Shown here: in pieces, positions 1 through 64,000 of the stretch
Layout of the letters: every line of letters starts with the position of its first letter
How positions within the stretch are numbered: position 1 is the stretch's first letter
Assembly: GCA_002505775.1 (NCBI GenBank)
Contig: DAVY01000020.1
Coordinates: 4,860-68,859 of the forward strand
From: Euryarchaeota archaeon UBA130
Lineage (GTDB): Archaea > Thermoplasmatota > Poseidoniia > Poseidoniales > Thalassarchaeaceae
Reading direction: 5' to 3'
Length of the DNA stretch: 64,000 nucleotides
Program-made: the position numbers and the translations under genes
Notes under the pieces: generated by a model
Databases searched by the model: none
What the model was told of the DNA's origin: nothing
Seen by the model: the letters and a program-made list of their open reading frames with translations, nothing else

Positions 1-2
1 TA

Positions 3-698
3 AAGGGCGGTTCCGACTACTCGGTCGGGGGAATAAGAGTTGAAGGTTTGAGAGCTCCTGAGCATCCAGGAGTACCATCACCAAAGCACTATCCGGTTAC
101 AGGGGAGCCTTCCAGAGATGAGAATCTAGTTCGCTGGAGTTTTCTTGAGTGTGATGGGGGCGTAACATCTTCTATCAATAGGATGAAAGACGAGGGAAAA
201 TTCTCTTGGATCAGCGGTCAGAAGAAGTATACCGCCCTAGCAGTGAAGGCTATTCTTACGTGGAAGAGTCAGATGGCATGGATAAGGGTGGATGATGGGC
301 CTGGTAGGAAGGTGGACCTAACAGGTCTTTTCGCTATGATGCAAGCTGAGACTTTTGGAGGAGGGTATAGGGTAGCTCCAGGAATGCATCCCTTCGGAGA
401 TAGTTCGAGAATAATCTTGGGATTCGGTCTATCAAAGACCCAGATGCTGTTAGTGATGGGGCCATTGGAGAAAGGAAAGCATGTGGGGAAATGGGGGAAG
501 ATATCCATGGAGCCATGTAAGACCTTCGAGATTAGGGCGCTCGATGAGGATGGTGAACCAACACTTGAGAATGGACATGATCCCCCTCTCTACATCAGTC
601 TGGATGGGGAGATATCAATGACCACTCCAGTAAAATTTGATTTCCATTCGAATGTCTTGAATGTTCGTGGCGGGAATAATCCGCCTAACGTCCATTGA
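3..698 (+). CDS. Lipid kinase of the diacylglycerol-kinase/YegS family, C-terminal part (5' end outside window)
   Basis: The frame is open from base 3, with no stop before the listed TTG at 48. The C-terminus '...PLYISLDGEISMTTPVKFDFHSNVLNV' resembles the remembered DGE...P...V..P.AL.V end of DAGK/YegS kinases. Stop TGA at 696-698. Confidence 0.45.
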   Translation, partial: KGGSDYSVGGIRVEGLRAPEHPGVPSPKHYPVTGEPSRDENLVRWSFLECDGGVTSSINRMKDEGKFSWISGQKKYTALAVKAILTWKSQMAWIRVDDGPGRKVDLTGLFAMMQAETFGGGYRVAPGMHPFGDSSRIILGFGLSKTQMLLVMGPLEKGKHVGKWGKISMEPCKTFEIRALDEDGEPTLENGHDPPLYISLDGEISMTTPVKFDFHSNVLNVRGGNNPPNVH

Positions 699-705
699 GT
701 TTTGA

Positions 706-791
706 TGGCGCAGACGGAGAGATTTGAACTCCCGAGTCACTAGGACACCGGATTTCAAATCCGGCGCAATACCAGGCTATGCGACGTCTGC
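706..791 (-). tRNA. tRNA-Ser (anticodon TGA), type II, CCA encoded
   Basis: The reverse complement folds as a cloverleaf. Acceptor GCAGACG/CGTCTGC, 3-bp D stem GCA/TGC, anticodon stem CCGGA/TCCGG with loop TTTGAAA, long variable arm (GTC...GAC), T arm GGGAG-TTCAAAT-CTCTC, discriminator G, then CCA. Confidence 0.9.
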
Positions 792-831
792 TACGCCCTT
801 CCGAATAGGTCTTTCAAATGAAACCTTTCTA

Positions 832-1179
832 TCAGTAGGTTCCAGGTCTACACCACGCTGGGAGGCCGGTTGTGGCTTCAGGGTGAGTCAATCCGATGAA
901 TAAGATCATTATGATGATGAAGAATGATGGAAAAAGAGCTGTGACAGTCAGTATGCCTGAGTCCTCCTCTCCGTATAGATGCATGAATATCAGAGCAATC
1001 ATTATGAATTTGGGGATTGCTATGACAGTTAGTATCATCAGAGTATAGTTGCTGAAGACGAAAATCCTCTCATCTGGAAGATGGAATCCGACCGCTACGA
1101 CTTCTATCAGAGTCAATACCATTAGGCCGATGAAGTTCATCCAGTATGGGTCTTTTCCAAGTATAGTATAATGCGCCAA
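832..1179 (-). CDS. Small polytopic membrane protein, probable cytochrome c oxidase subunit IV-like
   Basis: 115 aa with 3-4 hydrophobic helices. It lies 10 nt downstream of coxC in the same orientation, which is the usual position of the prokaryotic subunit IV. No specific motif recognised. Confidence 0.45.
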   Translation of the reverse strand: MAHYTILGKDPYWMNFIGLMVLTLIEVVAVGFHLPDERIFVFSNYTLMILTVIAIPKFIMIALIFMHLYGEEDSGILTVTALFPSFFIIIMILFIGLTHPEATTGLPAWCRPGTY

Positions 1180-1188
1180 TTTATCACC

Positions 1189-2298
1189 TCAATACAGATA
1201 GAAGAACGGGAAGACGATGACCCAAACAAGATCAACAAAGTGCCAGTAAAGTCCGAAGTATTCTATCGAAACCGCATTTTCAGGGGTATATGCCCCTCTG
1301 CTGGCCTTGAATGTCATATAGATGAGTCCGATTATTCCGCCCAGTACGTGAACTCCATGGGTTCCTGTCGTGACGTAGAAAGTGGAGGCGCTGACCCTGA
1401 TATTAGCCATCATCTGTCCACCAGAGTGGGTCCCGGCCTCCATCATTGCATAAAGCTCAGTATCGTGGGATATCCCATGACCATGATCAGCCAAGTATGC
1501 AGTATCGTAGTAGTGGTGTTGGTAGCTGTCTGCGTTGATCAAGTATCCCTCTGCATACAGTGATTTGATAGTCGTATCTCCATGATTATATTCAGCGAGG
1601 AATTCTGGGAGTGGGAATCCTATGAACCACTCAATCATCTTCAGTGTCAGGAAGAGTATTGCTAGGACTGTTGTAGCTCCTAGATACCTGGTTACTAGCT
1701 TGGTCCTAACCTCATGGTCTAGATCCACCTTCTTGGCATACCTAAGTGCCTGAACAACGGTGAATGAAGATACTATCAGGGCAAAGGTGTTTATCGCGCC
1801 TGGAGCTATGTGGAACCAGGATGAGGCAATTAGATGACCTGCGGGCTCAAAGCAGGTTACTGATGTGCCCTCTACCCATTGCCCAGACTCGAAAACTGAC
1901 TCGCAGGATTCTATCCCGAATCTGTACCTCATGTATGTGCTGAACAGTGATGTGAAAACCATCATCTCAGACATCAAGAAAATCCACATTGAGACCTTTC
2001 TGATATCTATTCCTCTGAAGGGGGTTCCGGTCGCCTTGGGTTCGTATGACCCATCGAATGACATATCCTGCCTCCAGAATATCGTGAGTCCGAACATGAC
2101 TATCGCAAGTCCAGCGAAAACTACACCAATCGAAGCAGCATCGACCATCTCTCCCCATTTGTAGACACCTGCTAGGGAGAACAGGAATATCCCGAATCCG
2201 ACACTCATGATGAAAGGCGCCCATGAGTTATGAGGCGCTCCATGGCTCCAGTCGTGTGGGCCCCATGCACTAGGGTGGTGATCATCATGTACGCTCAA
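1189..2298 (-). CDS. coxC: Cytochrome c oxidase subunit III (with large loop insertion)
   Basis: C-terminal signature '...TGTHGVHVLGGIIGL...IEYFGLYWHFVDLVWVIVFPFFYLY' is typical of heme-copper oxidase subunit III. Its start overlaps the coxA stop by 4 nt. Confidence 0.85.
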   Translation of the reverse strand: MSVHDDHHPSAWGPHDWSHGAPHNSWAPFIMSVGFGIFLFSLAGVYKWGEMVDAASIGVVFAGLAIVMFGLTIFWRQDMSFDGSYEPKATGTPFRGIDIRKVSMWIFLMSEMMVFTSLFSTYMRYRFGIESCESVFESGQWVEGTSVTCFEPAGHLIASSWFHIAPGAINTFALIVSSFTVVQALRYAKKVDLDHEVRTKLVTRYLGATTVLAILFLTLKMIEWFIGFPLPEFLAEYNHGDTTIKSLYAEGYLINADSYQHHYYDTAYLADHGHGISHDTELYAMMEAGTHSGGQMMANIRVSASTFYVTTGTHGVHVLGGIIGLIYMTFKASRGAYTPENAVSIEYFGLYWHFVDLVWVIVFPFFYLY

Positions 2299-4616
2299 TG
2301 TACCGCCTCCTCTGTTTCGTCTTCACTAACCATGAGTCTGTTGAATAGCTTGCTCAACGTTCCTGGTTCGTTCGCAATGTGCTCGTTGGCATCTGTGAGA
2401 ACGGGGAGATTGTGGGGGTCGAAGCTTGGGGTTGGAGGGGGAGAAGTTGTCATCCACTCGAATGACCATCCTCCCCATGGATCGGCTGGTGCGTCTTGTC
2501 CTCGGATGAGACTCTTGATCATGTTAGCCACCATGATGAAGTTGGAGAAGAAGAATATGAAGGCAGAGACAGAGATGAACATGTTCCATCCCGCGGCCTC
2601 TATGGGGAGGGCACCCATAGCCTCCTCTGTGGTAACGAAGTACGTGTGGTGCCTCCTAGCCATTCCCCAGACTCCAAGCCTGTGCATTGGCCAGAATAGG
2701 GCATTGTATGAGATGAATCCTACCAGGAAGTGTAGTACACCTAGCTTCTCATCAAGCATTTTTCCAGACATTTTCGGGAACCAATAATAGATGGCTGCAT
2801 AGAAGCCGAAGACGGTTCCACCTACGAGGACATAGTGGAAGTGTGCCACAACGAAATATGACTCATGGAGGTGAAGATCCATCGCGATGGATGGGAAGAA
2901 CATTCCCGAGATTCCCCCGAGAGTGAATGTAACTAGGAAGCCCAAGGTCCAGAGAGTGTGGGTCCTGTATACCAAAGAGCCCCCATGCATCGTCTTAAGC
3001 CAGTTGAATATCTTAATTCCCGTTGGGACGGCAACCAGCATTGTAGTTAGCATGGTGACGAATCTTAGGGTCGGGCTCATTCCACTGGTGAACATGTGGT
3101 GGCCATAGACGATGAAGGAAACAACACCTATTCCCGCCATTGCGTAAACCATTGATCTGTAACCAAATATCGATCTTCTTGCACTGGTTGCTATTACTTC
3201 AGATATGACTCCGAAAGCCGGGACTATCACAACATAAACCTCTGGATGTCCGAAATACCAGAACAAGTGGCTCCATAGAAGAGGGTCTCCGCCAGCTGAG
3301 ACATCATAGAATGCTGTTCCGATTACCCTGTCCAGATAGACTTGGATAAGGCCTATACCGAATGCTGGGATTGAGAGGAAAAGCATCAGGTTAGCGATGA
3401 GTATTGACCAGGTGAAAAGAGGCATCTGGAGCCAACCCATTCCCGGGGCCCTCATGACAGCAATTGTGGTCAGGAAGTTGATTCCTGTAAGTGTCGAGGA
3501 GGCTACTAGCATAATCTGCCCCGCTACCCACATTGTTGTTCCCATGTGAGCAGTTTCGCTCACGACATATGGAGCATATCCTGTCCACCCTGTATCTGCA
3601 CCTTGGCCTGAGAAGACACCTGTGAAGATTAGCAAAGCACCTACTGGTTGTAACCAGAATGACATGGCGTTAAGTCTGGGGAGGGCAAGGTCTGGGGCCC
3701 CGATCTGAAGAGGCACCATCCAGTTTGCAAAGCCATTGATTAGAGGCATCGCGGCAAGGAAAATCATAGTGGTCCCGTGCAGCGTGAAGAACTGGTTGTA
3801 CTGATCCTGAGTCAGGAAGTCATTTCCTGGAACGGCCAATTGTATCCTAATCATCATGGCCATTATTCCCCCTACACCCAAGAAGAAAAGACCAGCAACA
3901 AAGTACAACGTTCCTACTTTCTTGTGGTCAGTTGTGGTGAGCCAGTCAGCAATCCAAGGTGCGAAGTATTCCCATGTGAACGATTCAGGGTTAGTCCTGT
4001 AAAACACGTACGCCAACGTTAGGACCAAGAGGACCGCTGAGACGATTATCAATGTGGTGAGGACAACATAAGGATCAGCTTCCTCCAGTACTAGAACAGG
4101 AGGGGATACTTTGGCGGTTAGTCTGTTCCACATGTCGCCTGAGCTTCCACCGTTGGCGCCATCTGCATTGCCATTGACGGAGTTAGTATGAAGGACGAAC
4201 TCAACATTTCTATCCGATGATGGGGAGGTCCAAGTCATAGTCCATGATGTCTGGTCATTGCCTGCTTCTGTGTGACTAACCTCATTCACGCTGTATGACT
4301 GGACTGTGGCATCAGAAGGGGATAGCTCACCATCACTGACCCAAAGATTGAATCCACCCTGATTGATGTTTGAAGGATCTGATGGACCTCCGACGAATGA
4401 GACAGTTATCTCGTAAGTCTCCGAGTAATTGTATTGGTCTGGGAGTCCGGTAATCGAGGGTACAACTTCTGAGCTTGTTACTGCTCCGTGGCAGTTACAC
4501 CCCGAGTCTTTGACCCCTTGGATGCCATTAGGATAGGAGACTGCGGCTGGTGATATCACCAATGCCATGACAAGTGCTGACAAGACCAGCAATGTTCGTG
4601 CGGATTTCTTGTTCAT
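2295..4616 (-). CDS. coxA: Cytochrome c oxidase subunit I (A-type) with roughly 215-aa N-terminal secreted domain plus extra TM helix
   Basis: Core motifs: 'DHKKVGTLYF', 'LHGTTMIFL', 'WSHLFWYFGHPEVYVVIVPAFG', 'HHMFTSG', 'VVAHFHYVLVGG'. The N-terminus has a signal-peptide-like segment 'LLVLSALVMALVISPAAV'. Confidence 0.92.
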   Translation of the reverse strand: MNKKSARTLLVLSALVMALVISPAAVSYPNGIQGVKDSGCNCHGAVTSSEVVPSITGLPDQYNYSETYEITVSFVGGPSDPSNINQGGFNLWVSDGELSPSDATVQSYSVNEVSHTEAGNDQTSWTMTWTSPSSDRNVEFVLHTNSVNGNADGANGGSSGDMWNRLTAKVSPPVLVLEEADPYVVLTTLIIVSAVLLVLTLAYVFYRTNPESFTWEYFAPWIADWLTTTDHKKVGTLYFVAGLFFLGVGGIMAMMIRIQLAVPGNDFLTQDQYNQFFTLHGTTMIFLAAMPLINGFANWMVPLQIGAPDLALPRLNAMSFWLQPVGALLIFTGVFSGQGADTGWTGYAPYVVSETAHMGTTMWVAGQIMLVASSTLTGINFLTTIAVMRAPGMGWLQMPLFTWSILIANLMLFLSIPAFGIGLIQVYLDRVIGTAFYDVSAGGDPLLWSHLFWYFGHPEVYVVIVPAFGVISEVIATSARRSIFGYRSMVYAMAGIGVVSFIVYGHHMFTSGMSPTLRFVTMLTTMLVAVPTGIKIFNWLKTMHGGSLVYRTHTLWTLGFLVTFTLGGISGMFFPSIAMDLHLHESYFVVAHFHYVLVGGTVFGFYAAIYYWFPKMSGKMLDEKLGVLHFLVGFISYNALFWPMHRLGVWGMARRHHTYFVTTEEAMGALPIEAAGWNMFISVSAFIFFFSNFIMVANMIKSLIRGQDAPADPWGGWSFEWMTTSPPPTPSFDPHNLPVLTDANEHIANEPGTLSKLFNRLMVSEDETEEAVH

Positions 4617-4627
4617 TCAGTCATCTC

Positions 4628-5377
4628 CTATTGATGGACTACCAGTTTCCCCGCCATGACAGAGTGAGCATCTCCACAGTATTCGGTGCAGAGAATTATT
4701 TGGTCCCCAACTTCACTGCTGATTGGCAACCAGAGGGTGGTTGGCCATTCGTATTCTGACGGACCTATCTCTGCCCCATACAGAGTGTCTTCCTTGACGC
4801 CCATTCCCAGGAACCACGGGGCATGGGTAACATCCTCAGATCTCATATTTGCCAGGTATGTTTCGCCTTTCTTGAGAGAGAGAAGCGGAACTGTCCCATA
4901 GACCTCTACATTGTCACTACCTGTGTCGCATAACTCCGTAGAAAGGTCGAGGCAATCGAATGCCCAGACCCATTGCTTTCCTGTAATCTCTATCACGTGG
5001 TAACATTCGGAGGTCACGACCCCATAACCATCAAGTTGGTTATTGGAAGATTGGCCATCCTCACACTCTTCGCCATGGTATCCATCCTCACCAGTCTCAG
5101 ACCATACAGCGTCCAATGGCACCCATGACACATAAGTAAGCCAGACTATTAGGATAAACGGGGCGACAGTCCAAGCTACTTCCAGCCTCATGTCATCGTT
5201 ATGCTTCGGGAAAACCCCTACTGCTATTTCATCGGGATTATCATAGCCATCCGAATCTTCTGAGCGATACCAGAAAGAGTGATGATAAAGCCAAGTGAAG
5301 GTGAAAACAGACACTAATATAGAGATTACAATGTAGTAGTCCCACAGGCCTTGGAATAGAGAGCTCTGTATAGTCAA
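4628..5377 (-). CDS. coxB: Cytochrome c oxidase subunit II (CuA cupredoxin)
   Basis: Two N-terminal TM helices. CuA ligand pattern 'DVTHAPW...CTEYCGDAHSVM' (H...CxExCGxxHxxM). First gene of the coxB-A-C-IV string. Confidence 0.88.
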   Translation of the reverse strand: MTIQSSLFQGLWDYYIVISILVSVFTFTWLYHHSFWYRSEDSDGYDNPDEIAVGVFPKHNDDMRLEVAWTVAPFILIVWLTYVSWVPLDAVWSETGEDGYHGEECEDGQSSNNQLDGYGVVTSECYHVIEITGKQWVWAFDCLDLSTELCDTGSDNVEVYGTVPLLSLKKGETYLANMRSEDVTHAPWFLGMGVKEDTLYGAEIGPSEYEWPTTLWLPISSEVGDQIILCTEYCGDAHSVMAGKLVVHQ

Positions 5378-5496
5378 GACACAACCCGTATCGACGGGTA
5401 CGAATTCCCCTCATAAGGGATACGGATGCGTAGCCTGTGATTTTGTTTCATCATGATGGGAAAACTCCTAAGCAAAACCTCCCTTAACGAGCGTCG

Positions 5497-5994
5497 ATGG
5501 AGCATAATGACTCTGGCAATGGAGAAATTACCCCTGGTCCGCATGATAGATTTTCCAGATTCAACAGAGCGGCCAGATCCATCCATGACTCCATAGTTAG
5601 AAACTCTCCGATCGAGTATGGGGGGTGCGGTTGCCCTGTGGTTGTAGAGGGCATTAATGACGTCAAAGCATTGAGAGAACTGGGTTTCATTGGTGATATT
5701 GAGAAAGTTAACCGGGGATGGGGCATGCCCAAGCTTGTAACGTATCTCTATGAAAAATACGGGATCAGAAATGAAGTTGATGGAGGTGGTTCGATAATAC
5801 TACTGATGGATTGGGATAGAACGGGAGGGAGGTTACAGAAGCTACTGAGAGAGCGCCTTGAGTCATTAGATGTGAAAGTAGATGAAGCCCTGAGAATTGA
5901 GTTAATGAAGAGTATGAAGCCGGAAGGAAGAACCGTTGAGTCACTGAGGCCCCATATCGAAACTCTGGTGGGGCTGTTAACATATCACAACTAG
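5497..5994 (+). CDS. Toprim-domain protein (small primase-like/RNase M5-like family)
   Basis: 'VVVEGINDVKALRELGF' and 'IILLMDWDRTGGRL' match the Toprim E...DxD pattern. The true start is uncertain. Confidence 0.55.
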   Translation: MEHNDSGNGEITPGPHDRFSRFNRAARSIHDSIVRNSPIEYGGCGCPVVVEGINDVKALRELGFIGDIEKVNRGWGMPKLVTYLYEKYGIRNEVDGGGSIILLMDWDRTGGRLQKLLRERLESLDVKVDEALRIELMKSMKPEGRTVESLRPHIETLVGLLTYHN

Positions 5995-6441
5995 CTACTC
6001 AGGGGCCACTGTCATCGTCTCCTTGACAGTATTCAGCACGAGCTGGGTTAGAGACCTTTCAATTCCATCAATAGACATGACATTCTTAATCAGGTCGTCA
6101 AGGTCGTCTCTATCTCTGGCTCTAGCGATGATCATTGAGTCATAATCACCCGTGACGTCGTAGACTCCCGAAACCCTGTGGTCCCCAGAGATCTTCTCCT
6201 GTATCTCGATTAGCCTACCCTTCTGTATCCTGAGGCCAATGACCACGTTGAGGTTCCAGCCTATCTTTTCAGGATCTAGTCTAACTGAATACCCTGTAAT
6301 TATACCGCTATCTTCCAGCCTGTTTACCCTGTTACTTACTGTGCCCAAAGCTACTCCGACGATTTCTGAGATTTTTCTCAGAGACGCTCTGCCATCCTCC
6401 TGAAGTACTTGTATTATTTTCCGGTCAGTTTCATCAATCAA
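5995..6441 (-). CDS. lrp: Lrp/AsnC family transcriptional regulator
   Basis: N-terminal HTH 'DRKIIQVLQEDGRASLRKISEIVGVALGTVSNRVNRLEDSGIITGY' followed by an RAM/ACT-like C-domain; 148 aa. Confidence 0.9.
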   Translation of the reverse strand: MIDETDRKIIQVLQEDGRASLRKISEIVGVALGTVSNRVNRLEDSGIITGYSVRLDPEKIGWNLNVVIGLRIQKGRLIEIQEKISGDHRVSGVYDVTGDYDSMIIARARDRDDLDDLIKNVMSIDGIERSLTQLVLNTVKETMTVAPE

Positions 6442-6529
6442 ATAGTCACCCGCAGTGTTGATTGGTGAATGTGGCTAATGAACATATGCTATAAATTAAT
6501 GAAAATCAATGTTCGCTTGTTCAGGAATG

Positions 6530-8164
6530 TTATCCAATATCGGTACCCAAGCCTCTTTGAGACATCCTAATCATTACTTCTTTATCGTTGACCATCAGAG
6601 TGACCCTTTCGCCAACCCACACAGGTATTGCATCTGTCCCTGAGACTAGGATATGCCCACCAGAAATATCACTTGAAATGCCTATCTCTTCTTTAGTCAG
6701 AGACTTTCTAAGTAGTAGATCATCTAGTAAATCTCCGCTTATATCTGTAACTCCAGTGGAGAGTGTCTTGGAGAATTCCTGACAGGCCTTTCCAACCACT
6801 CTGTCAATCTGCCCGTTCCTTATCCTAGCCAGCTCCATTCCAAGATGAACTACTCTAAGGGGCCTCCACCTGCCCCCTGGTATGGCTACTTTGCCGTTTC
6901 TGATTGTCCTTCCAGATGACCAGACAGACCTTGCTTCTGGATTTGCCCAAAGTACTTTCTTTCCCCTGAGCCAAAGCTCATCTGGAGCAGCCCCCCATTT
7001 CTGCTCAATTGTTTTCCTGAGAGATTTCTCTATTGGCTGAGGAGAGATGGGGATATCTGGTTTGACAGAATCTGAACGCTTGGCAGATTCCACATCTACA
7101 AGCCCAGTCGAGGCATCTTGGGACTTCTGCATGACTGAAATGAAGAATCCCCCTCCTCCAATATCGTCATTCCAAATTCTCATACAATTAGCTAAAGACT
7201 CTGAAACTCTATTTTCCTTTGGAGGTAGCATTGAGTCTTTCAAGATAATATCTGTGGAGGGATTCGCATCGGAGTCTAGGCTATCCCATGATTGGAGCCC
7301 CCTCCTTCCCGGAAGCTCGGGGAGAATCTCTGAGACAGGAATCAGTTCAATATCTGGATCCGATCTGATGACCTCGGCTACTACGGCCTCATTCTCCACA
7401 GGATCCAAGGAGCACGTCGAGTAGACTATTCTCCCCCCTGGCCTAGTCAGTCTTACAGCCTTCCTGAGAAGTTCTATCTGAAGGTCATGCAGTGACCTGC
7501 CTCCTTCTGGGGTCCACTTTTGCCATACTTCCGGATTCTTCCTGGTAGTAGCTGATCCGGTACATGGGGCATCCACCAGAACCTTGTCAAAACCATGATT
7601 TGGCATATTTGGGAGATGCCTGCCGTCATGATTGATAATCACAGCAGATTTCGAGCCGTGCCTGTGAACATTGGAAACCAAAGTGTTTGCCCTGGAGTTT
7701 GAAATCTCATTGGCGAATACAACCCCACCCTCTCCTAGACACTCAGAGATTTGAGTCGTTTTTGATCCAGGAGAAGCACACATATCGAGTACGTAATCGC
7801 CCGTAGATACCTGTAGTGCCAATACAGGTATCATCGATACAATCTCTTGACGTGTGATTCTACCTGTCTCATGGAGAGCTATCAGCATCTCTCTCGCCTT
7901 GCCCTCCGCGAGCCCTCTGCTGAATGGCATCTCCCACGCCGTTCCGGGTCCCTTAAACCAAGGCACGGGCTTTCCGCCCTGTTCTGAAATCCATTCCTCA
8001 ACCCATTTACTGTCAGTTCTCAATGGGTTTACTCTAACAGTCTCTGGCAGCCGTTCGAAGGAACCCTCTAACCAGCTGTCTGGGTCCTTTCTCCAAGAGG
8101 ACACTGCCTTCAAGAGGAGGCTGGAAGAAGCGAGCTCTGACCATGACTTCTGTGAGTCCACCAC
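6530..8164 (-). CDS. RsmB/RsmF/NOL1-NOP2-Sun family RNA cytosine-C5 methyltransferase
   Basis: SAM and catalytic motifs 'VLDMCASPGSKTTQ', 'FDKVLVDAPCTGSATTRKNPE', 'GGRIVYSTCSLDPVENE', plus a long C-terminal extension as in RsmF. Confidence 0.85.
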   Translation of the reverse strand: MVDSQKSWSELASSSLLLKAVSSWRKDPDSWLEGSFERLPETVRVNPLRTDSKWVEEWISEQGGKPVPWFKGPGTAWEMPFSRGLAEGKAREMLIALHETGRITRQEIVSMIPVLALQVSTGDYVLDMCASPGSKTTQISECLGEGGVVFANEISNSRANTLVSNVHRHGSKSAVIINHDGRHLPNMPNHGFDKVLVDAPCTGSATTRKNPEVWQKWTPEGGRSLHDLQIELLRKAVRLTRPGGRIVYSTCSLDPVENEAVVAEVIRSDPDIELIPVSEILPELPGRRGLQSWDSLDSDANPSTDIILKDSMLPPKENRVSESLANCMRIWNDDIGGGGFFISVMQKSQDASTGLVDVESAKRSDSVKPDIPISPQPIEKSLRKTIEQKWGAAPDELWLRGKKVLWANPEARSVWSSGRTIRNGKVAIPGGRWRPLRVVHLGMELARIRNGQIDRVVGKACQEFSKTLSTGVTDISGDLLDDLLLRKSLTKEEIGISSDISGGHILVSGTDAIPVWVGERVTLMVNDKEVMIRMSQRGLGTDIG

Positions 8165-8317
8165 GTGCGTCGGAAACAGCGTCAGCGAATCAATGGCTCG
8201 TATGCTTGGCTTTGAATCTCATAGTGACAAACAGGTTTCCTCGCGCAGAAAATCTGTAAACGGTTAAACATCAGATGAGTCACTCAGGGTTTGCGGCGTT
8301 GCCGCAGATGGGATGCT

Positions 8318-8674
8318 ATGAGAACACTTAGGAGAAGAATTTCAAGAAATGCAGGAGAGCCAGTGAGTTTAGATCAGGGTAAGTCAACAAGAAAGTTGGT
8401 TGAACTGGTGGAAAGGGCACAAGCCAATGGTTTGGAGCAAGGGCCCCTCACGCCAGTCGAGGCTTTGGTGACTATTGAGGGAGAGGACTGGGTCTGGCAG
8501 ATAGTTGATCATGAGGTACTAGAGATGCTGAGTCATAGACTCGTATTCCAGAGTGACGTCGGGTCTAGAAGAGAGATACTGATGACTGCTGGGCTGGAGA
8601 CGGCAGTGAATGCAGCTTCAAAGATTGTTGAGTTAGACGGTGGATGCGTACTAATCGAGACCTTAGAGCCGTGA
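8318..8674 (+). CDS. Hypothetical protein
   Basis: ORF with ATG at 8318 (the track lists a TTG at 8291). No recognisable motif. Confidence 0.35.
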   Translation: MRTLRRRISRNAGEPVSLDQGKSTRKLVELVERAQANGLEQGPLTPVEALVTIEGEDWVWQIVDHEVLEMLSHRLVFQSDVGSRREILMTAGLETAVNAASKIVELDGGCVLIETLEP

Positions 8675-8722
8675 ATTGAGCGTTAGCGGGCTTGAAATAG
8701 TGTGGGTAGGTCCGGCGGTTCG

Positions 8723-8914
8723 ATGGCGAAGGAAAAGAAGGGTAGCGGGATTCAGCAAGCCGCTGGACTAATCAGATACTTCGACGAGGAGTCTGAGGAT
8801 GCTATCCAGATATCCAAGACGATGATTTACGTGGCCTGCTTTGTTTTCTCAATCACCATATACCTAGCCAACCACAATGTATTGTCTTGGCTGGCTGATA
8901 CAATCGGTCTTTGA
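8723..8914 (+). CDS. secG: Preprotein translocase subunit Sec61beta (SecG, archaeal)
   Basis: 'MAKEKKGSGIQQAAGLIRYFDEE...' followed by one C-terminal TM helix is the typical archaeal Sec61beta layout. ATG at 8723; the upstream GTG at 8702 is an alternative. Confidence 0.75.
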   Translation: MAKEKKGSGIQQAAGLIRYFDEESEDAIQISKTMIYVACFVFSITIYLANHNVLSWLADTIGL

Positions 8915-8915
8915 G

Positions 8916-9710
8916 CTATTCCTCTGACAAATCTACAAACGGTATCTCATCAGATTGCTCCCCTCTCAGCGAGGCCTTCACTGATTCATATTCAGAGGAG
9001 AGGACCTCGGTACTGGGATCTGCCTCGATGAGGGCGCTATTCGCTCTTCCTAGAGCCCTTTCCACAGCGGGAGCGTTCCTATCCTCCAATGCCTTCCTAG
9101 CTTCCTGCAGATCCATAATTGCCTTCTCTAGTGCTTCTTCATCTCCACCTGTGTTGGAGAGGAAATCGGCCCTCTCCTGAAGCTCGAGGATATTTGACCG
9201 CATGTCTTCAGATGCCCATTGGACTAGTTCCATCCAGTTTCTCCTGTGTTCCTCTGATGAAATCCCGGTGACTCTCTCGAATCTTCTAAGACGGTATGGT
9301 TCCCAAGGGTTCCTACCCAGGGATGCTACGACGTCATGGATACAACGGGCCCTGAGGGAGAGTGGTCCAATAATCTCAATTTTATTGAAGAAGCACCTGG
9401 CGAAGAGTCCCATTCCCCAGTATGAGTCACTGGTAATGCTTACAGAAAGCTGTCCTGATCTAGATTCTAATTTCCACCTTTGCTCATCGTAACCAGGCTG
9501 CGATGAGAAAGTTGGAGGATCATGAGGGCCCAGGGACCTCAAGATAGCTTTGGCCACATCACCAAGAAATACTTGGCTTCCGTTTCCGGGCCATGACTCG
9601 GGTCTGAGATAACCCTCTCCGTCAATCTTCATCCTAGGGTCCCCCTGCATAACTTGGGCAAACAGCACTGATCTGAGTGGATCAGAAACTACTCCCAGGT
9701 CCTCGTCCAT
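8916..9710 (-). CDS. Hypothetical protein (C-terminal helical/acidic region)
   Basis: 264-aa ORF with coding-like composition and no recognised motif. Confidence 0.4.
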   Translation of the reverse strand: MDEDLGVVSDPLRSVLFAQVMQGDPRMKIDGEGYLRPESWPGNGSQVFLGDVAKAILRSLGPHDPPTFSSQPGYDEQRWKLESRSGQLSVSITSDSYWGMGLFARCFFNKIEIIGPLSLRARCIHDVVASLGRNPWEPYRLRRFERVTGISSEEHRRNWMELVQWASEDMRSNILELQERADFLSNTGGDEEALEKAIMDLQEARKALEDRNAPAVERALGRANSALIEADPSTEVLSSEYESVKASLRGEQSDEIPFVDLSEE

Positions 9711-9979
9711 GTATTCTGCTGGAGGGCTTTGTTCAAGGTTACTTGCCCAGTAATTGCTAAGTTCCTCCCCATATCTCGAATTTTATGCCTCGAAGGAAGT
9801 ATGGACGTCTTCAGAAGGTAGTCGACCATCCTCCTCGAGATAATTGCAGCAGATGCAGATCTGGTAAACATTGTCCGATTCCGGGCCATCAGGGAAATGG
9901 TTCGGGAGCGAGGAGGGATTGGAAGGGTCCTGATTCTGTGGATAAGCGTGCCAACAAGAAGAATCCAGCAAAGAAGTAG

Positions 9980-11065
9980 TCAGTCGAATGTGCTTGCTAT
10001 TTCCTCTAACTGATCCACCATTACCTTTGGACTTCCACTCTGGGGTTGCTTGCTGATGTGAGGAGAGTTCTGAGCCCTGTGGTATATCTCTCTCAATGTC
10101 TGATCGCCAATCTCAAGGTATACTCTGGTCGTCGCGATGCTAGAGTGCCCGAGAAGCCTCTGGATTGTAACAAGATCAGCACCTCTTTCGAGAAGTCCGG
10201 TTGCGAATGTATGCCTCAGAGTATGCGGGCTTAATCTCGAACGGGGTATGTCTGATGCGTCTGCAAGTTTGTCAATTAGCTTCTGAACAGAACGAGGATT
10301 CATTCTTCTTCCTCTGCTTGAAAGAAGTAGTGCTCTCTCATTATCATCTGTCCCGGTCAATCTCGCTCTGGATTTTCTAATGGGTAACCACGATTCGACA
10401 GCTCTTACAGTGGCGTCCGTGAATAATACTGTTCGGTCCTTCTCCCCTTTCCCGCCTATTACCAGTGCCGATTGATCGTCCAGGTCCATGTCCTCTATGT
10501 CGAGTCCACAGAGCTCTGAAACCCTCAGTCCTGTGTCCAGAAGAATAGTCACGATTGGGAATGCCAGAGGATCTTCTGATTTCCCTGAAGCGTCTCTGAG
10601 CCTCGATAGCTCTGACCTGCCAAGTGTGCGCGGAAGGGACTTTCTTTTCGATGGCCTCTGTATCCAGTCAGGAACGACATGACCAAGCCACCTTAGGAGG
10701 TGAGAGACAGCCGCTATCCTAGCATTCAGAGATGATGGGCTAAGTTCTCCAAGGGTGTTCATCCAAGAGTCCATTCGGCCTCTATCTGGATTTGCCCTCT
10801 TGTGGAACTCGGTTACCGAAATCTTGGAGATGTCTTCCCAAGAATATTCTTTCTCCCCTGGAAGTCTAATAGTGCTGAACGTTCTGGCAGATAATGTGTA
10901 AGCTCTAATCGTGTGCTTACTCTTCTTCTCGACTCTCAATTGCTGTACCCAGCAATCGTACCAAGGGAGTGTGGAAAGGCGATGAAGTCTTAGCGGGATT
11001 GTCGGATTTTGATTCGAAAGAATCGGTCTTTGTGATTCTATTCCGTATCCCTCTCGGTAAGCCAT
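9980..11065 (-). CDS. xerA: Tyrosine recombinase, XerA/XerC/XerD-like
   Basis: Catalytic region 'LRVSELCGL', 'SPHTLRHTFATGLLERGADLVTIQRLLGHSSIATTRVYLEI' (R...HxxR...H...Y). It has N- and C-terminal extensions relative to typical XerA. Confidence 0.85.
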   Translation of the reverse strand: MAYREGYGIESQRPILSNQNPTIPLRLHRLSTLPWYDCWVQQLRVEKKSKHTIRAYTLSARTFSTIRLPGEKEYSWEDISKISVTEFHKRANPDRGRMDSWMNTLGELSPSSLNARIAAVSHLLRWLGHVVPDWIQRPSKRKSLPRTLGRSELSRLRDASGKSEDPLAFPIVTILLDTGLRVSELCGLDIEDMDLDDQSALVIGGKGEKDRTVLFTDATVRAVESWLPIRKSRARLTGTDDNERALLLSSRGRRMNPRSVQKLIDKLADASDIPRSRLSPHTLRHTFATGLLERGADLVTIQRLLGHSSIATTRVYLEIGDQTLREIYHRAQNSPHISKQPQSGSPKVMVDQLEEIASTFD

Positions 11066-11199
11066 GTCCTCGCCTCCAACCGCAAGCGGCTGTGCATCCC
11101 TGTCCCTTAGGACGTCGCCAAGTAGACTACCGAGGTATTGAATGCTTCTCTAAATCGAGAGTCCAATGTTTAGATTTGAATAGATAGGACAAATTGCCG

Positions 11200-12153
11200 T
11201 TATGCATTTCCTTTAGCTTCCTCATCGACACTTTGGGAGTCAGATATCTGCTGTTTTTCTTCAGCTTCCTGCCTAGATTTGTGGAGCGAGACTAGATTCC
11301 TGATTATCCTGCTGGCAACATTTACTCCGGAAGCGGCCTCAATTCCCTCAAGTCCGGGACTTGAGTTAACCTCCAACACTAGGGGTCCCCTATCTGATTC
11401 GAGCATATCAACACCAGCTATCTCCAATCCCAATATTTCAGCGGCTTTGCAGGCTATCTTCGCGTATTCATCAGAGATCGCCAATTTCTCTACTTCCCCT
11501 CCGAGATGGAAATTGGATCTGAACTCGCTCCCCTTGGCCTTCCTTTTCATGGATGCGACGACCTTCCCCCCAACTACGAAAGCCCGGATATCCTGTCCAT
11601 GGGACTCTCTGATATACTCTTGAACAAGTGGCCTTAGTCCTCTTTCTAGCATTTGGTATACCAGTTGTCTTGCTTGTTGTTCCGTGTGGGCAAGGAATAC
11701 GCCAGAACCATGTGTTCCCTCATTTGTCTTGATCACACAGGGGGTACCGCCAACTCTTGATACGGCCCTCCTCGTATCTTGCCATGTGCCGACTTGCGCT
11801 GTGGTCGGGATTGGTACTCCGCCCTCATTCATTTTCTGTGATGCCAGAAGCTTGTCCCTACTGCTTTGGATACCGTCTCCCTTGTTTAGAACTATAACTC
11901 CCATCCGCTCGAAGGCACGAACCACAGATACGCCTCTCCTGGTAATTGAGTGCCCTATCCTTGGTATGACCGCGTCGCAATCAACAGGCCAGCCCTTGTG
12001 TAACAGCCTTCCACCATCGTCATCGACGACAATTGAAAGCTTTAGAGGATCGATTATTCGGACATTCCAACCTGCTGCCTCTGCTTCCTCCTTCATCCTC
12101 TTCGTACTGTACAGGCTGGGGGCCCTAGACAGTATGATTAGGCGTGGTTCCAT
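11200..12153 (-). CDS. rimK: RimK-family ATP-grasp alpha-L-glutamate ligase
   Basis: 'IILSRAPSLYSTKRMKEEAEAAGW...', 'VIKTNEGTHGSGVFLA', 'QEYIRESHGQDIRAFVVGGKVV', 'GVDMLESDRGPLVLEVNSSPGLEGIE' are RimK-like ATP-grasp motifs. Confidence 0.85.
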   Translation of the reverse strand: MEPRLIILSRAPSLYSTKRMKEEAEAAGWNVRIIDPLKLSIVVDDDGGRLLHKGWPVDCDAVIPRIGHSITRRGVSVVRAFERMGVIVLNKGDGIQSSRDKLLASQKMNEGGVPIPTTAQVGTWQDTRRAVSRVGGTPCVIKTNEGTHGSGVFLAHTEQQARQLVYQMLERGLRPLVQEYIRESHGQDIRAFVVGGKVVASMKRKAKGSEFRSNFHLGGEVEKLAISDEYAKIACKAAEILGLEIAGVDMLESDRGPLVLEVNSSPGLEGIEAASGVNVASRIIRNLVSLHKSRQEAEEKQQISDSQSVDEEAKGNA

Positions 12154-12200
12154 GATTGCTGGCCCAAGGGAGGTGCTCTTGAGGCTGTTGCCTTACGGCG

Positions 12201-14609
12201 TTGCCCGTAATGGCACATAGCGAGTGGATTAGTGTTCAATATGGCGAAGGAATTGAAAGGCTCGACATACAGCTCAGCATGATGACGACGTCAGGGAAGG
12301 CTCCGCCCACTCCTAGTGAGCTGTCTTCGATGAAGTTGGATGAGCTAAGGGAGATGTGCAAAGAGCTAGGCCTTATGGTATCGGGAAAGAAGTCCGATTT
12401 GATTCAGAGAATTCTCGGGGAATCGGTCGTGATGGACGCCGAGTCTGTTGGAATAGAATCTCCCAATGAGGATGAAGTTCCAAGCCCAAATGAGAACGTC
12501 GGAGATGCTGTGGACAGGCTCCTTGCAAGATTCGACAAGGACGGTAGCGACTCTAAAGAAGTGGTTGAGCCGACTGGGGAGGCTGTTCCTGAGCCTAAAG
12601 TCAAACTTCCTGAGGGAGCACCAGATATCCCGAAGGAGGGGCTACCTGAGGGGTGGACGTTGGAGCAATGGGCCCACTATGGGAACGAGTGGCTTGAGAG
12701 GAGGGAGAGTGAGGAAGCGTCGAAAGTTTCCGAAAGTCCTCCCGAAATAATGGACGCGGACATAGTCGGTGAGGAAGATGTGCAACAACCCGAAGAGGCT
12801 GACACATGGAGCATTCCAGGAGAATCCAAGGAAGGGCCAATTCTAGAGACTCCGCCTGACACATCTTCAATGGTGATTGTACTACCATCATTCGATATCC
12901 TATTTGAGAACTGGAAGCCGATTACTGCAGTTGCAGTGGCCATAATGATTGCCGGGGCTGGCGCATTCTACATCCTCTCTGCAGACTCATCGTTCCAAGC
13001 AAGACAGCTACGCTATGGCGATCAGATGACATTCTCGATTGATGATGGTTCGATCAGTATAGTAGGTGACGACATGATCGATCTGGTTCGAGATTCGACG
13101 TCTCCAAGCGCGCTCGATGAGATTTGCGACGAGATCTCAGTAGATATTGTATCGGGCCAAGGGTCCTCCGTGATGAGGAAGGGTTCTCTGGCGGACATTC
13201 TACACTCATCTGACCAAGAATTCGTTGGTGCCGTCGCTTCGCCTGATGCATATGGTAGAGATCATCTATCTGCCGAGCAGACTCTTGATTATGACCTTGA
13301 TATGGACCTGACATTCAGGAGATTCACTAGTAGCGGGGATTGTGGTGGAAGAGTTAGTCTGCCAGATAATACGGCTGACATCACTTCAAAGAAATGGGTT
13401 GAGATTACATCCAAAGAGAGTATCAGATCGGACCTTCTAGTTGATTTCACGGACAATAATGGCGATTTGTCTGCTGCAAGGGCGATAATCTATGATTTGG
13501 AGGAGCTATCTGGGATAAGCGGCATATCTCCACTCCTACTCCCACTAACCCCTATCGAGTTGCATGAGGTATTTGGTGACCTAGTGCTAAGGGAGGGCAG
13601 TAGCTGGACTGACGACCCAACCTGGTCATCGGAGTGGAGATGGACTGTGGGATCCGAAAAGAAGACAGACGACTTCGGACATGTACATGAAATCGAGATG
13701 TGGAACCAGGACATACAAGACTGCCTTGGACATGCCAGGCTAAATCTACTAGTCAAGAGCGGAAACCCATGGCCCGTCCAACAAACTGTGGACTTGAGAC
13801 TGGATAAGAGTCTCGAGACAGGAAGCTGCGGGCTGATAGCCGGAACTGCGGCAATGTCACTTCCAGAAGGAAGGCTGGAGATATCGATGACGATGTCAGA
13901 GCTAACCAGCTCTTCTGGTAGCAAGAACATTGAGTGGTACTCAACTTACGATAGCCGACCTGGGCCAGGTGAGGACAAGCCTAGTAGCTCGTCTCAAAGA
14001 CAGTGGATTTCAGCAATGCCGGATGAGTCTGAAGTCAGAGATTTCGATCTGGAGGAAGCAATACAGTGCACTCTGGAGAATCATCCAAGTAGCGGGGCAT
14101 CCAACGCACTGGAGTCGACGGGATACCTATGGCAGGCTTACTGGTCCCAGCCGACCCGCTCGCCAGAGTGGAACATGTCTTGGGTCACGGAAAATGATGC
14201 GTCTGGATGGACCAAGGTTAGGCAGTCTGGAGAGTCGTGCGACCTCATTGAGGACGGTCAGCATGACTCCGGGACATCCTCATGGGACAGGGACGCGGTC
14301 CCTGACACACACACCATGTCTCTCTTGGAAGGAAGGCTTCTGGATGATTTCCGATACTCGGATCTGAATAACATGATTGAAGGCGAGCAGGGGTCTTGGT
14401 TCACTGATGTCGAGCTCGGTTACCTTTTCACTTCCACACAAGACGACTTACTTTCCTCTCTTCCCGGGGGAATTGGGGACGGGAGAGTCGCTCTACTGGG
14501 AGAGAGGTCCTGGAGCGAGGGTGATGGGGTAGATCGCTCACTGCGTTTCGCAATGGACGCTGAGAGCTCTAGAATGGCTGGATGGATATTAACTTCGAGC
14601 TCTAACTAG
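12201..14609 (+). CDS. Membrane protein with cytoplasmic N-terminal SAP/HeH (Rho_N-like) motif, one TM helix and roughly 540-aa C-terminal domain
   Basis: 'LSSMKLDELREMCKELGLMVSGKKSDLIQRIL' (nt 12321-12416) fits the SAP consensus. This is followed by an acidic linker and TM 'WKPITAVAVAIMIAGAGAFYIL' (nt 12912-12977). The start may be ATG 12210 or 12279. Confidence 0.6.
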   Translation: MPVMAHSEWISVQYGEGIERLDIQLSMMTTSGKAPPTPSELSSMKLDELREMCKELGLMVSGKKSDLIQRILGESVVMDAESVGIESPNEDEVPSPNENVGDAVDRLLARFDKDGSDSKEVVEPTGEAVPEPKVKLPEGAPDIPKEGLPEGWTLEQWAHYGNEWLERRESEEASKVSESPPEIMDADIVGEEDVQQPEEADTWSIPGESKEGPILETPPDTSSMVIVLPSFDILFENWKPITAVAVAIMIAGAGAFYILSADSSFQARQLRYGDQMTFSIDDGSISIVGDDMIDLVRDSTSPSALDEICDEISVDIVSGQGSSVMRKGSLADILHSSDQEFVGAVASPDAYGRDHLSAEQTLDYDLDMDLTFRRFTSSGDCGGRVSLPDNTADITSKKWVEITSKESIRSDLLVDFTDNNGDLSAARAIIYDLEELSGISGISPLLLPLTPIELHEVFGDLVLREGSSWTDDPTWSSEWRWTVGSEKKTDDFGHVHEIEMWNQDIQDCLGHARLNLLVKSGNPWPVQQTVDLRLDKSLETGSCGLIAGTAAMSLPEGRLEISMTMSELTSSSGSKNIEWYSTYDSRPGPGEDKPSSSSQRQWISAMPDESEVRDFDLEEAIQCTLENHPSSGASNALESTGYLWQAYWSQPTRSPEWNMSWVTENDASGWTKVRQSGESCDLIEDGQHDSGTSSWDRDAVPDTHTMSLLEGRLLDDFRYSDLNNMIEGEQGSWFTDVELGYLFTSTQDDLLSSLPGGIGDGRVALLGERSWSEGDGVDRSLRFAMDAESSRMAGWILTSSSN

Positions 14610-14615
14610 GTATGT

Positions 14616-14643
14616 TGTAAACCTCTTCTGTTTCGAGTTTACA
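14616..14643. promoter_or_regulatory. 7-bp perfect inverted repeat (TGTAAAC N14 GTTTACA) between the SAP-protein stop and the parA start
   Basis: Read directly: TGTAAAC at 14616-14622 and GTTTACA at 14637-14643. It could be a terminator hairpin or an operator. Confidence 0.2.
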
Positions 14644-14655
14644 TCGACAGCTTGA

Positions 14656-15633
14656 ATGGCCCGTCGAGCGCCGGAGGCGCTCGTGGAAGATGACTCAGGA
14701 CCTCTATCGGCTTCGAATGAGGATCCGTTGATAGTGGACGTCGAGTTCACTGAGAGTGAGGAGATTGCAGGTTCTCCGATACTGGATTCGGTAGAAAGTG
14801 TTCGTACCAAGAAGGCCTCCAGTCCTATGGAATTGCCAATGTCTCTACCGACGCCAGAGGGTAGGGCTAGGGTAGTGACGGTGATCAACCAGAAAGGAGG
14901 TGTTGGAAAGACTACGACAGTGATAAATGTCGCCGCCCAGCTGGGACTGAGGGGGTATAGGATCCTTGTTGTGGACGCAGATTCGCAGGGTAACTGTGCC
15001 ACTGGCCTAGGAGTGGACAAGAGCAGAGTAAAGACGACGACAAGGGACCTGATACTAAACCCAGAAACCGCTGTAAATGCCAGACATGCCACTGCCGTGG
15101 ATAATGTCCACATGATCGTGGGTGACAAGACACTCATAGGGCTTGAGCAAGAGATGCTACGCCAGCTAGGGAGGGAGAGGAGGCTTAGTGAGGCACTGGC
15201 CCCCTTACTTCCCCACTACGACCTGATTCTTATTGACACGCCCCCCTCATTGGGGATTGTATCTGTGAACGCCTTGGTTGCGAGTGATGGGGTAGTCGTA
15301 CCCGTGCAAACTGAGTACTTCGCTCTGGAAGGGCTCGCCCTTCTCTCGGGAACCGTGAGGGAAGTCAGAGCACTGCTGAATCCGTCATTGGGAGTAGATG
15401 GGGTTCTAATGACTATGCATGCACCTACCACACTGAACCAGCAAGTGGCTTCTGAGCTTCGTGAGGCGTTTCCCCAGCTCATGGTAGAACCAGCGATCAG
15501 ACGAAACATAAGACTAGCTGAGGCGCCAAGCCATGGCGTCCCAATTCATCTACACGAGCCGAATAGTGCTGGAGGGCAGGACTACAGAGATGTGGTCTCA
15601 GTTCTTGAGAGACGTTGGGGCCTGAGAGAATGA
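14656..15633 (+). CDS. parA: ParA/Soj-family partition ATPase (copy 1) with acidic N-terminal extension
   Basis: Deviant Walker A 'VINQKGGVGKTTTVINVAAQL', 'ILVVDADSQGNCATGLG', 'DLILIDTPPSLG'. Alternative start at Met58 (14827). Confidence 0.85.
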   Translation: MARRAPEALVEDDSGPLSASNEDPLIVDVEFTESEEIAGSPILDSVESVRTKKASSPMELPMSLPTPEGRARVVTVINQKGGVGKTTTVINVAAQLGLRGYRILVVDADSQGNCATGLGVDKSRVKTTTRDLILNPETAVNARHATAVDNVHMIVGDKTLIGLEQEMLRQLGRERRLSEALAPLLPHYDLILIDTPPSLGIVSVNALVASDGVVVPVQTEYFALEGLALLSGTVREVRALLNPSLGVDGVLMTMHAPTTLNQQVASELREAFPQLMVEPAIRRNIRLAEAPSHGVPIHLHEPNSAGGQDYRDVVSVLERRWGLRE

Positions 15634-16532
15634 CCCGGAACGGATCGGTGACTAGTCCATCTTACATCACACCGGGCGATTCACCCAAGATAGCAGTTCT
15701 CTGGATGATATTCGGAAGCCTCAGCTTCGGAACGATGAACGCTTTGGTCAAATGGACGAGCCTTCATGCAGATGTCTGGATGATAATCATGGTCAGATCG
15801 GCCGTAATTGCCTTCGCAGTGGCTGTTTTTGCTGCCAGCCGGGGAATCTCCCTGAGAGTAATTGACAAGAGGACCATGCTACTGAGGTGTGTTGTCGGCC
15901 TTACTGCCATGATACTCTACTTCACTGCCCTCGGAAGAATTCCAATAGGGCAGGCAGTAACTCTCCAATACACCGCCCCACTTTTTGTGGCACTTCTTTC
16001 TGGGAGGGTAATCAGCGAAAGGGTTGAGCCCGCTGTTGTTATCCTAGTCGCAACTGCTTTCGCTGGTATCATACTGATTGTGTCTCCAGATCTCTCAAGT
16101 GTGGATCCCGATGCTCTTCTGGCACTAGGGTCGGGTTTCTTCGCCGCGATGGCATACATGTATGTCCGTGAGCTCAGAAATACTGATTCGGTGTCTTCTG
16201 TCGTATTCTGGTTTGCCTCTTTCTCGGTCGCTGGGAGTATGCTACAAGCCCTTCCTGATATCTTTGACCTGGACTGGAGAACTCTTGCTGCTCTGGTGGG
16301 GATCGGAGTTGGAGCTGGAGGTGGGCAGGTGGGAATTACCATGGCATACCACAGAGCGAACGCCGCATGGGTTAGCGCATTCTCCTACCTGACAGTTATA
16401 GTGGCCACGTTTTATGGATTCGCACTATTCAACGAGACACTGGGGATTTCCGATTGGATAGGAGGTGTGCTAATCGTTGGGTCCGGAGTGGCACTGGTAT
16501 TCATGGCCCCTTCAGGAGAAGCCGAAAGCTAG
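15630..16532 (+). CDS. EamA/DMT-family transporter
   Basis: About 10 TM helices with two EamA-like halves. Its ATG overlaps the parA TGA (ATGA at 15630-15633). Confidence 0.7.
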   Translation: MTRNGSVTSPSYITPGDSPKIAVLWMIFGSLSFGTMNALVKWTSLHADVWMIIMVRSAVIAFAVAVFAASRGISLRVIDKRTMLLRCVVGLTAMILYFTALGRIPIGQAVTLQYTAPLFVALLSGRVISERVEPAVVILVATAFAGIILIVSPDLSSVDPDALLALGSGFFAAMAYMYVRELRNTDSVSSVVFWFASFSVAGSMLQALPDIFDLDWRTLAALVGIGVGAGGGQVGITMAYHRANAAWVSAFSYLTVIVATFYGFALFNETLGISDWIGGVLIVGSGVALVFMAPSGEAES

Positions 16533-16735
16533 TCCTGGAACTCGAAGTTTGAGTCTAGGATCCCGGCAATCTCTTCTGAATTCTCAATAATCTCAAACAG
16601 CGTATTGTCCGCTGTGTAGATAAGAAGAGATTCGGATTCTCCGTCTTCGCCCTTTATCGATTGATAGGCACAAATAGCGTCCATTCTGATTCTCGTCATT
16701 CCAATCTCAGTCATTGCATTGATCCACTTGGTCAT
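16529..16735 (-). CDS. Small acidic hypothetical protein
   Basis: 68-aa ORF only; no motif. Confidence 0.25.
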   Translation of the reverse strand: MTKWINAMTEIGMTRIRMDAICAYQSIKGEDGESESLLIYTADNTLFEIIENSEEIAGILDSNFEFQD

Positions 16736-16781
16736 GGGCCGGGCGCCACAAGCCCGTCTCTTGATCGTTTAGGGCTTGGGC

Positions 16782-17411
16782 TCATTCGACGAATTCCGAG
16801 AATTCATGCAGCTCCTTACGCTTGAGGTCAGGGACCTTTGCCTCATCCGCTGGGAATCCAACAGGGAGTAGTAGCATGGCATGCTCATGTTCAGGTCGCT
16901 CAAGTATCTCCCTGAGAAAGCCCATTGGAGAAGGAGTATGAGTGAGGGTGGTTAGTCCCATATTGTGAACTGAGGCTAGGAAAAGTCCGGCCGCGATTCC
17001 ACAGGACTCCTGGGAATAGTATGTCGGGGCCCACTGGCCGTTTTCCCTTACCCTCTTGCTCTGTCTAAAAAGAACCACCAGCCATGGAGCATCGGTAATG
17101 TGCTCCTTGACATGATCGGTACCCAGTGGCCTCAGTACCTCGGCCCATGACTCTGGCATCCTCTCGGAGTATGTCTTCCTCTCCTCCTCCTCCGCAGCCT
17201 CCCTTATCCTCCACTTTATCTCAGGGTTTGATACCACAACGAAGGTCCATGGTTGAAGGTGCGCCCCTGAAGGGGCCGTACCGGCTGTCAGGATAGCCCG
17301 CTCAATGAGCTCCCTAGGAACATCCCGGCTTGAGAAGTGCCTTGTAGTGCGTCTCTTCCTCATCAGCTCGTAGAACTCATTTGCTCGTTCTGACATCAGC
17401 TCCGAGTCCAT
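16782..17411 (-). CDS. Nitroreductase-family flavoprotein (iodotyrosine-deiodinase/BluB-like subgroup)
   Basis: 'RRTTRHFSSRDVPRELIERAILTAGTAPSGAHLQPWTFVVV'. I chose the start at Met59 of the listed ORF (ATG 17411) because the longer version overlaps the upstream gene. Confidence 0.75.
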   Translation of the reverse strand: MDSELMSERANEFYELMRKRRTTRHFSSRDVPRELIERAILTAGTAPSGAHLQPWTFVVVSNPEIKWRIREAAEEEERKTYSERMPESWAEVLRPLGTDHVKEHITDAPWLVVLFRQSKRVRENGQWAPTYYSQESCGIAAGLFLASVHNMGLTTLTHTPSPMGFLREILERPEHEHAMLLLPVGFPADEAKVPDLKRKELHEFSEFVE

Positions 17412-17470
17412 CTCATGAAACTCCAGATTGATGAAACCTGAGCCATCGCCGTCGCCGGACACAAGGATTC

Positions 17471-18019
17471 CTAGTCGCGTCTGAACATCAATGCTGCCAT
17501 AGCCATCGACGTCGCTAGCAGGGGCGCTGAAATCCAGGGCAGGGACTCGTCGTCTTCCTGGCACTCCGTTGATGGCCCTCCCCAAGTACCGTTGTCATAC
17601 CAACAGTCAGACCAAACCTTCCAACCCCATCCAGACTCTGGAATAGTTGATTTCGATTCGTCCTCATAATTCAGCACAAACCTCCAATTGAGATATGTAG
17701 CTGACTCATCGGGGATGACTGTACCGGTCCAATTCCCAGATTCGCCCTTCTCTAGAGGTTGAATGGCTGGTGGATAGCAGACACCGGAATTGATGCAAAT
17801 CTGAGTCACCCAGTTGACAGTCGTACCATTCTTATCGGCTTCCTCAGAGAGTCTAACGGAGATGTCAAATGGAACGCCTTCCCTTGTAATAATTTCATGA
17901 CTGATACCCTCTATATCTGTCCCCACGAGTGAGGATTCCTCATTCACACCGCCCTCAGCTGCCACAACTAGGGTTGGCACTAGGACGAGGAGCGAGAGGA
18001 GTATGGCTGGAGCGCGCAC
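17471..18019 (-). CDS. Secreted protein with signal peptide and C-terminal hydrophobic anchor
   Basis: N-terminal 'ILLSLLVLVPTLVVAAEG', Cys/Trp-rich body, C-terminal 'ISAPLLATSMAMAALMFRRD'. Confidence 0.45.
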   Translation of the reverse strand: MRAPAILLSLLVLVPTLVVAAEGGVNEESSLVGTDIEGISHEIITREGVPFDISVRLSEEADKNGTTVNWVTQICINSGVCYPPAIQPLEKGESGNWTGTVIPDESATYLNWRFVLNYEDESKSTIPESGWGWKVWSDCWYDNGTWGGPSTECQEDDESLPWISAPLLATSMAMAALMFRRD

Positions 18020-18058
18020 GGTGTTGCGTGCTCGTCCTCCCTCATCAAGGATGAGGTC

Positions 18059-18562
18059 CTATGTCTCTACTGCCCAGAGATCGTCCCCTACGCAATGAAT
18101 GGTGGAGATGGCCTTCCCCTTGGTCATCTCCATCATCTCCTCGCCATCCACTAGGGCGATTCCAGATGCCAATGGCGCCCCTGTATCCTGATCCCTAATC
18201 CAGACAAAACCACCTGGAGGGATAGAGGGGTCCGCGATGTGGATTCCAGCCCCCATGCAGTCTGCACCATTCATCAGGAAAGGGATGGCTCCCTTATCGA
18301 CAGCCGCCCAGCTCCTCTCCGGCTCCCATTTCATTATCCCCCTGAGAGTTGGGACCCACGCCATCGAACCAGAGACTTCAATCCTCATGGCGACTATCTC
18401 CCGGTCTAGCATCATTATGTCATTGCCCTCAAAATGAGCGAGCTCTATGAATCCGGATGACATATCGATCTGCAGTCCCATCGACTCACCGAGCTCCCTC
18501 TCAGCATCCCTCATCTGCTTATGCCGTACAGGTTTCCTCTTTCTTATCCGAGCCTCCCCCAT
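18059..18562 (-). CDS. PUA-domain RNA-binding protein (MCT-1/Tma20-like, COG2016-type)
   Basis: C-terminal 'GAIPFLMNGADCMGAGI...GGFVWIRDQDTGAPLASGIALVDGEEM' is PUA-like. Start taken at ATG 18562. Confidence 0.6.
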   Translation of the reverse strand: MGEARIRKRKPVRHKQMRDAERELGESMGLQIDMSSGFIELAHFEGNDIMMLDREIVAMRIEVSGSMAWVPTLRGIMKWEPERSWAAVDKGAIPFLMNGADCMGAGIHIADPSIPPGGFVWIRDQDTGAPLASGIALVDGEEMMEMTKGKAISTIHCVGDDLWAVET

Positions 18563-18661
18563 GTATCGTCCAGTGGAGAGCGCTCCAAGAACATATGCCG
18601 TTGGCAAGGGGCTTTGTTATCTCCAATCCATTGAAATAAGGGAGGTCGGTCGGCGAGACGC

Positions 18662-19057
18662 ATGGCGAAGTGGCACGGCATCTCCCGACGCAAGCCCTCG
18701 GGCGGACGATTGAAGCGTCCTAACCGCTACAGAGGCAAGCGCAGAACTGAGGTTTCCAGTGAAGCACAGTACGCTTACGTCGGAGAAAAGGACGAGAGGA
18801 AGATGTACAGGAAGAACGCCGGATCGCAGACGGCCAGGCTCCTATCAGTCAACACAGTGAATGTTAGTACCCCGAAGGACGGGAAGACAGTCAAGGCAAC
18901 TATCAACAGCGTTATGGAAAATGACGCTGATCCAAACTTCATCAGGAGGAACATCGTGACCAAAGGATCAATCGTGGACACAAGCATGGGCAGGGTCAGG
19001 ATAACCAGTCGCCCGGGAATGCATGGCGTCGCTTCTGGAATTCTCCTAGAGGATTAA
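18662..19057 (+). CDS. rps8e: 30S ribosomal protein S8e
   Basis: 'MAKWHGISRRKPSGGRLKRPNRYRGKRRTE...' is the characteristic S8e N-terminus; 131 aa. Confidence 0.9.
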   Translation: MAKWHGISRRKPSGGRLKRPNRYRGKRRTEVSSEAQYAYVGEKDERKMYRKNAGSQTARLLSVNTVNVSTPKDGKTVKATINSVMENDADPNFIRRNIVTKGSIVDTSMGRVRITSRPGMHGVASGILLED

Positions 19058-19105
19058 AGGCACGAAGCCCTCAAGTCACACGGCCCTTGAGAGGAGAACG
19101 TTAGC

Positions 19106-19543
19106 ATGTCCGGCGATCCGAGCAAGATGACCGTGTGGACTGGTTACTTCGACTCCAGAGTCTCAAGGTCCGGCGGACGCAGGGTCAGCAAAGACGCCAG
19201 CATCCCTCAGCCCACACTAGATGCCGTGGCCTGGGCAGCTAACAAAGTAGGAATAAGGAAAATGAAGAAGCAACCCGAAGCAAGCCACCCCTCAAGGCCC
19301 TTCGCTCAGGAGGGGAGGCTGATCATCTCAACAAGGGATGCCAAGGATGCAACTGGCATGGACAGCAAGGAAGGGATCATGAGGGAGATTGGAGTCATGA
19401 TGCGTGCAGAGATGAAGAAGTCTAGGGAGGAGGGGAAGACGGACTCGGTCCCCTCGAGAAAGACCAAGCAACAGAGGGCCCAGAGGAAGTCTTTCAGACA
19501 GAAGGGTGGCGGTCAGAGAAAGAAGAAGTTCGGACGGAAGTGA
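19106..19543 (+). CDS. srp19: Signal recognition particle protein SRP19
   Basis: 'VWTGYFDSRVSRSGGRRVSKDASIPQPTLDAVAWAANKVG' matches the SRP19 core, followed by a basic C-terminal tail. Confidence 0.8.
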   Translation: MSGDPSKMTVWTGYFDSRVSRSGGRRVSKDASIPQPTLDAVAWAANKVGIRKMKKQPEASHPSRPFAQEGRLIISTRDAKDATGMDSKEGIMREIGVMMRAEMKKSREEGKTDSVPSRKTKQQRAQRKSFRQKGGGQRKKKFGRK

Positions 19544-19553
19544 TTGTCTGTTT

Positions 19554-19958
19554 TTGATTGAGGCTGGAGTGCCGGACGTCGAGACATACCTGAAGTTAAG
19601 GGAAAATGCTGGAATGAGGCCCAGAACCCACTCTGGAGCGTCCAAGGGCCTCGGTTCAGAGCTGTTCTCGGTCATCCTGAGACTGGAAGACTCCGGGGAA
19701 GCAGTGGGAATGGGAAGAGTTGTCGGGGACGGAGGGACTGTGTTTCACATTTGCGATATGGCTGTTTCCAGGGATTGGCAGGGAAAGGGAGGTGGCTCAA
19801 TGATCATGGACAGCCTGATGGGCTATATCTCCCGGGAAGCGACACCCAGTTCCTACATCAACCTCATGGCCGATGTTGACGGCTTCTACGAGAAGTGGGG
19901 CTTCAAGCCGACTCTCCCGAACTCTCGTGGCATGTTCCTTCGTCTATCAGGAGAATAG
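19554..19958 (+). CDS. GNAT-family N-acetyltransferase
   Basis: 'GMGRVVGDGGTVFHICDMAVSRDWQGKGGGSMIMDSLMGYI' is the acetyl-CoA binding motif A region. TTG 19554 is preferred over GTG 19506, which overlaps srp19. Confidence 0.7.
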   Translation: MIEAGVPDVETYLKLRENAGMRPRTHSGASKGLGSELFSVILRLEDSGEAVGMGRVVGDGGTVFHICDMAVSRDWQGKGGGSMIMDSLMGYISREATPSSYINLMADVDGFYEKWGFKPTLPNSRGMFLRLSGE

Positions 19959-20003
19959 CCCACTCTTCGGACCAGATAAGTAGCATGACCGCCTCCGGGA
20001 TTC

Positions 20004-20771
20004 ATGGAAACTGGAATGGAAGGGAAAGTGGTACTTGTCACTGGAGGAGCCGGTGGTATTGGCCAGTCCATTTGCAGAGCCTTCTCGTCCGAGGGAGCGA
20101 GGGTAGTGGTTCACTACAATGAATCCAAGGAAGAGGCAATCTCCCTTTCCAAAGAGATTGGAGGTACCGCAATGCAGGCTGACCTCAGGAGTCAGAAGTC
20201 GGCAGACAGGCTAGTCGATGAAATAGTCTCTAAGCACGGTTCTCTGGACGTTTGCATTGCGAATGCCGGGAGCTACCCGGTAGATTCCAAGCCACTCTGG
20301 GAGATAGAGTCGGAGAGGTGGTCGGAGACAATCTCATCCAACCTGGGAGTCACGGTAAACACCTCCCGATCCTTCCTCAGGCACGCGTCCAAGTCAAGGT
20401 CTGGCTCCTTGGTCATGGTGGGTTCCACTGCTGGGGTTTATGGAGAGGCGGGGCACTCTGACTACGCGACCGCCAAGGGGGCAATAACCTCCGGACTACT
20501 CTTGTCCCTGAAGAACGACGTATCGGAGATCGGGGGTGTTAGGGTGAACGCCGTCGCGCCTGGCTGGACCATTACCCCAAAGAAGGTGGAGCAGGGTATC
20601 GACGACTCCCTCGTGGAGCGGGCGACTGCGACGATGTCGCTGAAGAAGCTGGCTACTCCAGAGGATGTTGCCATGGCTGTGGTCGCCCTCTCGTCTGATA
20701 TCATATCGGGGCATGTCTCCGGTCAGGTTATCGAGGTCGCAGGAGGCATGGAAGGGCGCCTCATTCCCTAA
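20004..20771 (+). CDS. Short-chain dehydrogenase/reductase (FabG-like)
   Basis: 'VVLVTGGAGGIGQSI' (TGxxxGxG), 'NAG', 'YATAKGA' (YxxxK). Confidence 0.85.
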   Translation: METGMEGKVVLVTGGAGGIGQSICRAFSSEGARVVVHYNESKEEAISLSKEIGGTAMQADLRSQKSADRLVDEIVSKHGSLDVCIANAGSYPVDSKPLWEIESERWSETISSNLGVTVNTSRSFLRHASKSRSGSLVMVGSTAGVYGEAGHSDYATAKGAITSGLLLSLKNDVSEIGGVRVNAVAPGWTITPKKVEQGIDDSLVERATATMSLKKLATPEDVAMAVVALSSDIISGHVSGQVIEVAGGMEGRLIP

Positions 20772-21565
20772 TCCTTTAGCCAGTCAGCTAGATGGGGCAT
20801 TACCTCTGAGGACCTCGTAATCACACCCATGTGCCCTCCAGGGACATATTTCACCCTGACATCCGGAAGTGCCCTTGAGAGTAGCGAGCATGCCTCGAAC
20901 TGATGTGGAGGGGTCTCATCGCTCAAAGTGATGAGTACAGGGGCATGAATGTCCGCATAGTAGGACGGAGGAGTCTTGTCATAGCATAGCATCCTTACCT
21001 CACTGAGAATCTTAGGCTGGAGCTCCCTCCACATAACCTTCCTTCCCTCCATCATCGAGTCCCAAGTACCCGGAACGTTCCAGTAGTCCACGAAATCCCT
21101 GAGGAAGTCCTCAGGCTTCAGTCCCTCTGTGAAGAAAGTCTCCACCACCTCCCCAAACTCGTTCTTCAGGTCGTCCCGTTCGGTCGCCTGAAGACATCCC
21201 CAAACCGTCGGCTCATGGAAGGACATCCTCCTGACCTTGTCTGGATGGTTCTTCGCAAGCATGAGTCCGATGAAGCCACCGTATGAGTGCCCTAGGATAT
21301 CCACCGGCCCCTTCTCTGCCAAGAGGAGCCTTTCCGAGGCCAGGTAGTCCGTCCATGAGTCGATTTCTCCTTCACCGGACCACTGGCCTGACTTCGGATA
21401 ACAGAGGTAGTGCGGGCAGATGGACCTCCTGCCCTCTATCAGGGGCAACATTTCCCTCCACTGCCTCGAGTCAAGCCCCGTGCTACAGAGCATTAGGATG
21501 GGAGGGCCCTCGCCATCGCTCTCTGAGTAGTGGAAGCGGTTCCCATCGACATCTATCTCAGGCAT
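20768..21565 (-). CDS. Alpha/beta-fold hydrolase
   Basis: Nucleophile elbow 'ILGHSYGGFIG', 265 aa, C-terminal 'GGHMGV' His region. Confidence 0.75.
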   Translation of the reverse strand: MPEIDVDGNRFHYSESDGEGPPILMLCSTGLDSRQWREMLPLIEGRRSICPHYLCYPKSGQWSGEGEIDSWTDYLASERLLLAEKGPVDILGHSYGGFIGLMLAKNHPDKVRRMSFHEPTVWGCLQATERDDLKNEFGEVVETFFTEGLKPEDFLRDFVDYWNVPGTWDSMMEGRKVMWRELQPKILSEVRMLCYDKTPPSYYADIHAPVLITLSDETPPHQFEACSLLSRALPDVRVKYVPGGHMGVITRSSEVMPHLADWLKD

Positions 21566-21571
21566 TTTTCA

Positions 21572-22330
21572 TCATCCAACGTACCTTATCTCCAGGGCGT
21601 GATGGACGTTTATCCGATCCTGCCCCTCCTCAATAGTCAGCCTCACCTCGTGAACCGCAAGAGGGCCGAAGTGAATGGTCTTCCAAAGCGTCTGGTCCCC
21701 GTTCCCTACGTTCTCGTAGGCCGTCTGGCACACCCCCTCGTGATTGACGATCTCCCACCTGACATCGACCTCCCTGCCATCAATCTCTATCACACTGGGA
21801 TTCTCGACAGTGGAGTTCAGCAGGAAGTGAGATGGAATCGGCCCATCATTCCCAGGCTTTGAGTCGAAGACGAAGTCCTCTGGAGTCCCGGTGTTGTTCT
21901 CGTACCAGTCTATTCGTTGCTCTATCTTCACCTCGATGAATCGGTCGATGCGAAGCCCGGACTCATCGACGCCGAAGGCGTTCACTGAGTACAGCCCGTG
22001 TTTGTTGAACTCGACGGAAATCTCTGAGCCGTCAGAGGGGGCGATGGTTATCGGCTCCCCCCCATCTCCCGGGTCTACACCGAAGACCACGCTCTGGCCG
22101 TAGTTAGTAGACGCTGAGAAGTCAAAGGTCACTGAGGGGTAGATGACACTTGTCTGCGACCCGTCCTCGAATGATAACTGGATTACCCCATATCTAGAGT
22201 CTGGCTCAACAACCAGTCCAAGGCCCTCGGAGTCGTCACCTACTAGGCCGATGCAACCGGAGAGGAGGAGAGTGGAGAGGAGGAGGGCGTTTGCACGGAT
22301 TGGGGACCATGTTGATCCGAGCTCTCCCAT
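21572..22330 (-). CDS. Secreted lipobox protein with PKD-like domain
   Basis: 'LLLSGCIGL' lipobox-like signal. 'VTFDFSASTNYGQSVVFGVDPGDGGE...HGLYSVNAFGVDESG' is PKD-like. Confidence 0.5.
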   Translation of the reverse strand: MGELGSTWSPIRANALLLSTLLLSGCIGLVGDDSEGLGLVVEPDSRYGVIQLSFEDGSQTSVIYPSVTFDFSASTNYGQSVVFGVDPGDGGEPITIAPSDGSEISVEFNKHGLYSVNAFGVDESGLRIDRFIEVKIEQRIDWYENNTGTPEDFVFDSKPGNDGPIPSHFLLNSTVENPSVIEIDGREVDVRWEIVNHEGVCQTAYENVGNGDQTLWKTIHFGPLAVHEVRLTIEEGQDRINVHHALEIRYVG

Positions 22331-22369
22331 GTCCCCTACACGGAGGATTTCCAGATTAATGTGACTGAT

Positions 22370-22879
22370 TCAGGACCCTCTCACGTCCTCGAGGATCACC
22401 TTGCAACTCCTGCACCTGTAACGTCCGTTCCCCCTCCTTGACCTAGGGTGCCTGTCTCCGCAGGATGGGCAGACCCATAGCCACTTCGAGGACCTCTCCC
22501 TCAGGTACCTCCCGAACTCTTGGCCCATCGACCTAGCACCCTCATCGGGCCAAAGGGCCTCCAGCTCCCGAAACTCCCTACCATGGTTGGATATGCCAAG
22601 GGCATGTATGTACTCGTGGTAAAGAAGGAAGTCCGCATACCTGGACCACTGATCCGTGAGAGCGTATGGGTGGACATCGATACACCTAACATCCGCCGGC
22701 GCTACTCCCTCGGACTTGCGCGCGCCCCTTCTGTACCTGCAGACCGCGTGCAGCCTAGTCGCGCTCCGCCTGAGTAGCCCCAGCGGTATGGACGGGAGAT
22801 CGTCCACAGGTAGGTGAGAGAGAGCCGGTATCCCCCTCATTCTGGTTATCACGGCCTGCCCCCGTTCCTCCAGGTCCAT
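22370..22879 (-). CDS. SprT/DUF45-like zinc metalloprotease with C-terminal zinc ribbon
   Basis: 'LLYHEYIHALGISNHGREF' (HExxH...H) plus 'CPSCGDRH...YRCRSCK'. Confidence 0.5.
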   Translation of the reverse strand: MDLEERGQAVITRMRGIPALSHLPVDDLPSIPLGLLRRSATRLHAVCRYRRGARKSEGVAPADVRCIDVHPYALTDQWSRYADFLLYHEYIHALGISNHGREFRELEALWPDEGARSMGQEFGRYLRERSSKWLWVCPSCGDRHPRSRRGNGRYRCRSCKVILEDVRGS

Positions 22880-22961
22880 GGCACTGGCTCTGTGAGCGCC
22901 TCATCAAGTTTGGTCATCTGGGCTCCAAATCCATCAAGTACCGATTAGCTGTCTGGATTGC

Positions 22962-23351
22962 ATGAGCAGGAAGTACTTCGTGAAGTTCGTATCAGAGCCG
23001 AGGAATGACACAATCAAGACGATAGTGGGCGTAGCATGCACCGCCAGAGCGATAGAGGAGGGGCATGATGTTAGCGTGTTCTTCGCGGCGGCAGGCACCA
23101 GGCTCCTCGACCCTGCATACATAGAGGAGCTGAACAAGGAGATGGGGGAAGGCTCCACGATGGTCTCCGACATGATGGGTTCGATAACCGACAACGCGAC
23201 CCTCTACTGCTCGTTCGCCTCAGTGAAGGCCACGCTCGGGCACAGCGAGGGGGACGGTGCCCTGATAGTGCCCGATGAAAGGATCGAGTGGAGTGGGCCC
23301 CCGGGAGTCATCAAGCTCAGCTCCGCCTCCGAGGTTCAGCTCGTCTACTAG
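22962..23351 (+). CDS. DsrE/DsrF-like family protein
   Basis: 129 aa; 'IVGVACTARAIEEGHDVSVFFAAAGTRLL' resembles the DsrE-like fold. Weak call. Confidence 0.4.
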   Translation: MSRKYFVKFVSEPRNDTIKTIVGVACTARAIEEGHDVSVFFAAAGTRLLDPAYIEELNKEMGEGSTMVSDMMGSITDNATLYCSFASVKATLGHSEGDGALIVPDERIEWSGPPGVIKLSSASEVQLVY

Positions 23352-23388
23352 ACACGGGTAGAAATACCGAGACTCCCCTCTGTGCCCC

Positions 23389-24018
23389 ATGAGAGACGTC
23401 AGGAGGGACTACGGACAGGGCGCCCCGATTGAGATCGACGACCCCACCAAGCCACTGGAGCTTCTCTCGAAATGGGTGCAGGATGCCATAGACGCCGGCG
23501 TCACGGAGCCCAACGCGATGAACATCGCGACTGTTGACGCAAGGGGCAACCCGAGGAACAGGATGGTGCTACTAAAGCACATCGAGGGGGACGACATCGG
23601 CTTCTTCACCAACCTAGAGAGCGACAAGTCCGTCGAGATACAGGGGCACTCCATGGTCTCGGCCACTATCTGGTGGCCGGAGTTGGAGAGACAGGTAAGG
23701 ATAGAGGGGGTAGCTACCCAGATGGACAGGGGGCTCGCTGAGGACTACCACTCCTCGCGCCCGAGGAAGAGCAGACTGGCGGCGTGGGCATCCGACCAGA
23801 GCAGACCTCTTGGCTCGAGGGAGGAACTCGAGCGGCGGTTCGATCAGTACGACTCCAAGTTCGACGGCGAGGACATCCCGCTCCCGCCCTTCTGGGGGGG
23901 TTACACAGTACGAGCGGACAGGGTCGAGTACTGGGAAGGAAGGCCAAGCAGGATGCATGAGAGGGTGGTGCTGACAAGGTCAGAGGAAGGATGGAACCTA
24001 GGGAGACTCTATCCCTGA
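23389..24018 (+). CDS. pdxH: Pyridoxamine 5'-phosphate oxidase
   Basis: 'NRMVLLK', 'RQVRIEG', 'SRPRKSRLAAWASDQSRPL', 'PPFWGGYTVRADRVEYWEGRPSRMHER...RLYP'. Confidence 0.9.
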   Translation: MRDVRRDYGQGAPIEIDDPTKPLELLSKWVQDAIDAGVTEPNAMNIATVDARGNPRNRMVLLKHIEGDDIGFFTNLESDKSVEIQGHSMVSATIWWPELERQVRIEGVATQMDRGLAEDYHSSRPRKSRLAAWASDQSRPLGSREELERRFDQYDSKFDGEDIPLPPFWGGYTVRADRVEYWEGRPSRMHERVVLTRSEEGWNLGRLYP

Positions 24019-24049
24019 GACATAGAAATGAAGGAATTGAGGTTGTAAC

Positions 24050-24598
24050 ATGAAGAGAGGAAGAAAGAACATCAAGAAGGTCGGGAATACAAAGGATGTC
24101 GCTAATCTGCCTCTGATGCTAGGGCTCGCCGGTTCCTTAGTCGCATTGGCATTATTATTCGTTATAGATACGACAGCAGAACCGGCCACCTTCCCCGAGT
24201 TCGAGCTTGAGGACGGTCTGACTTCACAGAGCGTGACCAAGGAGGCGATGATGGGCGAGGCATGGGTTGCATACTTCTCTGCGACTTGGTGCACTCACTG
24301 CCACCCCACCTTGGATTCCATCGACCTGGTTATACCTGATGACAGGCTATTGGTCTTCAACACAGAAGCGGCTGACAGCGACATGGTGGGGTGGAACGAG
24401 GATATGGAAGAGTATCTGGAGAGGGATCTGGAGAGGCCATTCATACACGCGCCAGGACTAGCGGCGGAGGTGGAGGTACTCGGAAGGCCTTACCTCATTT
24501 TCATAGACGCAGAGGGAAATATACAATCCGATAGAGTAGGGCTCTGGACTGACGCCATTGAGATGGCGGAGACATGGGAAGAGACCCTGTCTGCCTGA
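24050..24598 (+). CDS. Membrane-anchored thioredoxin-like (TlpA/ResA-type) protein
   Basis: N-terminal TM helix, then 'WVAYFSATWCTHCHPTL' (WCxxC). Confidence 0.65.
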   Translation: MKRGRKNIKKVGNTKDVANLPLMLGLAGSLVALALLFVIDTTAEPATFPEFELEDGLTSQSVTKEAMMGEAWVAYFSATWCTHCHPTLDSIDLVIPDDRLLVFNTEAADSDMVGWNEDMEEYLERDLERPFIHAPGLAAEVEVLGRPYLIFIDAEGNIQSDRVGLWTDAIEMAETWEETLSA

Positions 24599-24688
24599 GT
24601 TTCTCAGAAATACTATTTCCGATATGTGATATATTGCCCCTACGGGGCATGCTTTGCGTTGAAATAGGGGTGGTGGGTCGGCGGGAGC

Positions 24689-25144
24689 ATGGGAGACATG
24701 CAGACGACCTTCGTGATGATCAAGCCAGACGGCGTACAGAGAGGCCTAGTGGCCGACATAATCGGGAGATTCGAGACCAAGGGGCTCAGGATGGTAGGGC
24801 TGAGGCAGCTCACCCCATCACTGGAGCTCGCAGAGACCCACTACGAGGTCCACAAGGAGAGGCCTTTCTACGGCGGACTCATCGAGTTCATCACATCCGG
24901 ACCTGTCGTCGCAATGGCATGGACCGGCGTTGACGCGATAAGCGTCGCACGGAACCTCATCGGGCCCACTGATGGCAGGGTAGCCGCCCCAGGGACGATC
25001 CGTGGCGACTTCGCAATGGACATAGGCCACAACGTCATCCACGGCTCGGACGGCGAGGACACGGCCGCCTTCGAGCTCGACCTATGGTTCCCAGAGGGAC
25101 TGGTCGACTGGTCCCGAGACGCGGAGAAGCACATCTACGAGTGA
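24689..25144 (+). CDS. ndk: Nucleoside diphosphate kinase
   Basis: '[27 protein letters not shown]', 'GTIRGDFA', 'NVIHGSD'. Confidence 0.93.
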
Positions 25145-25174
25145 TTATCACACTACACGGGGAAGGAGCATGAG

Positions 25175-26962
25175 GTGGTCGGAATGTCAGGACGCAGACA
25201 ACCGATCGTCGCTGTACTAGGTCACGTGGACCACGGCAAGACCTCTCTCCTTGATCACATCAGGGGACTGGGCTCTGACTCCAGGGCCTCGGTAATGGAC
25301 AGGGAGGCTGGTGGCATAACCCAGCACATCGGTGCCACCGAGGTTCCCTCGGACATACTCAACGACCTCTGTGCCCCACTGCTCGGGGGAAAGACGTTCG
25401 ACTCGCCCGGGCTCCTGTTCATCGACACCCCGGGACACCACTCCTTCTCCACGCTGAGGTCCAGGGGTGGGTCCCTCGCTGACATAGCGATACTCATAGT
25501 GGACGTGATGGAGGGGGCGAGGCCGCAGACTCTGGAGTCCCTCAGGGTCCTGAAGAACGCGAGGACGCCCTTCGTCATAGCCGCGAACAAGGTAGACAGG
25601 GTGCATGGGTGGGACGCTCAGGAGGGAAGGGCCATGGCACTCTCCATGAGGAACCAGTCAAAGGACACCATAGCCCTCTTCGAGACGAGGTATTGGGAGC
25701 TGGTAGGGAAGTTCGCGGAGGAGGGGCTCAACATAGAGCGCTACGACCGCGTGAAGGACTTCACCAAGGACATCGCACTGGTACCGATTTCCGCTAGGGA
25801 GGGCGAGGGCATACAGGACCTACTGGCTGTCGTGATCGGACTGGCCGAGCGTTATCTGACCGAGCAGCTGACAGACGTCGAGGGATCTGGAGAGGGGACG
25901 GTTCTCGAGATGAAGGAGGAGCGTGGATTGGGCAAGACCCTGGACGTTATCCTCCACAGGGGCTCCATCAGGAAGGGCGACGAGATAGTCGTGGCTACCT
26001 CTGAGGGAGGAATATCGACACGCGTCAAGGGGCTATTCAGCCCTAGGGGGATGAGTGAGATGAGGGACGCTGGCGACCGCTGGGACGATACGGACGTTGC
26101 CCACGCCGCGTCGGGCCTCAAGATATCGGCTCCAGATTTGGACAACGTCCTCGCAGGAACCACACTACGCGTGGTGAACAGCGAGGAGGAGCGCGAGGAG
26201 GCAATCTCAGCGGCAACATCCGAGTCCGAGCTGTCGATAGGGCTGGACGAGGAGGGGGTTTGCATAAAGGCCGACACAGTAGGAGGCCTCGAGGCCCTGG
26301 CGAAGGAGCTGCAGGCAGTCGACGTCCCCATCAGGAGCGCTTCGATCGGAAAGGTCAGCAGGAGGGACGTCAGGAGCGCTGAGGCCGCCTCAGACCCACT
26401 CCACAGGATAATCATGGCATTCAGCACTGACATCCTCCCCGATGCCGAGAGCGAGATGGCGCAGTCCGACAAGGGGGTCCACCACATAGGCTCGGACATC
26501 ATCTACCGGATACTCGAGGAGAGGGAGGAGTGGGTCGAAAGACGCACCAAGGAGATAGAGGAGGAGAGCAGGGAGGCGATTGTCTACCCCGGAAGGATCC
26601 TCCTCCTGAGGGACCATACTTTCAGAATATCCAAGCCCGCTGTCATGGGAGTCAGGGTTCTCGCTGGGAGGATTCACGTCGGCCAGTATCTATTGAAGGA
26701 TGGGATCAGGGTTGGGAGGATAAAGTCCATCCGCTCTGGAGAGGAGTCCATGAAGGAGGCCATGCAGGGAGCTGAGGTCGCAGTCGCCATAGATGGGGCT
26801 ACAGCCGGCAGGCAGATCGAGGAGGAGGACGTACTCCTGGTGGACGTTCCGGAGTCTCACGCTAGGAAGCTCATCAGGATGGACCTGAGCGCCGCCGAGG
26901 CCGAGGTTCTGGAGGAGCTTCAGGCAATTCATCGCAAGGACGACCACTTCTGGGGACGCTAG
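25175..26962 (+). CDS. infB: Translation initiation factor aIF5B (IF-2)
   Basis: 'PIVAVLGHVDHGKTSLLDHIRG', 'DTPGHHSF', 'ANKVDR'; 595 aa, no intein-sized insert. Confidence 0.93.
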   Translation: MVGMSGRRQPIVAVLGHVDHGKTSLLDHIRGLGSDSRASVMDREAGGITQHIGATEVPSDILNDLCAPLLGGKTFDSPGLLFIDTPGHHSFSTLRSRGGSLADIAILIVDVMEGARPQTLESLRVLKNARTPFVIAANKVDRVHGWDAQEGRAMALSMRNQSKDTIALFETRYWELVGKFAEEGLNIERYDRVKDFTKDIALVPISAREGEGIQDLLAVVIGLAERYLTEQLTDVEGSGEGTVLEMKEERGLGKTLDVILHRGSIRKGDEIVVATSEGGISTRVKGLFSPRGMSEMRDAGDRWDDTDVAHAASGLKISAPDLDNVLAGTTLRVVNSEEEREEAISAATSESELSIGLDEEGVCIKADTVGGLEALAKELQAVDVPIRSASIGKVSRRDVRSAEAASDPLHRIIMAFSTDILPDAESEMAQSDKGVHHIGSDIIYRILEEREEWVERRTKEIEEESREAIVYPGRILLLRDHTFRISKPAVMGVRVLAGRIHVGQYLLKDGIRVGRIKSIRSGEESMKEAMQGAEVAVAIDGATAGRQIEEEDVLLVDVPESHARKLIRMDLSAAEAEVLEELQAIHRKDDHFWGR

Positions 26963-27045
26963 GTGCAATGAAGTTTGTACGTCCCATGGGAACCGAACAC
27001 TCAAGTAGTGAATAAGAGGGCCTGAATGTAGTAGGTGAGTGAAGA

Positions 27046-28032
27046 ATGTCGATGTCCCAATCCGGAGATGCGAAGTCAAGAGAGCTCATACAGACCGTTT
27101 CCCAGATCTCTAACGGCCTTATGAACGAAGTCAGCAAGGTCATTATTGGAAAGCAGGAGAACCTCAGGAGAGTCACCATAGGCATCCTATCGAACGGTAA
27201 CATGCTGATCGAGGATTTCCCCGGACTGGCTAAGACCCTGATGGCAAACACCTTCTCATCTGCCCTCGGATGCAAGTTCAAGAGAGTCCAGTTCACCCCT
27301 GACCTCCTCCCCGCTGATGTGATGGGGACGTACATGTACGATCAGCAGGCCGGTGAGTTCAAGCTGAGGCCGGGCCCCCTGTTCACCAACCTCCTCCTAG
27401 CTGATGAGATCAACAGGGCTCCACCCAAGACCCAGGCGGCTCTCCTAGAGGCAATGGAAGAGAAGCAGGTTACAATCGAGGGGATAACCCACAAGCTCCC
27501 CGCGCCGTTCATCACGATGGCAACCCAGAACCCAATTGAGCAGGAGGGGACATACCCTCTGCCTGAGGCACAGATGGACAGGTTCCTCATGAAGATGTCA
27601 ATGGGCTACCCTGACAGGCAGGAGGAGAAGGCCATCCTTCAACGAAGGAAGCTAAGGGGCAAGGATGACTACGACATAGAGCAGGTCACCAGCCCAAAGA
27701 AGGTCGTGGCCATGCAGAAGGCGCTCGAGACCGTGCACGTCGACCCAGCAATCATGTCATACATCGTCGAGCTAGTCCAGAGGACAAGAGAGGATCACAG
27801 GATCATCACTGGGGCATCGCCCAGAGCTAGTCAGTCCCTCTTCAAGACAAGCAGGTCAAGCGCCGCCATAGACGGCAGGGACTACGTGATTCCGGATGAC
27901 ATCAAAGCAGTAGCGCTTCAGGTAGTCAGCCACAGAATAGTCCTCAAGCCAGAGTCGAAGATCAGAGGTGTTACAGGACACCACATCATGAGGAAGATAC
28001 TGTCCGAAGTCCCTGTGCCAGTAATACAGTGA
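27046..28032 (+). CDS. moxR: MoxR-family AAA+ ATPase
   Basis: 'LLLADEINRAPPKTQAALLEAMEEKQVTIEG', 'FITMATQNPIEQEGTYPLPEAQMDRF', 'GASPRAS'. Confidence 0.9.
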   Translation: MSMSQSGDAKSRELIQTVSQISNGLMNEVSKVIIGKQENLRRVTIGILSNGNMLIEDFPGLAKTLMANTFSSALGCKFKRVQFTPDLLPADVMGTYMYDQQAGEFKLRPGPLFTNLLLADEINRAPPKTQAALLEAMEEKQVTIEGITHKLPAPFITMATQNPIEQEGTYPLPEAQMDRFLMKMSMGYPDRQEEKAILQRRKLRGKDDYDIEQVTSPKKVVAMQKALETVHVDPAIMSYIVELVQRTREDHRIITGASPRASQSLFKTSRSSAAIDGRDYVIPDDIKAVALQVVSHRIVLKPESKIRGVTGHHIMRKILSEVPVPVIQ

Positions 28033-28074
28033 TTCGTAACATTCACGGTACTAGCGCCACCACTGTGGGGCGGA

Positions 28075-29013
28075 GTGATGCATGTGGAGGGTGGGCCAGT
28101 CGTCATCGCAGTCGTCAACCACAAGGGAGGGACGGCCAAAACCACAACTGCAGTCAATCTGGCTGCGGCACTGGCCAAGGGGTCCCCTGAGATGGGGATA
28201 AGGTCCCGTAGGGTTCTGCTGGTCGACCTTGACCCAAGGGGTAACGTTGCAACTACCTTTGGTATCGACAAGAGATCACTCGGTCCCACTATGAACGAGC
28301 TGTTCAAGGGAGGCGCGGGTAACTCAAACGTGCCACTGCAACAGTGCATTCTCAACCCTGCTCAGCTGACTGTGGCGATGAGGGAATCGTGGAAGAGGCA
28401 CAACCCCGAGAGGAAGAGGGGGGCTCCGAAGGCGATCGAGACTCGAAACCTGTGGGTCCTACCAGCCGATCTGGACCTCTCTGGAGTGGAAATCGACCTC
28501 GCTACCAGAATAGGTAGAGAGCACAGGCTCAGGCTAGCACTCCAACAGGCGAGGGGGAGCTTTGACGTCGTGATCGTGGATACTCCCCCCTCCCTTGGGC
28601 TCCTGACCATAAACGGGCTCTCAGCGGCGGAGTGGGTACTGATACCGGTCCAGGCTGAGTTCTACTCGCTCGAGGGAATGGGTCAGCTACTTGGGATGAT
28701 AAAGGACGTACAGAAGAGTATCAATCCAAAGTTGAAGATGTTTGGAATAGCCATGACACTGGTACAGGGCAACAGTAAGCTCGGAGAGAAGGTGGCCGAG
28801 CAGGCAAGGAGGCACTTCGGAGACAGGGTCTTCGAGACCGAGCTTCCCAGGCTCGTGGCTATTGCTGAAGCACCTCTGGAGGGGGCTCCGATCGTAATAG
28901 CGAAGAGTCCGAACAAATCCAATCCTGGGAGTACTGCATACTGGGAGCTGACAAAGGAAGCGAGTGATCGGATAGACCGTATACTGGGAACTGGGGCTGA
29001 GAAACTCAGTTGA
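28075..29013 (+). CDS. ParA/Soj-family ATPase (copy 2)
   Basis: 'VVNHKGGTAKTTTAVNLAAALAKG', 'VLLVDLDPRGNVATTFGIDK', 'VVIVDTPPSLG'. It carries a roughly 40-aa insert and starts 43 nt after moxR. Confidence 0.85.
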   Translation: MMHVEGGPVVIAVVNHKGGTAKTTTAVNLAAALAKGSPEMGIRSRRVLLVDLDPRGNVATTFGIDKRSLGPTMNELFKGGAGNSNVPLQQCILNPAQLTVAMRESWKRHNPERKRGAPKAIETRNLWVLPADLDLSGVEIDLATRIGREHRLRLALQQARGSFDVVIVDTPPSLGLLTINGLSAAEWVLIPVQAEFYSLEGMGQLLGMIKDVQKSINPKLKMFGIAMTLVQGNSKLGEKVAEQARRHFGDRVFETELPRLVAIAEAPLEGAPIVIAKSPNKSNPGSTAYWELTKEASDRIDRILGTGAEKLS

Positions 29014-29028
29014 GGGCATAAAGGGATT

Positions 29029-31221
29029 CTACTTCATCTTCAGTACGTATCGGGCTACAGAGGCAACAAGAGCTAAGATAGAGAGAATTACTATCATTGG
29101 GAGGAGAGATCTTGTGTGCCTGCTTGGGTCAGAGGGGTAGTAGTCACCTTCGTCTGACCAGCCATCTCCATCTGAGTCAATGCATCCTAGTTTGTCCTCA
29201 CTCGATATACCGAAGACTTCCGGACAGTCATCTGACAGCCCTGTTCCTTCTTGGTCCCCAAATCCGTCTCCGTCGACATCACTCCATAGCAGAGAATTCA
29301 TTGGGTGGGAGTCCTCGATATCTGCCCATCCATCACCATCCAGGTCAGGGCATCCAAGCAATGACATGCTTGAGTTTCCCCATAGATTAGGGCAATAATC
29401 CGGGAGATAGGTAGAATATGCATTATCCCCGTATCCGTCGGAGTCGCTGTCGGACCATTGACTGGGCTCGTAAATGAACGCATCTCCTTCATCTGACCAG
29501 CCATCCGCATCAGTATCGCGACATCCGGACTGGTCTTGGATACTGGTACCCGCTTCGTTTGGGCAGTCGTCTGCAAGGTAGGCAGGTGAGGGGTTATCTC
29601 CGAACCCGTCTGAGTCTGAGTCTTTCCACTGAGTGTACTTTGTGGGGAATGCATCTGCTCCGTCAGTCGTGGTCCAATCTGATGAAGGATCGGAGTAGCC
29701 ATCTTCGTCCGCATCGGGACAACCCATCCTGTCATATTGCGAAAATCCCTGGATAGTAGGGCACATATCCGGGTTAGCACCTGTTTGGTTATCTCCGTAT
29801 CCGTCGTTATCAGAATCAGCCCATTGTGTCTCTTCCAAGGGGAACTCATCATCCTGATCCGACCAACTGTCTCCGTCTGAGTCCAAGCATCCCAGAGACC
29901 CAGATGTTGAGGAACCATATGTATCTGGACAGTCATCGGAGATATTCGTACCCTGTTGATCGGCATAGCCGTCTCCATCATTGTCGGACCATAGAAGGCT
30001 GTTATTTGGGTACGCGTCTGTGCTATCCCTAACCCGATCGAAATCCGCGTCTTCGTAAGGGTCCAGTCGAATTACATTGTTGTTCAATGAGTCAACGTAC
30101 CACAGCTTGCCCTCGGGGCCAATCTCAAGACCCATGATTGACCCAGCGTTTGTGTTCACTGTTCTAGAGTTCGAGAATCCCTTGCCATCGGAATCTAGAT
30201 TGAAGCCTGTAATCTTGCCATTGCCGTTCTGAGAGACGAACAGGGTTCCATCATGCAATGCAATACCTGATGGTCGACTTAGCCCTGTGTCAAATATGCC
30301 CCATTCTACATCAGTAACTTCCATGTATTCAGCCAAATCCTCTACTCGAGACGAGTCATCATAAATATCCACTGAAGTTGTTGCAGTATCATGAGTATTG
30401 ACCCACAGAACTCTATTTGCACCTGTATCTGAGATATAGAGGATTCCTGTATCCTTATCAAGAATCATATGCCCAGGTACACCAGCAAAACGACTTAACT
30501 CAATTTCAGAATATCTATGCACTATGCCATCCGAGTGATCGTGTTCTCCAGTATCATGATCTTGTTGAAAATCATAGCGTACTAATTCACTGTAAAAACC
30601 GTCGTTATACCAGTATACATTGTCGTAATCATGTGCAATTCCCATACCTAACGGGGATTCATGCAACATATCGATATGGCTTCCAAGGAGGCCATTTTCT
30701 CCATTTTGATTCTCAACTGCAAAATGAGTCAATGAAGAAGGCCAAAGAGCTGGTCCCATGAAATCATTCGGATCGCTCGCATCATTGTACGTATTCCTTG
30801 ACTCTTGGGCAGTCCCAAATTGATAGTCAAACTCATCATCATAAGCTCCGAAAGCCATTGCACTTACCTCTTCCATGAAATGATTTCTGTATGCATCTAA
30901 ACGTTCTTCACTATTCTGATCGGGAGTACCAGTCTCATGAATAATTACCATACTATCATCTGCACGATTCACGATCCATAATTCATCACTTCGTTCAATG
31001 CCTGGATGAAATTCAAGGTCTCTTGGCTCATCCAAGCCATCTGTGCTGGAGGCAATTACTACCTCCTCAAAACCAGGGCCGAATTGTGAGATATAGGTGT
31101 CTGGCGGAGTAACGATCTGTTCTGCTGAAACAGGGCTGGAGGCGTGTCCAAGAACGCCTATCATAAGCAGTGTAATGAGCATTGTACTCATCTTCTCCCT
31201 GTTTGTCAAACTACCAAGCAC
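29029..31221 (-). CDS. Secreted NHL-type beta-propeller protein with five thrombospondin-type-3-like Ca-binding repeats and a C-terminal TM anchor
   Basis: Signal peptide. NHL-like blades ('LYISDTGANRVLWV', 'LFVSQNGNGKITGF', 'LWYVDSLNNNVIRL'). Repeated 'W.DSD.DG.GDN...CP...GC.D.D.DGWSD' units. C-terminal 'LLPMIVILSILALVASVARYV'. Confidence 0.75.
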   Translation of the reverse strand: MLGSLTNREKMSTMLITLLMIGVLGHASSPVSAEQIVTPPDTYISQFGPGFEEVVIASSTDGLDEPRDLEFHPGIERSDELWIVNRADDSMVIIHETGTPDQNSEERLDAYRNHFMEEVSAMAFGAYDDEFDYQFGTAQESRNTYNDASDPNDFMGPALWPSSLTHFAVENQNGENGLLGSHIDMLHESPLGMGIAHDYDNVYWYNDGFYSELVRYDFQQDHDTGEHDHSDGIVHRYSEIELSRFAGVPGHMILDKDTGILYISDTGANRVLWVNTHDTATTSVDIYDDSSRVEDLAEYMEVTDVEWGIFDTGLSRPSGIALHDGTLFVSQNGNGKITGFNLDSDGKGFSNSRTVNTNAGSIMGLEIGPEGKLWYVDSLNNNVIRLDPYEDADFDRVRDSTDAYPNNSLLWSDNDGDGYADQQGTNISDDCPDTYGSSTSGSLGCLDSDGDSWSDQDDEFPLEETQWADSDNDGYGDNQTGANPDMCPTIQGFSQYDRMGCPDADEDGYSDPSSDWTTTDGADAFPTKYTQWKDSDSDGFGDNPSPAYLADDCPNEAGTSIQDQSGCRDTDADGWSDEGDAFIYEPSQWSDSDSDGYGDNAYSTYLPDYCPNLWGNSSMSLLGCPDLDGDGWADIEDSHPMNSLLWSDVDGDGFGDQEGTGLSDDCPEVFGISSEDKLGCIDSDGDGWSDEGDYYPSDPSRHTRSLLPMIVILSILALVASVARYVLKMK
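29128..30012 (-). repeat. Five tandem units of roughly 58 aa each with two DxDxDG loops and two Cys (TSP3-like), within the CDS
   Basis: Residues about 404-698: 'SDNDGDGYADQ..CPDT..GCLDSDGDSWSD', 'DSDNDGYGDN..CPTI..GCPDADEDGYSD', 'DSDSDGFGDN..CPNE..GCRDTDADGWSD', 'DSDSDGYGDN..CPNL..GCPDLDGDGWAD', 'SDVDGDGFGDQ..CPEV..GCIDSDGDGWSD'. Confidence 0.8.
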
Positions 31222-31314
31222 GGGTTTGGGAGTGAATCGTGGTTATTGTGCCTATGTATGAATGGGTTCCCAAAAGATGGTCTTGGTCTTCTTGAATTGG
31301 GGGCTTAGCCTCAG

Positions 31315-32409
31315 CTAATTTGAGCGTTCAAGAGTGTTTTGACGAGCTTCCATCAGTATCGCTTCCCACTTGACTCTTATCTCCGACTCTATGCCTTTGA
31401 GGATCTCTTCAATCTCCTTTTTTGAGAGGCCTTCCTTCCTTGAGAGCTTGTCCTCTAGATTGGCCATCATCTCGGACTCCCTGTTCTTCGCTGCCTCAGC
31501 AACTCGTTGTTCCATCTCGACCTCCATCTCCAGGGCCATCTCCTGTCTCCTCAGTGCTAGAGTGGCCTCCATGGTCTCTCTCTCCGACCTGAACCTCCTT
31601 TCTAGCTCGGAAAGCGAGTTCCTCTCCGAGGCCTCTTCCAAGACCTTTATGCGGGCCTCGACATCCGATCTCATCTCTGATTCCAGTGAAGAGCTCTCTT
31701 CATCCAGAAGCTTCTGGAATTTCTCCTCATGAACCCTCCTGGACTCTGCGAGCCTCTCTCTCATCTGAATCTCCTGCTCGAGCCTGTGTGCCTCGATCTT
31801 TCGGTGTACCTGTGCCTCGGAGGACTCCCTCAGATCCATCTCAACCCTTCTCTGCATCCTTTCCTCGGCTTGGGATGCCTCGAGCTCTAAACGCTCTTTC
31901 AGGAATGCCTTTCTTCGATCTATCTCGATCTCCATTTCCCCCCTTAGTCTACCCCTGAGCTTAGCTGTGTGCGCCTCTAGCCTCCTGTCTCTCTCCAGAT
32001 CCAACTGCTCCCTGAGTCTGTTTTCCTCCCTTCTCAAACGATGTAGCATCTCCTCTCTCAGGAGCCTCTCTTCCCTCTCCAGGGCTTCGCTCTCTAGTCT
32101 CTCGATCTCATCCTCCAGCTCTGCCCTGAGATCAGCCTCGAGCTGCTGTAGTTGCTCGTCGAATAGTATGTCATTCGCCTTCCTCATGGCACCATGCATT
32201 CCAGATAGTCTCTCTGTCATCTCGGCAATACGCATCCTGCGCTCTCTCCTAACCCCACTTCTGACCCTAGACTCCTCGTCCAGGAGCTCTCGGGTTCTCG
32301 CCATTGAATCCATGCTGGGCGAGGTTGCCAAACGGTGTTGAGCCCTGAGAGCAGCGAGCTCGTCACTGCTTTCCGAATCGTCAGGAGTTGTCGACTTGCT
32401 CTCACTCAC
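31315..32409 (-). CDS. Glu/Arg/Leu-rich coiled-coil protein
   Basis: 364 aa, almost entirely charged heptad-like sequence ('EREERLLREEMLHRLRREENRLREQLDLERDRRLE...'). No enzymatic motif. Confidence 0.55.
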   Translation of the reverse strand: MSESKSTTPDDSESSDELAALRAQHRLATSPSMDSMARTRELLDEESRVRSGVRRERRMRIAEMTERLSGMHGAMRKANDILFDEQLQQLEADLRAELEDEIERLESEALEREERLLREEMLHRLRREENRLREQLDLERDRRLEAHTAKLRGRLRGEMEIEIDRRKAFLKERLELEASQAEERMQRRVEMDLRESSEAQVHRKIEAHRLEQEIQMRERLAESRRVHEEKFQKLLDEESSSLESEMRSDVEARIKVLEEASERNSLSELERRFRSERETMEATLALRRQEMALEMEVEMEQRVAEAAKNRESEMMANLEDKLSRKEGLSKKEIEEILKGIESEIRVKWEAILMEARQNTLERSN

Positions 32410-32494
32410 GGGTACCCATCCCCAGGCCTACGCTAGTTTCACCCTATTTGAGGAAGGAGGGTTGGAGAGGGCGGATAAATGCTATTTGCGGACT

Positions 32495-32509
32495 CGTGCC
32501 GTAGGCACG
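32495..32509 (-). terminator. Short GC hairpin 3 nt after the zinc-ribbon gene stop
   Basis: CGTGCC-GTA-GGCACG read directly, a 6-bp stem with a 3-nt loop. Significance uncertain. Confidence 0.2.
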
Positions 32510-32511
32510 GC

Positions 32512-32904
32512 TCAGAAAGTTACGTTGAACGCGGCATCGCAGGCGGGGCAGTTCAATTGCTTGGTACCCGGCTTCGGCCTTATCCTGAGTTTTCTGTCAC
32601 AACTGGGGCATTCAATCTCGACCTTGTATGGCTTCTCTGTGATTCTGAAGACCCCGGAGCAGGCCGAGCAGGCCACATCCAATGGCCTATCAGAACTACC
32701 AGCCTCCACTACTGTATTGCAATGAGGACAGGGGAGGGTCTCTGAAGCCAGCGCATCTACGGTTGGTTGATGTGTAACTCTGCATACTGCTCCGCAAACT
32801 ACGCATGTTTTCTCGCCTAATCCATGAGGAAGCATATGACCGCAGTGAGCGCACTCCGCCGCTGGTGGGGTGTGCTTGGATTCTATCTCCGGTATCTCCG
32901 ACAT
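32512..32904 (-). CDS. Triple zinc-ribbon protein (six CxxC pairs, MJ0042-like fingers)
   Basis: 'CAHCG...CVVCG', 'CPHCN...CSACS', 'CPSCD...CPACD', ending 'LNCPACDAAFNVTF'. It starts 10 nt after the ATPase stop. Confidence 0.65.
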   Translation of the reverse strand: MSEIPEIESKHTPPAAECAHCGHMLPHGLGEKTCVVCGAVCRVTHQPTVDALASETLPCPHCNTVVEAGSSDRPLDVACSACSGVFRITEKPYKVEIECPSCDRKLRIRPKPGTKQLNCPACDAAFNVTF

Positions 32905-32913
32905 AACCTTCCC

Positions 32914-35502
32914 TCACGGCCCGGATTTATCAAGAGGACCCAGAGTAGTGCCTGCTTGAAGGCCAAAAAGGTCCCTGAATGCCTCGACGGTGTCACTGAC
33001 AACGTCCTTGGCCAATTCCAAAAGCGTATTCAGCCTCTGAACACCTGTTCCCCCTACCCACATTCCGTTCAGTATCACAATAAGGGCGCTGGCCTCATGC
33101 AGAGCCACCCCTGCTGCAAGATTCATCTCAAAGCCTAGCATAACTGCGGCAACCAAGACTCCGGTCACTGCGACCGAGATTATTGTGTTCGCCAAGACGA
33201 TGCTACGAGTGGTCTTAGCAAGAGAGATGAAATCTGCTAGGACTCTTGGATCATCTCCCGGAATCAGAACATCCGCCGCATCGAGATTGACTTGCTCCCC
33301 ACTGCCCACAGCAATCCCAACATCCGCAGCTGCAAGAGCCCCGGCGTCATTGAAGCCGTCACCCGCCATCAGAGTCTTGCCTGCCTTTGACTTCTCGGTG
33401 ACCCAGAGGGCCTTCCCCTCTGGATCCACCCCTCCTCTGCAAGAAGACGATGGGATTCCGAATTTCCTTGCGAAAGCCTCGACGCTGGACTGCTCGTCTC
33501 CACTAAGAATCTCAACAGCGATTCCGTTCTCACCTAGTGACTCAAGAAGCTCTGGAACCCCCTCTCTTGCGTCATCATGGTAGAAACTGAGACATGCTAT
33601 GGCCTTCCCTCCAATGGAAAGGACACTTGAGCCATGACCAGCCTTCCTTGACTCTTCTAAGGCCTCGAGAATCTGGTCTGCGAATTCGACTCCCTCTGAA
33701 ATCAGCCAATCCGCTCTACCCAACATCACCCTCTGGCCGTCGATAGTGCCAGTCACGCCTGCCTCACCATCTGATATTTCGGAAATTTTTGAAGGATGGA
33801 TAGACCTTAGGTTAGCCTCGTTGATTATGGTGGACGCATATGGGTGATTGGACATTCTTTCTAGCCCCGCTGAAATCATGAGTGCATAATCCTCTGACTC
33901 TGTAGGCAGGGTAGTCAGTCTGATCAATTTGGGACGTCCGCTGGTGAGTGTGCCCGTCTTATCCAGCAATGCGAGTTCGACTTCTGCGGCCGCCTCCAAA
34001 ACATCTCCCCCCCTAACAATAACGCCAGAGGACGAGGCAGAGGATAACGCGGCCGCATGGGGAATCGGGGATGCCAGTAGAAGAGAGCAGGGGCACGATA
34101 CAACCCAGAGCAATAGGGTTGTCAAGAAACCCTGCTCCGACCATCCATGAGCCAGGAATCCAACTAGGGGGGCTCCCAGAAGAACCAGTGGGACCCACAA
34201 TCTTGTAAAATTCTCAATGATGGTCTGAGTCCTCGTCGGCTTCTCCCTGTATTGTCTAACCATTTCTATTAGTCCGGAGAGCCTGGTATTTTCCCCCGTC
34301 GCTTCTGAGCTCACAACTATCGGACCCCTCACTAGGACCAGGCCAGCCTGAACCTCGTCTCCCTCAGAGACTGGTATGGGAACTGGTTCTCCCGTCAGTG
34401 GGGCCTTATCGATAGAGCCACTTCCCTTTGTTATCGTACCATCAACTGGTATTACCTCCCCTGACCTGACCTCGACTAAATCACCGACCAATACTGCCTC
34501 AATGGGAGTCTTCTGCGAGTCGTTGATAGCAGGGTGATGGACTGGAATTTGTGAAATACTCAAGTTTAATTGGTGTATGCCTCCCTTAACTTGGTTGACG
34601 ATCCTGGCAGATCTGGGTATTCTATCTAGTCCACCTTGCATGGATTCACGGGCTCTTGTAATCGCCCTATCCTCCAGATGTGATGCAAAAGAGACGAGGG
34701 CTACCACGGTAAGGGCCTCGACCCACTCCCCTAGCACGGAAGCCCCGATAACCGCCAATGAGGTAAGGACTTGGAAACCCAAAATTCCATTCTGTATACT
34801 GGCAATAGCCTCTTGGAACATCTTGGCACCTGCTAAAATTACGCCGAAGAATCCAAGGAAGAGTGGAATTGAACTAGGGAGTCCCATCGTTTCTGATGCG
34901 ATGATCGCGAACAGTATGGGAAGAGTCATGACGGCAGATATGAGCTTCCATTGATCGGTTCTTAGCTTCCTTCTTGAGGACACCATGAACTGTACTTCTT
35001 CACCTAAAATAGTCGAAATCATAGATTGGGCAACTAGCCTAAGTTCTGAGTCATGAATCCAAACGTTTCTTATCTCGATGAAGCCATCTTCAAATCTAAC
35101 AGATAATATCCCCGGAACGTCCAATAAGGCATCTCTGAGGCCCCTCCTGTTTGTACCCAATCTAGTTGCAGCCTCTCCAGGGGTAATTCCGATAACCTGC
35201 ATCCAATCTAGTTTTGGGCTATGACCAAGGCTTTCGAGAACGGTATTGGTCTTTGAGACTCTGCCTCTGGAAATGTCAAGTGATATTCTCGCGGACCCTT
35301 CGGTGACTGATATGTTGCATGTCTCTATGCCGGGAAGCCTGCTGACCGCCTTGGTCGCCTTCATTGCACAATCAGCGCAGTCCATGCCTCTGATTTTCCA
35401 ATCGAATTCATGGATTCCGTCAGGCACTAGGGAGGATGCTGGACCCGTCCCCTCCATGACCTTCCGAAAAGGAGGGGTCCCTTCAATATGATGAGAATAC
35501 AT
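32914..35502 (-). CDS. Heavy-metal-translocating P1B-type ATPase
   Basis: N-terminal HMA 'GMDCADCAMKATKAV', 'LTGEPVP', TM 'SCPCSLLLASP', 'DKTGTLT', 'GDGFNDAGALAAADVGIAVG', C-terminal 'HEASALIVILNG'. Metal specificity not assignable. Confidence 0.9.
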   Translation of the reverse strand: MYSHHIEGTPPFRKVMEGTGPASSLVPDGIHEFDWKIRGMDCADCAMKATKAVSRLPGIETCNISVTEGSARISLDISRGRVSKTNTVLESLGHSPKLDWMQVIGITPGEAATRLGTNRRGLRDALLDVPGILSVRFEDGFIEIRNVWIHDSELRLVAQSMISTILGEEVQFMVSSRRKLRTDQWKLISAVMTLPILFAIIASETMGLPSSIPLFLGFFGVILAGAKMFQEAIASIQNGILGFQVLTSLAVIGASVLGEWVEALTVVALVSFASHLEDRAITRARESMQGGLDRIPRSARIVNQVKGGIHQLNLSISQIPVHHPAINDSQKTPIEAVLVGDLVEVRSGEVIPVDGTITKGSGSIDKAPLTGEPVPIPVSEGDEVQAGLVLVRGPIVVSSEATGENTRLSGLIEMVRQYREKPTRTQTIIENFTRLWVPLVLLGAPLVGFLAHGWSEQGFLTTLLLWVVSCPCSLLLASPIPHAAALSSASSSGVIVRGGDVLEAAAEVELALLDKTGTLTSGRPKLIRLTTLPTESEDYALMISAGLERMSNHPYASTIINEANLRSIHPSKISEISDGEAGVTGTIDGQRVMLGRADWLISEGVEFADQILEALEESRKAGHGSSVLSIGGKAIACLSFYHDDAREGVPELLESLGENGIAVEILSGDEQSSVEAFARKFGIPSSSCRGGVDPEGKALWVTEKSKAGKTLMAGDGFNDAGALAAADVGIAVGSGEQVNLDAADVLIPGDDPRVLADFISLAKTTRSIVLANTIISVAVTGVLVAAVMLGFEMNLAAGVALHEASALIVILNGMWVGGTGVQRLNTLLELAKDVVSDTVEAFRDLFGLQAGTTLGPLDKSGP

Positions 35503-35539
35503 ACGATGATATCTTCAGCAACAGCCAATCTCGGGTAAC

Positions 35540-36265
35540 ATGGTCGAGCTACCCGAGGATTGTGTGTGGGACATGATTGTGCTGGATATTGACGGCACCC
35601 TCCTTGATAGACAGGGGATTATTCCAGAGATGATTTACCTAGTGAGGGAATTGGAGAGAAAGGGTATGGTGGTTTCTCTTGCCTCCGGAAGGACCCTCCC
35701 AAATATCACGCCTATTCATCAATCACTCGGAATTTCGGGGTTCATAGTAGGTGAGAACGGCGGGATGGTTTGGGACTCTGGAAAGGGGCATCCCATCAAG
35801 GCGCTAGCTGATGGCTCCAGACCAAAAGAGGCCGCCCAATGGCTAGGGACCCAGATTGAAGGACTTAATCCGGAAGGAATAGAGTCCAATAGGTGGAGAG
35901 AAACAGAATGGTGTCTTACTGAGGTTGAGGACTGGGAGGAGGTCAGAGATGCTATCGCCTCTTCTGAGTGGTCGGATATCTCCGTGGTTCCCACAGGATT
36001 TGCTGTGCACCTTACAATTCCTGGGCATGACAAGGCTTCAGGGCTTCGTGTCGCCTTCGAACAGAGGGGGATAGATCCTGCTCGGGTTATCGCCTGTGGA
36101 GATGCTCCAAATGACATACCAATGTTCGATTTGGTGGGTTTCAGTGTTAGCGTGAGTAGGAATTACCCTGAGGTCGTGCAGGCTGCTGACTTGGTCACGG
36201 ATGCCCATGGGAAGGAAGGCTCCCTCGAGCTACTCAAGGCACTTTGTGAGAGGATTGGTAGTTAG
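35540..36265 (+). CDS. HAD-superfamily phosphatase (Cof/phosphoglycolate-phosphatase type)
   Basis: 'MIVLDIDGTLLD' (DxDGT), 'LASGR', 'IACGDAPNDIPMF'. Confidence 0.75.
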   Translation: MVELPEDCVWDMIVLDIDGTLLDRQGIIPEMIYLVRELERKGMVVSLASGRTLPNITPIHQSLGISGFIVGENGGMVWDSGKGHPIKALADGSRPKEAAQWLGTQIEGLNPEGIESNRWRETEWCLTEVEDWEEVRDAIASSEWSDISVVPTGFAVHLTIPGHDKASGLRVAFEQRGIDPARVIACGDAPNDIPMFDLVGFSVSVSRNYPEVVQAADLVTDAHGKEGSLELLKALCERIGS

Positions 36266-36268
36266 TGG

Positions 36269-36353
36269 TGGTGCAGGCGGCAGGATTCGAACCTGCGAAG
36301 CACTACGCAGAGGATCTTGAGCCCTCCCCCTTTGACCACTCGGGTACACCTGC
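36269..36353 (-). tRNA. tRNA-Leu (anticodon CAA), type II, CCA encoded
   Basis: Reverse complement GCAGGTGTACCCGAGTGGTCAAAGGGGGAGGGCTCAAGATCCTCTGCGTAGTGCTTCGCAGGTTCGAATCCTGCCGCCTGCACCA. Anticodon stem GAGGG/TCCTC with loop CTCAAGA, long variable arm, T arm GCAGG-TTCGAAT-CCTGC. Confidence 0.9.
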
Positions 36354-36464
36354 GGTCATGCGAGGATATTCTCACACTTGATACCCGCGCTTCATGAGGG
36401 GCTACTGTTTCCGAGGAGAATTGTTCAAGAGTCTCCTTGCACTCACTAGCCCCGGGTACCGAGG

Positions 36465-37346
36465 ATGATGGACGACGGGAGCATGCCTAGGCTTAGTCCT
36501 GCTCGTCTAATGGCAGTCGACAGGGCTCTGGATGAGCTTGCTAGGACGCAACGCAGATCCTCGATTCCGATAGAGCTCCCGATTCCTGGTTTCTGGGACG
36601 CAGTAGGGCAGTTAGTCCAGCACCTCGAAGCTGAGTTGGCAGAGACAATAAGGTCGGAGGGAATGACTGCAAAGGCCCAATTGCAATCTAGGAAGCTGGG
36701 GGTTGTTAGGACTGCTGTCAAGGACTTGGCGAGAAATAGACTCAATGCATTCACTCAGCATGCTGTACTGGTGAGGCTGACTCAATCACCAGAAGAAGGG
36801 AGGCTTTCTCCTGGAATGCGATTGGACCCTATAGAGTGGAATAAGCATGATCCATCAGAGAGGGCTTTCTACTCAGGGGTTGTGCATCTGGCTGACAAAT
36901 ACAAGCATGATGTCTCATGGAACTCCCTGCTTAGCAACAATTGGGATACACCTGCTCCTCCTCCTCTTTCTCCAGTACACACTCCTCTGACTGAATTCGT
37001 ACCTGGGGCGGTAGATGTGGACGAGGTTGAACAGTTGCCTCCAGTTTCGGCCCAAGAATCGGACCGGCATTGGGAGGACCCTGAGTACGATGAGGAGGAC
37101 AGGATCAGAGAGATAGACGATTTCCCTGAGATATCAGGCGTATCAAGTCCCCCTTCTGAGCTATCGGAGGATACCCCGGAGGAGTCCGAAATGAGGAGGA
37201 TACTGATACTTCAGGATCTCGATGACCCGATAATTACCGAAGGAGGAGAAGAGATAACTCTGAGAACTGGAGACATAGAGTTCTGTCCTTCGATTATCGC
37301 GGACACCCTTATTGCGGCTGGAATAGCCGAACCCGCTGACATATGA
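36465..37346 (+). CDS. Possible GINS subunit (Gins51/Sld5-Psf1-like) with long acidic insert
   Basis: N-terminal helical part ('IELPIPGFWDAVGQLVQHLEAELAE', 'VKDLARNRLNAFTQHAV') and C-terminal 'RRILILQDLDDPIITEGGEEITLRTGDIEFCPSIIADTLIAAGIAEPADI' resemble the A and B domains of archaeal Gins51, from memory of the family. Confidence 0.4.
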   Translation: MMDDGSMPRLSPARLMAVDRALDELARTQRRSSIPIELPIPGFWDAVGQLVQHLEAELAETIRSEGMTAKAQLQSRKLGVVRTAVKDLARNRLNAFTQHAVLVRLTQSPEEGRLSPGMRLDPIEWNKHDPSERAFYSGVVHLADKYKHDVSWNSLLSNNWDTPAPPPLSPVHTPLTEFVPGAVDVDEVEQLPPVSAQESDRHWEDPEYDEEDRIREIDDFPEISGVSSPPSELSEDTPEESEMRRILILQDLDDPIITEGGEEITLRTGDIEFCPSIIADTLIAAGIAEPADI

Positions 37347-37402
37347 CATAGGCAATGACTTAGGTTCGTCATCCTTCATGGCGACTCTGGAGAGGGTTAC
37401 AA

Positions 37403-38728
37403 GTGCCAGGTCAGATAACTAAAAAACAAATTGAATCAATGAGAGCGGAATTTGATGGTGACCCATCAGCCAAGGTAGCTCAGAACGCAGTAACCGGGAA
37501 CAATGTGGCGTCGGTATCACTTCGTAGGGATCTAGTTCAGGAAGTAGACTTCACGTTCAGTACCAAGCTGGATGATTGGAAGGCGACAAATCAGAAGAGC
37601 AGTGGAAGATGCTGGTTGTTCGCAACATTGAATCTTTTCCGGCCCGGTACGATGAAGAAGATGAATGTGAAGGAGTTTGAGTTTAGTCAGGCGCACATCC
37701 ACTTCTGGGACAAGTTTGAACGTTCAAATCACTTTCTAGAAGCTATCATCGAGACATCAGACAGGGCCGTTGATGACAGGACGATTCACTTCTTGCTATC
37801 GGACCCGATTGGTGATGGTGGCCAGTGGAATATGGCAATGAACCTCATCAGGAAGCATGGACTAGTCCCTAAGTCGGCTTATCCAGAGTCAAATAGCAGT
37901 AGCTCTACAAGATGGATGAACTCTATTCTGAAGGACATACTGAGAAGCACGGCTAGTGAGCTCCGAGAAATTATCGGTTCTGGAGGTACCGTGGAAGATG
38001 CTAGGACTCACAAGGAGTCGAGGATGAAGGACATTTGGAGAGTTCTATGCATACACCTCGGGACGCCTCCGGAGAGTTTCGATTGGCAGTGGAGAGACAA
38101 AGACAAAGAGTTCCACCGAAGGGGAAAGATCACACCAAAGGAATTCGCTGAGGAGTTTGTTGATATTGACTGGGAAGACTACGTCTGCATAGTCAACGAT
38201 CCAAGAAACGAGTATTACCGGACTTACACGGTGGAATATCTACAGAACGTTGCTGGGGGCCCTCCTGTGGTTTACCTTAACGTACCCAGCGATGAAATGA
38301 AATCGATAACACAGAAGATTCTCGAAGACGGCCTGCCAGTGTGGATGGGTTGTGATGTCGGGAAGCAGATGGATAGGAAGAGAGGGCTTTGGGATGCCAA
38401 TCTGTTTGAGACAAATGAGCTGTATGGAGTTGATTACGGGATGAGCAAGGCGGACCGGCTGAGGTACGGACAGACCATGATGACGCATGCGATGCTATTC
38501 ACGGGGGTGGATGTCGTCGATGGTAAACCAAGGCGATGGAGAGTCGAGAACTCGTGGGGGGATGACTCTGGGGAGAAGGGATTCTACACAATGAATGATA
38601 GTTGGTATGACGAGCATATGTTCGAAATAGCAACTGCAAGGAAGTACCTTAGCGAAAAGATGCTTGATGGACTCGAGACCGAGCCAACGGTTCTGGATGC
38701 ATGGGACCCAATGGGGTCATTAGCCTAG
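37403..38728 (+). CDS. pepC: Aminopeptidase C / bleomycin hydrolase (peptidase C1B)
   Basis: 'NQKSSGRCWLFATLN' (catalytic Cys), 'THAMLFTGVD' (His), 'WRVENSWG' (Asn); 441 aa. Confidence 0.88.
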   Translation: MPGQITKKQIESMRAEFDGDPSAKVAQNAVTGNNVASVSLRRDLVQEVDFTFSTKLDDWKATNQKSSGRCWLFATLNLFRPGTMKKMNVKEFEFSQAHIHFWDKFERSNHFLEAIIETSDRAVDDRTIHFLLSDPIGDGGQWNMAMNLIRKHGLVPKSAYPESNSSSSTRWMNSILKDILRSTASELREIIGSGGTVEDARTHKESRMKDIWRVLCIHLGTPPESFDWQWRDKDKEFHRRGKITPKEFAEEFVDIDWEDYVCIVNDPRNEYYRTYTVEYLQNVAGGPPVVYLNVPSDEMKSITQKILEDGLPVWMGCDVGKQMDRKRGLWDANLFETNELYGVDYGMSKADRLRYGQTMMTHAMLFTGVDVVDGKPRRWRVENSWGDDSGEKGFYTMNDSWYDEHMFEIATARKYLSEKMLDGLETEPTVLDAWDPMGSLA

Positions 38729-39058
38729 TTATCCAAGGTTCCTGAGTGAGAGCTCTATAGTCACTGAGTCGGGGATAGGAATCCTGAGGACCTTCCTCAG
38801 AGCCTTCTCGTCTCTGGATGTGTTGGTTACTAGTTCCAGAAGTCTCTTGTGGACTCTCATTTCCCAGTGATCCCAGGTCTCGGCACCTTCTCCGTCAGGG
38901 CTCTTCCTGCATGGCACCACGATTCTCCTGGTGGGCAGGGGTATTGGACCCCTCAGCTTGACTCCGGTCTCGTCAGAGATCGACTTTATCTGATCACAAA
39001 CCTGGTTTACATCGGTATGGTTCTCTCCCGTCAGCCTGATAGTGGTGACGACGGGCAT
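38729..39058 (-). CDS. rps10: 30S ribosomal protein S10
   Basis: 'IRLTGENHTDVNQVCDQIKSISDETGVKLRGPIPLPTRR...HKRLLEL'. It follows tuf as in the archaeal tuf-rps10 unit. Confidence 0.9.
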   Translation of the reverse strand: MPVVTTIRLTGENHTDVNQVCDQIKSISDETGVKLRGPIPLPTRRIVVPCRKSPDGEGAETWDHWEMRVHKRLLELVTNTSRDEKALRKVLRIPIPDSVTIELSLRNLG

Positions 39059-39074
39059 TGATCATCACCTGTGT

Positions 39075-40367
39075 CTAAGCCTTCTTCTCGATAGCGATAC
39101 ACATTCCAGCGGCCACGGTCTTACCCATGTCACGGATAGCGAATCTGCAAAGCTCAGGGAAGTTGTCCTTGACCTCGATAGCCATTGGCTTGGTTGGCTG
39201 GAACCTGACGGTTGCTGCGTCTCCAGACTTTAGGAACGCTGGTGTCTCTCCGGTCTTTAGGTTCTTGATAAGCTCTACGAACCTGACTGCGACCTGTGCG
39301 GTGTGAGCGTGGAACACTGGGGTGTATCCTACGCCTATTGCCTTCGGAATCTCCATCATCTGGATGTTGCCGACGAATGTCTCATCGTGCCTGACGAAAA
39401 CTGGCTCGCTTTCTCCGTATCCAGCAACGTCTCCTCTGCGAATGTCAGTTGCTGCAAGACCACGTACGTTGAATCCGACGTTGTCACCAGGCTCAGCCTT
39501 GTCTACCATTGTGTGGTGCATCTCGATGCTCTTGACCTCAGCAGACTTCTGGCTTGGGTTGAAGATAACTGTCTTGCCTGTGTTGAGGACACCTGTCTCG
39601 ATCTTACCGACCGGGACGGTCCCGATTCCGCTGATCTTGTAGACGTCCTGGATTGGCAGGCGGAGAGGCCTGTCTGTTGGCTTTGGTGGCATCTCGATAG
39701 CATCGATAGCCTCGAACAGAGTTGGGCCACTGTACCATGATGTGTTCTCGCTCTTGTTGAAGACGTTGTCCCCGAGGAACGCGCTGCATGGTACGAAGGT
39801 GATCTCGTCCGGCTTGTAACCAGCGCCCTTCAGTAGTGTGCTAACTTCTGCGACAGTCTCGTTGTACTTGTCCTGGGACCAATCTACACCGCTGATGTCC
39901 ATCTTGTTGACATTGACGATTAGCTGGCTTACTCCCAGAACTCTAGCTAGGAAAGCGTGCTCCCTGGTCTGAGCGTTTACTCCGTCGTTAGCTGCGACGT
40001 TGAGAACCGCGGCGTCTGCCTGACTGGTGCCTGTGATCATGTTCTTGACGAAATCACGGTGCCCAGGAGCATCGATGATTGTGAAGTAATAGTTAGGTGT
40101 GTAGAACTCCTTGTGTGCGACATCGATGGTTATCCCACGTGCTCGCTCCTCCTTCAAGCCATCCATAACGTATGCTAGACCAAAACCGGCCTTTCCTGCC
40201 TCTGCAGCTAGCTTTTCGTTCTTCTCAATTACGTGCGCTTCTATGTGACCGCTGTCCAGAAGCAAACGACCGACTGTCGTTGACTTTCCGTGATCTACGT
40301 GCCCTACGAACACGATATTCAGATGCGGCTTACTCTTGTCTTCCCACTGTGAACCCATATTATACAC
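39075..40367 (-). CDS. tuf: Translation elongation factor EF-1alpha
   Basis: '[20 protein letters not shown]', '[17 protein letters not shown]', 'VNKMD'; 430 aa. Confidence 0.95.
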
Positions 40368-40469
40368 CTCTAAGTGTGGCCCGCCGACCGAAGGGGCGTA
40401 TATGAATCGTTCCCCGGGGCCCGTATCCGTGTATGCCTACACAAACGCGTTTCAGGATGCCGAAAACGG

Positions 40470-41696
40470 CTATCTATACTGGAGTTCCACTATGAAGTAG
40501 TTCACCTTGGTGGTATGCGTCTCCTCATTGACCAGATCCGCTGTCCAGTCCCCCGGTATGAAGCCCCTGACGGTAGACGCTCCAATTACTAACCAGACGC
40601 AATAGTCGTCCGACCCGCAGTCTCCTGCATTCCTGTTGTCATTTGATAAGCCCGTTGAGTTCGCTATTTCTTCATCCGTGCCGTTGTATAGGTAGATGTC
40701 TAGCTTATTATCTGTTGTAGTGACAGGACCTCCGCCTATTCCCCCGCCCGCTTGGTCATCGTCCTGCTGTGGATAGTCAACCTTGGTTCTGAGGTATCTA
40801 ATCCTGTCTTTCGTGTCCTCGTCATAAGTCACAGGGAATTCCCAAGTCATGATAATAGTGTCCTGTATCCTCCTGTCCATCTCAAAATCGCTCCATTTGC
40901 CTTGGTAGTTGACGTAGACTGTAGAGTCATCATAGTGAGTGAGTCCATTGTTATCTGTAACGGTGAGCCTGACGTCCCATGCTCCTGCAGGCCTCTCCTG
41001 CCACTCTACTGTCTCCCCGGTTGCATCAACATCGTTGTTTTCTATGCCATCTCCGTCAGAATCCGTGTTCCTGTCGAGATCCCATTCGTAACTAACGATA
41101 TATTCCTCTGCATAACAATCTGGCTCGTCGGGATCACATCCTGCCCACGACGAGGAGCCATCCAGTAGGACTGTGACTGAAACCGAAACTTGCCTGTCAT
41201 CTATTTCGTTCTCCTCGCAGACCCATACCATCACGAAGTCCCCATTGGGCGGGCTGTCTCCATCGCAGTTGTCGTCCTTGTTGGGTGTTATTTCAGCGTG
41301 GGGCTCTCTGGCTGATGAGTCAATTACCGAGATGAGCTTGCTGGTGGTTACCTCGTGGGTACCATCGCTTACGGCAAGCTTGGCGGAATACTCGCCAGGC
41401 TGAGCATAAGAGTGACTTGTTGTGAGACCGTTTCCAGTGTTTCCATCACCAAAGGTCCATGTGAAAGTCATGGGATCAGCATCGGGATCTGAGGACCCGA
41501 CAGCACTGAACGTGATGCTATCTCCAGCCCTGACAGATCCGGAGGGGTCAATTGTCATGTTTGCAGTGGGAGGACTGTTGCTTCCAAGAACATCCATACA
41601 GCCGGCCAGTGAAGTGAAAATCATCATCAAGACCATCAACAGGCCCGCAGACTTGCCCCCTCTCATGGACACCGCTGGGAAGTCGTATGAAATCAA
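40470..41696 (-). CDS. Secreted lipobox protein with PKD domain
   Basis: 'MMIFTSLAGC' lipobox-like signal. 'ITFSAVGSSDPDADPMTFTWTFGDGNTGNGLTTSHSYAQPGEYSAKLAVSDG' is a canonical PKD motif. Confidence 0.7.
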   Translation of the reverse strand: MISYDFPAVSMRGGKSAGLLMVLMMIFTSLAGCMDVLGSNSPPTANMTIDPSGSVRAGDSITFSAVGSSDPDADPMTFTWTFGDGNTGNGLTTSHSYAQPGEYSAKLAVSDGTHEVTTSKLISVIDSSAREPHAEITPNKDDNCDGDSPPNGDFVMVWVCEENEIDDRQVSVSVTVLLDGSSSWAGCDPDEPDCYAEEYIVSYEWDLDRNTDSDGDGIENNDVDATGETVEWQERPAGAWDVRLTVTDNNGLTHYDDSTVYVNYQGKWSDFEMDRRIQDTIIMTWEFPVTYDEDTKDRIRYLRTKVDYPQQDDDQAGGGIGGGPVTTTDNKLDIYLYNGTDEEIANSTGLSNDNRNAGDCGSDDYCVWLVIGASTVRGFIPGDWTADLVNEETHTTKVNYFIVELQYR

Positions 41697-41711
41697 CCCT
41701 ACGATAAGATG

Positions 41712-44339
41712 CTAGAAGTCTAGGAGGCTCTTCTGGCCCTTGGGCCTGGCTCCATCCAATAGCTCCTTCTCCCCCTGTCCGAAAGCCTCTGTTACTCTCC
41801 CGAGGGATTTGGCAAGGCGCTTGGCGTAGTAGTCTGTATCGTATTCGGGTGGTTCACCACCGATTTCGTCAACGAGCCATGCCTTGACTCCGAGCTTCTT
41901 GTCACCACCCTCTGGCTTCGTGATTACGTATCCTACCTTCATTCCGGGTGTGAATTGAAGTCCTGCTGCGATTCTTTGCTTGGCGGCTCTTACATACGGC
42001 AGGCCATCAGGATTAGCGTAGACACTGTCAAAGTCCCATTCGTTCTTCTTTGAATTCCACTTGCCTTTGCATGATCGACTGATTACCAGTCTAGATGGGT
42101 CGACATCTCCACTACGAACCTCGTCGATCGCTAACTTCGTCATATCTACAGCTCCTTCTGTGTTCCCATCGAGGAGCATCTCGAACATCTCTGTCATTGT
42201 CTCGGATAGTAAATCGAAAGAGTCGGTCCTCCTCACCTCATAGCCTCTAATCAGCATCTCTTCCCTAGGCCACACTACTCTTCCAACATACCTCTTTTTG
42301 GCACCATGGCTGAAGAATGCGGAAAGTGCTGTCTCGAATTCTAGCTCAGCTCCCTCCCTGGTGAATCTACTCGCCAGCTCATGCCCGAACTCCAAGGTCT
42401 CTTCTCTTGCCTTGTTCCATTCCTTCGAGACCATGGGGTCTTCGGATCGGTTCGTCGGAGCTCCTGAGTCCACTGGTGACTTCACGAAAATCGAGTCTGT
42501 GTCGGAGTAAATGACGTCGTTACCGCCTTCCTCGACTTGTGATATTATCGCTTTGATGTTGTGTCTAGCCCATTCGGTTATGCTAGCTCCCAAGTCTGGG
42601 TGAGTGAACCTGTAGAAACTAGACGCAAATACCCCATAGAATGAATTCATCAGTATTTTTACCGCATACTGCAGTTGGTCTAGTAAAAAGGCCTCGACTG
42701 GATCATTTCCCTCTTGTGCCTCCTCCATGCCCCTCTTGTAAAGGTCCCTCTTTTCCATTAAGTCCTCCAAAAGCCTGGGGACTAGACCGTTCATATCCTC
42801 CTTTGATTTGTATCTAGTTCCAGTTGTTGGGGAAACACTGTGTGATTTGTCCTCATCTCCATCAGTTACCAGGGTGGTGGAGCAAATGTTGTTGCTTATC
42901 ATTATGGAGGGGTACATGGATTTGAAGTCAAGAACGACTACCCATGGCTCCATTCCTGGCTCGACCTCATGCACGTAGCCTCCTGCAATCTGATCTCTCT
43001 TCCTAGGTCCTGCATTTGTCATTGGTACTGCTATCAACTCCTTGTCTGCCAGTCTCATGACCAATGAGTCAATCCACTGGCTGGTGGTGCCATTCGCGGC
43101 TGTCTCCACTGCAGTAAGTGAAACTGATGCAAGGGCCTCCTTTCTTGCTATGGCCTTGAGATGTCCTAGAATATCTAGGGGGAGATGAGTGTCTCTGACG
43201 CAGTACTCCATCACCACATCGGGCCTAGCGGCCCATTCCTCGTCCATCTTACTCGCATCCACATCGAGCTTTCTCATGTCCTCGTTCTCAGGCCATAGAA
43301 GCTGCGATACGTACCTTAGTGACTCCCTTTGTGGCCTCAGAGTCTGTCGGGCCTGCCACCATGCATCCATGGGGATTCTTCCGGGAATTCTCCAGACCCT
43401 ATTTTGTTGCCTGGTTGGGAAAATTCGTTTCCCCTCACCTTCTTTCATGGGAACTCTGCCCCAACCGAACAGAGGTGATCTGCTATACTTCGGCCTTGGG
43501 GAGATTGCCTCGGCCCTCTCCTCCATTCTTGGAAGGTCGAAATTATCGATGTTGTACCCTGTGACGAAGTCTGGATCTTGCTCTCTGACGAGGGTAGTTA
43601 GCCCCTCCATAATTTCCCTCTCTTCGCCTCTGAACTGGTGCTCCGAACGCTCCCCAGCACGATCTATTACCGCAGCTGCACATAGTATGCGATTAGTGGC
43701 AATGCTTGTCTCGAGGTCGAAAGAAAAAGTAACGAAGGGGGCGGGAAAGGGATCGGTTCTGGATAATCCTTGGAGATTGCAGGAAAGTATCATGTCAACC
43801 GGGTATATTCCAGACCCGCCCTCTTTCACTACGGTTTCTTCAACTGAGGATGGGTCAGTATTAGAGCTGTTTTTTACTGCATCTGGTGCTCTTTCGCCCG
43901 CCCAAAGAACCTCCCCTCTCGCATTGATGTGTGGCCCTAAGTCCAGATCCAGCATTAGGCGGTTCTGGAACGGTATATCTGCGCTGGTGACTTCCCAGTC
44001 CTCCAGCTTCTTCCTGAGTCTCCTCACTGAGTAAGGCTGATCTGCGTAGACCCTCCAATGCCTCTTGACACCATGCCTAGTCCACTTCATGACTGGTTCT
44101 GATACTTCCATTACCTCGGTGATTTCCCTTACAGACTCTAGGTCTGGAACGTATTCGTGGTCAGGTGGTCCTCGCACTGCGATATCGAAGTATGGACGTA
44201 GACCGTGGACCAGTAGCAGGACGGAATGGCCTTCCTCGGCTCTGCACCATAGCTCGACAACAGTTCTTGGGGAAGGCGAGTCTATTGATTGATAGGAGCC
44301 GGACACGATGCACATCTTACCCTCCCACTCCATCCGCAT
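41712..44339 (-). CDS. polB: Family B DNA polymerase
   Basis: Exo I 'FSFDLETS', 'GYNIDNFDLP', pol motifs 'DFKSMYPSIMISNNI', 'KILMNSFYG', 'VIYSDTDSIFV'; 875 aa, no intein-sized insert. Confidence 0.93.
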   Translation of the reverse strand: MRMEWEGKMCIVSGSYQSIDSPSPRTVVELWCRAEEGHSVLLLVHGLRPYFDIAVRGPPDHEYVPDLESVREITEVMEVSEPVMKWTRHGVKRHWRVYADQPYSVRRLRKKLEDWEVTSADIPFQNRLMLDLDLGPHINARGEVLWAGERAPDAVKNSSNTDPSSVEETVVKEGGSGIYPVDMILSCNLQGLSRTDPFPAPFVTFSFDLETSIATNRILCAAAVIDRAGERSEHQFRGEEREIMEGLTTLVREQDPDFVTGYNIDNFDLPRMEERAEAISPRPKYSRSPLFGWGRVPMKEGEGKRIFPTRQQNRVWRIPGRIPMDAWWQARQTLRPQRESLRYVSQLLWPENEDMRKLDVDASKMDEEWAARPDVVMEYCVRDTHLPLDILGHLKAIARKEALASVSLTAVETAANGTTSQWIDSLVMRLADKELIAVPMTNAGPRKRDQIAGGYVHEVEPGMEPWVVVLDFKSMYPSIMISNNICSTTLVTDGDEDKSHSVSPTTGTRYKSKEDMNGLVPRLLEDLMEKRDLYKRGMEEAQEGNDPVEAFLLDQLQYAVKILMNSFYGVFASSFYRFTHPDLGASITEWARHNIKAIISQVEEGGNDVIYSDTDSIFVKSPVDSGAPTNRSEDPMVSKEWNKAREETLEFGHELASRFTREGAELEFETALSAFFSHGAKKRYVGRVVWPREEMLIRGYEVRRTDSFDLLSETMTEMFEMLLDGNTEGAVDMTKLAIDEVRSGDVDPSRLVISRSCKGKWNSKKNEWDFDSVYANPDGLPYVRAAKQRIAAGLQFTPGMKVGYVITKPEGGDKKLGVKAWLVDEIGGEPPEYDTDYYAKRLAKSLGRVTEAFGQGEKELLDGARPKGQKSLLDF

Positions 44340-44468
44340 GCCTCGCTGTCAGGGGATAACACACGGTCTTCAAAGTATGTACTGAAGTGCCACCATATCA
44401 AAGATAGGAGAGGCTGCGTGCGTAATCGTTGAAAGCCGGCTTGCTTCCGTGGAGGCAGGGGACTGACA

Positions 44469-45497
44469 GTGCTAGACGAAAGTGAACCGGTGGTCGACTG
44501 GGATTCTCTCACTTTCAGCTTCACGAAGACAGACAGGATGTACCTCTCCAAATGCGAGCTGGGAGGAGAGTGGGCTGTCGGTTCAATGATGGACTTCGAG
44601 GATCTGGTGATATCTCCTGCGGCTGGAGTCCTCAATTACGGACAGGGCCTCTTTGAGGGGATGAAGGCCCAGCGGGCTTCAGACGGAAGTATCGTTCTCT
44701 TCAGGCCAGATAGGAATGCCAAGAGAGCGCAAGAGGGGGCGATGAGACTTGGTATGCCCCCTGTGCCTGAGGAGATTTTCTTGGATGCGGTCATCAAGAC
44801 CGTACGGGAGAATTCCAGATGGGTTCCACCAATGGGCAAGGGCGCTCTCTACATCAGGCCCCTACTTATGGGGAGTGGGCCAATCCTAGGAGTCGCTCCA
44901 GCCCCTGAGTACACATTCTTGGTATTCACCTCTCCCGTTGGACCATACTTCAAAGGGGGGATTACTCCGACCTCTCTCAGAGTATCGGATAGGTTCCACA
45001 GAGCGGCTCCCGGTGGGTCAGGAGGAGTGAAGGCCATTGGAAACTACGCACCCGGGATGATACCCTCCAAGATGGCAAAGAAAGAAGGGTATTCAGAGAT
45101 TATCTACTTGGACGCGGTAAATCATAGGTACATCGAAGAAGTAGGGGCCGCGAACTTCTTCTGCGTAAAGGATGGAGTCATCTCGACGCCTGAATTAACG
45201 GGAACAATTCTTCCCGGGGTGACTCGGGCATCAATAATCGAGCTTGCTATGGCACGGGGCTATGAAGTGAGGGAAGAGAAGGTCGATGTGGAGTATGCGA
45301 TGAGTGCTGATGAGTGCTTCTGCGTGGGAACAGCGGCCGTAGTGTCCTCTATAGGGAAAATCCAGTATGGGGAGAGGGTAAAAGAGTACTATGGCGGGGA
45401 AGTTGGGCCGGTAACTAGGGAGCTATACGAGAATCTCACGGCGATACAGCAGAAGCGCTCTCCTGATGAATTTGGATGGATTGTAGACGTCGAATGA
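44469..45497 (+). CDS. ilvE: Branched-chain amino acid aminotransferase (fold type IV)
   Basis: 'LNYGQGLFEGMKA', 'ALYIRPLLMGSGP', 'GGVKAIGNYA', 'EVGAANFF', 'GTILPGVTR'. Confidence 0.85.
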   Translation: MLDESEPVVDWDSLTFSFTKTDRMYLSKCELGGEWAVGSMMDFEDLVISPAAGVLNYGQGLFEGMKAQRASDGSIVLFRPDRNAKRAQEGAMRLGMPPVPEEIFLDAVIKTVRENSRWVPPMGKGALYIRPLLMGSGPILGVAPAPEYTFLVFTSPVGPYFKGGITPTSLRVSDRFHRAAPGGSGGVKAIGNYAPGMIPSKMAKKEGYSEIIYLDAVNHRYIEEVGAANFFCVKDGVISTPELTGTILPGVTRASIIELAMARGYEVREEKVDVEYAMSADECFCVGTAAVVSSIGKIQYGERVKEYYGGEVGPVTRELYENLTAIQQKRSPDEFGWIVDVE

Positions 45498-45522
45498 GAA
45501 AACTCACCGGGGCAACATAATT

Positions 45523-47019
45523 GTGCATAAACCAAGTCGACCAAACATGAAGGTGGGCTCTCTCCTAGTCGTTCTGATGATGGTTTTAGTCCCTGCAACC
45601 GGTTGTATCCACACCAATGACGGCGGTAGTCCGAATAATATTGAGGACGAGGGCGAAACCAGAGTCTTCGTCACTGGCCCAGATGGAATGGATTTGGGTC
45701 TCCCGCCTGTGCAAATGGAGTTCGTATTCAGTGATGTTGGGGAGGACGGAGCTGAGCCCAGCATTGGAATAACCTCCAGTGGTTGCATATTCTTCATTGC
45801 ATTTGAGAAGGTCATGAGGTCTTGTGACTACGGGCAATCATGGGAGGAGGTGACTGGCCCAGAGTGCTCTTTCACCACCAGTGATCCATACGGGTGGGTG
45901 GACCCTGTGACGGACAGGATATTCAACGTCCAGATGCAGGGTCTAGAGACTTCTTGGATTTGCTGGAGTGATGACGACGGAGAGAGCTGGTTGGGAAATC
46001 CTCACGACTCTGGCACAACCCCTCTGAATGACCATATTAAGCTAGCAACGGGGCCTTGGACTAGTAGCGGATATGGGATAGGTGGATCGATTTCACAGTC
46101 ATTCTACGATCAGGCAGTCTACTACTGCTACAACAAGGGAGTGGGGATTTTCTGCTTCACGAGCTTTGACGGGGGTGCCACGTTCGAGGCTGGAGGGCAG
46201 ATCTTCGGTCTTGCAACGTCAAATGGTGGCCTACACGGGGCGATAACTAGCGCTCCCGATGGGACCGTCTACGTAACCCCGAGAGTTGAAACTCCCACTG
46301 TGATTGTCTCCAAAGATAACGGATTCAGCTGGGACGAATACACCATGGGCGAGGACGTAGGGACACCTTATCCACGCAAGAACTCGGAAGTCGCGACTGA
46401 TACCCAGTCCAATGCATACCATATCTGGACGGGTGGTGATGAGGGGGTGTATATGTCCAGAAGTATAGACTCAGGGGAGAGCTGGGAGCAAACTAGCATC
46501 AGGATAAGTCCGATAGAGGTTATCTCTACGACGTTCCCCCAAGTCGATGCAGGAGACCCTGGTAGGATAGCAATAACATACCTGGGAAGTGAAAATTCAA
46601 GCGAGTTGGGGGAGCCTGATATAGATGGAGAAAATTGGACTGGGAACGCCCATTACGCCACCACAAACGTCAGTTATCACCTCTACATTACACTCAGTCT
46701 GAACGCACTGGATCCATCTCCCACGTTCTACACCTACAGAGTCACGGATGACCCAGTTCAAATCGGCAGTATCTGCCTAAACAGCGGAGACTGTAGGGAT
46801 ATTGGAGGGTCCAACAGAAATCTGCTTGATTTCAATGACCTGCATATAGACAGGGAAGGGAGGGTCTTCGTGGCTTTTGCAGATGGTTGCACAGACTCGT
46901 GCGCTTCGGATTCGAACTCCACTGCGGAGGACTCCCGTAGTAGACGGGGTTCTGTTTACTTCCTTGGCAGTGGACCAAGCCTGTACGATTCAGTGGGCCT
47001 CATGGAAATGCCGTTCTGA
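45523..47019 (+). CDS. Secreted BNR/Asp-box repeat (sialidase-like beta-propeller) protein
   Basis: Lipobox-like 'VPATGC'. Repeated SxDxGxTW-type boxes: 'CDYGQSWEE', 'SDDDGESW', 'SFDGGATF', 'SKDNGFSW', 'SIDSGESWE'. Confidence 0.7.
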   Translation: MHKPSRPNMKVGSLLVVLMMVLVPATGCIHTNDGGSPNNIEDEGETRVFVTGPDGMDLGLPPVQMEFVFSDVGEDGAEPSIGITSSGCIFFIAFEKVMRSCDYGQSWEEVTGPECSFTTSDPYGWVDPVTDRIFNVQMQGLETSWICWSDDDGESWLGNPHDSGTTPLNDHIKLATGPWTSSGYGIGGSISQSFYDQAVYYCYNKGVGIFCFTSFDGGATFEAGGQIFGLATSNGGLHGAITSAPDGTVYVTPRVETPTVIVSKDNGFSWDEYTMGEDVGTPYPRKNSEVATDTQSNAYHIWTGGDEGVYMSRSIDSGESWEQTSIRISPIEVISTTFPQVDAGDPGRIAITYLGSENSSELGEPDIDGENWTGNAHYATTNVSYHLYITLSLNALDPSPTFYTYRVTDDPVQIGSICLNSGDCRDIGGSNRNLLDFNDLHIDREGRVFVAFADGCTDSCASDSNSTAEDSRSRRGSVYFLGSGPSLYDSVGLMEMPF

Positions 47020-48162
47020 TCATGGATAGAACAGGAATGCGGCCCCCAGGACCAGGTATGTCCCAAGCAACATTGCGCCTTCGAGCCAGTTCGACTTGCC
47101 ATCAGATGCAATTATGTTGACTATCAAGACAGCGAGAAATGCCGAGACTGTCTCCAATAAGCCAAATTCGAATGTCAGTGGAACGTCGAGTGCCCAAGCC
47201 ACTAGAATCATCATCGGAGCGACAAAGACCGCGATCTGAGTGGATGATCCCATTGAGATAGCAAATGAGAGGTCCATCTTGTCCTTGCCCGCGACCACCA
47301 CAGCGGTGAAGTGCTCAGCCGCATTTCCGAAGAGAGGCAGTAGAATTACTCCGATGAATAGATGAGGTAGTCCTAGGCCATCGTCCGAGGCAGCATACTC
47401 TACTGAGTGTACGAGAATCTCTGCCATCCAGGATACAAGGATGGTTGCTACAACTAGAAGGATTATGGCATCGCGCTTACTCATCTCTGGAGCCTCGTGC
47501 CCGTGAGTTTCAGTTGCGAACAGGTCTACATGAGACTTGAACTGGAAGTACAGGAATAGGCCGTACAAGAAAAGTAGAACCACGGCCGCAACGTGACTCA
47601 GTCGCATTACTCCCTCCTCTCCCTCGACACCCCCCACGGTTGAGTTGAATACCGTTGGAATGATCAGAACTATCATTGCTAGCAACATAAGTGAGCCGTT
47701 TGAGCTAACCTGGGTTTCAGAGAATTTCTGCTCTGGGAAGTTGATTCCACCCCACAAAAATGCAAGACCCATGACGAGGAGTATATTTCCGAGTATGCTA
47801 CCTATCAAGCTTGCTTGAACTAGGCCTACCATCAGTGCTTCCGTATCACTTCCAGAGGCCGCCTTCGATGCGGTATAAATTGCAAGAAGGGCGATTATCA
47901 TCTCTGCGGCATTTCCGAACGTTGCGTTCAACAACCCGCCCAATGATTCTGAGGTATAGAGTGCTATCTCCTCAGTCGCCCTCCCCATCAGGAATGCAAG
48001 AGGCATTATGGCCAGAAGGGAGAAGACGAAGGACATCGACTCGTCATGCGCGATATATGCGAAGTAGAGTGTTATTGGAAGTGCTATCAATAATAGGTTC
48101 AGCTTACTATCTCTAGGGTTCATGGCTTGAACCCAGCTAATCTCGGAGGACATGTGACTCAT
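47020..48162 (-). CDS. Ca2+/H+ (cation) antiporter, CaCA/CAX family
   Basis: Two alpha-repeats, 'GNAAEMIIALLA' and 'GNAAEHFTAVVVA'. I rejected the first roughly 98 aa of the listed 478-aa ORF (non-membrane, overlaps the divergent gene). ATG 48162, 48153 or 48123 are possible starts. Confidence 0.8.
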   Translation of the reverse strand: MSHMSSEISWVQAMNPRDSKLNLLLIALPITLYFAYIAHDESMSFVFSLLAIMPLAFLMGRATEEIALYTSESLGGLLNATFGNAAEMIIALLAIYTASKAASGSDTEALMVGLVQASLIGSILGNILLVMGLAFLWGGINFPEQKFSETQVSSNGSLMLLAMIVLIIPTVFNSTVGGVEGEEGVMRLSHVAAVVLLFLYGLFLYFQFKSHVDLFATETHGHEAPEMSKRDAIILLVVATILVSWMAEILVHSVEYAASDDGLGLPHLFIGVILLPLFGNAAEHFTAVVVAGKDKMDLSFAISMGSSTQIAVFVAPMMILVAWALDVPLTFEFGLLETVSAFLAVLIVNIIASDGKSNWLEGAMLLGTYLVLGAAFLFYP

Positions 48163-48239
48163 TCTTCCCAGAGCCTCATGTGAGGTGAATGTTGCGCCTA
48201 AGCAGGAGCTTTCATTGCTTCTCGCTAGGACGGGGTGGC

Positions 48240-48788
48240 ATGCAGGGCATGCGGAGGTTGGGACTGACAGGGGCTCCTGGTTCAGGGAAGACCACCATTG
48301 CGGAAATACTGAGGGAGGGCGAATTCGATATCTTGACAGTCGAGTCACTGGCATCTGAGCACGGGTGCATAGAAGCCGAAGATCCGAGGGACGGGGCGTG
48401 TCCAATAGACGTCGATAAACTGAAAACGATTCTAAATGGAGCCTGGGGCGATCCACCTAGAAAGATGACGATAGTCGACGGTCACCTATCCCATCTCTTG
48501 CCTGTAGAGGGAGTCATCGTACTCAGGTGCGATCCCGAAATTCTACGTGCTCGTCTTGTCTCTCGAAATTACTCTGATTCTAAGGTTGACTCGAATGTAG
48601 AATGGGAGTTCATTGGAGGGGCCTGGAACGAGTATGCCCATGATATCCCCTGGACTGAGTTCGAAACATCGAAAAACTCTCCAGAGTCAATTGTGGGACT
48701 TATTCGCTCCTGGATCTCAGATGGCTTCAAGCATGATGCCCCTGACACGACAATAGACTGGATTGAACGGGGGACTTGCGATGTTTGA
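48240..48788 (+). CDS. Archaeal adenylate-kinase-like NTPase (AK6/Fap7 homologue)
   Basis: P-loop 'LGLTGAPGSGKTTIAEIL'; about 180 aa from ATG 48240. Confidence 0.65.
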   Translation: MQGMRRLGLTGAPGSGKTTIAEILREGEFDILTVESLASEHGCIEAEDPRDGACPIDVDKLKTILNGAWGDPPRKMTIVDGHLSHLLPVEGVIVLRCDPEILRARLVSRNYSDSKVDSNVEWEFIGGAWNEYAHDIPWTEFETSKNSPESIVGLIRSWISDGFKHDAPDTTIDWIERGTCDV

Positions 48789-49455
48789 GAAGATGCGTGA
48801 AAGATGGACTAACGCGATACATCCATTGGTTGTCAGAATGGGTGACCTTGACCCCAGTTCTCTCACTTGGGCCAGTCTGGGACTTGCAATCCTCTCTTTC
48901 TACCTATTATCTCAGGCAACAGGGGACTCTACCGGATCAATTTGGATTATTGGAGGCGTATTCCTAATCCTAATTGCCGGTGTATTGGATGCTCTGGATG
49001 GGGCGTTGGCAAGGCATCAAGGTACTGATGGTCCTTACGGGGACTTCCTCGACCATACCATTGACAGGGTGGTAGATGTAGGCCTACTCGTGGCAATTGG
49101 AATGAACTCGAGCTTTGTTGCTGAGCCAAGTACTGGCCTAATTGCAGGACTAATGACTCTGTTCGGCTCCTATATGGGAACTCAGGCTCAATCAGTGGGG
49201 TTGGATCGTATTTACGGAGGTTTCTCCAGAGCAGACAGGATGGTTCTTACCATTGTCGGCCTTCTTGTTGCATCTTGGCAGGCCTATTCGGGAGCTTCTG
49301 GAATCTCTATGGATTCGATGCATTGGATTATGGAGATGTTGAACCTTGGAAACAGTGAACTGAATGGGATGACCTTCGCTCTAGCAGTATCTGCCTGGGG
49401 AGGGGTCTATACCTTTCTAGTGAGATTCATCAAGACTCGCTCTCAGTTAATATGA
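48781..49455 (+). CDS. CDP-alcohol phosphatidyltransferase family protein
   Basis: 'DALDGALARHQGTDGPYGDFLDHTIDRVVD' matches D(x2)DG(x2)AR(x8)G(x3)D(x3)D. Polytopic. Start overlaps the previous stop. Confidence 0.85.
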   Translation: MFEKMRERWTNAIHPLVVRMGDLDPSSLTWASLGLAILSFYLLSQATGDSTGSIWIIGGVFLILIAGVLDALDGALARHQGTDGPYGDFLDHTIDRVVDVGLLVAIGMNSSFVAEPSTGLIAGLMTLFGSYMGTQAQSVGLDRIYGGFSRADRMVLTIVGLLVASWQAYSGASGISMDSMHWIMEMLNLGNSELNGMTFALAVSAWGGVYTFLVRFIKTRSQLI

Positions 49456-49542
49456 CGGCTGAAGTAGCCATGTGACCAAATGGTGCCCTACCACGCATGG
49501 TTGAGGGTAATGGTTATCCTCTGTAGTACTCGCCTAACCCAC

Positions 49543-50661
49543 ATGAAGCATCTCATCAACAGAGTTCTGGAGCTTGATGAGGAGTCCGAATTACCCTTAG
49601 GACCTATAGATACCGAAAGTGATCCGGAGCTTCAGAGCTTACTGATGTCATTGCAACCAAAGATACGTGTCTTTGGATGTGGGGGATGTGGTTCTAATAC
49701 TGTTGCAAGACTGGAACATGAGGACCTCTTCGATGACGAGTATGTCAGAGGAATTGCAGTAAACACTGACGCGCAACACTTGTTGCGAGTGGCTGTCAAG
49801 AATAAGATTCTGATTGGAAGATCAGCGCGAGGCAGGGGCGCTGGAGGAGATCCAGAAAAGGGCGAACAGGCGGCATACGAATCCGAGAGGTCCCTGAAGG
49901 CGGAGATTGAGTCGTGCGATCTTGCCTTCATCACAGCTGGTCTAGGCGGGGGAACAGGGACCGGAAGTGCCCATGTTGTAGCAAGGCTGGCCAGAGCCGC
50001 TGGCGCGCTAACAATCGCAGTGGTTAGCTATCCCTTCCTATCTGAAGGAGCTCTGAGGAGACAAAATGCTGAGTGGGGCCTAGAGAGATTAAGGGAGGTC
50101 TGCGATACAGTTGTTGTGCTTCCAAATGAGAGGCTTTTGGAGGTTGATGGAGTAAGAGAGCTCCCTCTCGACGCGGCATTCAGAGTAGCAGATGAGCTCC
50201 TGATGCGAAGCATCAAGGGGGTTTCAGAGATGATAGCCAAAGAAGGAGTGGTTAATCTGGACTTCCAGGATTTGCGATCTGTTATGGAAAATGGAGGTGG
50301 AGTGGCAATGATCGGACTCGGTGAGGCCAGAGGTGAAGGAATGGCAGAAGCCGCCACAGAGGAGGCGTTGCAATCTCCACTTCTGGATATCGATGTGTCC
50401 GATGCCAGAGGCGCGTTAGTCAATGTCGTAGGTGGCCCCAGTCTCTCTCTCGGTGACGCTGAATCATGTGCCAAGATCATAAGGGACAAGATCAACCCAT
50501 ATGCTAGAATAATCTGGGGAGCTACTACTGATCCTAGCATGGGCGATGGCATCAGAGTTCTGCTGGTTCTGACAGGAGTGAAGAGTGAGCAGATTCATGG
50601 TGCTGCGTTGCATACCCAGATGAGGAATTTGAAGAGTAGGACAGTGGAGTTTGTCGGATAG
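49543..50661 (+). CDS. ftsZ: Cell division protein FtsZ
   Basis: 'RVFGCGGCGSNTV', 'NTDAQHL', 'ITAGLGGGTGTGSAHVVARLAR'. Confidence 0.93.
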   Translation: MKHLINRVLELDEESELPLGPIDTESDPELQSLLMSLQPKIRVFGCGGCGSNTVARLEHEDLFDDEYVRGIAVNTDAQHLLRVAVKNKILIGRSARGRGAGGDPEKGEQAAYESERSLKAEIESCDLAFITAGLGGGTGTGSAHVVARLARAAGALTIAVVSYPFLSEGALRRQNAEWGLERLREVCDTVVVLPNERLLEVDGVRELPLDAAFRVADELLMRSIKGVSEMIAKEGVVNLDFQDLRSVMENGGGVAMIGLGEARGEGMAEAATEEALQSPLLDIDVSDARGALVNVVGGPSLSLGDAESCAKIIRDKINPYARIIWGATTDPSMGDGIRVLLVLTGVKSEQIHGAALHTQMRNLKSRTVEFVG

Positions 50662-50740
50662 CAGACAATCAAACGCGACAGCCATGTCCGCTGTGCTTAA
50701 ATGAGGCTCGTCGGTCGGCAGACCGCTTTGAGGTAGAACC

Positions 50741-51004
50741 ATGAGTGTTGAGAGTTCCAATGTTGGCGCTGTCGAAGAGACCGTACAGGGTTGGCAGGAC
50801 GGTATCGAAGGAAGGATTAAGGGACTGCAAACTGGTTCTTACGCTAGAATCCTGAAGATGGCAAGAAAGCCCTCCAAGCAAGAGTTCAGGCAGACTGTGA
50901 TAGTTTGTGGAATCGGTATGCTGGTGCTCGGATTAATAGGATTCGTGATGCTGTGGGGGATGGACACCTTGTTGCCTGACTTCTTCAGATGGTTGACCAA
51001 TTAA
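50741..51004 (+). CDS. secE: Preprotein translocase subunit SecE (Sec61gamma)
   Basis: 'ILKMARKPSKQEFRQTVIVCGIGMLVLGLIGFVM', single TM; conserved position before spt5. Confidence 0.8.
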   Translation: MSVESSNVGAVEETVQGWQDGIEGRIKGLQTGSYARILKMARKPSKQEFRQTVIVCGIGMLVLGLIGFVMLWGMDTLLPDFFRWLTN

Positions 51005-51008
51005 GAGG

Positions 51009-51917
51009 GTGAAAAACATGTCAGATGCTTTTGTTGCTTACATTCGTCATGAAGAGAAGGTCCTATTGATGCAAAGAGCCGATGAGGTCTCTGATTTCCC
51101 CGGTGCTTGGGATGGAGTCTACGGAGTAGGAGATTCAAATGACCTAGATGCAGTTGCTTCGAGGATCGAGGAGGCAACAGGTATTCCCCATGAGAGCCTG
51201 ACCTTCGTCAGATCTGGTGACGCCAGGGGTCTTGAGTTCGGGAACCGGCTGAATGATGTAACTCCTCTGCTTTTCCTTTGTGATACCGAAGAGGTAACCG
51301 CCAAAGGACTTTACAAGAGCTACAATTGGGTCGACCCGGGTTACATCAACTGGGTGGAGCCCGAAGATTCCTCTGATAGCAGATCAACCAGATATATGGT
51401 CCCTCAACTCGGGAATATGTATGGTGACGTGGCTTCATTCCTCTACATATTGAAGACCAGCATGGGTCAAGAGCAGAATGTGGCCAGGGAAATCAGGGCT
51501 AGGTTATCTGGGACTGGATCGCTACAAGACATTCAAGACAAGATATTCGGGGTCCTAAGTCCTAGCTATCTGAAGGGATTCATATTCGTCGAAGCCACCG
51601 CCATTCATCACGTTGAGAAACTAATAGGCAGAGTTGGAGTATCAGCTACCCCAATGAAGAACTGTCGGAAGGTGTTGGACGGCGAGTCGCCATTAAGGGA
51701 CATCCTACCATACCTAGAACCGAAGGCCGCAACAACCGGAATCGAGGAAGGAAACATCGTGGAAATACGCGGGGGCGCCTTCAAGGGTGCTTCGGCCCGT
51801 GTGATTGGCGTAAGCGAGTCGAAAGAGGAAGTCACGGTCGAGTTATTCGAGGCGGCAGTCCCAGTAGCCCTCAACATAAGGGCCGATCAGGTAAGGGTCA
51901 CCCAAAGAATGGAGTGA
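51009..51917 (+). CDS. spt5: Transcription elongation factor Spt5/NusG with in-frame N-terminal Nudix-like domain
   Basis: The C-terminal 165 aa form NGN ('FLYILKTSMGQEQNVAREI...KGFIFVEA') plus KOW ('GNIVEIRGGAFKGASARVIGV'). Residues 1-135, 'KVLLMQRADEVSDFPGAWDGVYGVGDSNDLDAVASRIEEATGI', look like a degenerate Nudix box. No stop separates the parts. Confidence 0.8.
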   Translation: MKNMSDAFVAYIRHEEKVLLMQRADEVSDFPGAWDGVYGVGDSNDLDAVASRIEEATGIPHESLTFVRSGDARGLEFGNRLNDVTPLLFLCDTEEVTAKGLYKSYNWVDPGYINWVEPEDSSDSRSTRYMVPQLGNMYGDVASFLYILKTSMGQEQNVAREIRARLSGTGSLQDIQDKIFGVLSPSYLKGFIFVEATAIHHVEKLIGRVGVSATPMKNCRKVLDGESPLRDILPYLEPKAATTGIEEGNIVEIRGGAFKGASARVIGVSESKEEVTVELFEAAVPVALNIRADQVRVTQRME

Positions 51918-51981
51918 GATTAGGGGGATCTGGTCACTTACATCACGCTCAAATAGGGAGAGTAGGTCGGCGAGGCACTCA

Positions 51982-51986
51982 GGAGG
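51982..51986 (+). promoter_or_regulatory. Shine-Dalgarno-like GGAGG 10 nt upstream of the rpl11 ATG
   Basis: Read directly ('aggagggggatttagtATG'). A similar GGAGGTG lies at 52316-52322 before rpl1. Confidence 0.45.
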
Positions 51987-51996
51987 GGGATTTAGT

Positions 51997-52275
51997 ATGT
52001 CAGCGCGCAATGAAACCCCTCACAAAATAATCCAGTCACTTGGTAAAAAGAAGTGTAACGGATCCTGGGAGGAAGCAACGGAAAACCTCACAATGGATCA
52101 GGTAAAGAAGATCGCTGATGAGCAGAAAGACCGCCTCACTGGTGCAACTCTTTACGCTAGGTGCAGGGAAGTCATGGGAACATGCGTATCAATGAGAGTA
52201 AATGTCGAGGGGATGTCTCCAAAAGACGCCTTGAATGCTATGAGCAAGGGGGAATTTGCCGAGCATTTCGCTTGA
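51997..52275 (+). CDS. rpl11: 50S ribosomal protein L11, C-terminal (rRNA-binding) domain only
   Basis: 'NLTMDQVKKIADEQKDRLTGATLYARCREVMGTCVSMRVNVEGMSPKDAL' matches the L11 C-domain. It is only 92 aa, and the GPPLGPALG-containing N-domain is absent. Confidence 0.75.
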   Translation: MSARNETPHKIIQSLGKKKCNGSWEEATENLTMDQVKKIADEQKDRLTGATLYARCREVMGTCVSMRVNVEGMSPKDALNAMSKGEFAEHFA

Positions 52276-52287
52276 CATACACGAATT

Positions 52288-52315
52288 GCGGGAGAGGTCC
52301 AACCTCGTTGACCGC
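52288..52315 (+). promoter_or_regulatory. Hairpin with asymmetric internal loop immediately upstream of the rpl1 SD (candidate L1 autoregulatory site)
   Basis: GCGG-GA-GAGG-TCCAA-CCTC-GTTGA-CCGC read directly. The functional assignment is speculative. Confidence 0.2.
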
Positions 52316-52329
52316 GGAGGTGGTTTAGA

Positions 52330-52974
52330 ATGAAGGAAAATATACAGAACGCTATTCAGCAAGCCCTAGAAGGGTCTCCTGAGCGTAAGTTCGTAGAGTC
52401 AATGGAGATCTCATTTACATTGAAGGACGTAGATCTCAAGAACCCAGCTAACAGGATACAGGAGGAGGTTCGGCTCCCATCAGGCAGGGGCAAACCCGTC
52501 AAGATCGCAATGTTCGCAGGAGGAGAGATGTCCACAAAGGCCAAGGCGGCTGGATTGGATGTAATCGACCCATCGACAATAGAGGATATTGGAGGTAATC
52601 GCCAGCAAGCAAGAAAGATGGCGAATAGATATGATTTCTTCCTGTCCGAGATTCCACACATGGGGACCGTCGGAAGGTTCCTCGGGGTCGTTTTGGGACC
52701 AAGAGGTAAGATGCCTCGCCCCGTACCTCCGAATGTGGATCCCGCAATGATAGCTGCGGGTCTGAAGGACACAGCGGTTGTGAGGTCCAGAGATAAGATA
52801 ACCTTCCACACCGCCCTAGGTTCCAGAGAGCAGGGCCTTGACGATCTCACGATGAATGCCATGGCTATCTGGAACAGAGTGATGAGCAAGCTTGAGAGAG
52901 GCCCTGGAAATATCAGGTCCTGCTACATCAAGACATCCATGGGCCCCTCTTACAAGGTCGAGGTGATTGCTTGA
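52330..52974 (+). CDS. rpl1: 50S ribosomal protein L1
   Basis: 214 aa; 'RKFVESMEISFTLKDVDLKNPANRI', 'FLSEIPHMGTVGRFLGVVLGPRGKMP'. Conserved cluster position. Confidence 0.9.
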   Translation: MKENIQNAIQQALEGSPERKFVESMEISFTLKDVDLKNPANRIQEEVRLPSGRGKPVKIAMFAGGEMSTKAKAAGLDVIDPSTIEDIGGNRQQARKMANRYDFFLSEIPHMGTVGRFLGVVLGPRGKMPRPVPPNVDPAMIAAGLKDTAVVRSRDKITFHTALGSREQGLDDLTMNAMAIWNRVMSKLERGPGNIRSCYIKTSMGPSYKVEVIA

Positions 52975-53990
52975 TTCCCAAGGTCGCGTCATGGAAGCCG
53001 GACCGTGTGACTGAGCTAAGGGACATAGTCTCCAAAGAGGGAATTGTTGGTGTTGTGGATATTTCGGGAGTCCCTGCAAAGAATATGCTGGACATGAGAA
53101 ACTCCCTAAGGGGAATGATGACAATGACCATGGCCAAAAAGAGCCTTATCAGGATTGCATGGAAGGAAGCCGGCCTTTCCGAGGATGATCTAGAAGAGCT
53201 CCTTGAAGGCGCGATTCAGCCATGCGTGGTACACACTGATTCGTTGAACTGCTATGAGTTGTTTGATGAGTTGGAGAAAACCAGGCAAGGTAGAGCCGCA
53301 AAGGAGGGAGAAATTGCCCCAGAGGACATTGTCGTAGAAGCGGGGCCAACAGAGTTTGGACCGGGACCGATTGTCGGTGAGTTCAACGCAGTTGGGATTC
53401 CGGCAAAGATAGACAAGGGCGCGGTAGCTATCCAGAAAACAGTTACTGTAGTCAACAAGGGAGAGCCAATCGAGGGAGATCTTGGGCTAATGCTCTCAAA
53501 GCTTGGAATAAACCCTATCGAGATCGGATTGATACTGATGGGAGTCATTGATGACGGAGAAGTTCTTTCTTCCTCAGACCTAGACTTGGACACAGATGGT
53601 CTCAAGAGCGATATTATCTCAGCTACCTCGAACGCTTACAACCTAGCATGTAACGTACGCTGGTTCTCCAGTGTCACAATGCCTGCTCTGCTTTCCAAGG
53701 CTAGCAGTGAGGCCCTATCAGTTGCCTTGGAAGCTGGGGTCGTCAACGAAGACACTGCCTCGGCGATAATTTCCCGTGCTAACGCACGTGCCATGGCCAT
53801 AGCCGGCCAGTTAGATTCCTCAGCTCTCGATGAAGAGCTAGTTGCCGCACTTGGTGCGGTAGCGAGCACATCTGGTGCTGAAGTCGCTTCCTCCGAAGCG
53901 GCTGAAGGAGCGGCCGAAGAAGTCGCAAATGAGGAAGAGGAGGAAGAGGAGGAAGCTGGGTTCGGTGGACTTGGCGATCTCTTCGGATGA
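52971..53990 (+). CDS. rplP0: 50S ribosomal stalk protein P0 (L10)
   Basis: '[14 protein letters not shown]...[23 protein letters not shown]' and acidic tail '[19 protein letters not shown]'. TTG start overlaps the rpl1 stop. Confidence 0.9.
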
Positions 53991-54006
53991 AATAGAAGGT
54001 GAAAAA

Positions 54007-54318
54007 ATGGAATATGTATATGCTGCAATGCTACTGCACTCTGCTGAGAAAGAGATTGATGAGAATGGCGTTAGCGCTGTGCTAACCGCCGCTGGAGTGG
54101 ATGCTGACAGCGCCCGTGTTAAGGCACTGGTTGCGTCGTTAGGATCCGTCGATATCGGAGAAGCTATGGCTACCGCTATAGCAGCACCCGTTGCCACAGG
54201 CGCCGCGCCTGCCGCAGCCGCAGGAGGAGCTTCAGAGGCTCCTGCCGAGGCCGCTGCTGAAGAGGAGCCTGAGGAAGACGATGGTGGATTCGAGGGTCTC
54301 GGCTCTTTGTTCGGATAA
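54007..54318 (+). CDS. rpl12: 50S ribosomal stalk protein P1 (L12)
   Basis: '[31 protein letters not shown]...' with Ala-rich hinge and tail '[15 protein letters not shown]'. ATG 54007 has GGTGA upstream. Confidence 0.9.
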
Positions 54319-54379
54319 GCATTAGCAAAAGATAGGATTCGCGAAGGCGCTATGGGCGATAGCCTGTTAGCGAAGCCGG

Positions 54380-54823
54380 ATGCACCCCAATCGTATACTA
54401 GAGATTCCAGTCTCAATAACCCCCACCGATGCGATTAGGTACTTCAGAATAGCATGTGAAAGACGAGGATGGGAAGGGACCAGGCTGGAAGAAAGCAGGG
54501 TAGTTCACAGATGGGCCATCATAATGCCCATAGCTAGGTCAGCAAGAGTGATTGGGCTCTCGATAGATAGTGGTTCTGGAGTGGGTCTGTCTTTGAGATC
54601 ATGGAGCTACACACCTGGTTCTGCAGGTAGCATAACTATGGTTTCATTCGAGATTCCATCGGGAATAGATGGAGATGAGTGGTCTACTTTCCTTCGTGAG
54701 TGGCATGATTCCCTTCCTAGGTGCCCTTGGAAGTGGAGTTTTGGAGAGCGCTCCATGATTGGCTACTTCAGTCCAGAATTCAGAAAATCAAGAAAGGCGT
54801 TTTTGTCAGAGGGTATTATTTGA
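54380..54823 (+). CDS. Hypothetical protein
   Basis: 147-aa ORF; no motif recognised. Confidence 0.35.
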   Translation: MHPNRILEIPVSITPTDAIRYFRIACERRGWEGTRLEESRVVHRWAIIMPIARSARVIGLSIDSGSGVGLSLRSWSYTPGSAGSITMVSFEIPSGIDGDEWSTFLREWHDSLPRCPWKWSFGERSMIGYFSPEFRKSRKAFLSEGII

Positions 54824-54901
54824 CTTGAAATCCTAACTTTCAGAGAGAGGATTTGAAAGAGGGAGTGATTTTCAAGTGCCGAGTAGGAGGGGAATAAAGG
54901 C

Positions 54902-55567
54902 ATGTTCGATAGTCCGAGGAAAATTGGGATGCTCGCGGGTTCGTTGGCATTCATGGTTTTATTTCCACTATATTTCGCATGGATGCCTCTAGCGGATGAA
55001 GGTCTGTCGTCTGGAGGGGCGGGACCCCAAGGAAATTGGGAGGTTAGCTTCATTGAGAGTGAGGTTATTTTCCAAGAGTCAGCAGTTTTAGAAGACGGGG
55101 ATACCCACATTACAGAATTCATTGTGGGGCTCGATGACATAGGAGAAATGGAGATAGGGTCCGTAGAATTGATAGTTCAGTGTAACGATAATGACGATCC
55201 TGGGCCGGGTTTTACTGACAGTGTGGATGGAATAAGTGATCTAATGGATGTTGAGGGGCACTCATCTGGTGATATTGAGGACCAGAGTGCAGATGGCACC
55301 TGTGCCGGAGGAAATGGTGGGTTCACAATCAGATGGGATGTTACCACCAATTACACAGGGGAGAGTTTCACTATCACATCATCACAGAAAACAATATCAG
55401 AGACGTGGAATGATGGCGGTTTTGGTATTGGGACATGGTCAGCTACGCTCACGGCGGAAGTTAACTCGGCTCCTGTGGTGGGACAGATAGTGGACTCAGA
55501 TGAGGAATTTGATATCACGTGGAGGATGGTGACTTACGAAGTTGTCATCGAAGAGTCATTGGCCTAG
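54902..55567 (+). CDS. Membrane-anchored acidic hypothetical protein
   Basis: N-terminal TM 'MLAGSLAFMVLFPLYFAWM', then an acidic beta-rich domain. Confidence 0.4.
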   Translation: MFDSPRKIGMLAGSLAFMVLFPLYFAWMPLADEGLSSGGAGPQGNWEVSFIESEVIFQESAVLEDGDTHITEFIVGLDDIGEMEIGSVELIVQCNDNDDPGPGFTDSVDGISDLMDVEGHSSGDIEDQSADGTCAGGNGGFTIRWDVTTNYTGESFTITSSQKTISETWNDGGFGIGTWSATLTAEVNSAPVVGQIVDSDEEFDITWRMVTYEVVIEESLA

Positions 55568-55572
55568 GATCC

Positions 55573-56853
55573 TTAGGACTTTGAGTGTATCCTGATAACG
55601 TCATTATCCATTATCTCATACTCAGAACCGATTATCCTTCCAGTTCGGGCATCAACGGCCCTGATGAATCCTTGGCCTAAATCAGTATGAACATGGAATG
55701 CCAGTCCCTTAGCGGTAGTCCCTGGGGGAACAAGGATAGCGTCTGGGAGAGTATTTCCATCACCATCTGCCCAATGTGTCTCGTCCTGAACAGGATATGC
55801 CACCTTGCGAGAAAGTGTACCGAATACGACTTCTGAGAGTAGCCCGAATAGCCCGCCTCCTTCCCAAGTCAGAGATTCAGAAATGGAATGTAATGCCTTT
55901 CTCTGCTGCTCGTTCATAGTCTCCTCACCCTTCTGAGAGATATCAAATTTCGAATCTCCCGGTCGACGTTCGATCAATCCAGCCGCACTGGCCCTACTCA
56001 GCGCAAGTTCGGCCTCAGCACTCGTGAGGACGACCTTTCCCCCTGAAGCCTCAATTTCTGTTTTCAGCTCGTTACAGCGATGTACTTGATTGTCAGCCTT
56101 ATTTGCCGCGATGGATATTGGAAACAATGCCCTGCGAATCTCTGAAGATAGAGTCATTAACTCAGAATCCCCCCATTGCGACGCCGATTCGGACCCAGGA
56201 TGACGAGTGCGTACAGCTGCAATGCCTGTGTTGATATGGCTCTCCGTAGCTCCTATTCCTGTCAATTGAGTGAGTATGTATTCAGAAAGAGCCTTCTCAC
56301 CCTCTGCCTGAACTCTCCTAGCGGCCCGACTCCATCCCCCGCGTAGGATACCAGCAATCCAAGCCTCGATTTCCGATACAAGAAAGCGGTGTTCCTCTAT
56401 AGGCTCTGACCCCCCGGTACCAACGGGATTTCCCTCCAAATCAGTGGAGCCGGATACATCGACTACCTGAATCAGCGCATCGCATCGAGCTAAGTCAGAT
56501 AGGAATTGATTGCCTCGACCCTTGCCCTCATGAGCCCCTGGAACCAGACCTGCAACATCAACAAGAGTGACTGGGACTAGTCTTCGATACTCAACGCAAG
56601 AGCCAGAGTTGGGCTCGCATATACTACCTTTTCTTGTATCGTCCTCATTGACTGGTTCGAGTCTCCCCGCATCCTCTTTACGTTCTCTTAACTCTGAACA
56701 AGGGCACTTTGAGGGCAGGGGTAGCCATGCCACGCCAACATTGGGATCTATGGTTGTAAAGGGGTAGTTTGCGATTTCTACTGGTGTCTGTGTCATAGCA
56801 GAGAATATCGTCGATTTGCCGACATTTGGCTTGCCGACTAGTCCGATCCGCAT
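55573..56853 (-). CDS. Obg-like P-loop GTPase/ATPase (YchF/DRG-related) with C-terminal TGS-like domain
   Basis: 'MRIGLVGKPNVGKSTIFSAMT', 'ANYPFTTIDPNVG', 'LVDVAGLVPGAHEG', 'ANKAD'. C-terminal 'GFIRAVDARTGRIIGSEYEIMDNDVIRI' is TGS-like. Confidence 0.8.
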   Translation of the reverse strand: MRIGLVGKPNVGKSTIFSAMTQTPVEIANYPFTTIDPNVGVAWLPLPSKCPCSELRERKEDAGRLEPVNEDDTRKGSICEPNSGSCVEYRRLVPVTLVDVAGLVPGAHEGKGRGNQFLSDLARCDALIQVVDVSGSTDLEGNPVGTGGSEPIEEHRFLVSEIEAWIAGILRGGWSRAARRVQAEGEKALSEYILTQLTGIGATESHINTGIAAVRTRHPGSESASQWGDSELMTLSSEIRRALFPISIAANKADNQVHRCNELKTEIEASGGKVVLTSAEAELALSRASAAGLIERRPGDSKFDISQKGEETMNEQQRKALHSISESLTWEGGGLFGLLSEVVFGTLSRKVAYPVQDETHWADGDGNTLPDAILVPPGTTAKGLAFHVHTDLGQGFIRAVDARTGRIIGSEYEIMDNDVIRIHSKS

Positions 56854-56885
56854 GTTTACCGCCCGATGCGAGGGGTTTCATATCC

Positions 56886-58553
56886 TCAAAGTTCGGTAGC
56901 TGAGCCTTCCTCTTCACTCTGTCCTGAGGGAGAAACCTCAGTGTCGAGAGTAGCCCCGCTAGCCAGAATCTTTCTGATTGTAGTTGGTGATGTCAGTGTG
57001 TATGATTCAACAGAAATCGATGAAGTTGAGGAAGTACTTGCGGTTTGGACCGCCCTTCCCCTGAATTGACCGCTTATGGCGTTGGTGCAGTGGAATATGG
57101 CACCAACCACGGTCCCGTAGAACATTACTGACCCGACCTTCCTGAGTTCGTCATTTATTGAGGCACCCTGCTCGGCCATTGACTCCGTGAGAGCCATATC
57201 AGTGAAGTCAGACATCATGGTTATCAATAGGCCGAGGAAGGCCCCCGCGGTCATCATCCAATAGGCCCACCTAGACCTGTTCTCCGATAATTGATGCCTA
57301 CCACTGGCTCTTGGGAGGATACTCAGAGCCGCACCGAGGGAAAGTGGAATCATTACAAGCCAAATCGCCATTAAATCGAGAGACTGCGAAATTCCAGTTA
57401 GTTCGTTGACACCTCCGAGAGCGTCTGTCTGCACAAAAAGAGCTCCGATAGCAACCGGGACAAGCATCCATGATCCGAGATTCAGTTCCGCGATACCGGG
57501 TGCATCAGGATTCTCGACAAAGGCATCTGAACCCCTGAGAGTCACCAGCATGTTAGCGCTGAATGCGATAATTGGCATTGCGGCTAGGGCCATCAGGAAT
57601 GAGCCAGATATAACGTCCCTCGACGTGGCATCGAGTTCGCTTGAGGACAAGGAGAACAAGTCGGTTACCATCGACGAGTCCGTTGATCCCATGGGATTGA
57701 TAGTGACCAATGCTCCGAATAGTGTGAAAGCCACCAGGGATTTTGACCACAATGGATTCCCTGAACCAACAGATGCCGAGTATAGGGAGACTCCAGCCAG
57801 ACCACAGAAAAAGAAGGTCCCTCCTGACAAGTGGAAGAGTAGCCATTGGCCTGTTCCCTCCTCATATGCGCCACTCACGAACACTGCTAGAATCGCGGCA
57901 ATATTCCCAATGACTGCAAACAATATCAGCCATCCAGGGAATGGGATATCCTTGGTTGCCTCGGAAACAGTGATTATCATGTTGATTACAATGGCTATCG
58001 AGGCCAGGGAAAGCAATAGATTTGCGACGGGTAGTATTGTAATTCCAAGAATGACGCTATTCTGCGAGCCTATGAACATCAGCAATACGGACAGTGTCCA
58101 AAGAAGGGATACCAACGTAGCATTGGACTCGCTAGCCAAGTTTGTTCCGGATAGCTTTGGTAGGGCGTGCAGAGATGCGCCGATAACCATCATCCCGATA
58201 GCTCCAAATAAAGCAGTCAATCTACCTGCGTAAATAAACTCAGATGACTTTGGATGATATCCCCATGACTCAAAGCTGTGTAGAGCGGTGGGGTCATGTG
58301 TCAGCCAGAGCCCTACGAAGGTGAATGTTGAGGCCGCGAATGTCCAAACGAAACCGTGGATTATCCATGCAGTTGTTGCAGAGCCGGGGCGTCCACTGAC
58401 GAAATCTATTGCCGGCCCGAGGGCCTTCTCGAGCATGAACATGCTGAGGCTCTTGGATACGTCACTGAATATCCACAGGCCTCTCTTTATCAGTATGAAG
58501 AATATAGCCAAGATGAGCCAAAAGACTGCTAAAGTGGAAATTATGACATCCAT
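56886..58553 (-). CDS. Polytopic membrane protein (about 12 or more TM), apparent heme-copper-oxidase subunit-I-like fold lacking most His ligands
   Basis: Segments 'AGRLTALFGA', 'GQWLLFHLSGGTFFFCGLAGVSLY', 'NPLWSKSLVAFTLFGALV', 'AMPIIAFSANMLVTLRGS' and 'LGAALSILPRASGRH' line up with remembered CcoN motifs ([76 protein letters not shown]). Ser/Thr-rich C-terminal tail. Confidence 0.45.
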   Translation of the reverse strand: MDVIISTLAVFWLILAIFFILIKRGLWIFSDVSKSLSMFMLEKALGPAIDFVSGRPGSATTAWIIHGFVWTFAASTFTFVGLWLTHDPTALHSFESWGYHPKSSEFIYAGRLTALFGAIGMMVIGASLHALPKLSGTNLASESNATLVSLLWTLSVLLMFIGSQNSVILGITILPVANLLLSLASIAIVINMIITVSEATKDIPFPGWLILFAVIGNIAAILAVFVSGAYEEGTGQWLLFHLSGGTFFFCGLAGVSLYSASVGSGNPLWSKSLVAFTLFGALVTINPMGSTDSSMVTDLFSLSSSELDATSRDVISGSFLMALAAMPIIAFSANMLVTLRGSDAFVENPDAPGIAELNLGSWMLVPVAIGALFVQTDALGGVNELTGISQSLDLMAIWLVMIPLSLGAALSILPRASGRHQLSENRSRWAYWMMTAGAFLGLLITMMSDFTDMALTESMAEQGASINDELRKVGSVMFYGTVVGAIFHCTNAISGQFRGRAVQTASTSSTSSISVESYTLTSPTTIRKILASGATLDTEVSPSGQSEEEGSATEL

Positions 58554-58561
58554 GATATCAC

Positions 58562-58933
58562 CTACTCGCTAGTAGCCTCCGCAAGCATGGTCGCGATTAT
58601 GGAAAATGCACCAAAAATAACACCGAGGAGGAAGAACCAGATCCCAGAATCGAATACTCCCTCAAACATAGGAAGTACTTCGGAGACCACAGGCATGTCT
58701 CTGCCAGGGAATAAGATGCCGTAGAGTACAAGGAAAGATAGCATAGTTACGAATCCTAGCACCAATACTATTCCAGAGGAAGCTGGCTCTTTCTCACCTT
58801 GAATAAACACATCAACAGAACTCGGTACATCGGCAGACATAGACACACACCTCGCAAACGCGACAGAAGCGGACCGAACCAACAGAGATTGCCCCTTAAG
58901 CATTGGGCGGGGTGTAATGTCCCCAGCACTCAA
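58562..58933 (-). CDS. Small two-TM membrane protein
   Basis: Hydrophobic helices 'IVLVLGFVTMLSFLVLYGILF' and 'IWFFLLGVIFGAFSIIATML'. TTG start overlaps the upstream stop (TTGA). ATG 58903 or 58840 are alternatives. Confidence 0.45.
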   Translation of the reverse strand: MSAGDITPRPMLKGQSLLVRSASVAFARCVSMSADVPSSVDVFIQGEKEPASSGIVLVLGFVTMLSFLVLYGILFPGRDMPVVSEVLPMFEGVFDSGIWFFLLGVIFGAFSIIATMLAEATSE

Positions 58934-60063
58934 GGAGCACGCATGCGGTCCAACGGGTTCCCCCTCCTGTGGATGCCTGCGCCCATAGGGGCAGGAAGAG
59001 TAGCGTCACTCTGAATCTCGGCGTGCCATGCCTTCTTGCACTCGCATTCTAACCCTGTGAATTCCCTTAAGTCCCCGGAAACGGAGTACCTCTCAATTGC
59101 TGCCACGACTTCTGAATCGCACGAGCCACAGTTGTGAGATCCCCTGGTCTTCCCCCCTGCAGTTGGATGTACGATTACCCTGCAATCGGTATTGGATACA
59201 TCAGCATGCGTCCTTACGATCATTTCTACCAATGACCAAAGCCACGGAGGGCGATACTCCCTGTTTCTGAAGAGCCTGTCCACGATTGTACCCCTTTGAA
59301 TGTTCATTGGATTTATTGACACTTCGTCAGATATCTTGGATACTTCCATTACCCACTTTGAAGTATGTTCTAAGGCGTCTCCCTCGGACATGAATGGTGG
59401 CTTGAAAAGGAGATATGTCTTTACTCTTAATGAGTTTTCTCTAAGTAATTCCACGGCCCTGTGCCATTGTCTGATTGAGAAGCCTTTGTTAGCATGAAAT
59501 CTCAGAACGGTGTTGTCATATGCCTCCAAACCTATTGCTACAGTACAACCCGGGTGCCTCTCGGCGACCCATGCCAATTTCTCTTCCGTACACATTTGTG
59601 CCTGAGCTTCGACGACTAGGTGTAGTCCCATCTCGTAGGTCTCCCTCAACACATGTTCTTGCCACTCAGGAGGGTTCTCTCTATCCTCAAAGAATGTTCC
59701 AGATGTGTATACCTTGACCATTTTACATCCCTTGAAATTCTCAGTTTTCCTCTTGGCTTCTTCCCACTGAGAGAACATATCCTCAGATGTAACATCGTCC
59801 CTGACATCATTGAAGTAGCCACAAAATGTGCAACCTGACTTCCACCACCATGCACAACCCTTGGTTCTTAGGATTACCGTGACGGCTGTGCAGGGAGATC
59901 CGTCGGGGAGATTCTCCGGTGTCTTGTATACCGTAACTGGTTTGGAAGCGTCCCATGACTCTCGTGAGGCTACTGATTCAGGAGTATTCTCAGGAGCTTT
60001 TACGAGATGGTGGATTTTGACTGGCTTCTCACCATCGCCCATCAGTCCGCAAGACTGAGTCAT
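58930..60063 (-). CDS. Radical SAM protein of the archaeal TIGR01210/COG1244 type (archaeosine-synthesis RaSEA-like)
   Basis: 'VILRTKGCAWWWKSGCTFCGY' matches the remembered RTxGCxxxxxxGCxxCGY cluster of this family. C-terminal Cys-rich tail 'HNCGSCDSE...CECKKAWH'. Confidence 0.55.
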   Translation of the reverse strand: MTQSCGLMGDGEKPVKIHHLVKAPENTPESVASRESWDASKPVTVYKTPENLPDGSPCTAVTVILRTKGCAWWWKSGCTFCGYFNDVRDDVTSEDMFSQWEEAKRKTENFKGCKMVKVYTSGTFFEDRENPPEWQEHVLRETYEMGLHLVVEAQAQMCTEEKLAWVAERHPGCTVAIGLEAYDNTVLRFHANKGFSIRQWHRAVELLRENSLRVKTYLLFKPPFMSEGDALEHTSKWVMEVSKISDEVSINPMNIQRGTIVDRLFRNREYRPPWLWSLVEMIVRTHADVSNTDCRVIVHPTAGGKTRGSHNCGSCDSEVVAAIERYSVSGDLREFTGLECECKKAWHAEIQSDATLPAPMGAGIHRRGNPLDRMRAP

Positions 60064-60107
60064 GACATTCCCTCTGGGGGCGTACTATTGAACATTGACC
60101 GAAGTAG

Positions 60108-61964
60108 GTGAGTCCCAGGTTACCAGATTACGTAGGCGACACTAAAGACCAAGTATATTCTCAGGAGGCCATGGCGAGAGGCTTTGGGGGACTTTTGGCC
60201 AATTCAGAAACTGTAGATAGGCTTCTGGATGAGATGGACCCAGCAGACAAGAAATCATTGCAAAGTTGGTACTGGTTTGACTGGGCCAATCAAGCGTTTG
60301 CACTTACCGTAATCACGGTAGTCGTTCCGACATTATTGTCTAACATGTTCAATCTAGCGAATGGAGGGAGTGCGGATTATGCTGGTATGACCTTTACCGG
60401 GGACAGTTTCTATGCCGTCGTTCTTGGAATATCGAGTGTCTTTGTGGCGATAGTTAGTCCGGTTCTGGGTGCTATAGCTGATAGAATGCCAATAAAGAAG
60501 AAGATTTTGAGGGTTTACACCGTAGTGGGAATTCTGTTCACAGGGCTAATGGGTTTAGCCCCTTACATGGATGATAATTCTTCTTACAAATTCCTCGCAA
60601 TCTGTCTAATCATGGGCAATATTGGATTCGCAGGAGGCCATGCAATCTACTCAGCTTTCCTTCCATACCTCGGTGATAGGAGGCTAATGGACCACATTTC
60701 TAGCTGGGGATACGCGTATGGTTTTCTTGGAGGTTGCATACTCCTAACAGTCCATCTAGCTGTAGGACTGAGATTTGGATTTGAAGATCCAGACGTCCAA
60801 TGTTTTGTTTTCGTGACTAGCGCACTTTGGTGGTTAGGATTCTCGGTTCCAATGTTCCGAAACACCCCTGAACCAGAAATACCCAACCCAACAGAATACC
60901 CCAACGTGTTTGAAGCGGTTAAAGACGGGCTGAGGGAGATTAAGACCACTTTCTCGGAGATTCGAAGATACAAGGTCCTGAGTCTCTTCATGTGTGGATA
61001 CTTGCTTTTCTATGATGGTGTAAACGCCATAGGGGGTTTGGCGGCGGCATATGCTGATTCGGTTCTAAGGATTGATTTTACCATGAATTTCGTCCTTCTT
61101 CTGTCCGCAAATATTGTAGCGATTCCGATGACCATCATCGGAGCTTCACTAGCTAGCAAATATGGGAATAAGAATATTCTAGGTGGCGCTTTAACCATAT
61201 TCTGTGTGATTTCAGTTCTTGGGGTCGGCTTCGCTCCCCTTGAGCTGGGTAGCGATCATGAGAGGTATGATTTTCAATATGACTGGGATGAGGACGAAGA
61301 TGCCTACAAGCTGTCTACACTCTATGATAGGGGGGTTGATGGGTGGGTCAGTGAATCAGGAGAGGGTGATGAGGATTTCAGGTTGGCTTTCCTTTCATTC
61401 ATGAAGAATGGGGACGAGGAGATTAGCTTATTGGCTTTGGATGATGCTTCCTCTCTTTCGGCTGAGATGGTGAATGAGACCAATCACAGGTTCTCATTCT
61501 CTTTCAAAGGGGGGCCTTTGGACGGTGATGTCTCCGTTGGAGATGAACATCCTACAATAATTGAGGGAGGCCCGATAGATTGGTGGCCGAATTTCTTGAG
61601 AGATAATATTTGGGAGCCTGCTGGACTTGGCATAAACCTCCAGTGGGTCATTTTAGGTATGTCATTTGGGATGGTGATGGGAGTGGCAGGGGCACTCTCA
61701 AGGAGTCTTTTCAGTGTTCTAATTCCTACCACCAAGACAACTGAGTTCTTCGGGTTCTTCGCCTTCATAGGAAAGGCAGTTTCTGTACTGGGACCTATCG
61801 TTTATGCGATTGTAGCCGCTTCAATGGATAGCAGAATGGGTCTTTTGAGTGTTGTAGTCCCTATATTGATGGGGATGTGTTTCTTTTTCGTAGTGGATGT
61901 TGATGAAGGGATCAGGGTTGCTAAAGAGGTGGATGACGAAGCCATGGGAGTCGTTGAAGAATGA
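60108..61964 (+). CDS. MFS transporter, UMF1/Atg22-like family, with roughly 130-aa acidic loop insertion
   Basis: 'SWYWFDWANQAFALTVITVVVPTLL' is typical of the UMF1 N-terminus. About 12 TM. Insert at residues about 378-510. Confidence 0.7.
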   Translation: MSPRLPDYVGDTKDQVYSQEAMARGFGGLLANSETVDRLLDEMDPADKKSLQSWYWFDWANQAFALTVITVVVPTLLSNMFNLANGGSADYAGMTFTGDSFYAVVLGISSVFVAIVSPVLGAIADRMPIKKKILRVYTVVGILFTGLMGLAPYMDDNSSYKFLAICLIMGNIGFAGGHAIYSAFLPYLGDRRLMDHISSWGYAYGFLGGCILLTVHLAVGLRFGFEDPDVQCFVFVTSALWWLGFSVPMFRNTPEPEIPNPTEYPNVFEAVKDGLREIKTTFSEIRRYKVLSLFMCGYLLFYDGVNAIGGLAAAYADSVLRIDFTMNFVLLLSANIVAIPMTIIGASLASKYGNKNILGGALTIFCVISVLGVGFAPLELGSDHERYDFQYDWDEDEDAYKLSTLYDRGVDGWVSESGEGDEDFRLAFLSFMKNGDEEISLLALDDASSLSAEMVNETNHRFSFSFKGGPLDGDVSVGDEHPTIIEGGPIDWWPNFLRDNIWEPAGLGINLQWVILGMSFGMVMGVAGALSRSLFSVLIPTTKTTEFFGFFAFIGKAVSVLGPIVYAIVAASMDSRMGLLSVVVPILMGMCFFFVVDVDEGIRVAKEVDDEAMGVVEE

Positions 61965-62707
61965 GGAACTTCACAGTCATTCAAAACGTGCTTACTGCAA
62001 TAGTTATTCCATTCTTGACAGTTATTGTGGGAATATCCTCTATTCCCGCAATCTATCTATTTCTCTTTATTTTGGAGTCGGGCGGAGTAAAAGCTTCCTC
62101 ATTTTCGGAAATTGAGTCCGTGTCTTTGTTGGATTTCTTGTTTGTCGGAGTGGGATTGGGGATGGCAATAATGTCCTGGGGAGTGACTCTGGTAATACTA
62201 TCAGGGGCATTGGGAGGACTATTCCGTCCAAGACTAGAGCCTGGCAGGTACCCTTTGCAATCATTCGTAACAATACAATGGGCCTGGTCTATGATATTCC
62301 ACAGAATTGCCCTATTCTTCCTGCCATATCTTGTTCCTTCATTCATAGGAAACACGTATTACCGACTCTCAGGGGCAAAATTGGGTAAAGGAGTTCAAAT
62401 CAATTCTGCACATGTGAACGATGCTGGATCTGTCACTCTTGGAAATGGTGTGGTGCTCGGAGGTAATGCAACCATTAACGCACATCTTACAGAGAAGGGA
62501 GAGCTGGTGATGGCTCCTGTCACGGTTGGGGATGGTGCCCTTCTTGGTATGGGTTCAGTTGTGCAACCGGGTTGTACTATCGGACAAGATGCGATAGTGG
62601 CTTCGAGGGCGGTCGTTCCCAAGTGGACCGAGATACCTCCCGGAGAAGTTTGGGCGGGAATACCTGCCAAGTGCATAAGAAGGGCCGATGGTTCTAGGCC
62701 CGACTGA
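61961..62707 (+). CDS. Membrane-anchored hexapeptide-repeat (left-handed beta-helix) acyltransferase
   Basis: Three to four N-terminal TM helices, then 'GAKLGKGVQINSAHVNDAGSVTLGNGVVLGGNATINAHL...VGDGALLGMGSVVQPGCTIGQDAIVASRAVV'. ATGA overlap with the MFS stop. Confidence 0.7.
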   Translation: MRNFTVIQNVLTAIVIPFLTVIVGISSIPAIYLFLFILESGGVKASSFSEIESVSLLDFLFVGVGLGMAIMSWGVTLVILSGALGGLFRPRLEPGRYPLQSFVTIQWAWSMIFHRIALFFLPYLVPSFIGNTYYRLSGAKLGKGVQINSAHVNDAGSVTLGNGVVLGGNATINAHLTEKGELVMAPVTVGDGALLGMGSVVQPGCTIGQDAIVASRAVVPKWTEIPPGEVWAGIPAKCIRRADGSRPD

Positions 62708-62711
62708 ACAA

Positions 62712-63431
62712 TCAGCTGTCGTCAGTACTATCTTGGGATTCTTCCTGAGGCTCTGGTTCCTCTGACGAATTTTCGGCTGCGGCCTCCTTGACCGCCTCGA
62801 GGGTTTCATCCATCCTGTCCCTGAATGTATCCTGCTTCTCTTGGAACTCTTTGAAGTACTCCATGGCCCTGTCAATCATCTCGAACCTTGTCTCAGTGAC
62901 CTTCTTTATGTCCTCGAAGATTTTCATGTGCTCGACATACCAGTCGTCTCTTGCCTTCAGTTCTGCAGTAGCGGTCTGGAGTGCTTCATCGAGCTCCTCA
63001 GCTACGTCGAAAACCCGTCCGAGCCTTGCTTGTTCCCTTGTATACATCTCTTCCATCTTCTCCAACTCTGGCTCTAGGTGCTTGACCCTGGTTCCAGCCT
63101 TAGCGGACTCTATCTCGAGATTTCTGATTCTACTGTCCTTCTCGTTAAGGAGCTCTTCCAATCCTTCCTTTTCGATCTCCTTGTCTATAGCTTCCTTCTC
63201 CAGAACCTCGATATGCGCCTTCGAGTCATCAAACTCTGATTGCAGTGCCTGATAAGCGACGTAGAGCTTGTCTAAACGTTCCTTTTCCATGGCAAGCTGC
63301 TCGGCCAAATCATCCTGTTCGACAGGCATCGTCTCTTCTTCGCTCATGGTTATCCCAAACTGCTGGACTACAGCTTCCCCTTTAACCCCGGCGGAAAGGG
63401 GATACTCAAACACGTCATTAGCCGTATTCAT
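62712..63431 (-). CDS. Coiled-coil protein with acidic C-terminal tail
   Basis: 239 aa; heptad-like 'LAMEKERLDKLYVAYQALQSEFDDSKAHIEVLEKEAIDKEIEKEGLEELLNEKDSRIRNLE'. No enzymatic motif. Confidence 0.45.
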   Translation of the reverse strand: MNTANDVFEYPLSAGVKGEAVVQQFGITMSEEETMPVEQDDLAEQLAMEKERLDKLYVAYQALQSEFDDSKAHIEVLEKEAIDKEIEKEGLEELLNEKDSRIRNLEIESAKAGTRVKHLEPELEKMEEMYTREQARLGRVFDVAEELDEALQTATAELKARDDWYVEHMKIFEDIKKVTETRFEMIDRAMEYFKEFQEKQDTFRDRMDETLEAVKEAAAENSSEEPEPQEESQDSTDDS

Positions 63432-64000
63432 CTGGAAACAGCGGCGACAGTTTTTGCCAACACGGCAGTGAGTCTCTTTGCTGATGGGATGTGGAGCTTC
63501 TCATCTGGCCCATGGGCGTTATTCCCTGGTCCCGAAGCACCTGTGCAGAGGAATTTTGCTTCAGGGTATCTACTCTGCATCATTGCCATGAATGGAATGG
63601 TCCCTCCTATCCAAGTTGCTAGAGGAGGGCTATTTGTGAAGTAAGTGGCGGCCTCGGAGATGGCCCTCTTGACTTCCCCTTCTAATGGAAGGGAATGAAA
63701 CCCGTTGGCAGAGGAGTCTGGGACGAAGGAGACCTCTGCTCCGTAAGGTGGGTCTGACTCTAGGAGCTCCTTCAGAATTGGCTCCAACGAGCCGGCTTCA
63801 ACCCCTGGAGGGATTCTGAAGCTCAACTTCAGATCGGTATTGGTTCTCAGTACATTACCAGCTACTTGCACTGAGGGTAGGCCATCGGCCCCAATGACGC
63901 ACATCGATGGTTGCCAATTCATACCGAGAATCATGTCCGAGACTTTAGGAGAGACTGGGGTCAGAGAGTCGACAGTCGGGAGTTGCTCCCACAGTGACTC
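63428..64000 (-). CDS. M20-family metallopeptidase (dipeptidase-like), C-terminal part (5' end outside window)
   Basis: 'WIGGTIPFMAMMQSRYPEAKFLCTGASGPGNNAHGPDEKLHIPS' resembles the M20 C-terminal catalytic lobe. The frame stays open from 63935 to the window end, as I checked codon by codon. Confidence 0.6.
   Translation of the reverse strand, partial: ESLWEQLPTVDSLTPVSPKVSDMILGMNWQPSMCVIGADGLPSVQVAGNVLRTNTDLKLSFRIPPGVEAGSLEPILKELLESDPPYGAEVSFVPDSSANGFHSLPLEGEVKRAISEAATYFTNSPPLATWIGGTIPFMAMMQSRYPEAKFLCTGASGPGNNAHGPDEKLHIPSAKRLTAVLAKTVAAVSR

What the first reader, a model, noticed from the sequence alone, without database searches (positions are those of the whole stretch)
51009..51425. Spt5/NusG fused in frame to an N-terminal Nudix-like domain
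Archaeal Spt5 is normally about 150 aa (NGN plus KOW) and follows secE directly. Here the ORF starts 5 nt after secE and encodes about 135 extra residues before the NGN domain. That region, 'AFVAYIRHEEKVLLMQRADEVSDFPGAWDGVYGVGDSNDLDAVASRIEEATGIPHE...YNWVDPGYI', follows the Nudix fold pattern (hydrophobic strand, LLxQR, PGxW, G...RExxEExGU-like 'SRIEEATGI'). The Nudix box is degenerate, with RE changed to RI and altered spacing. No stop separates it from Spt5. Met137 (ATG 51417) could also yield a standalone Spt5. A Nudix module (RppH/NAD-decapping chemistry or nucleotide sensing) tethered to the RNAP clamp-binding elongation factor would couple 5'-end or nucleotide metabolism to transcription.
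Basis: partly seen in the sequence, partly recalled or inferred. Interest (0 to 1): 0.65.

Follow-up and report, generated by a model that had tools for sequence, protein, structure and literature searches.

The report
Dead Nudix domain fused to Spt5
In Marine Group II archaea the universal transcription elongation factor Spt5 carries an extra, strongly conserved N-terminal domain with a Nudix fold that has lost its catalytic residues, so it most likely binds something rather than cutting nucleotides.

Summary
One ORF (ATG 51018 to stop 51917, 299 aa) follows secE. Residues 1-139 form a complete Nudix-fold domain and residues 141-298 a normal archaeal Spt5 (NGN plus KOW). The fusion is not an assembly artefact. 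It is in one frame in 76 of 80 species-level Poseidoniales (Marine Group II) genomes examined, and a genome scan found 211 species with a relative. It is under strong purifying selection, is transcribed with secE, and has a conserved Shine-Dalgarno-like motif at the N-terminal ATG but none at the internal Met. A Marine Group III relative has a plain 179-aa Spt5, so the fusion is probably specific to Marine Group II.

The fold assignment holds (AlphaFold2/Foldseek, Pfam NUDIX, and hhalign 99.5% to canonical Nudix proteins). The enzyme reading does not. All three glutamates that are invariant in the closest canonical relatives are replaced (E49 to invariant R; E53 to A/C/T/S; E98 to L/I), and 0 of 77 fused proteins keep E..EE.G. 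The domain is also very acidic (net charge about -12).

My best reading is a pseudo-enzyme binding module joined directly to the NGN domain and carried on RNA polymerase. What it binds is unknown. I found no description of it in the searchable literature.

The parts
50741..51004 (+). secE (Sec61-gamma), the gene directly upstream
   Evidence: PF00584 at 1.7e-06. Metatranscriptome contigs from 4 runs begin at about 50723-50725 and run through secE, spt5 and rpl11.
51005..51012 (+). Shine-Dalgarno-like motif GAGGGTGA in front of ATG 51018.
   Evidence: Sequence. A match of at least 5 nt to AGGAGGTGATC lies upstream of the start in 68 of 77 homologous loci.
51018..51917 (+). Complete fused gene: Nudix-like domain plus Spt5 (299 aa plus stop)
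   Evidence: The exact protein is in public collections, where it is named only 'transcription elongation factor Spt5'.
51018..51434 (+). Nudix-fold domain, residues 1-139. It is colinear end to end with 128-140 aa standalone Nudix proteins.
   Evidence: AlphaFold2 pLDDT 79.7 and pTM 0.77. Foldseek against PDB returned Nudix hydrolases. tblastn with P0107 residues 1-126 matches 51018-51431. hhalign 99.5%.
51114..51185 (+). Degenerate Nudix box, residues G33-I56 (GVYGVGDSNDLDAVASRIEEATGI). Canonical K48/E49/E53 become S48/R49/A53. Only D39 and E52 remain acidic.
   Evidence: Alignments; conservation; 0 of 77 fused proteins have E..EE.G.
51351..51389 (+). Variable insertion inside the Nudix domain (residues 112-124). 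It is absent in 21 of 77 homologues and has low pLDDT.
51393..51434 (+). Last helix of the Nudix domain and the junction motif (YxxPQLxxMYGDV), which abuts NGN strand 1. Y135, G136, D137 and V138 are invariant in the 77-sequence set; a more divergent clade has MYGSV.
51417..51419 (+). It is not a conserved start.
   Evidence: The codon is ATG in 63, TTG in 8, CTA in 3 and CTC in 3. There is no Shine-Dalgarno-like motif in 70 of 77 and only a 4-nt match in 7.
51438..51725 (+). Spt5 NGN domain and linker (residues 141-236)
   Evidence: PF03439 at 8.3e-10 over residues 142-205. PDB 3p8b alignment.
51750..51842 (+). Spt5 KOW motif (residues 245-275)
   Evidence: PF00467 at 21.8 bits, just under the 22.3 cut-off. 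It is covered by the TIGR00405 and PDB alignments.
51997..52275 (+). Downstream rpl11, encoding only the C-terminal domain (92 aa). This is context, not part of the fusion.
   Evidence: PF00298 only. The gene is short in all 77 loci.

Best explanation
This is the orthologous, operon-resident Spt5 of Marine Group II archaea (Poseidoniales). It has acquired a complete Nudix-fold domain at its N-terminus.

The domain descends from a family of small canonical Nudix hydrolases but has become a pseudo-enzyme. The metal-binding and catalytic glutamates are replaced, and the replacement residues in the former active-site region have themselves become invariant (W31, D32, Y35, R49, R70, Y99, W104, D106).

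The last helix of the domain runs straight into the first strand of the NGN domain, with no long flexible tether. The whole 299-aa protein is translated from the N-terminal ATG.

Inferred mechanism: the domain rides on RNA polymerase with the NGN domain. It acts as a non-catalytic binding module that uses the remodelled Nudix pocket to bind a small phosphorylated or nucleotide-derived ligand, or else a protein partner. In this way it would modulate Spt5's action on elongation.

Shown here: the fusion, the fold, the loss of catalytic residues, the selection, the co-transcription and the lineage distribution. Inferred: that it binds rather than hydrolyses, what it binds, and any regulatory consequence.
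For: - **Fusion:** it is real and lineage-wide. A single-frame 288-305 aa ORF is present in 76 of 80 species genomes. The scan found 211 species with a relative. Two more divergent fused clades exist, P0074 (306 aa) and P0080 (385 aa).
- **Ortholog, not paralog:** the gene keeps the universal ftsZ-secE-spt5-rpl11-rpl1-rpl10 position.
- **Distribution:** a Marine Group III locus has a 179-aa Spt5 without the domain in the same operon position.
- **Fold:** AlphaFold2 pLDDT 79.7. Foldseek returned Nudix hydrolases, and also the NrtR Nudix domain, at E of 1e-6 to 1e-8. Pfam NUDIX reached 1.3e-5 at best. hhalign gave 99.5%, E 2.3e-22, gapless over 110 columns.
- **Loss of catalysis:** canonical relatives have invariant E49, E53 and E98. 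The fused family has R49 in 77 of 77, A/C/T/S at 53, and L/I (one F) at 98. 0 of 77 fused proteins carry E..EE.G, against 77 of 94 nearest non-fused relatives. The divergent clades also lose E52, which becomes Q.
- **Function retained:** dN/dS is 0.025-0.12 and 20 or more positions are invariant, including the substituted pocket residues.
- **Translation of the long form:** a Shine-Dalgarno-like motif precedes the first ATG in 68 of 77 loci and is absent (at most a 4-nt match) at codon 134.
- **Transcription:** RNA contigs span secE through spt5 without a break.
Against: - No ligand, partner or activity has been tested.
- The full-length AlphaFold2 model was poor in the NGN part (pLDDT 30-48). 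The geometry between the domains, and where the domain sits on RNA polymerase, are therefore unknown.
- Some acidic residues remain (D32 and D106 invariant; D39 and E52 mostly conserved in the main clade), so an unconventional catalytic site cannot be formally excluded.
- The strongly acidic surface fits a protein-interaction role as well as a ligand-sensor role.
Confidence: 0.6

Rival explanations
1. The domain is purely a structural or protein-protein interaction module with no ligand. As an acidic folded domain N-terminal to NGN it might contact RNA polymerase, stand in for or cooperate with Spt4, engage chromatin proteins as the acidic N-terminus of eukaryotic Spt5 does, or contact the ribosome.
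For: Net charge is about -12.5 in the Nudix part and about 0 in the Spt5 part. The domain-NGN junction motif MYG[DS]V is conserved across all fused clades examined. Some relatives add a further long acidic N-terminal tail (P0024 and P0051). Non-catalytic Nudix folds used as structural parts of large RNA-protein machines are known, for example mitoribosomal mL46 (my own knowledge).
Against: The residues that replaced the catalytic ones, and their neighbours in the old active-site region, are the most conserved part of the domain. That pattern is more typical of a retained pocket than of a scaffold. No partner has been identified. The presence or absence of Spt4 in these genomes was not determined.
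Confidence: 0.25
2. The domain is an active Nudix hydrolase (RppH-like, NAD-decapping, or nucleotide-sanitising) tethered to RNA polymerase, which couples RNA 5'-end or nucleotide metabolism to transcription.
For: The fold is Nudix, and RppH, NudC and Ap4A hydrolases are among the structural neighbours. D39 and E52 are retained in the main clade. A few Nudix-superfamily enzymes work with atypical boxes (my own knowledge).
Against: All three glutamates invariant in the nearest canonical relatives are replaced (E49R, E53 to A/C/T/S, E98 to L/I), and so is H82 (to T). 0 of 77 proteins have E..EE.G. The divergent fused clades lose E52, and one of them also loses D39. The very acidic surface is unfavourable for RNA binding.
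Confidence: 0.07
3. There are two proteins, not one. Either the long ORF is an annotation or assembly artefact, or Spt5 is mainly made from the internal Met and the upstream part is a separate or untranslated product.
For: One metagenomic contig of a divergent clade (L084) has TGC changed to TGA in the variable insert. This leaves a 113-aa Nudix ORF and a 186-aa Spt5 ORF. An ATG exists at codon 134 in 63 of 77 sequences.
Against: 76 of 80 species genomes have a single open frame. The 'short' database entries are contig-end truncations or frameshifted fragments. There is no Shine-Dalgarno-like motif at codon 134, and that codon is CTA or CTC in 6 loci. The N-terminal part is under purifying selection, in frame. 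Met134 lies inside the last helix of the Nudix domain.
Confidence: 0.03

Closest known systems
Archaeal Spt5 (NGN plus KOW; e.g. Pyrococcus furiosus Spt4/5, PDB 3P8B/3QQC; TIGR00405)
   Same: Residues 141-298 align over the full length of the solved protein (E 4.7e-23). The gene sits at the same operon position after secE and before rpl11.
   Different: It has an additional folded domain of 139 residues in front of NGN. Described archaeal Spt5 proteins are about 150 aa with no such domain, and the Marine Group III relative is 179 aa.
Small canonical Nudix hydrolases of the 'WxG[IV]SG...[KR]EIxEETG[IL]...VHP...WE[HN]' type. They occur standalone at about 130-140 aa (P0104, P0105, P0107) or fused N-terminally to an IF-2B-family domain (P0099, P0100, P0106).
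   Same: About 30% identity, colinear and gapless over 110 columns, hhalign 99.5%. Same fold elements, including the C-terminal helix.
   Different: The canonical family keeps invariant E49, E53 and E98 and near-invariant H82. The Spt5-fused family has R49, A/C/T/S53, L/I98 and T82. The substrate of the canonical family is itself unknown.
NrtR (Nudix-related transcriptional regulator)
   Same: It works on the same principle: a Nudix domain with a degenerate box serves as a ligand-binding (ADP-ribose) module attached to a transcription factor. Its Nudix domain is among the structural matches (3gz8, rank 33).
   Different: NrtR is a bacterial winged-helix DNA-binding repressor, not an elongation factor. 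There is no specific sequence relationship and no evidence here for ADP-ribose binding.
CFIm25 / NUDT21 and other non-catalytic Nudix folds (MutY C-terminal domain, TRPM2 NUDT9-H, mitoribosomal mL46). All of this entry is from my own knowledge.
   Same: Nudix folds that lost hydrolase residues and were re-used as binding modules in RNA or DNA machinery.
   Different: CFIm25 binds RNA (UGUA). The domain here is strongly acidic. No homology beyond the shared superfamily fold.
Eukaryotic Spt5 N-terminal acidic region (my own knowledge)
   Same: An acidic extension placed directly N-terminal to the NGN domain of the same universal factor.
   Different: The eukaryotic region is intrinsically disordered. 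Here it is a folded Nudix domain, and the two origins are independent.

Membership tests
Archaeal Spt5 (NusG/Spt5 family) | NGN domain | tested here: met
   PF03439 at 38.9 bits (cut-off 22.4), residues 142-205. TIGR00405 at 104.9 bits (cut-off 69.95).
Archaeal Spt5 (NusG/Spt5 family) | C-terminal KOW domain | tested here: met
   PF00467 scores 21.8 bits, just under the 22.3 cut-off. The full-length TIGR00405 match and the residue-by-residue alignment to solved Spt5 KOW domains cover residues 244-298.
Archaeal Spt5 (NusG/Spt5 family) | Conserved gene position: secE - spt5 - rpl11 - rpl1 - rpl10 | tested here: met
   The same order is found in related loci.
Archaeal Spt5 (NusG/Spt5 family) | Binding to the RNA polymerase clamp and to Spt4 | not testable with these tools
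   The full-length model was too poor in NGN. No Spt4 candidate was sought beyond a simple motif scan of the window, which found nothing.
Nudix superfamily (fold) | Alpha/beta/alpha Nudix fold | tested here: met
   The AlphaFold2 model (pLDDT 79.7) gave 413 PDB matches at E<=1e-3, and every hit in the listed top 50 is a Nudix-family structure (TM about 0.5-0.64, probability 1.0). hhalign gave 99.5% to canonical Nudix proteins.
Nudix superfamily (fold) | Pfam NUDIX (PF00293) gathering score | tested here: inconclusive
   The window's own domain scores 19.2 bits against a cut-off of 21.1 (E 0.0012). 15 of 23 family members match at E<=1, the best at 1.3e-5.
Nudix hydrolases (enzymes) | Nudix box GX5EX7REUXEEXGU with its catalytic glutamates | tested here: not met
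   The box reads G33..D39..S48-R49-I50-E51-E52-A53-T54-G55-I56. 0 of 77 fused proteins contain E..EE.G. E49 becomes R in 77 of 77, and E53 becomes A/C/T/S.
Nudix hydrolases (enzymes) | Divalent-cation-dependent hydrolysis of a nucleoside diphosphate linked to X | not testable with these tools
   This needs a biochemical assay.
Ligand-sensing pseudo-Nudix domains (NrtR-like principle) | Specific ligand bound in the former active site, controlling the attached module | not testable with these tools
   Only indirect support: the substituted pocket residues are invariant.

The most novel reading that the evidence does not exclude
All Marine Group II archaea, among the most abundant archaea of the surface ocean, have turned the one universally conserved transcription factor into a sensor. 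A pseudo-Nudix pocket attached directly to the NGN domain would bind a nucleotide-derived metabolite or signal (for example ADP-ribose/NAD, Np4A, PRPP or an alarmone-like molecule). It would thereby tune elongation or pausing genome-wide. This change arose together with a second remodelling in the same operon, the loss of the factor-binding N-terminal domain of ribosomal protein L11. Together these would point to a lineage-specific rewiring of how transcription and translation are controlled.
Probability: 0.25. Interest if true: 0.75.

Novelty: new variant of a known kind. Interest (0 to 1): 0.55.

Why it matters
Spt5/NusG is the only transcription factor conserved in all cellular life. In archaea it has been described only as a minimal NGN-KOW protein.

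Here an order-wide version carries a selected, folded extra domain in a globally abundant but uncultured group. That is a natural experiment in adding a regulatory or input module to the core elongation factor. It is also a clean example of an enzyme fold turned into a pseudo-enzyme.

It is directly testable with recombinant protein: a ligand screen, a hydrolase assay, a structure, and binding to a heterologous archaeal RNA polymerase.

There is a practical point too. Public annotation calls these proteins simply 'Spt5' and gene callers often truncate them, so the domain is invisible in current databases.

Tried and rejected
- **Sequence search of the domain against PDB:** only marginal (ADP-ribose pyrophosphatase 3o8s, E 0.86). 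The fold had to come from the structure prediction.
- **Full-length AlphaFold2:** run with the 45 admissible sequences, it gave a poor NGN (pLDDT 30-48), so nothing can be said about contacts between the domains.
- **'Standalone' Spt5 hits of 173-186 aa at 54-58% identity:** these looked like unfused versions. They are contig-end truncations of a divergent fused clade. One contig is an exception, with a TGC-to-TGA change.
- **271-aa 'complete' gene calls:** these appear to be the fused gene called from an internal Met, the MQRAD position (residue 18 in the window protein).
- **P0085 (4323 aa, 8 matches):** a Thr/Ser-rich repeat protein and a spurious match.
- **Isopentenyl-diphosphate isomerase (weak NCBIfam hit at 0.0087):** rejected as mere superfamily similarity.
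- **Rfam and promoter/terminator scans of the region:** nothing found.
- **Gene neighbourhoods of the nearest canonical Nudix relatives:** no clue to a substrate.
- **A simple zinc-ribbon motif scan for Spt4 in the window:** nothing found, and not informative.
- **Literature searches** for Spt5 or NusG together with Nudix or Poseidoniales: no description of the fusion. Two searches timed out.

Full report
**What is in the sequence**

The + strand carries ftsZ (49480-50661), secE (50741-51004), a 299-aa ORF (ATG 51018 to stop 51917), then rpl11, rpl1 and rpl10. Residues 141-298 of the ORF are an ordinary archaeal Spt5:
- TIGR00405 scores 104.9 bits against a cut-off of 69.95.
- Pfam finds NGN and KOW.
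- The alignment to solved Pyrococcus and Thermococcus Spt5 is full-length, at E of 1e-22 to 1e-23.

The first 139 residues have no Pfam hit when the protein is scanned whole or as residues 1-133. NCBIfam gives only weak Nudix-type hits.

The real start is almost certainly ATG 51018 (MSDAF...), as in the homologues.

**Is the fusion real?**

Yes.
- A scan of one genome per GTDB species found 211 genomes with a relative of the N-terminal region. The best 80 are all Poseidoniales (Marine Group II). The window is about 99% identical to MAG UBA28.
- In 76 of those 80 loci, tblastn aligns residues 1-299 in one frame. The resulting ORFs are 288-305 aa. Of the other four, three run off a contig end and one is interrupted.
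- The many short database proteins seen first are frameshifted or contig-end fragments of the same fused protein.
- The exact 299-aa protein is in public collections. There it is named only 'transcription elongation factor Spt5' or 'NusG'.
- A profile search of 1.8 billion representative proteins found two more divergent fused clades, P0074 (306 aa, a cluster of 444 members) and P0080 (385 aa).
- The closest unfused Spt5 is a 179-aa protein in the same ftsZ-secE-spt5-rpl11 position. The neighbouring proteins on that contig fall in clusters named Marine Group III.

The fusion therefore looks like a derived character of Marine Group II. The family-level placement of the two divergent clades was not resolved.

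**Is the long form expressed?**

- Where synonymous change is not saturated, dN/dS of the N-terminal part is 0.025-0.12. In the closest pair it equals that of the Spt5 part.
- A match of at least 5 nt to the anti-Shine-Dalgarno complement lies upstream of the N-terminal start in 68 of 77 loci.
- At codon 134 there is no such match in 70 of 77 loci and only a 4-nt match in the other 7. That codon is TTG, CTA or CTC in 14 loci.
- Contigs from four marine metatranscriptomes begin at about 50723-50725, which is 16 nt upstream of the secE ATG. They run without a break through secE, the whole fused gene and rpl11. Contigs cannot exclude an internal RNA 5' end.

**What the N-terminal domain is**

- AlphaFold2, run with a 50-sequence alignment, gives a confident model (pLDDT 79.7, pTM 0.77). 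Only residues 113-123 are disordered.
- Foldseek against the PDB returns 413 matches at E<=1e-3. Every hit in the listed top 50 is a Nudix-family structure (NudI, RppH, NudC, Ap4A hydrolases, MutT, and also the NrtR Nudix domain), with TM about 0.5-0.64.
- At sequence level, 15 of 23 family members hit Pfam NUDIX, the best at 1.3e-5. The window's own domain scores 19.2 bits against a cut-off of 21.1.
- The nearest non-Spt5 relatives are small canonical Nudix proteins of about 130-140 aa, plus the same domain fused to an IF-2B-family domain.
- A profile-profile comparison with these relatives gives 99.5% probability and E 2.3e-22, gapless over 110 columns.
- One of them, P0107 (128 aa), aligns from its residue 1 to 126 with window residues 1-138.

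This alignment shows that the 'linker' is not a linker. The canonical C-terminal helix (TVPxLxxxxxxV) corresponds to (Y)xVPQLxxMYGDV in the fused protein. The variable stretch at residues 112-124 is an insertion inside the Nudix domain, absent in 21 of 77 homologues. The last Nudix helix runs directly into NGN strand 1, FLYILKT. The junction motif Y135-G136-D137-V138 is invariant in the 77-sequence set, and the divergent clades read MYGSV.

**Is it an enzyme?**

Probably not. In the canonical relatives E49, E53 and E98 are invariant, and S35, E52, T54 and H82 are nearly so. These are the E of [KR]E, the second E of EE, and the E of WE[HN]. Residue numbering happens to coincide with the window protein. 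The fused family differs at each of these sites:

| Position | Canonical relatives | Fused family (77 sequences) |
|---|---|---|
| 49 | E, invariant | R in 77 of 77 |
| 53 | E, invariant | A, C, T or S |
| 98 | E, invariant | L or I (one F) |
| 82 | H, mostly conserved | T |
| 35 | S, nearly invariant | Y in 77 of 77 |

- Not one of 77 fused proteins contains E..EE.G, whereas 77 of 94 nearest non-fused hits do.
- The divergent clades additionally have Q at position 52, and one of them lacks D39.
- The substituted positions and their neighbours (W31, D32, Y35, R49, R70, Y99, W104, D106) are invariant across the family. This argues that the former active-site region is still used, most simply for binding.
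- The domain is strongly acidic, with a mean net charge of -12.5 (-14 in the window). The Spt5 part is about neutral. That argues against general RNA or DNA binding.

**Interpretation**

The best-supported reading is a pseudo-enzyme Nudix domain attached directly to NGN and carried on RNA polymerase as part of the sole, orthologous Spt5. It would act as a binding module. My first choice of target is a small phosphorylated or nucleotide-derived ligand in the remodelled pocket, by analogy with NrtR. A protein partner is the main rival.

So is a standalone Spt5 made from the internal Met.

Several things remain unknown:
- the ligand or partner;
- the position of the domain on RNA polymerase, because the full-length model failed in NGN;
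- whether Spt4 is present in these genomes.

**Novelty**

Searches of 8 million open papers and of bioRxiv for Spt5 or NusG together with Nudix or Poseidoniales found no description of this architecture. Two searches timed out. Database annotations do not name the domain. I rate it a new variant of a known kind: a new domain architecture of a universal factor, built from a known fold.

**In passing**

The downstream rpl11 encodes only the C-terminal RNA-binding domain, at 92 aa. This holds in all 77 Poseidoniales loci and in the P0080 clade. The Marine Group III locus has a normal 156-aa L11 with both domains. No ORF resembling the L11 N-terminal domain is present in the window.

Noticed in passing
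window 51997-52275 (+); also L001-L080, L082/L083: Ribosomal protein L11 is truncated. The gene encodes only the C-terminal RNA-binding domain (PF00298, 92 aa) and lacks the N-terminal factor-binding domain (PF03946). It is short (91-120 aa) in all 77 Poseidoniales loci. The Marine Group III relative (L087) has a normal 156-aa L11. No ORF resembling the L11 N-terminal domain is found elsewhere in the 64-kb window. The loss co-occurs with the Nudix gain on the neighbouring spt5.
   Followed up: partly
window about 50723-50725 (+): Assembled metatranscriptome contigs from four runs all end within 3 nt of each other, 16 nt upstream of the secE ATG. Contig depth is 2 to 4 times higher downstream, although the tool warns that contig depth is a poor measure of expression. 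This fits a transcription start for a secE-spt5-rpl11 operon that is separate from ftsZ.
   Followed up: partly
L084:3641-4561: One metagenomic contig of the divergent P0074-type clade has TGC (Cys) changed to TGA in the variable insert of the Nudix domain. This splits the gene into a 113-aa Nudix ORF and a 186-aa Spt5 ORF. Other contigs that encode the same Spt5 part have the frame open. It could be a sequencing error, or a natural nonsense or split variant.
   Followed up: partly
P0024, P0051; P0080 / L082:3796-5158; P0348: Some relatives carry further N-terminal additions. P0024 and P0051 have a very acidic tail of about 55 aa in front of the Nudix domain. P0080 has an acidic stretch plus a C2H2-like zinc-finger motif. 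An unrelated archaeal Spt5 (P0348, 251 aa) has an acidic extension of about 100 aa directly before NGN, reminiscent of eukaryotic Spt5.
   Followed up: no
P0099, P0100, P0106 (L090:5001-6329): The closest catalytically intact relatives of the domain are often fused N-terminally to an IF-2B-family domain (the eIF2B-like / ribose-1,5-bisphosphate or methylthioribose-1-phosphate isomerase family). This hints, from my own knowledge of that family, that the ancestral enzyme acted on a phosphoribosyl compound. P0095 is a protein made of three tandem Nudix domains.
   Followed up: no
window 8702-8914 (+): A small ORF (MAKEKKGSGIQQAAGLIRYFDEE... followed by a hydrophobic tail) resembles, by eye and from my own knowledge, a Sec61-beta/SecG-type tail-anchored protein. 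I saw it while checking a weak tblastn hit.
   Followed up: no

Follow-up and report, generated by a model that had tools for sequence, protein, structure and literature searches.

In a 64,000-nucleotide stretch of DNA from a Poseidoniales archaeon, analyzed as a whole and referred to here as the window, the slot of the ribosomal protein gene rpl11 was found to hold an ORF of only 92 amino acids, which encodes the linker and C-terminal domain (CTD) of uL11 and lacks the N-terminal domain (NTD). This ORF is probably the genuine and only uL11 of the organism, the NTD having been lost across the whole lineage and, independently, elsewhere. The uL11 NTD is a textbook part of the GTPase-associated center in all three domains of life. 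It makes contact with factors of elongation and release, and in bacteria with RelA, and forms the cleft for thiopeptides, where thiostrepton binds between the NTD and nucleotides 1067/1095; the target of the CTD is helices H43/H44 of the 23S rRNA. Otherwise the NTD is, to our knowledge, present throughout the three domains of life, and a successful free-living lineage that has lost it completely is hence a priori surprising. Marine Group II (MGII) archaea, to which the Poseidoniales belong, make up a large share of the archaea in the surface ocean, where they are among the most abundant.

The short rpl11 gene was placed in a spt5(nusG)-L11-L1-L10/P0-L12/P1 cluster, an order that is repeated in related loci (Table 1). 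Direct reading of the sequence located its start codon ATG at 51997 and its stop codon TGA at 52273-52275. None of the 34 codons separating the upstream in-frame TAA from this ATG is an ATG, GTG, or TTG. Between the end of spt5 (51917) and the start of the L1 gene (52330), the only other ORFs on the plus strand are of 38 and 55 aa, with none of 60 aa or more. A preliminary description of the locus had given the same start, stop, start-free interval, and spacing of the GGAGG motif, and all of these were reproduced by direct reading and the ORF list. The neighbors it had named were likewise recovered from Pfam matches and the ORF list (FtsZ, SecE, Spt5, L1, P0 with its L10 and RL10P_insert domains, and P1).

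Table 1. Features of the rpl11 locus, in window coordinates.
Feature	Position	Strand	Description
FtsZ	49480-50661		Cluster neighbor
secE	50741..51004	+	PF00584
spt5 (NGN + KOW)	51009..51917	+	PF03439, PF00467; upstream neighbor of rpl11
In-frame TAA	51892..51894	+	Closes the rpl11 frame 34 codons 5' of the ATG
spt5-rpl11 intergenic spacer	51918..51996	+	79 bp; too short for a domain of ~65 aa
Shine-Dalgarno-like GGAGG	51982..51986	+	10 nt before the rpl11 ATG; read from the sequence
uL11 (rpl11): linker, C-terminal rRNA-binding domain, archaeal C-terminal helix	51997..52275	+	92 aa; PF00298, NF002232, AF2/Foldseek
uL1 (rpl1)	52330..52974	+	214 aa, normal length; PF00687 E = 1.6e-42; NF003244 247.7 bits, above cut-off
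P0/uL10	52971..53990	+	339 aa, normal length; insertion (EXT) domain and acidic tail; PF00466, PF17777
P1 stalk protein	54007..54318	+	103 aa; GLGxLFG-type tail; from translation
147-aa ORF	54380-54823		Just downstream of P1; conserved in 61 related loci

The tails of P0 and P1 both end in GLGxLFG, and the stalk is otherwise canonical as judged by translations and Pfam. P1 was also identified in 78 related loci, where it lies approximately 2.0 kb downstream from the start of L11. The Spt5 protein carries an N-terminal extension of 145 aa, with the TIGR00405 model spanning aa 146-300. This extension is weakly Nudix-like and unlike L11, and a structure model of the whole Spt5 reached a pLDDT of just 42.6. 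A scan for sigma-70 promoters and terminators was uninformative, as the host is an archaeon, and the MGII 23S rRNA is not present in the 64-kb window.

By its C-domain, the 92-aa protein is a member of the uL11 family, and it falls outside the definition of a two-domain, full-length L11. It matched the Pfam family PF00298 with an E-value of 1.2e-8 and 35.6 bits (cut-off 21.4), where aa 10-70 covered profile positions 8-69 of 69, and it had no match to Ribosomal_L11_N (PF03946) at E <= 1. The NCBIfam model of archaeal L11, NF002232, was matched solely at positions 77-158 of 164, with a score of 59.9 bits against the equivalog cut-off of 162 for a full-length protein. This low score is presumably why the MGII protein is named "hypothetical protein" in NCBI records; in IMG it is annotated as L11. 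In a PDB search with a profile of 21 homologues, aa 7-91 aligned with residues 73-158 of the Pyrococcus furiosus L11 (E = 2.9e-14) and residues 10-91 aligned with residues 76-158 of the Methanocaldococcus jannaschii L11.

The predicted structure agreed with these alignments. An AF2 model of the protein (pLDDT 82.8) included helices at residues 7-15, 33-42, 52-66, and 75-83, and displayed the three-helix CTD fold together with the archaeal C-terminal helix. Its best Foldseek match was the M. jannaschii L11 chain 5d8h_C (TMq 0.87, rmsd 1.4 Å over 88 columns), from a crystal structure of the P-stalk base, where the model superposes on the C-terminal half of L11. It also matched 4v9f_I (TMq 0.83), as well as crystal structures of the isolated L11 C-domain with rRNA, 1hc8 and 1y39 (rmsd 1.4-1.6 Å). 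The linker is preceded by nine new and nearly invariant residues, MSARNETPH. The earlier assignment of the slot to just the linker and the C-terminal 23S-binding domain was thus upheld by HMM, PDB-sequence, and fold comparisons, including the HMM check that had been proposed for it, where PF00298 was found and PF03946 was absent.

The oddity of such a gene could in itself raise the suspicion of an assembly deletion, a pseudogene, or a mis-called start in this MAG, an explanation that retains practically no probability given its recurrence in related genomes. The gene is 100% identical to that on contig DANW01000001.1 of "Euryarchaeota archaeon UBA28", a Marine Group II (Poseidoniales) MAG. A search among 5.8 billion protein clusters identified 178 related clusters, which were named Poseidoniales or Thalassarchaeaceae and included contigs of up to 794 kb. 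Among the best 120 of these clusters, with identities of 73-98% and PF00298 as the only domain, 114 were exactly 92 aa long, and the six longer entries were upstream start mis-calls or a read-through. Additionally, a scan of GTDB genomes, using patterns specific to the short form, identified relatives of the protein in 206 species genomes.

All 80 of the 80 species-level loci inspected, including single-cell genomes and a long-read (PacBio) MAG, contained an ATG followed by exactly 92 codons. A GGAGG/GGGGG-like motif occurred at the same distance from the ATG in nearly all of them, and the nearest in-frame stop was located 1-66 codons upstream. An ORF maintained at 92 codons in every one of 80 related genomes is far beyond chance. 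The short rpl11 is under strong purifying selection, with a dN/dS of approximately 0.05 (452 pairs, median dS 0.88). It is also transcribed: four metatranscriptome assemblies span secE-spt5-L11-L1-P0 colinearly, without indels or joints, and four independent DNA assemblies from different studies (2014-2025) are colinear over the same genes. The sequence of the window is thus borne out by eight independent assemblies of RNA and DNA, and the close relatives all carry the short gene, with none of approximately 160 aa; a full-length gene in reads or close relatives was the outcome that the preliminary description had named as refuting its claim. Taken with the dN/dS and the 80 loci, these comparisons refute an artefact. 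A continuation of translation from spt5 into L11, by readthrough or frameshift, was similarly rejected, as the two frames differ, the upstream stops vary between genomes, and the RNA contigs include no joints or indels.

Other members of the order demonstrated some variation of the short protein. A 93-aa Poseidoniales form, which probably belongs to the MGIIa type, shares 48% identity with the window protein and has the same truncation in the same cluster, next to an Spt5 of 304 aa. In the probable MGIIa loci, ORFs located between spt5 and L11 were considered as diverged NTDs and rejected, as they encode hydrophobic membrane proteins. A form of 101 aa occurs in Thalassarchaeaceae. A potential His/Cys metal site (H9, C20, C63, and H90) was dropped from consideration, since conservation of the four residues does not extend to the 93-aa and 101-aa forms.

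The missing domain was searched for both within the loci and in sequence databases. Five L11 NTD probes gave only chance matches by tblastn against the window and 80 + 8 loci (best E-values 0.29-0.75). A profile HMM was built from 16 real archaeal NTDs, with positive controls scoring 98-114 bits, and was applied to six-frame translations of 1.02 Mb in total, comprising the window and 88 related or analogous loci, where the best E-value was 2.7. The scan extended over 6-8 kb on either side of the gene in each of the 88 loci. A fusion of the NTD to a neighboring protein was rejected, as L1, P0, and P1 are of normal size and domain composition and the Spt5 extension is not L11-like. The earlier claim that the NTD cannot be rescued locally was upheld as well.

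A full-length rpl11 located elsewhere in the genome, with the short gene as an extra copy, could have escaped the GTDB scan, whose patterns were specific to the short form. This arrangement is highly improbable: in all loci, it is the short gene that sits in the canonical slot of the spt5-L11-L1-P0-P1 cluster, it is under strong purifying selection, and archaeal ribosomal protein genes are normally single-copy. No Poseidoniales were among the named full-length matches listed by two database searches, although the order is very heavily sampled. In addition, a chimeric query that joined a Thermoplasmatota NTD to the CTD of the window protein was searched against the 5.8 billion clusters, and an MGII-type CTD was not found in any full-length L11. 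The matches were canonical Thermoplasmatota L11 proteins of at most 198 bits, with a CTD identity of at most 45% and none of the MGII motifs. Since this query would have ranked a full-length L11 of the MGII type at the top and none was returned, such close relatives are apparently absent from the searched databases.

Split protein genes occur in archaea, and the NTD could conceivably be made from a distant gene, or as a fusion to another protein, and join the ribosome in trans. This explanation is unlikely, although the NTD scan was confined to loci and a divergent standalone NTD could hide beyond the best 120 of the 7422 matches to the NTD profile. That database search was saturated by ordinary L11 fragments, and its negative outcome is a weak one. 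Among the best 120 of the 7422 matches, no Poseidoniales sequence was present, and every N-only match was a singleton fragment rather than a multi-contig marine protein, whereas MGII proteins typically form multi-contig marine clusters. Two of the N-only ORFs, situated on long contigs, were examined as precedents for a split gene and rejected; each proved to be a full-length gene broken by a frameshift, with its C-part next to it, on a low-coverage long-read contig. Another match, labeled "Euryarchaeota archaeon", was an ordinary L11 cut by the end of its contig, beside an Spt5 without the MGII extension. The architecture of the protein also argues against a free NTD. The CTD binds the large-subunit rRNA and the NTD contacts translation factors, and the two domains fold independently, with the NTD being mobile and held on the ribosome mainly via the linker (PMC9122527). 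An NTD separated from the linker would therefore be left without its anchor.

The short form of uL11 is not confined to the Poseidoniales. When 1.84 billion cluster representatives were searched exhaustively with HMMER, and names were taken from cluster look-ups, CTD-only uL11 proteins were identified in marine low-GC Woesearchaeota (89 aa, on a 447-kb contig), Aenigmarchaeota (138 aa), Micrarchaeota (93 aa), Ca. Tiddalikarchaeum (194 aa), and one Aigarchaeota MAG (100 aa). Approximately 15 distinct clusters at 50% identity of NTD-less forms starting with methionine were found among the representatives, with the genomic context checked for part of them. In the three loci inspected outside the Poseidoniales, those of Woesearchaeota, Aenigmarchaeota, and Aigarchaeota, the short uL11 begins from -4 to +48 nt after spt5, which provides no space for an NTD ORF. 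All short forms start 3-12 residues ahead of the linker motif T-x-x-L-I-K-K-E-L-G, which in the alignment is the exact domain boundary. Other sequences labeled as Woesearchaeota or Aenigmarchaeota, as well as Thermoplasmatota in general, have a normal L11 of 157-160 aa, which indicates that the truncations are independent and have arisen repeatedly. A split gene would consequently require repeated, independent events of splitting and relocation, given the truncation in at least four other lineages.

The preliminary description had offered two options, namely an unusual GTPase-associated center or a split L11. The first is favored by the lack of an NTD in 1.0 Mb of sequence from 88 loci and by the recurrence of the short form elsewhere, and the second stays as the doubtful alternative. 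It is likely that the GTPase-associated center in MGII and several DPANN lineages has no uL11 NTD, which would be either dispensable or replaced by an unrecognized protein or rRNA element; the center would then also be thiopeptide-insensitive. The ribosomes of MGII thus probably work without the factor-contacting half of uL11.

A replacement by a non-homologous element is one form that this could take, where the role of the NTD is assumed by another protein or an expanded neighbor, such as the P0 insertion domain or the 147-aa ORF. The P0/uL10 insertion (EXT) domain is normally a neighbor of the NTD of uL11 and, like it, binds factors (PMC9122527), and the 147-aa ORF, which has no match in Pfam or PDB, directly follows P1 in 61 related loci. 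Nonetheless, P0, L1, and P1 are of ordinary length and domain content, a ribosomal role of the 147-aa ORF is a conjecture, and, judging from gene calls, no counterpart of the ORF is evident in the other lineages without an NTD. A takeover of this kind is accordingly rated as quite unlikely.

For the favored reading, that of a plain loss of the domain, the following sequence of events is proposed. The ancestor of the order Poseidoniales would have lost an NTD of approximately 70 residues by a deletion exactly at the domain boundary, leaving a remnant composed of MSARNETPH, the linker, the three-helix rRNA-binding domain, and the archaeal C-terminal helix. Presumably incorporated in the ribosome, the 92-aa uL11 may still bind and stabilize H43/H44 at the base of the P stalk, beside P0, and nucleate the stalk base, with the site of the mobile NTD predicted to be empty. 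The factors aEF1A and aEF2, along with other GTPases, would then be recruited and activated via the tails of the P0(P1)n stalk together with the sarcin-ricin loop and the insertion domain of P0. The cleft that binds thiopeptides (thiostrepton/micrococcin) is predicted to be lost as a side effect. Independently of the Poseidoniales, the same reduction took place in the Aigarchaeota MAG and in several lineages of DPANN. Its recurrence in streamlined lineages, such as the planktonic MGII and the DPANN, fits a reductive evolution of a dispensable module, and the Aigarchaeota case shows that the loss of the NTD is not restricted to streamlined lineages.

Full-text searching of the literature identified no description of an NTD-less archaeal uL11, although one may still be published, and such a form is not mentioned in a COG-based survey of dispensable ribosomal proteins. 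The finding is one of domain loss and not of a new system, and it is surprising to ribosome specialists, ecologically prominent, and directly testable. If true, a natural and order-wide uL11 without the NTD would demonstrate that free-living cells can dispense with the domain. It would also offer ribosome biochemists a natural minimal stalk base for testing the contribution of the NTD, and the MGII and DPANN organisms are predicted to be intrinsically insensitive to thiopeptide antibiotics. For genome surveys, PF03946 and the full-length L11 equivalog models are invalid as single-copy markers in the NTD-less lineages. Together with the label "hypothetical protein", this failure of markers slightly biases completeness estimates and annotation.

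Compared with canonical archaeal uL11, as in M. jannaschii (5COL/5D8H/5DAR) and P. furiosus (4V6U chain BH), the MGII protein occupies the same gene slot after spt5 and has the C-terminal fold and helix in common (38% identity, TMq 0.87, rmsd 1.4 Å). In contrast, it is without residues ~1-72, which comprise the whole NTD including the GPPLGPALGP motif, and it includes two features that are not found in the canonical protein, namely the N-terminus MSARNETPH and a KKCNGSW loop. Even with the nearest full-length L11 proteins, those of Thermoplasmatota, its CTD shares an identity of at most 45%. The NTD-less proteins of DPANN and Aigarchaeota resemble that of MGII in starting just before the linker motif, but they share an identity of just 24-36% with it, lack the MGII motifs KKCNGSW and MRV, and in some cases carry long charged C-terminal tails.

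Ribosomes without the NTD also exist in strains that are deficient in the entire protein. Bacterial mutants lacking L11 are thiostrepton-resistant, and their ribosomes are functional at reduced efficiency. Similarly, yeast without uL11 (the rpl12a/b double deletion) is viable but slow-growing (PMC9122527). These strains resemble MGII in that their ribosomes have no NTD, but they are laboratory mutants with growth defects in which the CTD is gone as well, whereas MGII lacks no more than the NTD, a condition that is fixed among abundant lineages in the wild.

A closer counterpart in domain content is L11-C76, the isolated C-terminal domain of L11, which 1HC8 and 1Y39 contain in complex with the 58-nt rRNA of the GTPase center. 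The isolated CTD, of approximately 70 residues, binds and stabilizes H43/H44 on its own in vitro. Like the MGII protein, L11-C76 consists of the CTD only, and the C-domain folds superimpose with an rmsd of 1.4-1.6 Å. L11-C76 is a laboratory truncation of a bacterial protein, whereas the truncation in MGII is natural and order-wide and retains the archaeal C-terminal helix. The isolated CTD offers the best model of how the natural protein of 92 aa would work.

Beyond the Poseidoniales, uL11 genes without the N-terminal domain (NTD) were found directly after spt5 in the Aenigmarchaeota, in an Aigarchaeota MAG, and in the abundant marine low-GC Woesearchaeota, and these cases appear to represent independent domain losses. 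In the Woesearchaeota locus, L1-P0-P1 is inverted and alaS lies between this block and L11.

Features in the window and in the genomic loci fetched around uL11 genes (L numbers; coordinates within each locus)
Feature	Location	Strand	Remarks
Spt5 N-terminal extension	window 51009-51443	+	145 aa; ahead of the NGN domain
ORF downstream of P1	window 54380-54823	+	147 aa; 62 nt 3' of P1, same strand
NTD-less uL11 genes	L081/L082 5001-5417; L083 5001-5303; L085/L086 8001-8270		immediately 3' of spt5
Small hydrophobic (membrane) protein genes	L087 7008-7884; L088 6423-7886		2 or 3, between spt5 and rpl11
Apparent split L11	L089 4001-4490; L090 4001-4487		N-only ORF overlaps C-only ORF

The apparent split of L11 in two long-read, low-coverage metagenome contigs most likely reflects frameshift errors; automatic counts of split or truncated L11 genes call for caution. 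Among the proteins identified by a HMMER search of 1.84 billion cluster representatives with the Marine Group II (MGII) uL11 profile, the 103-aa P0184 begins with MYAVIETGGKQYRV, which resembles the N-terminus of bacterial L21, and continues directly into the uL11 linker and C-domain. Chimerism, an assembly artefact, or mere chance may account for this arrangement. Three very long proteins, P0131 (1557 aa), P0179 (1168 aa), and P0256 (1460 aa), each matched a short central stretch of the profile at 5-10 separate sites, probably through repeats or low-complexity sequence.

Several archaeal uL11 proteins (P0172, P0194, P0204, P0171, and P0229) carry C-terminal tails of 50-180 residues rich in lysine, glutamate, alanine, and proline, and a long tail of this type was also observed on the full-length P0142 and P0148. 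The tailed proteins included both NTD-bearing and NTD-less forms, and three of them (P0172, P0229, and P0148) had DPANN source labels.

In the two Poseidoniales loci that encode a 93-aa uL11, which are probably MGIIa, the otherwise tight linkage of spt5 and L11 is broken by inserted membrane protein genes. The ORF downstream of P1 retained its position in 61 related loci, with a median identity of 62%, and matched nothing in sequence comparisons with Pfam and the PDB; a role as a lineage-specific component of the stalk operon is possible.

Of the 91 loci that were fetched, 82 encode the N-terminal extension of Spt5 according to tblastn; the probable MGIIa loci, where Spt5 has 304 aa, are among them. 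Its similarity to Nudix proteins was weak (IPP isomerase TIGR02150, E=0.048; ADP-ribose pyrophosphatase 3o8s, E=0.49), its Nudix box appeared degenerate when inspected by eye, and an AF2 model of the whole Spt5 gave no usable fold (pLDDT 42.6). Spt5 is 302 aa long in the window, compared to approximately 150 aa in other archaea.
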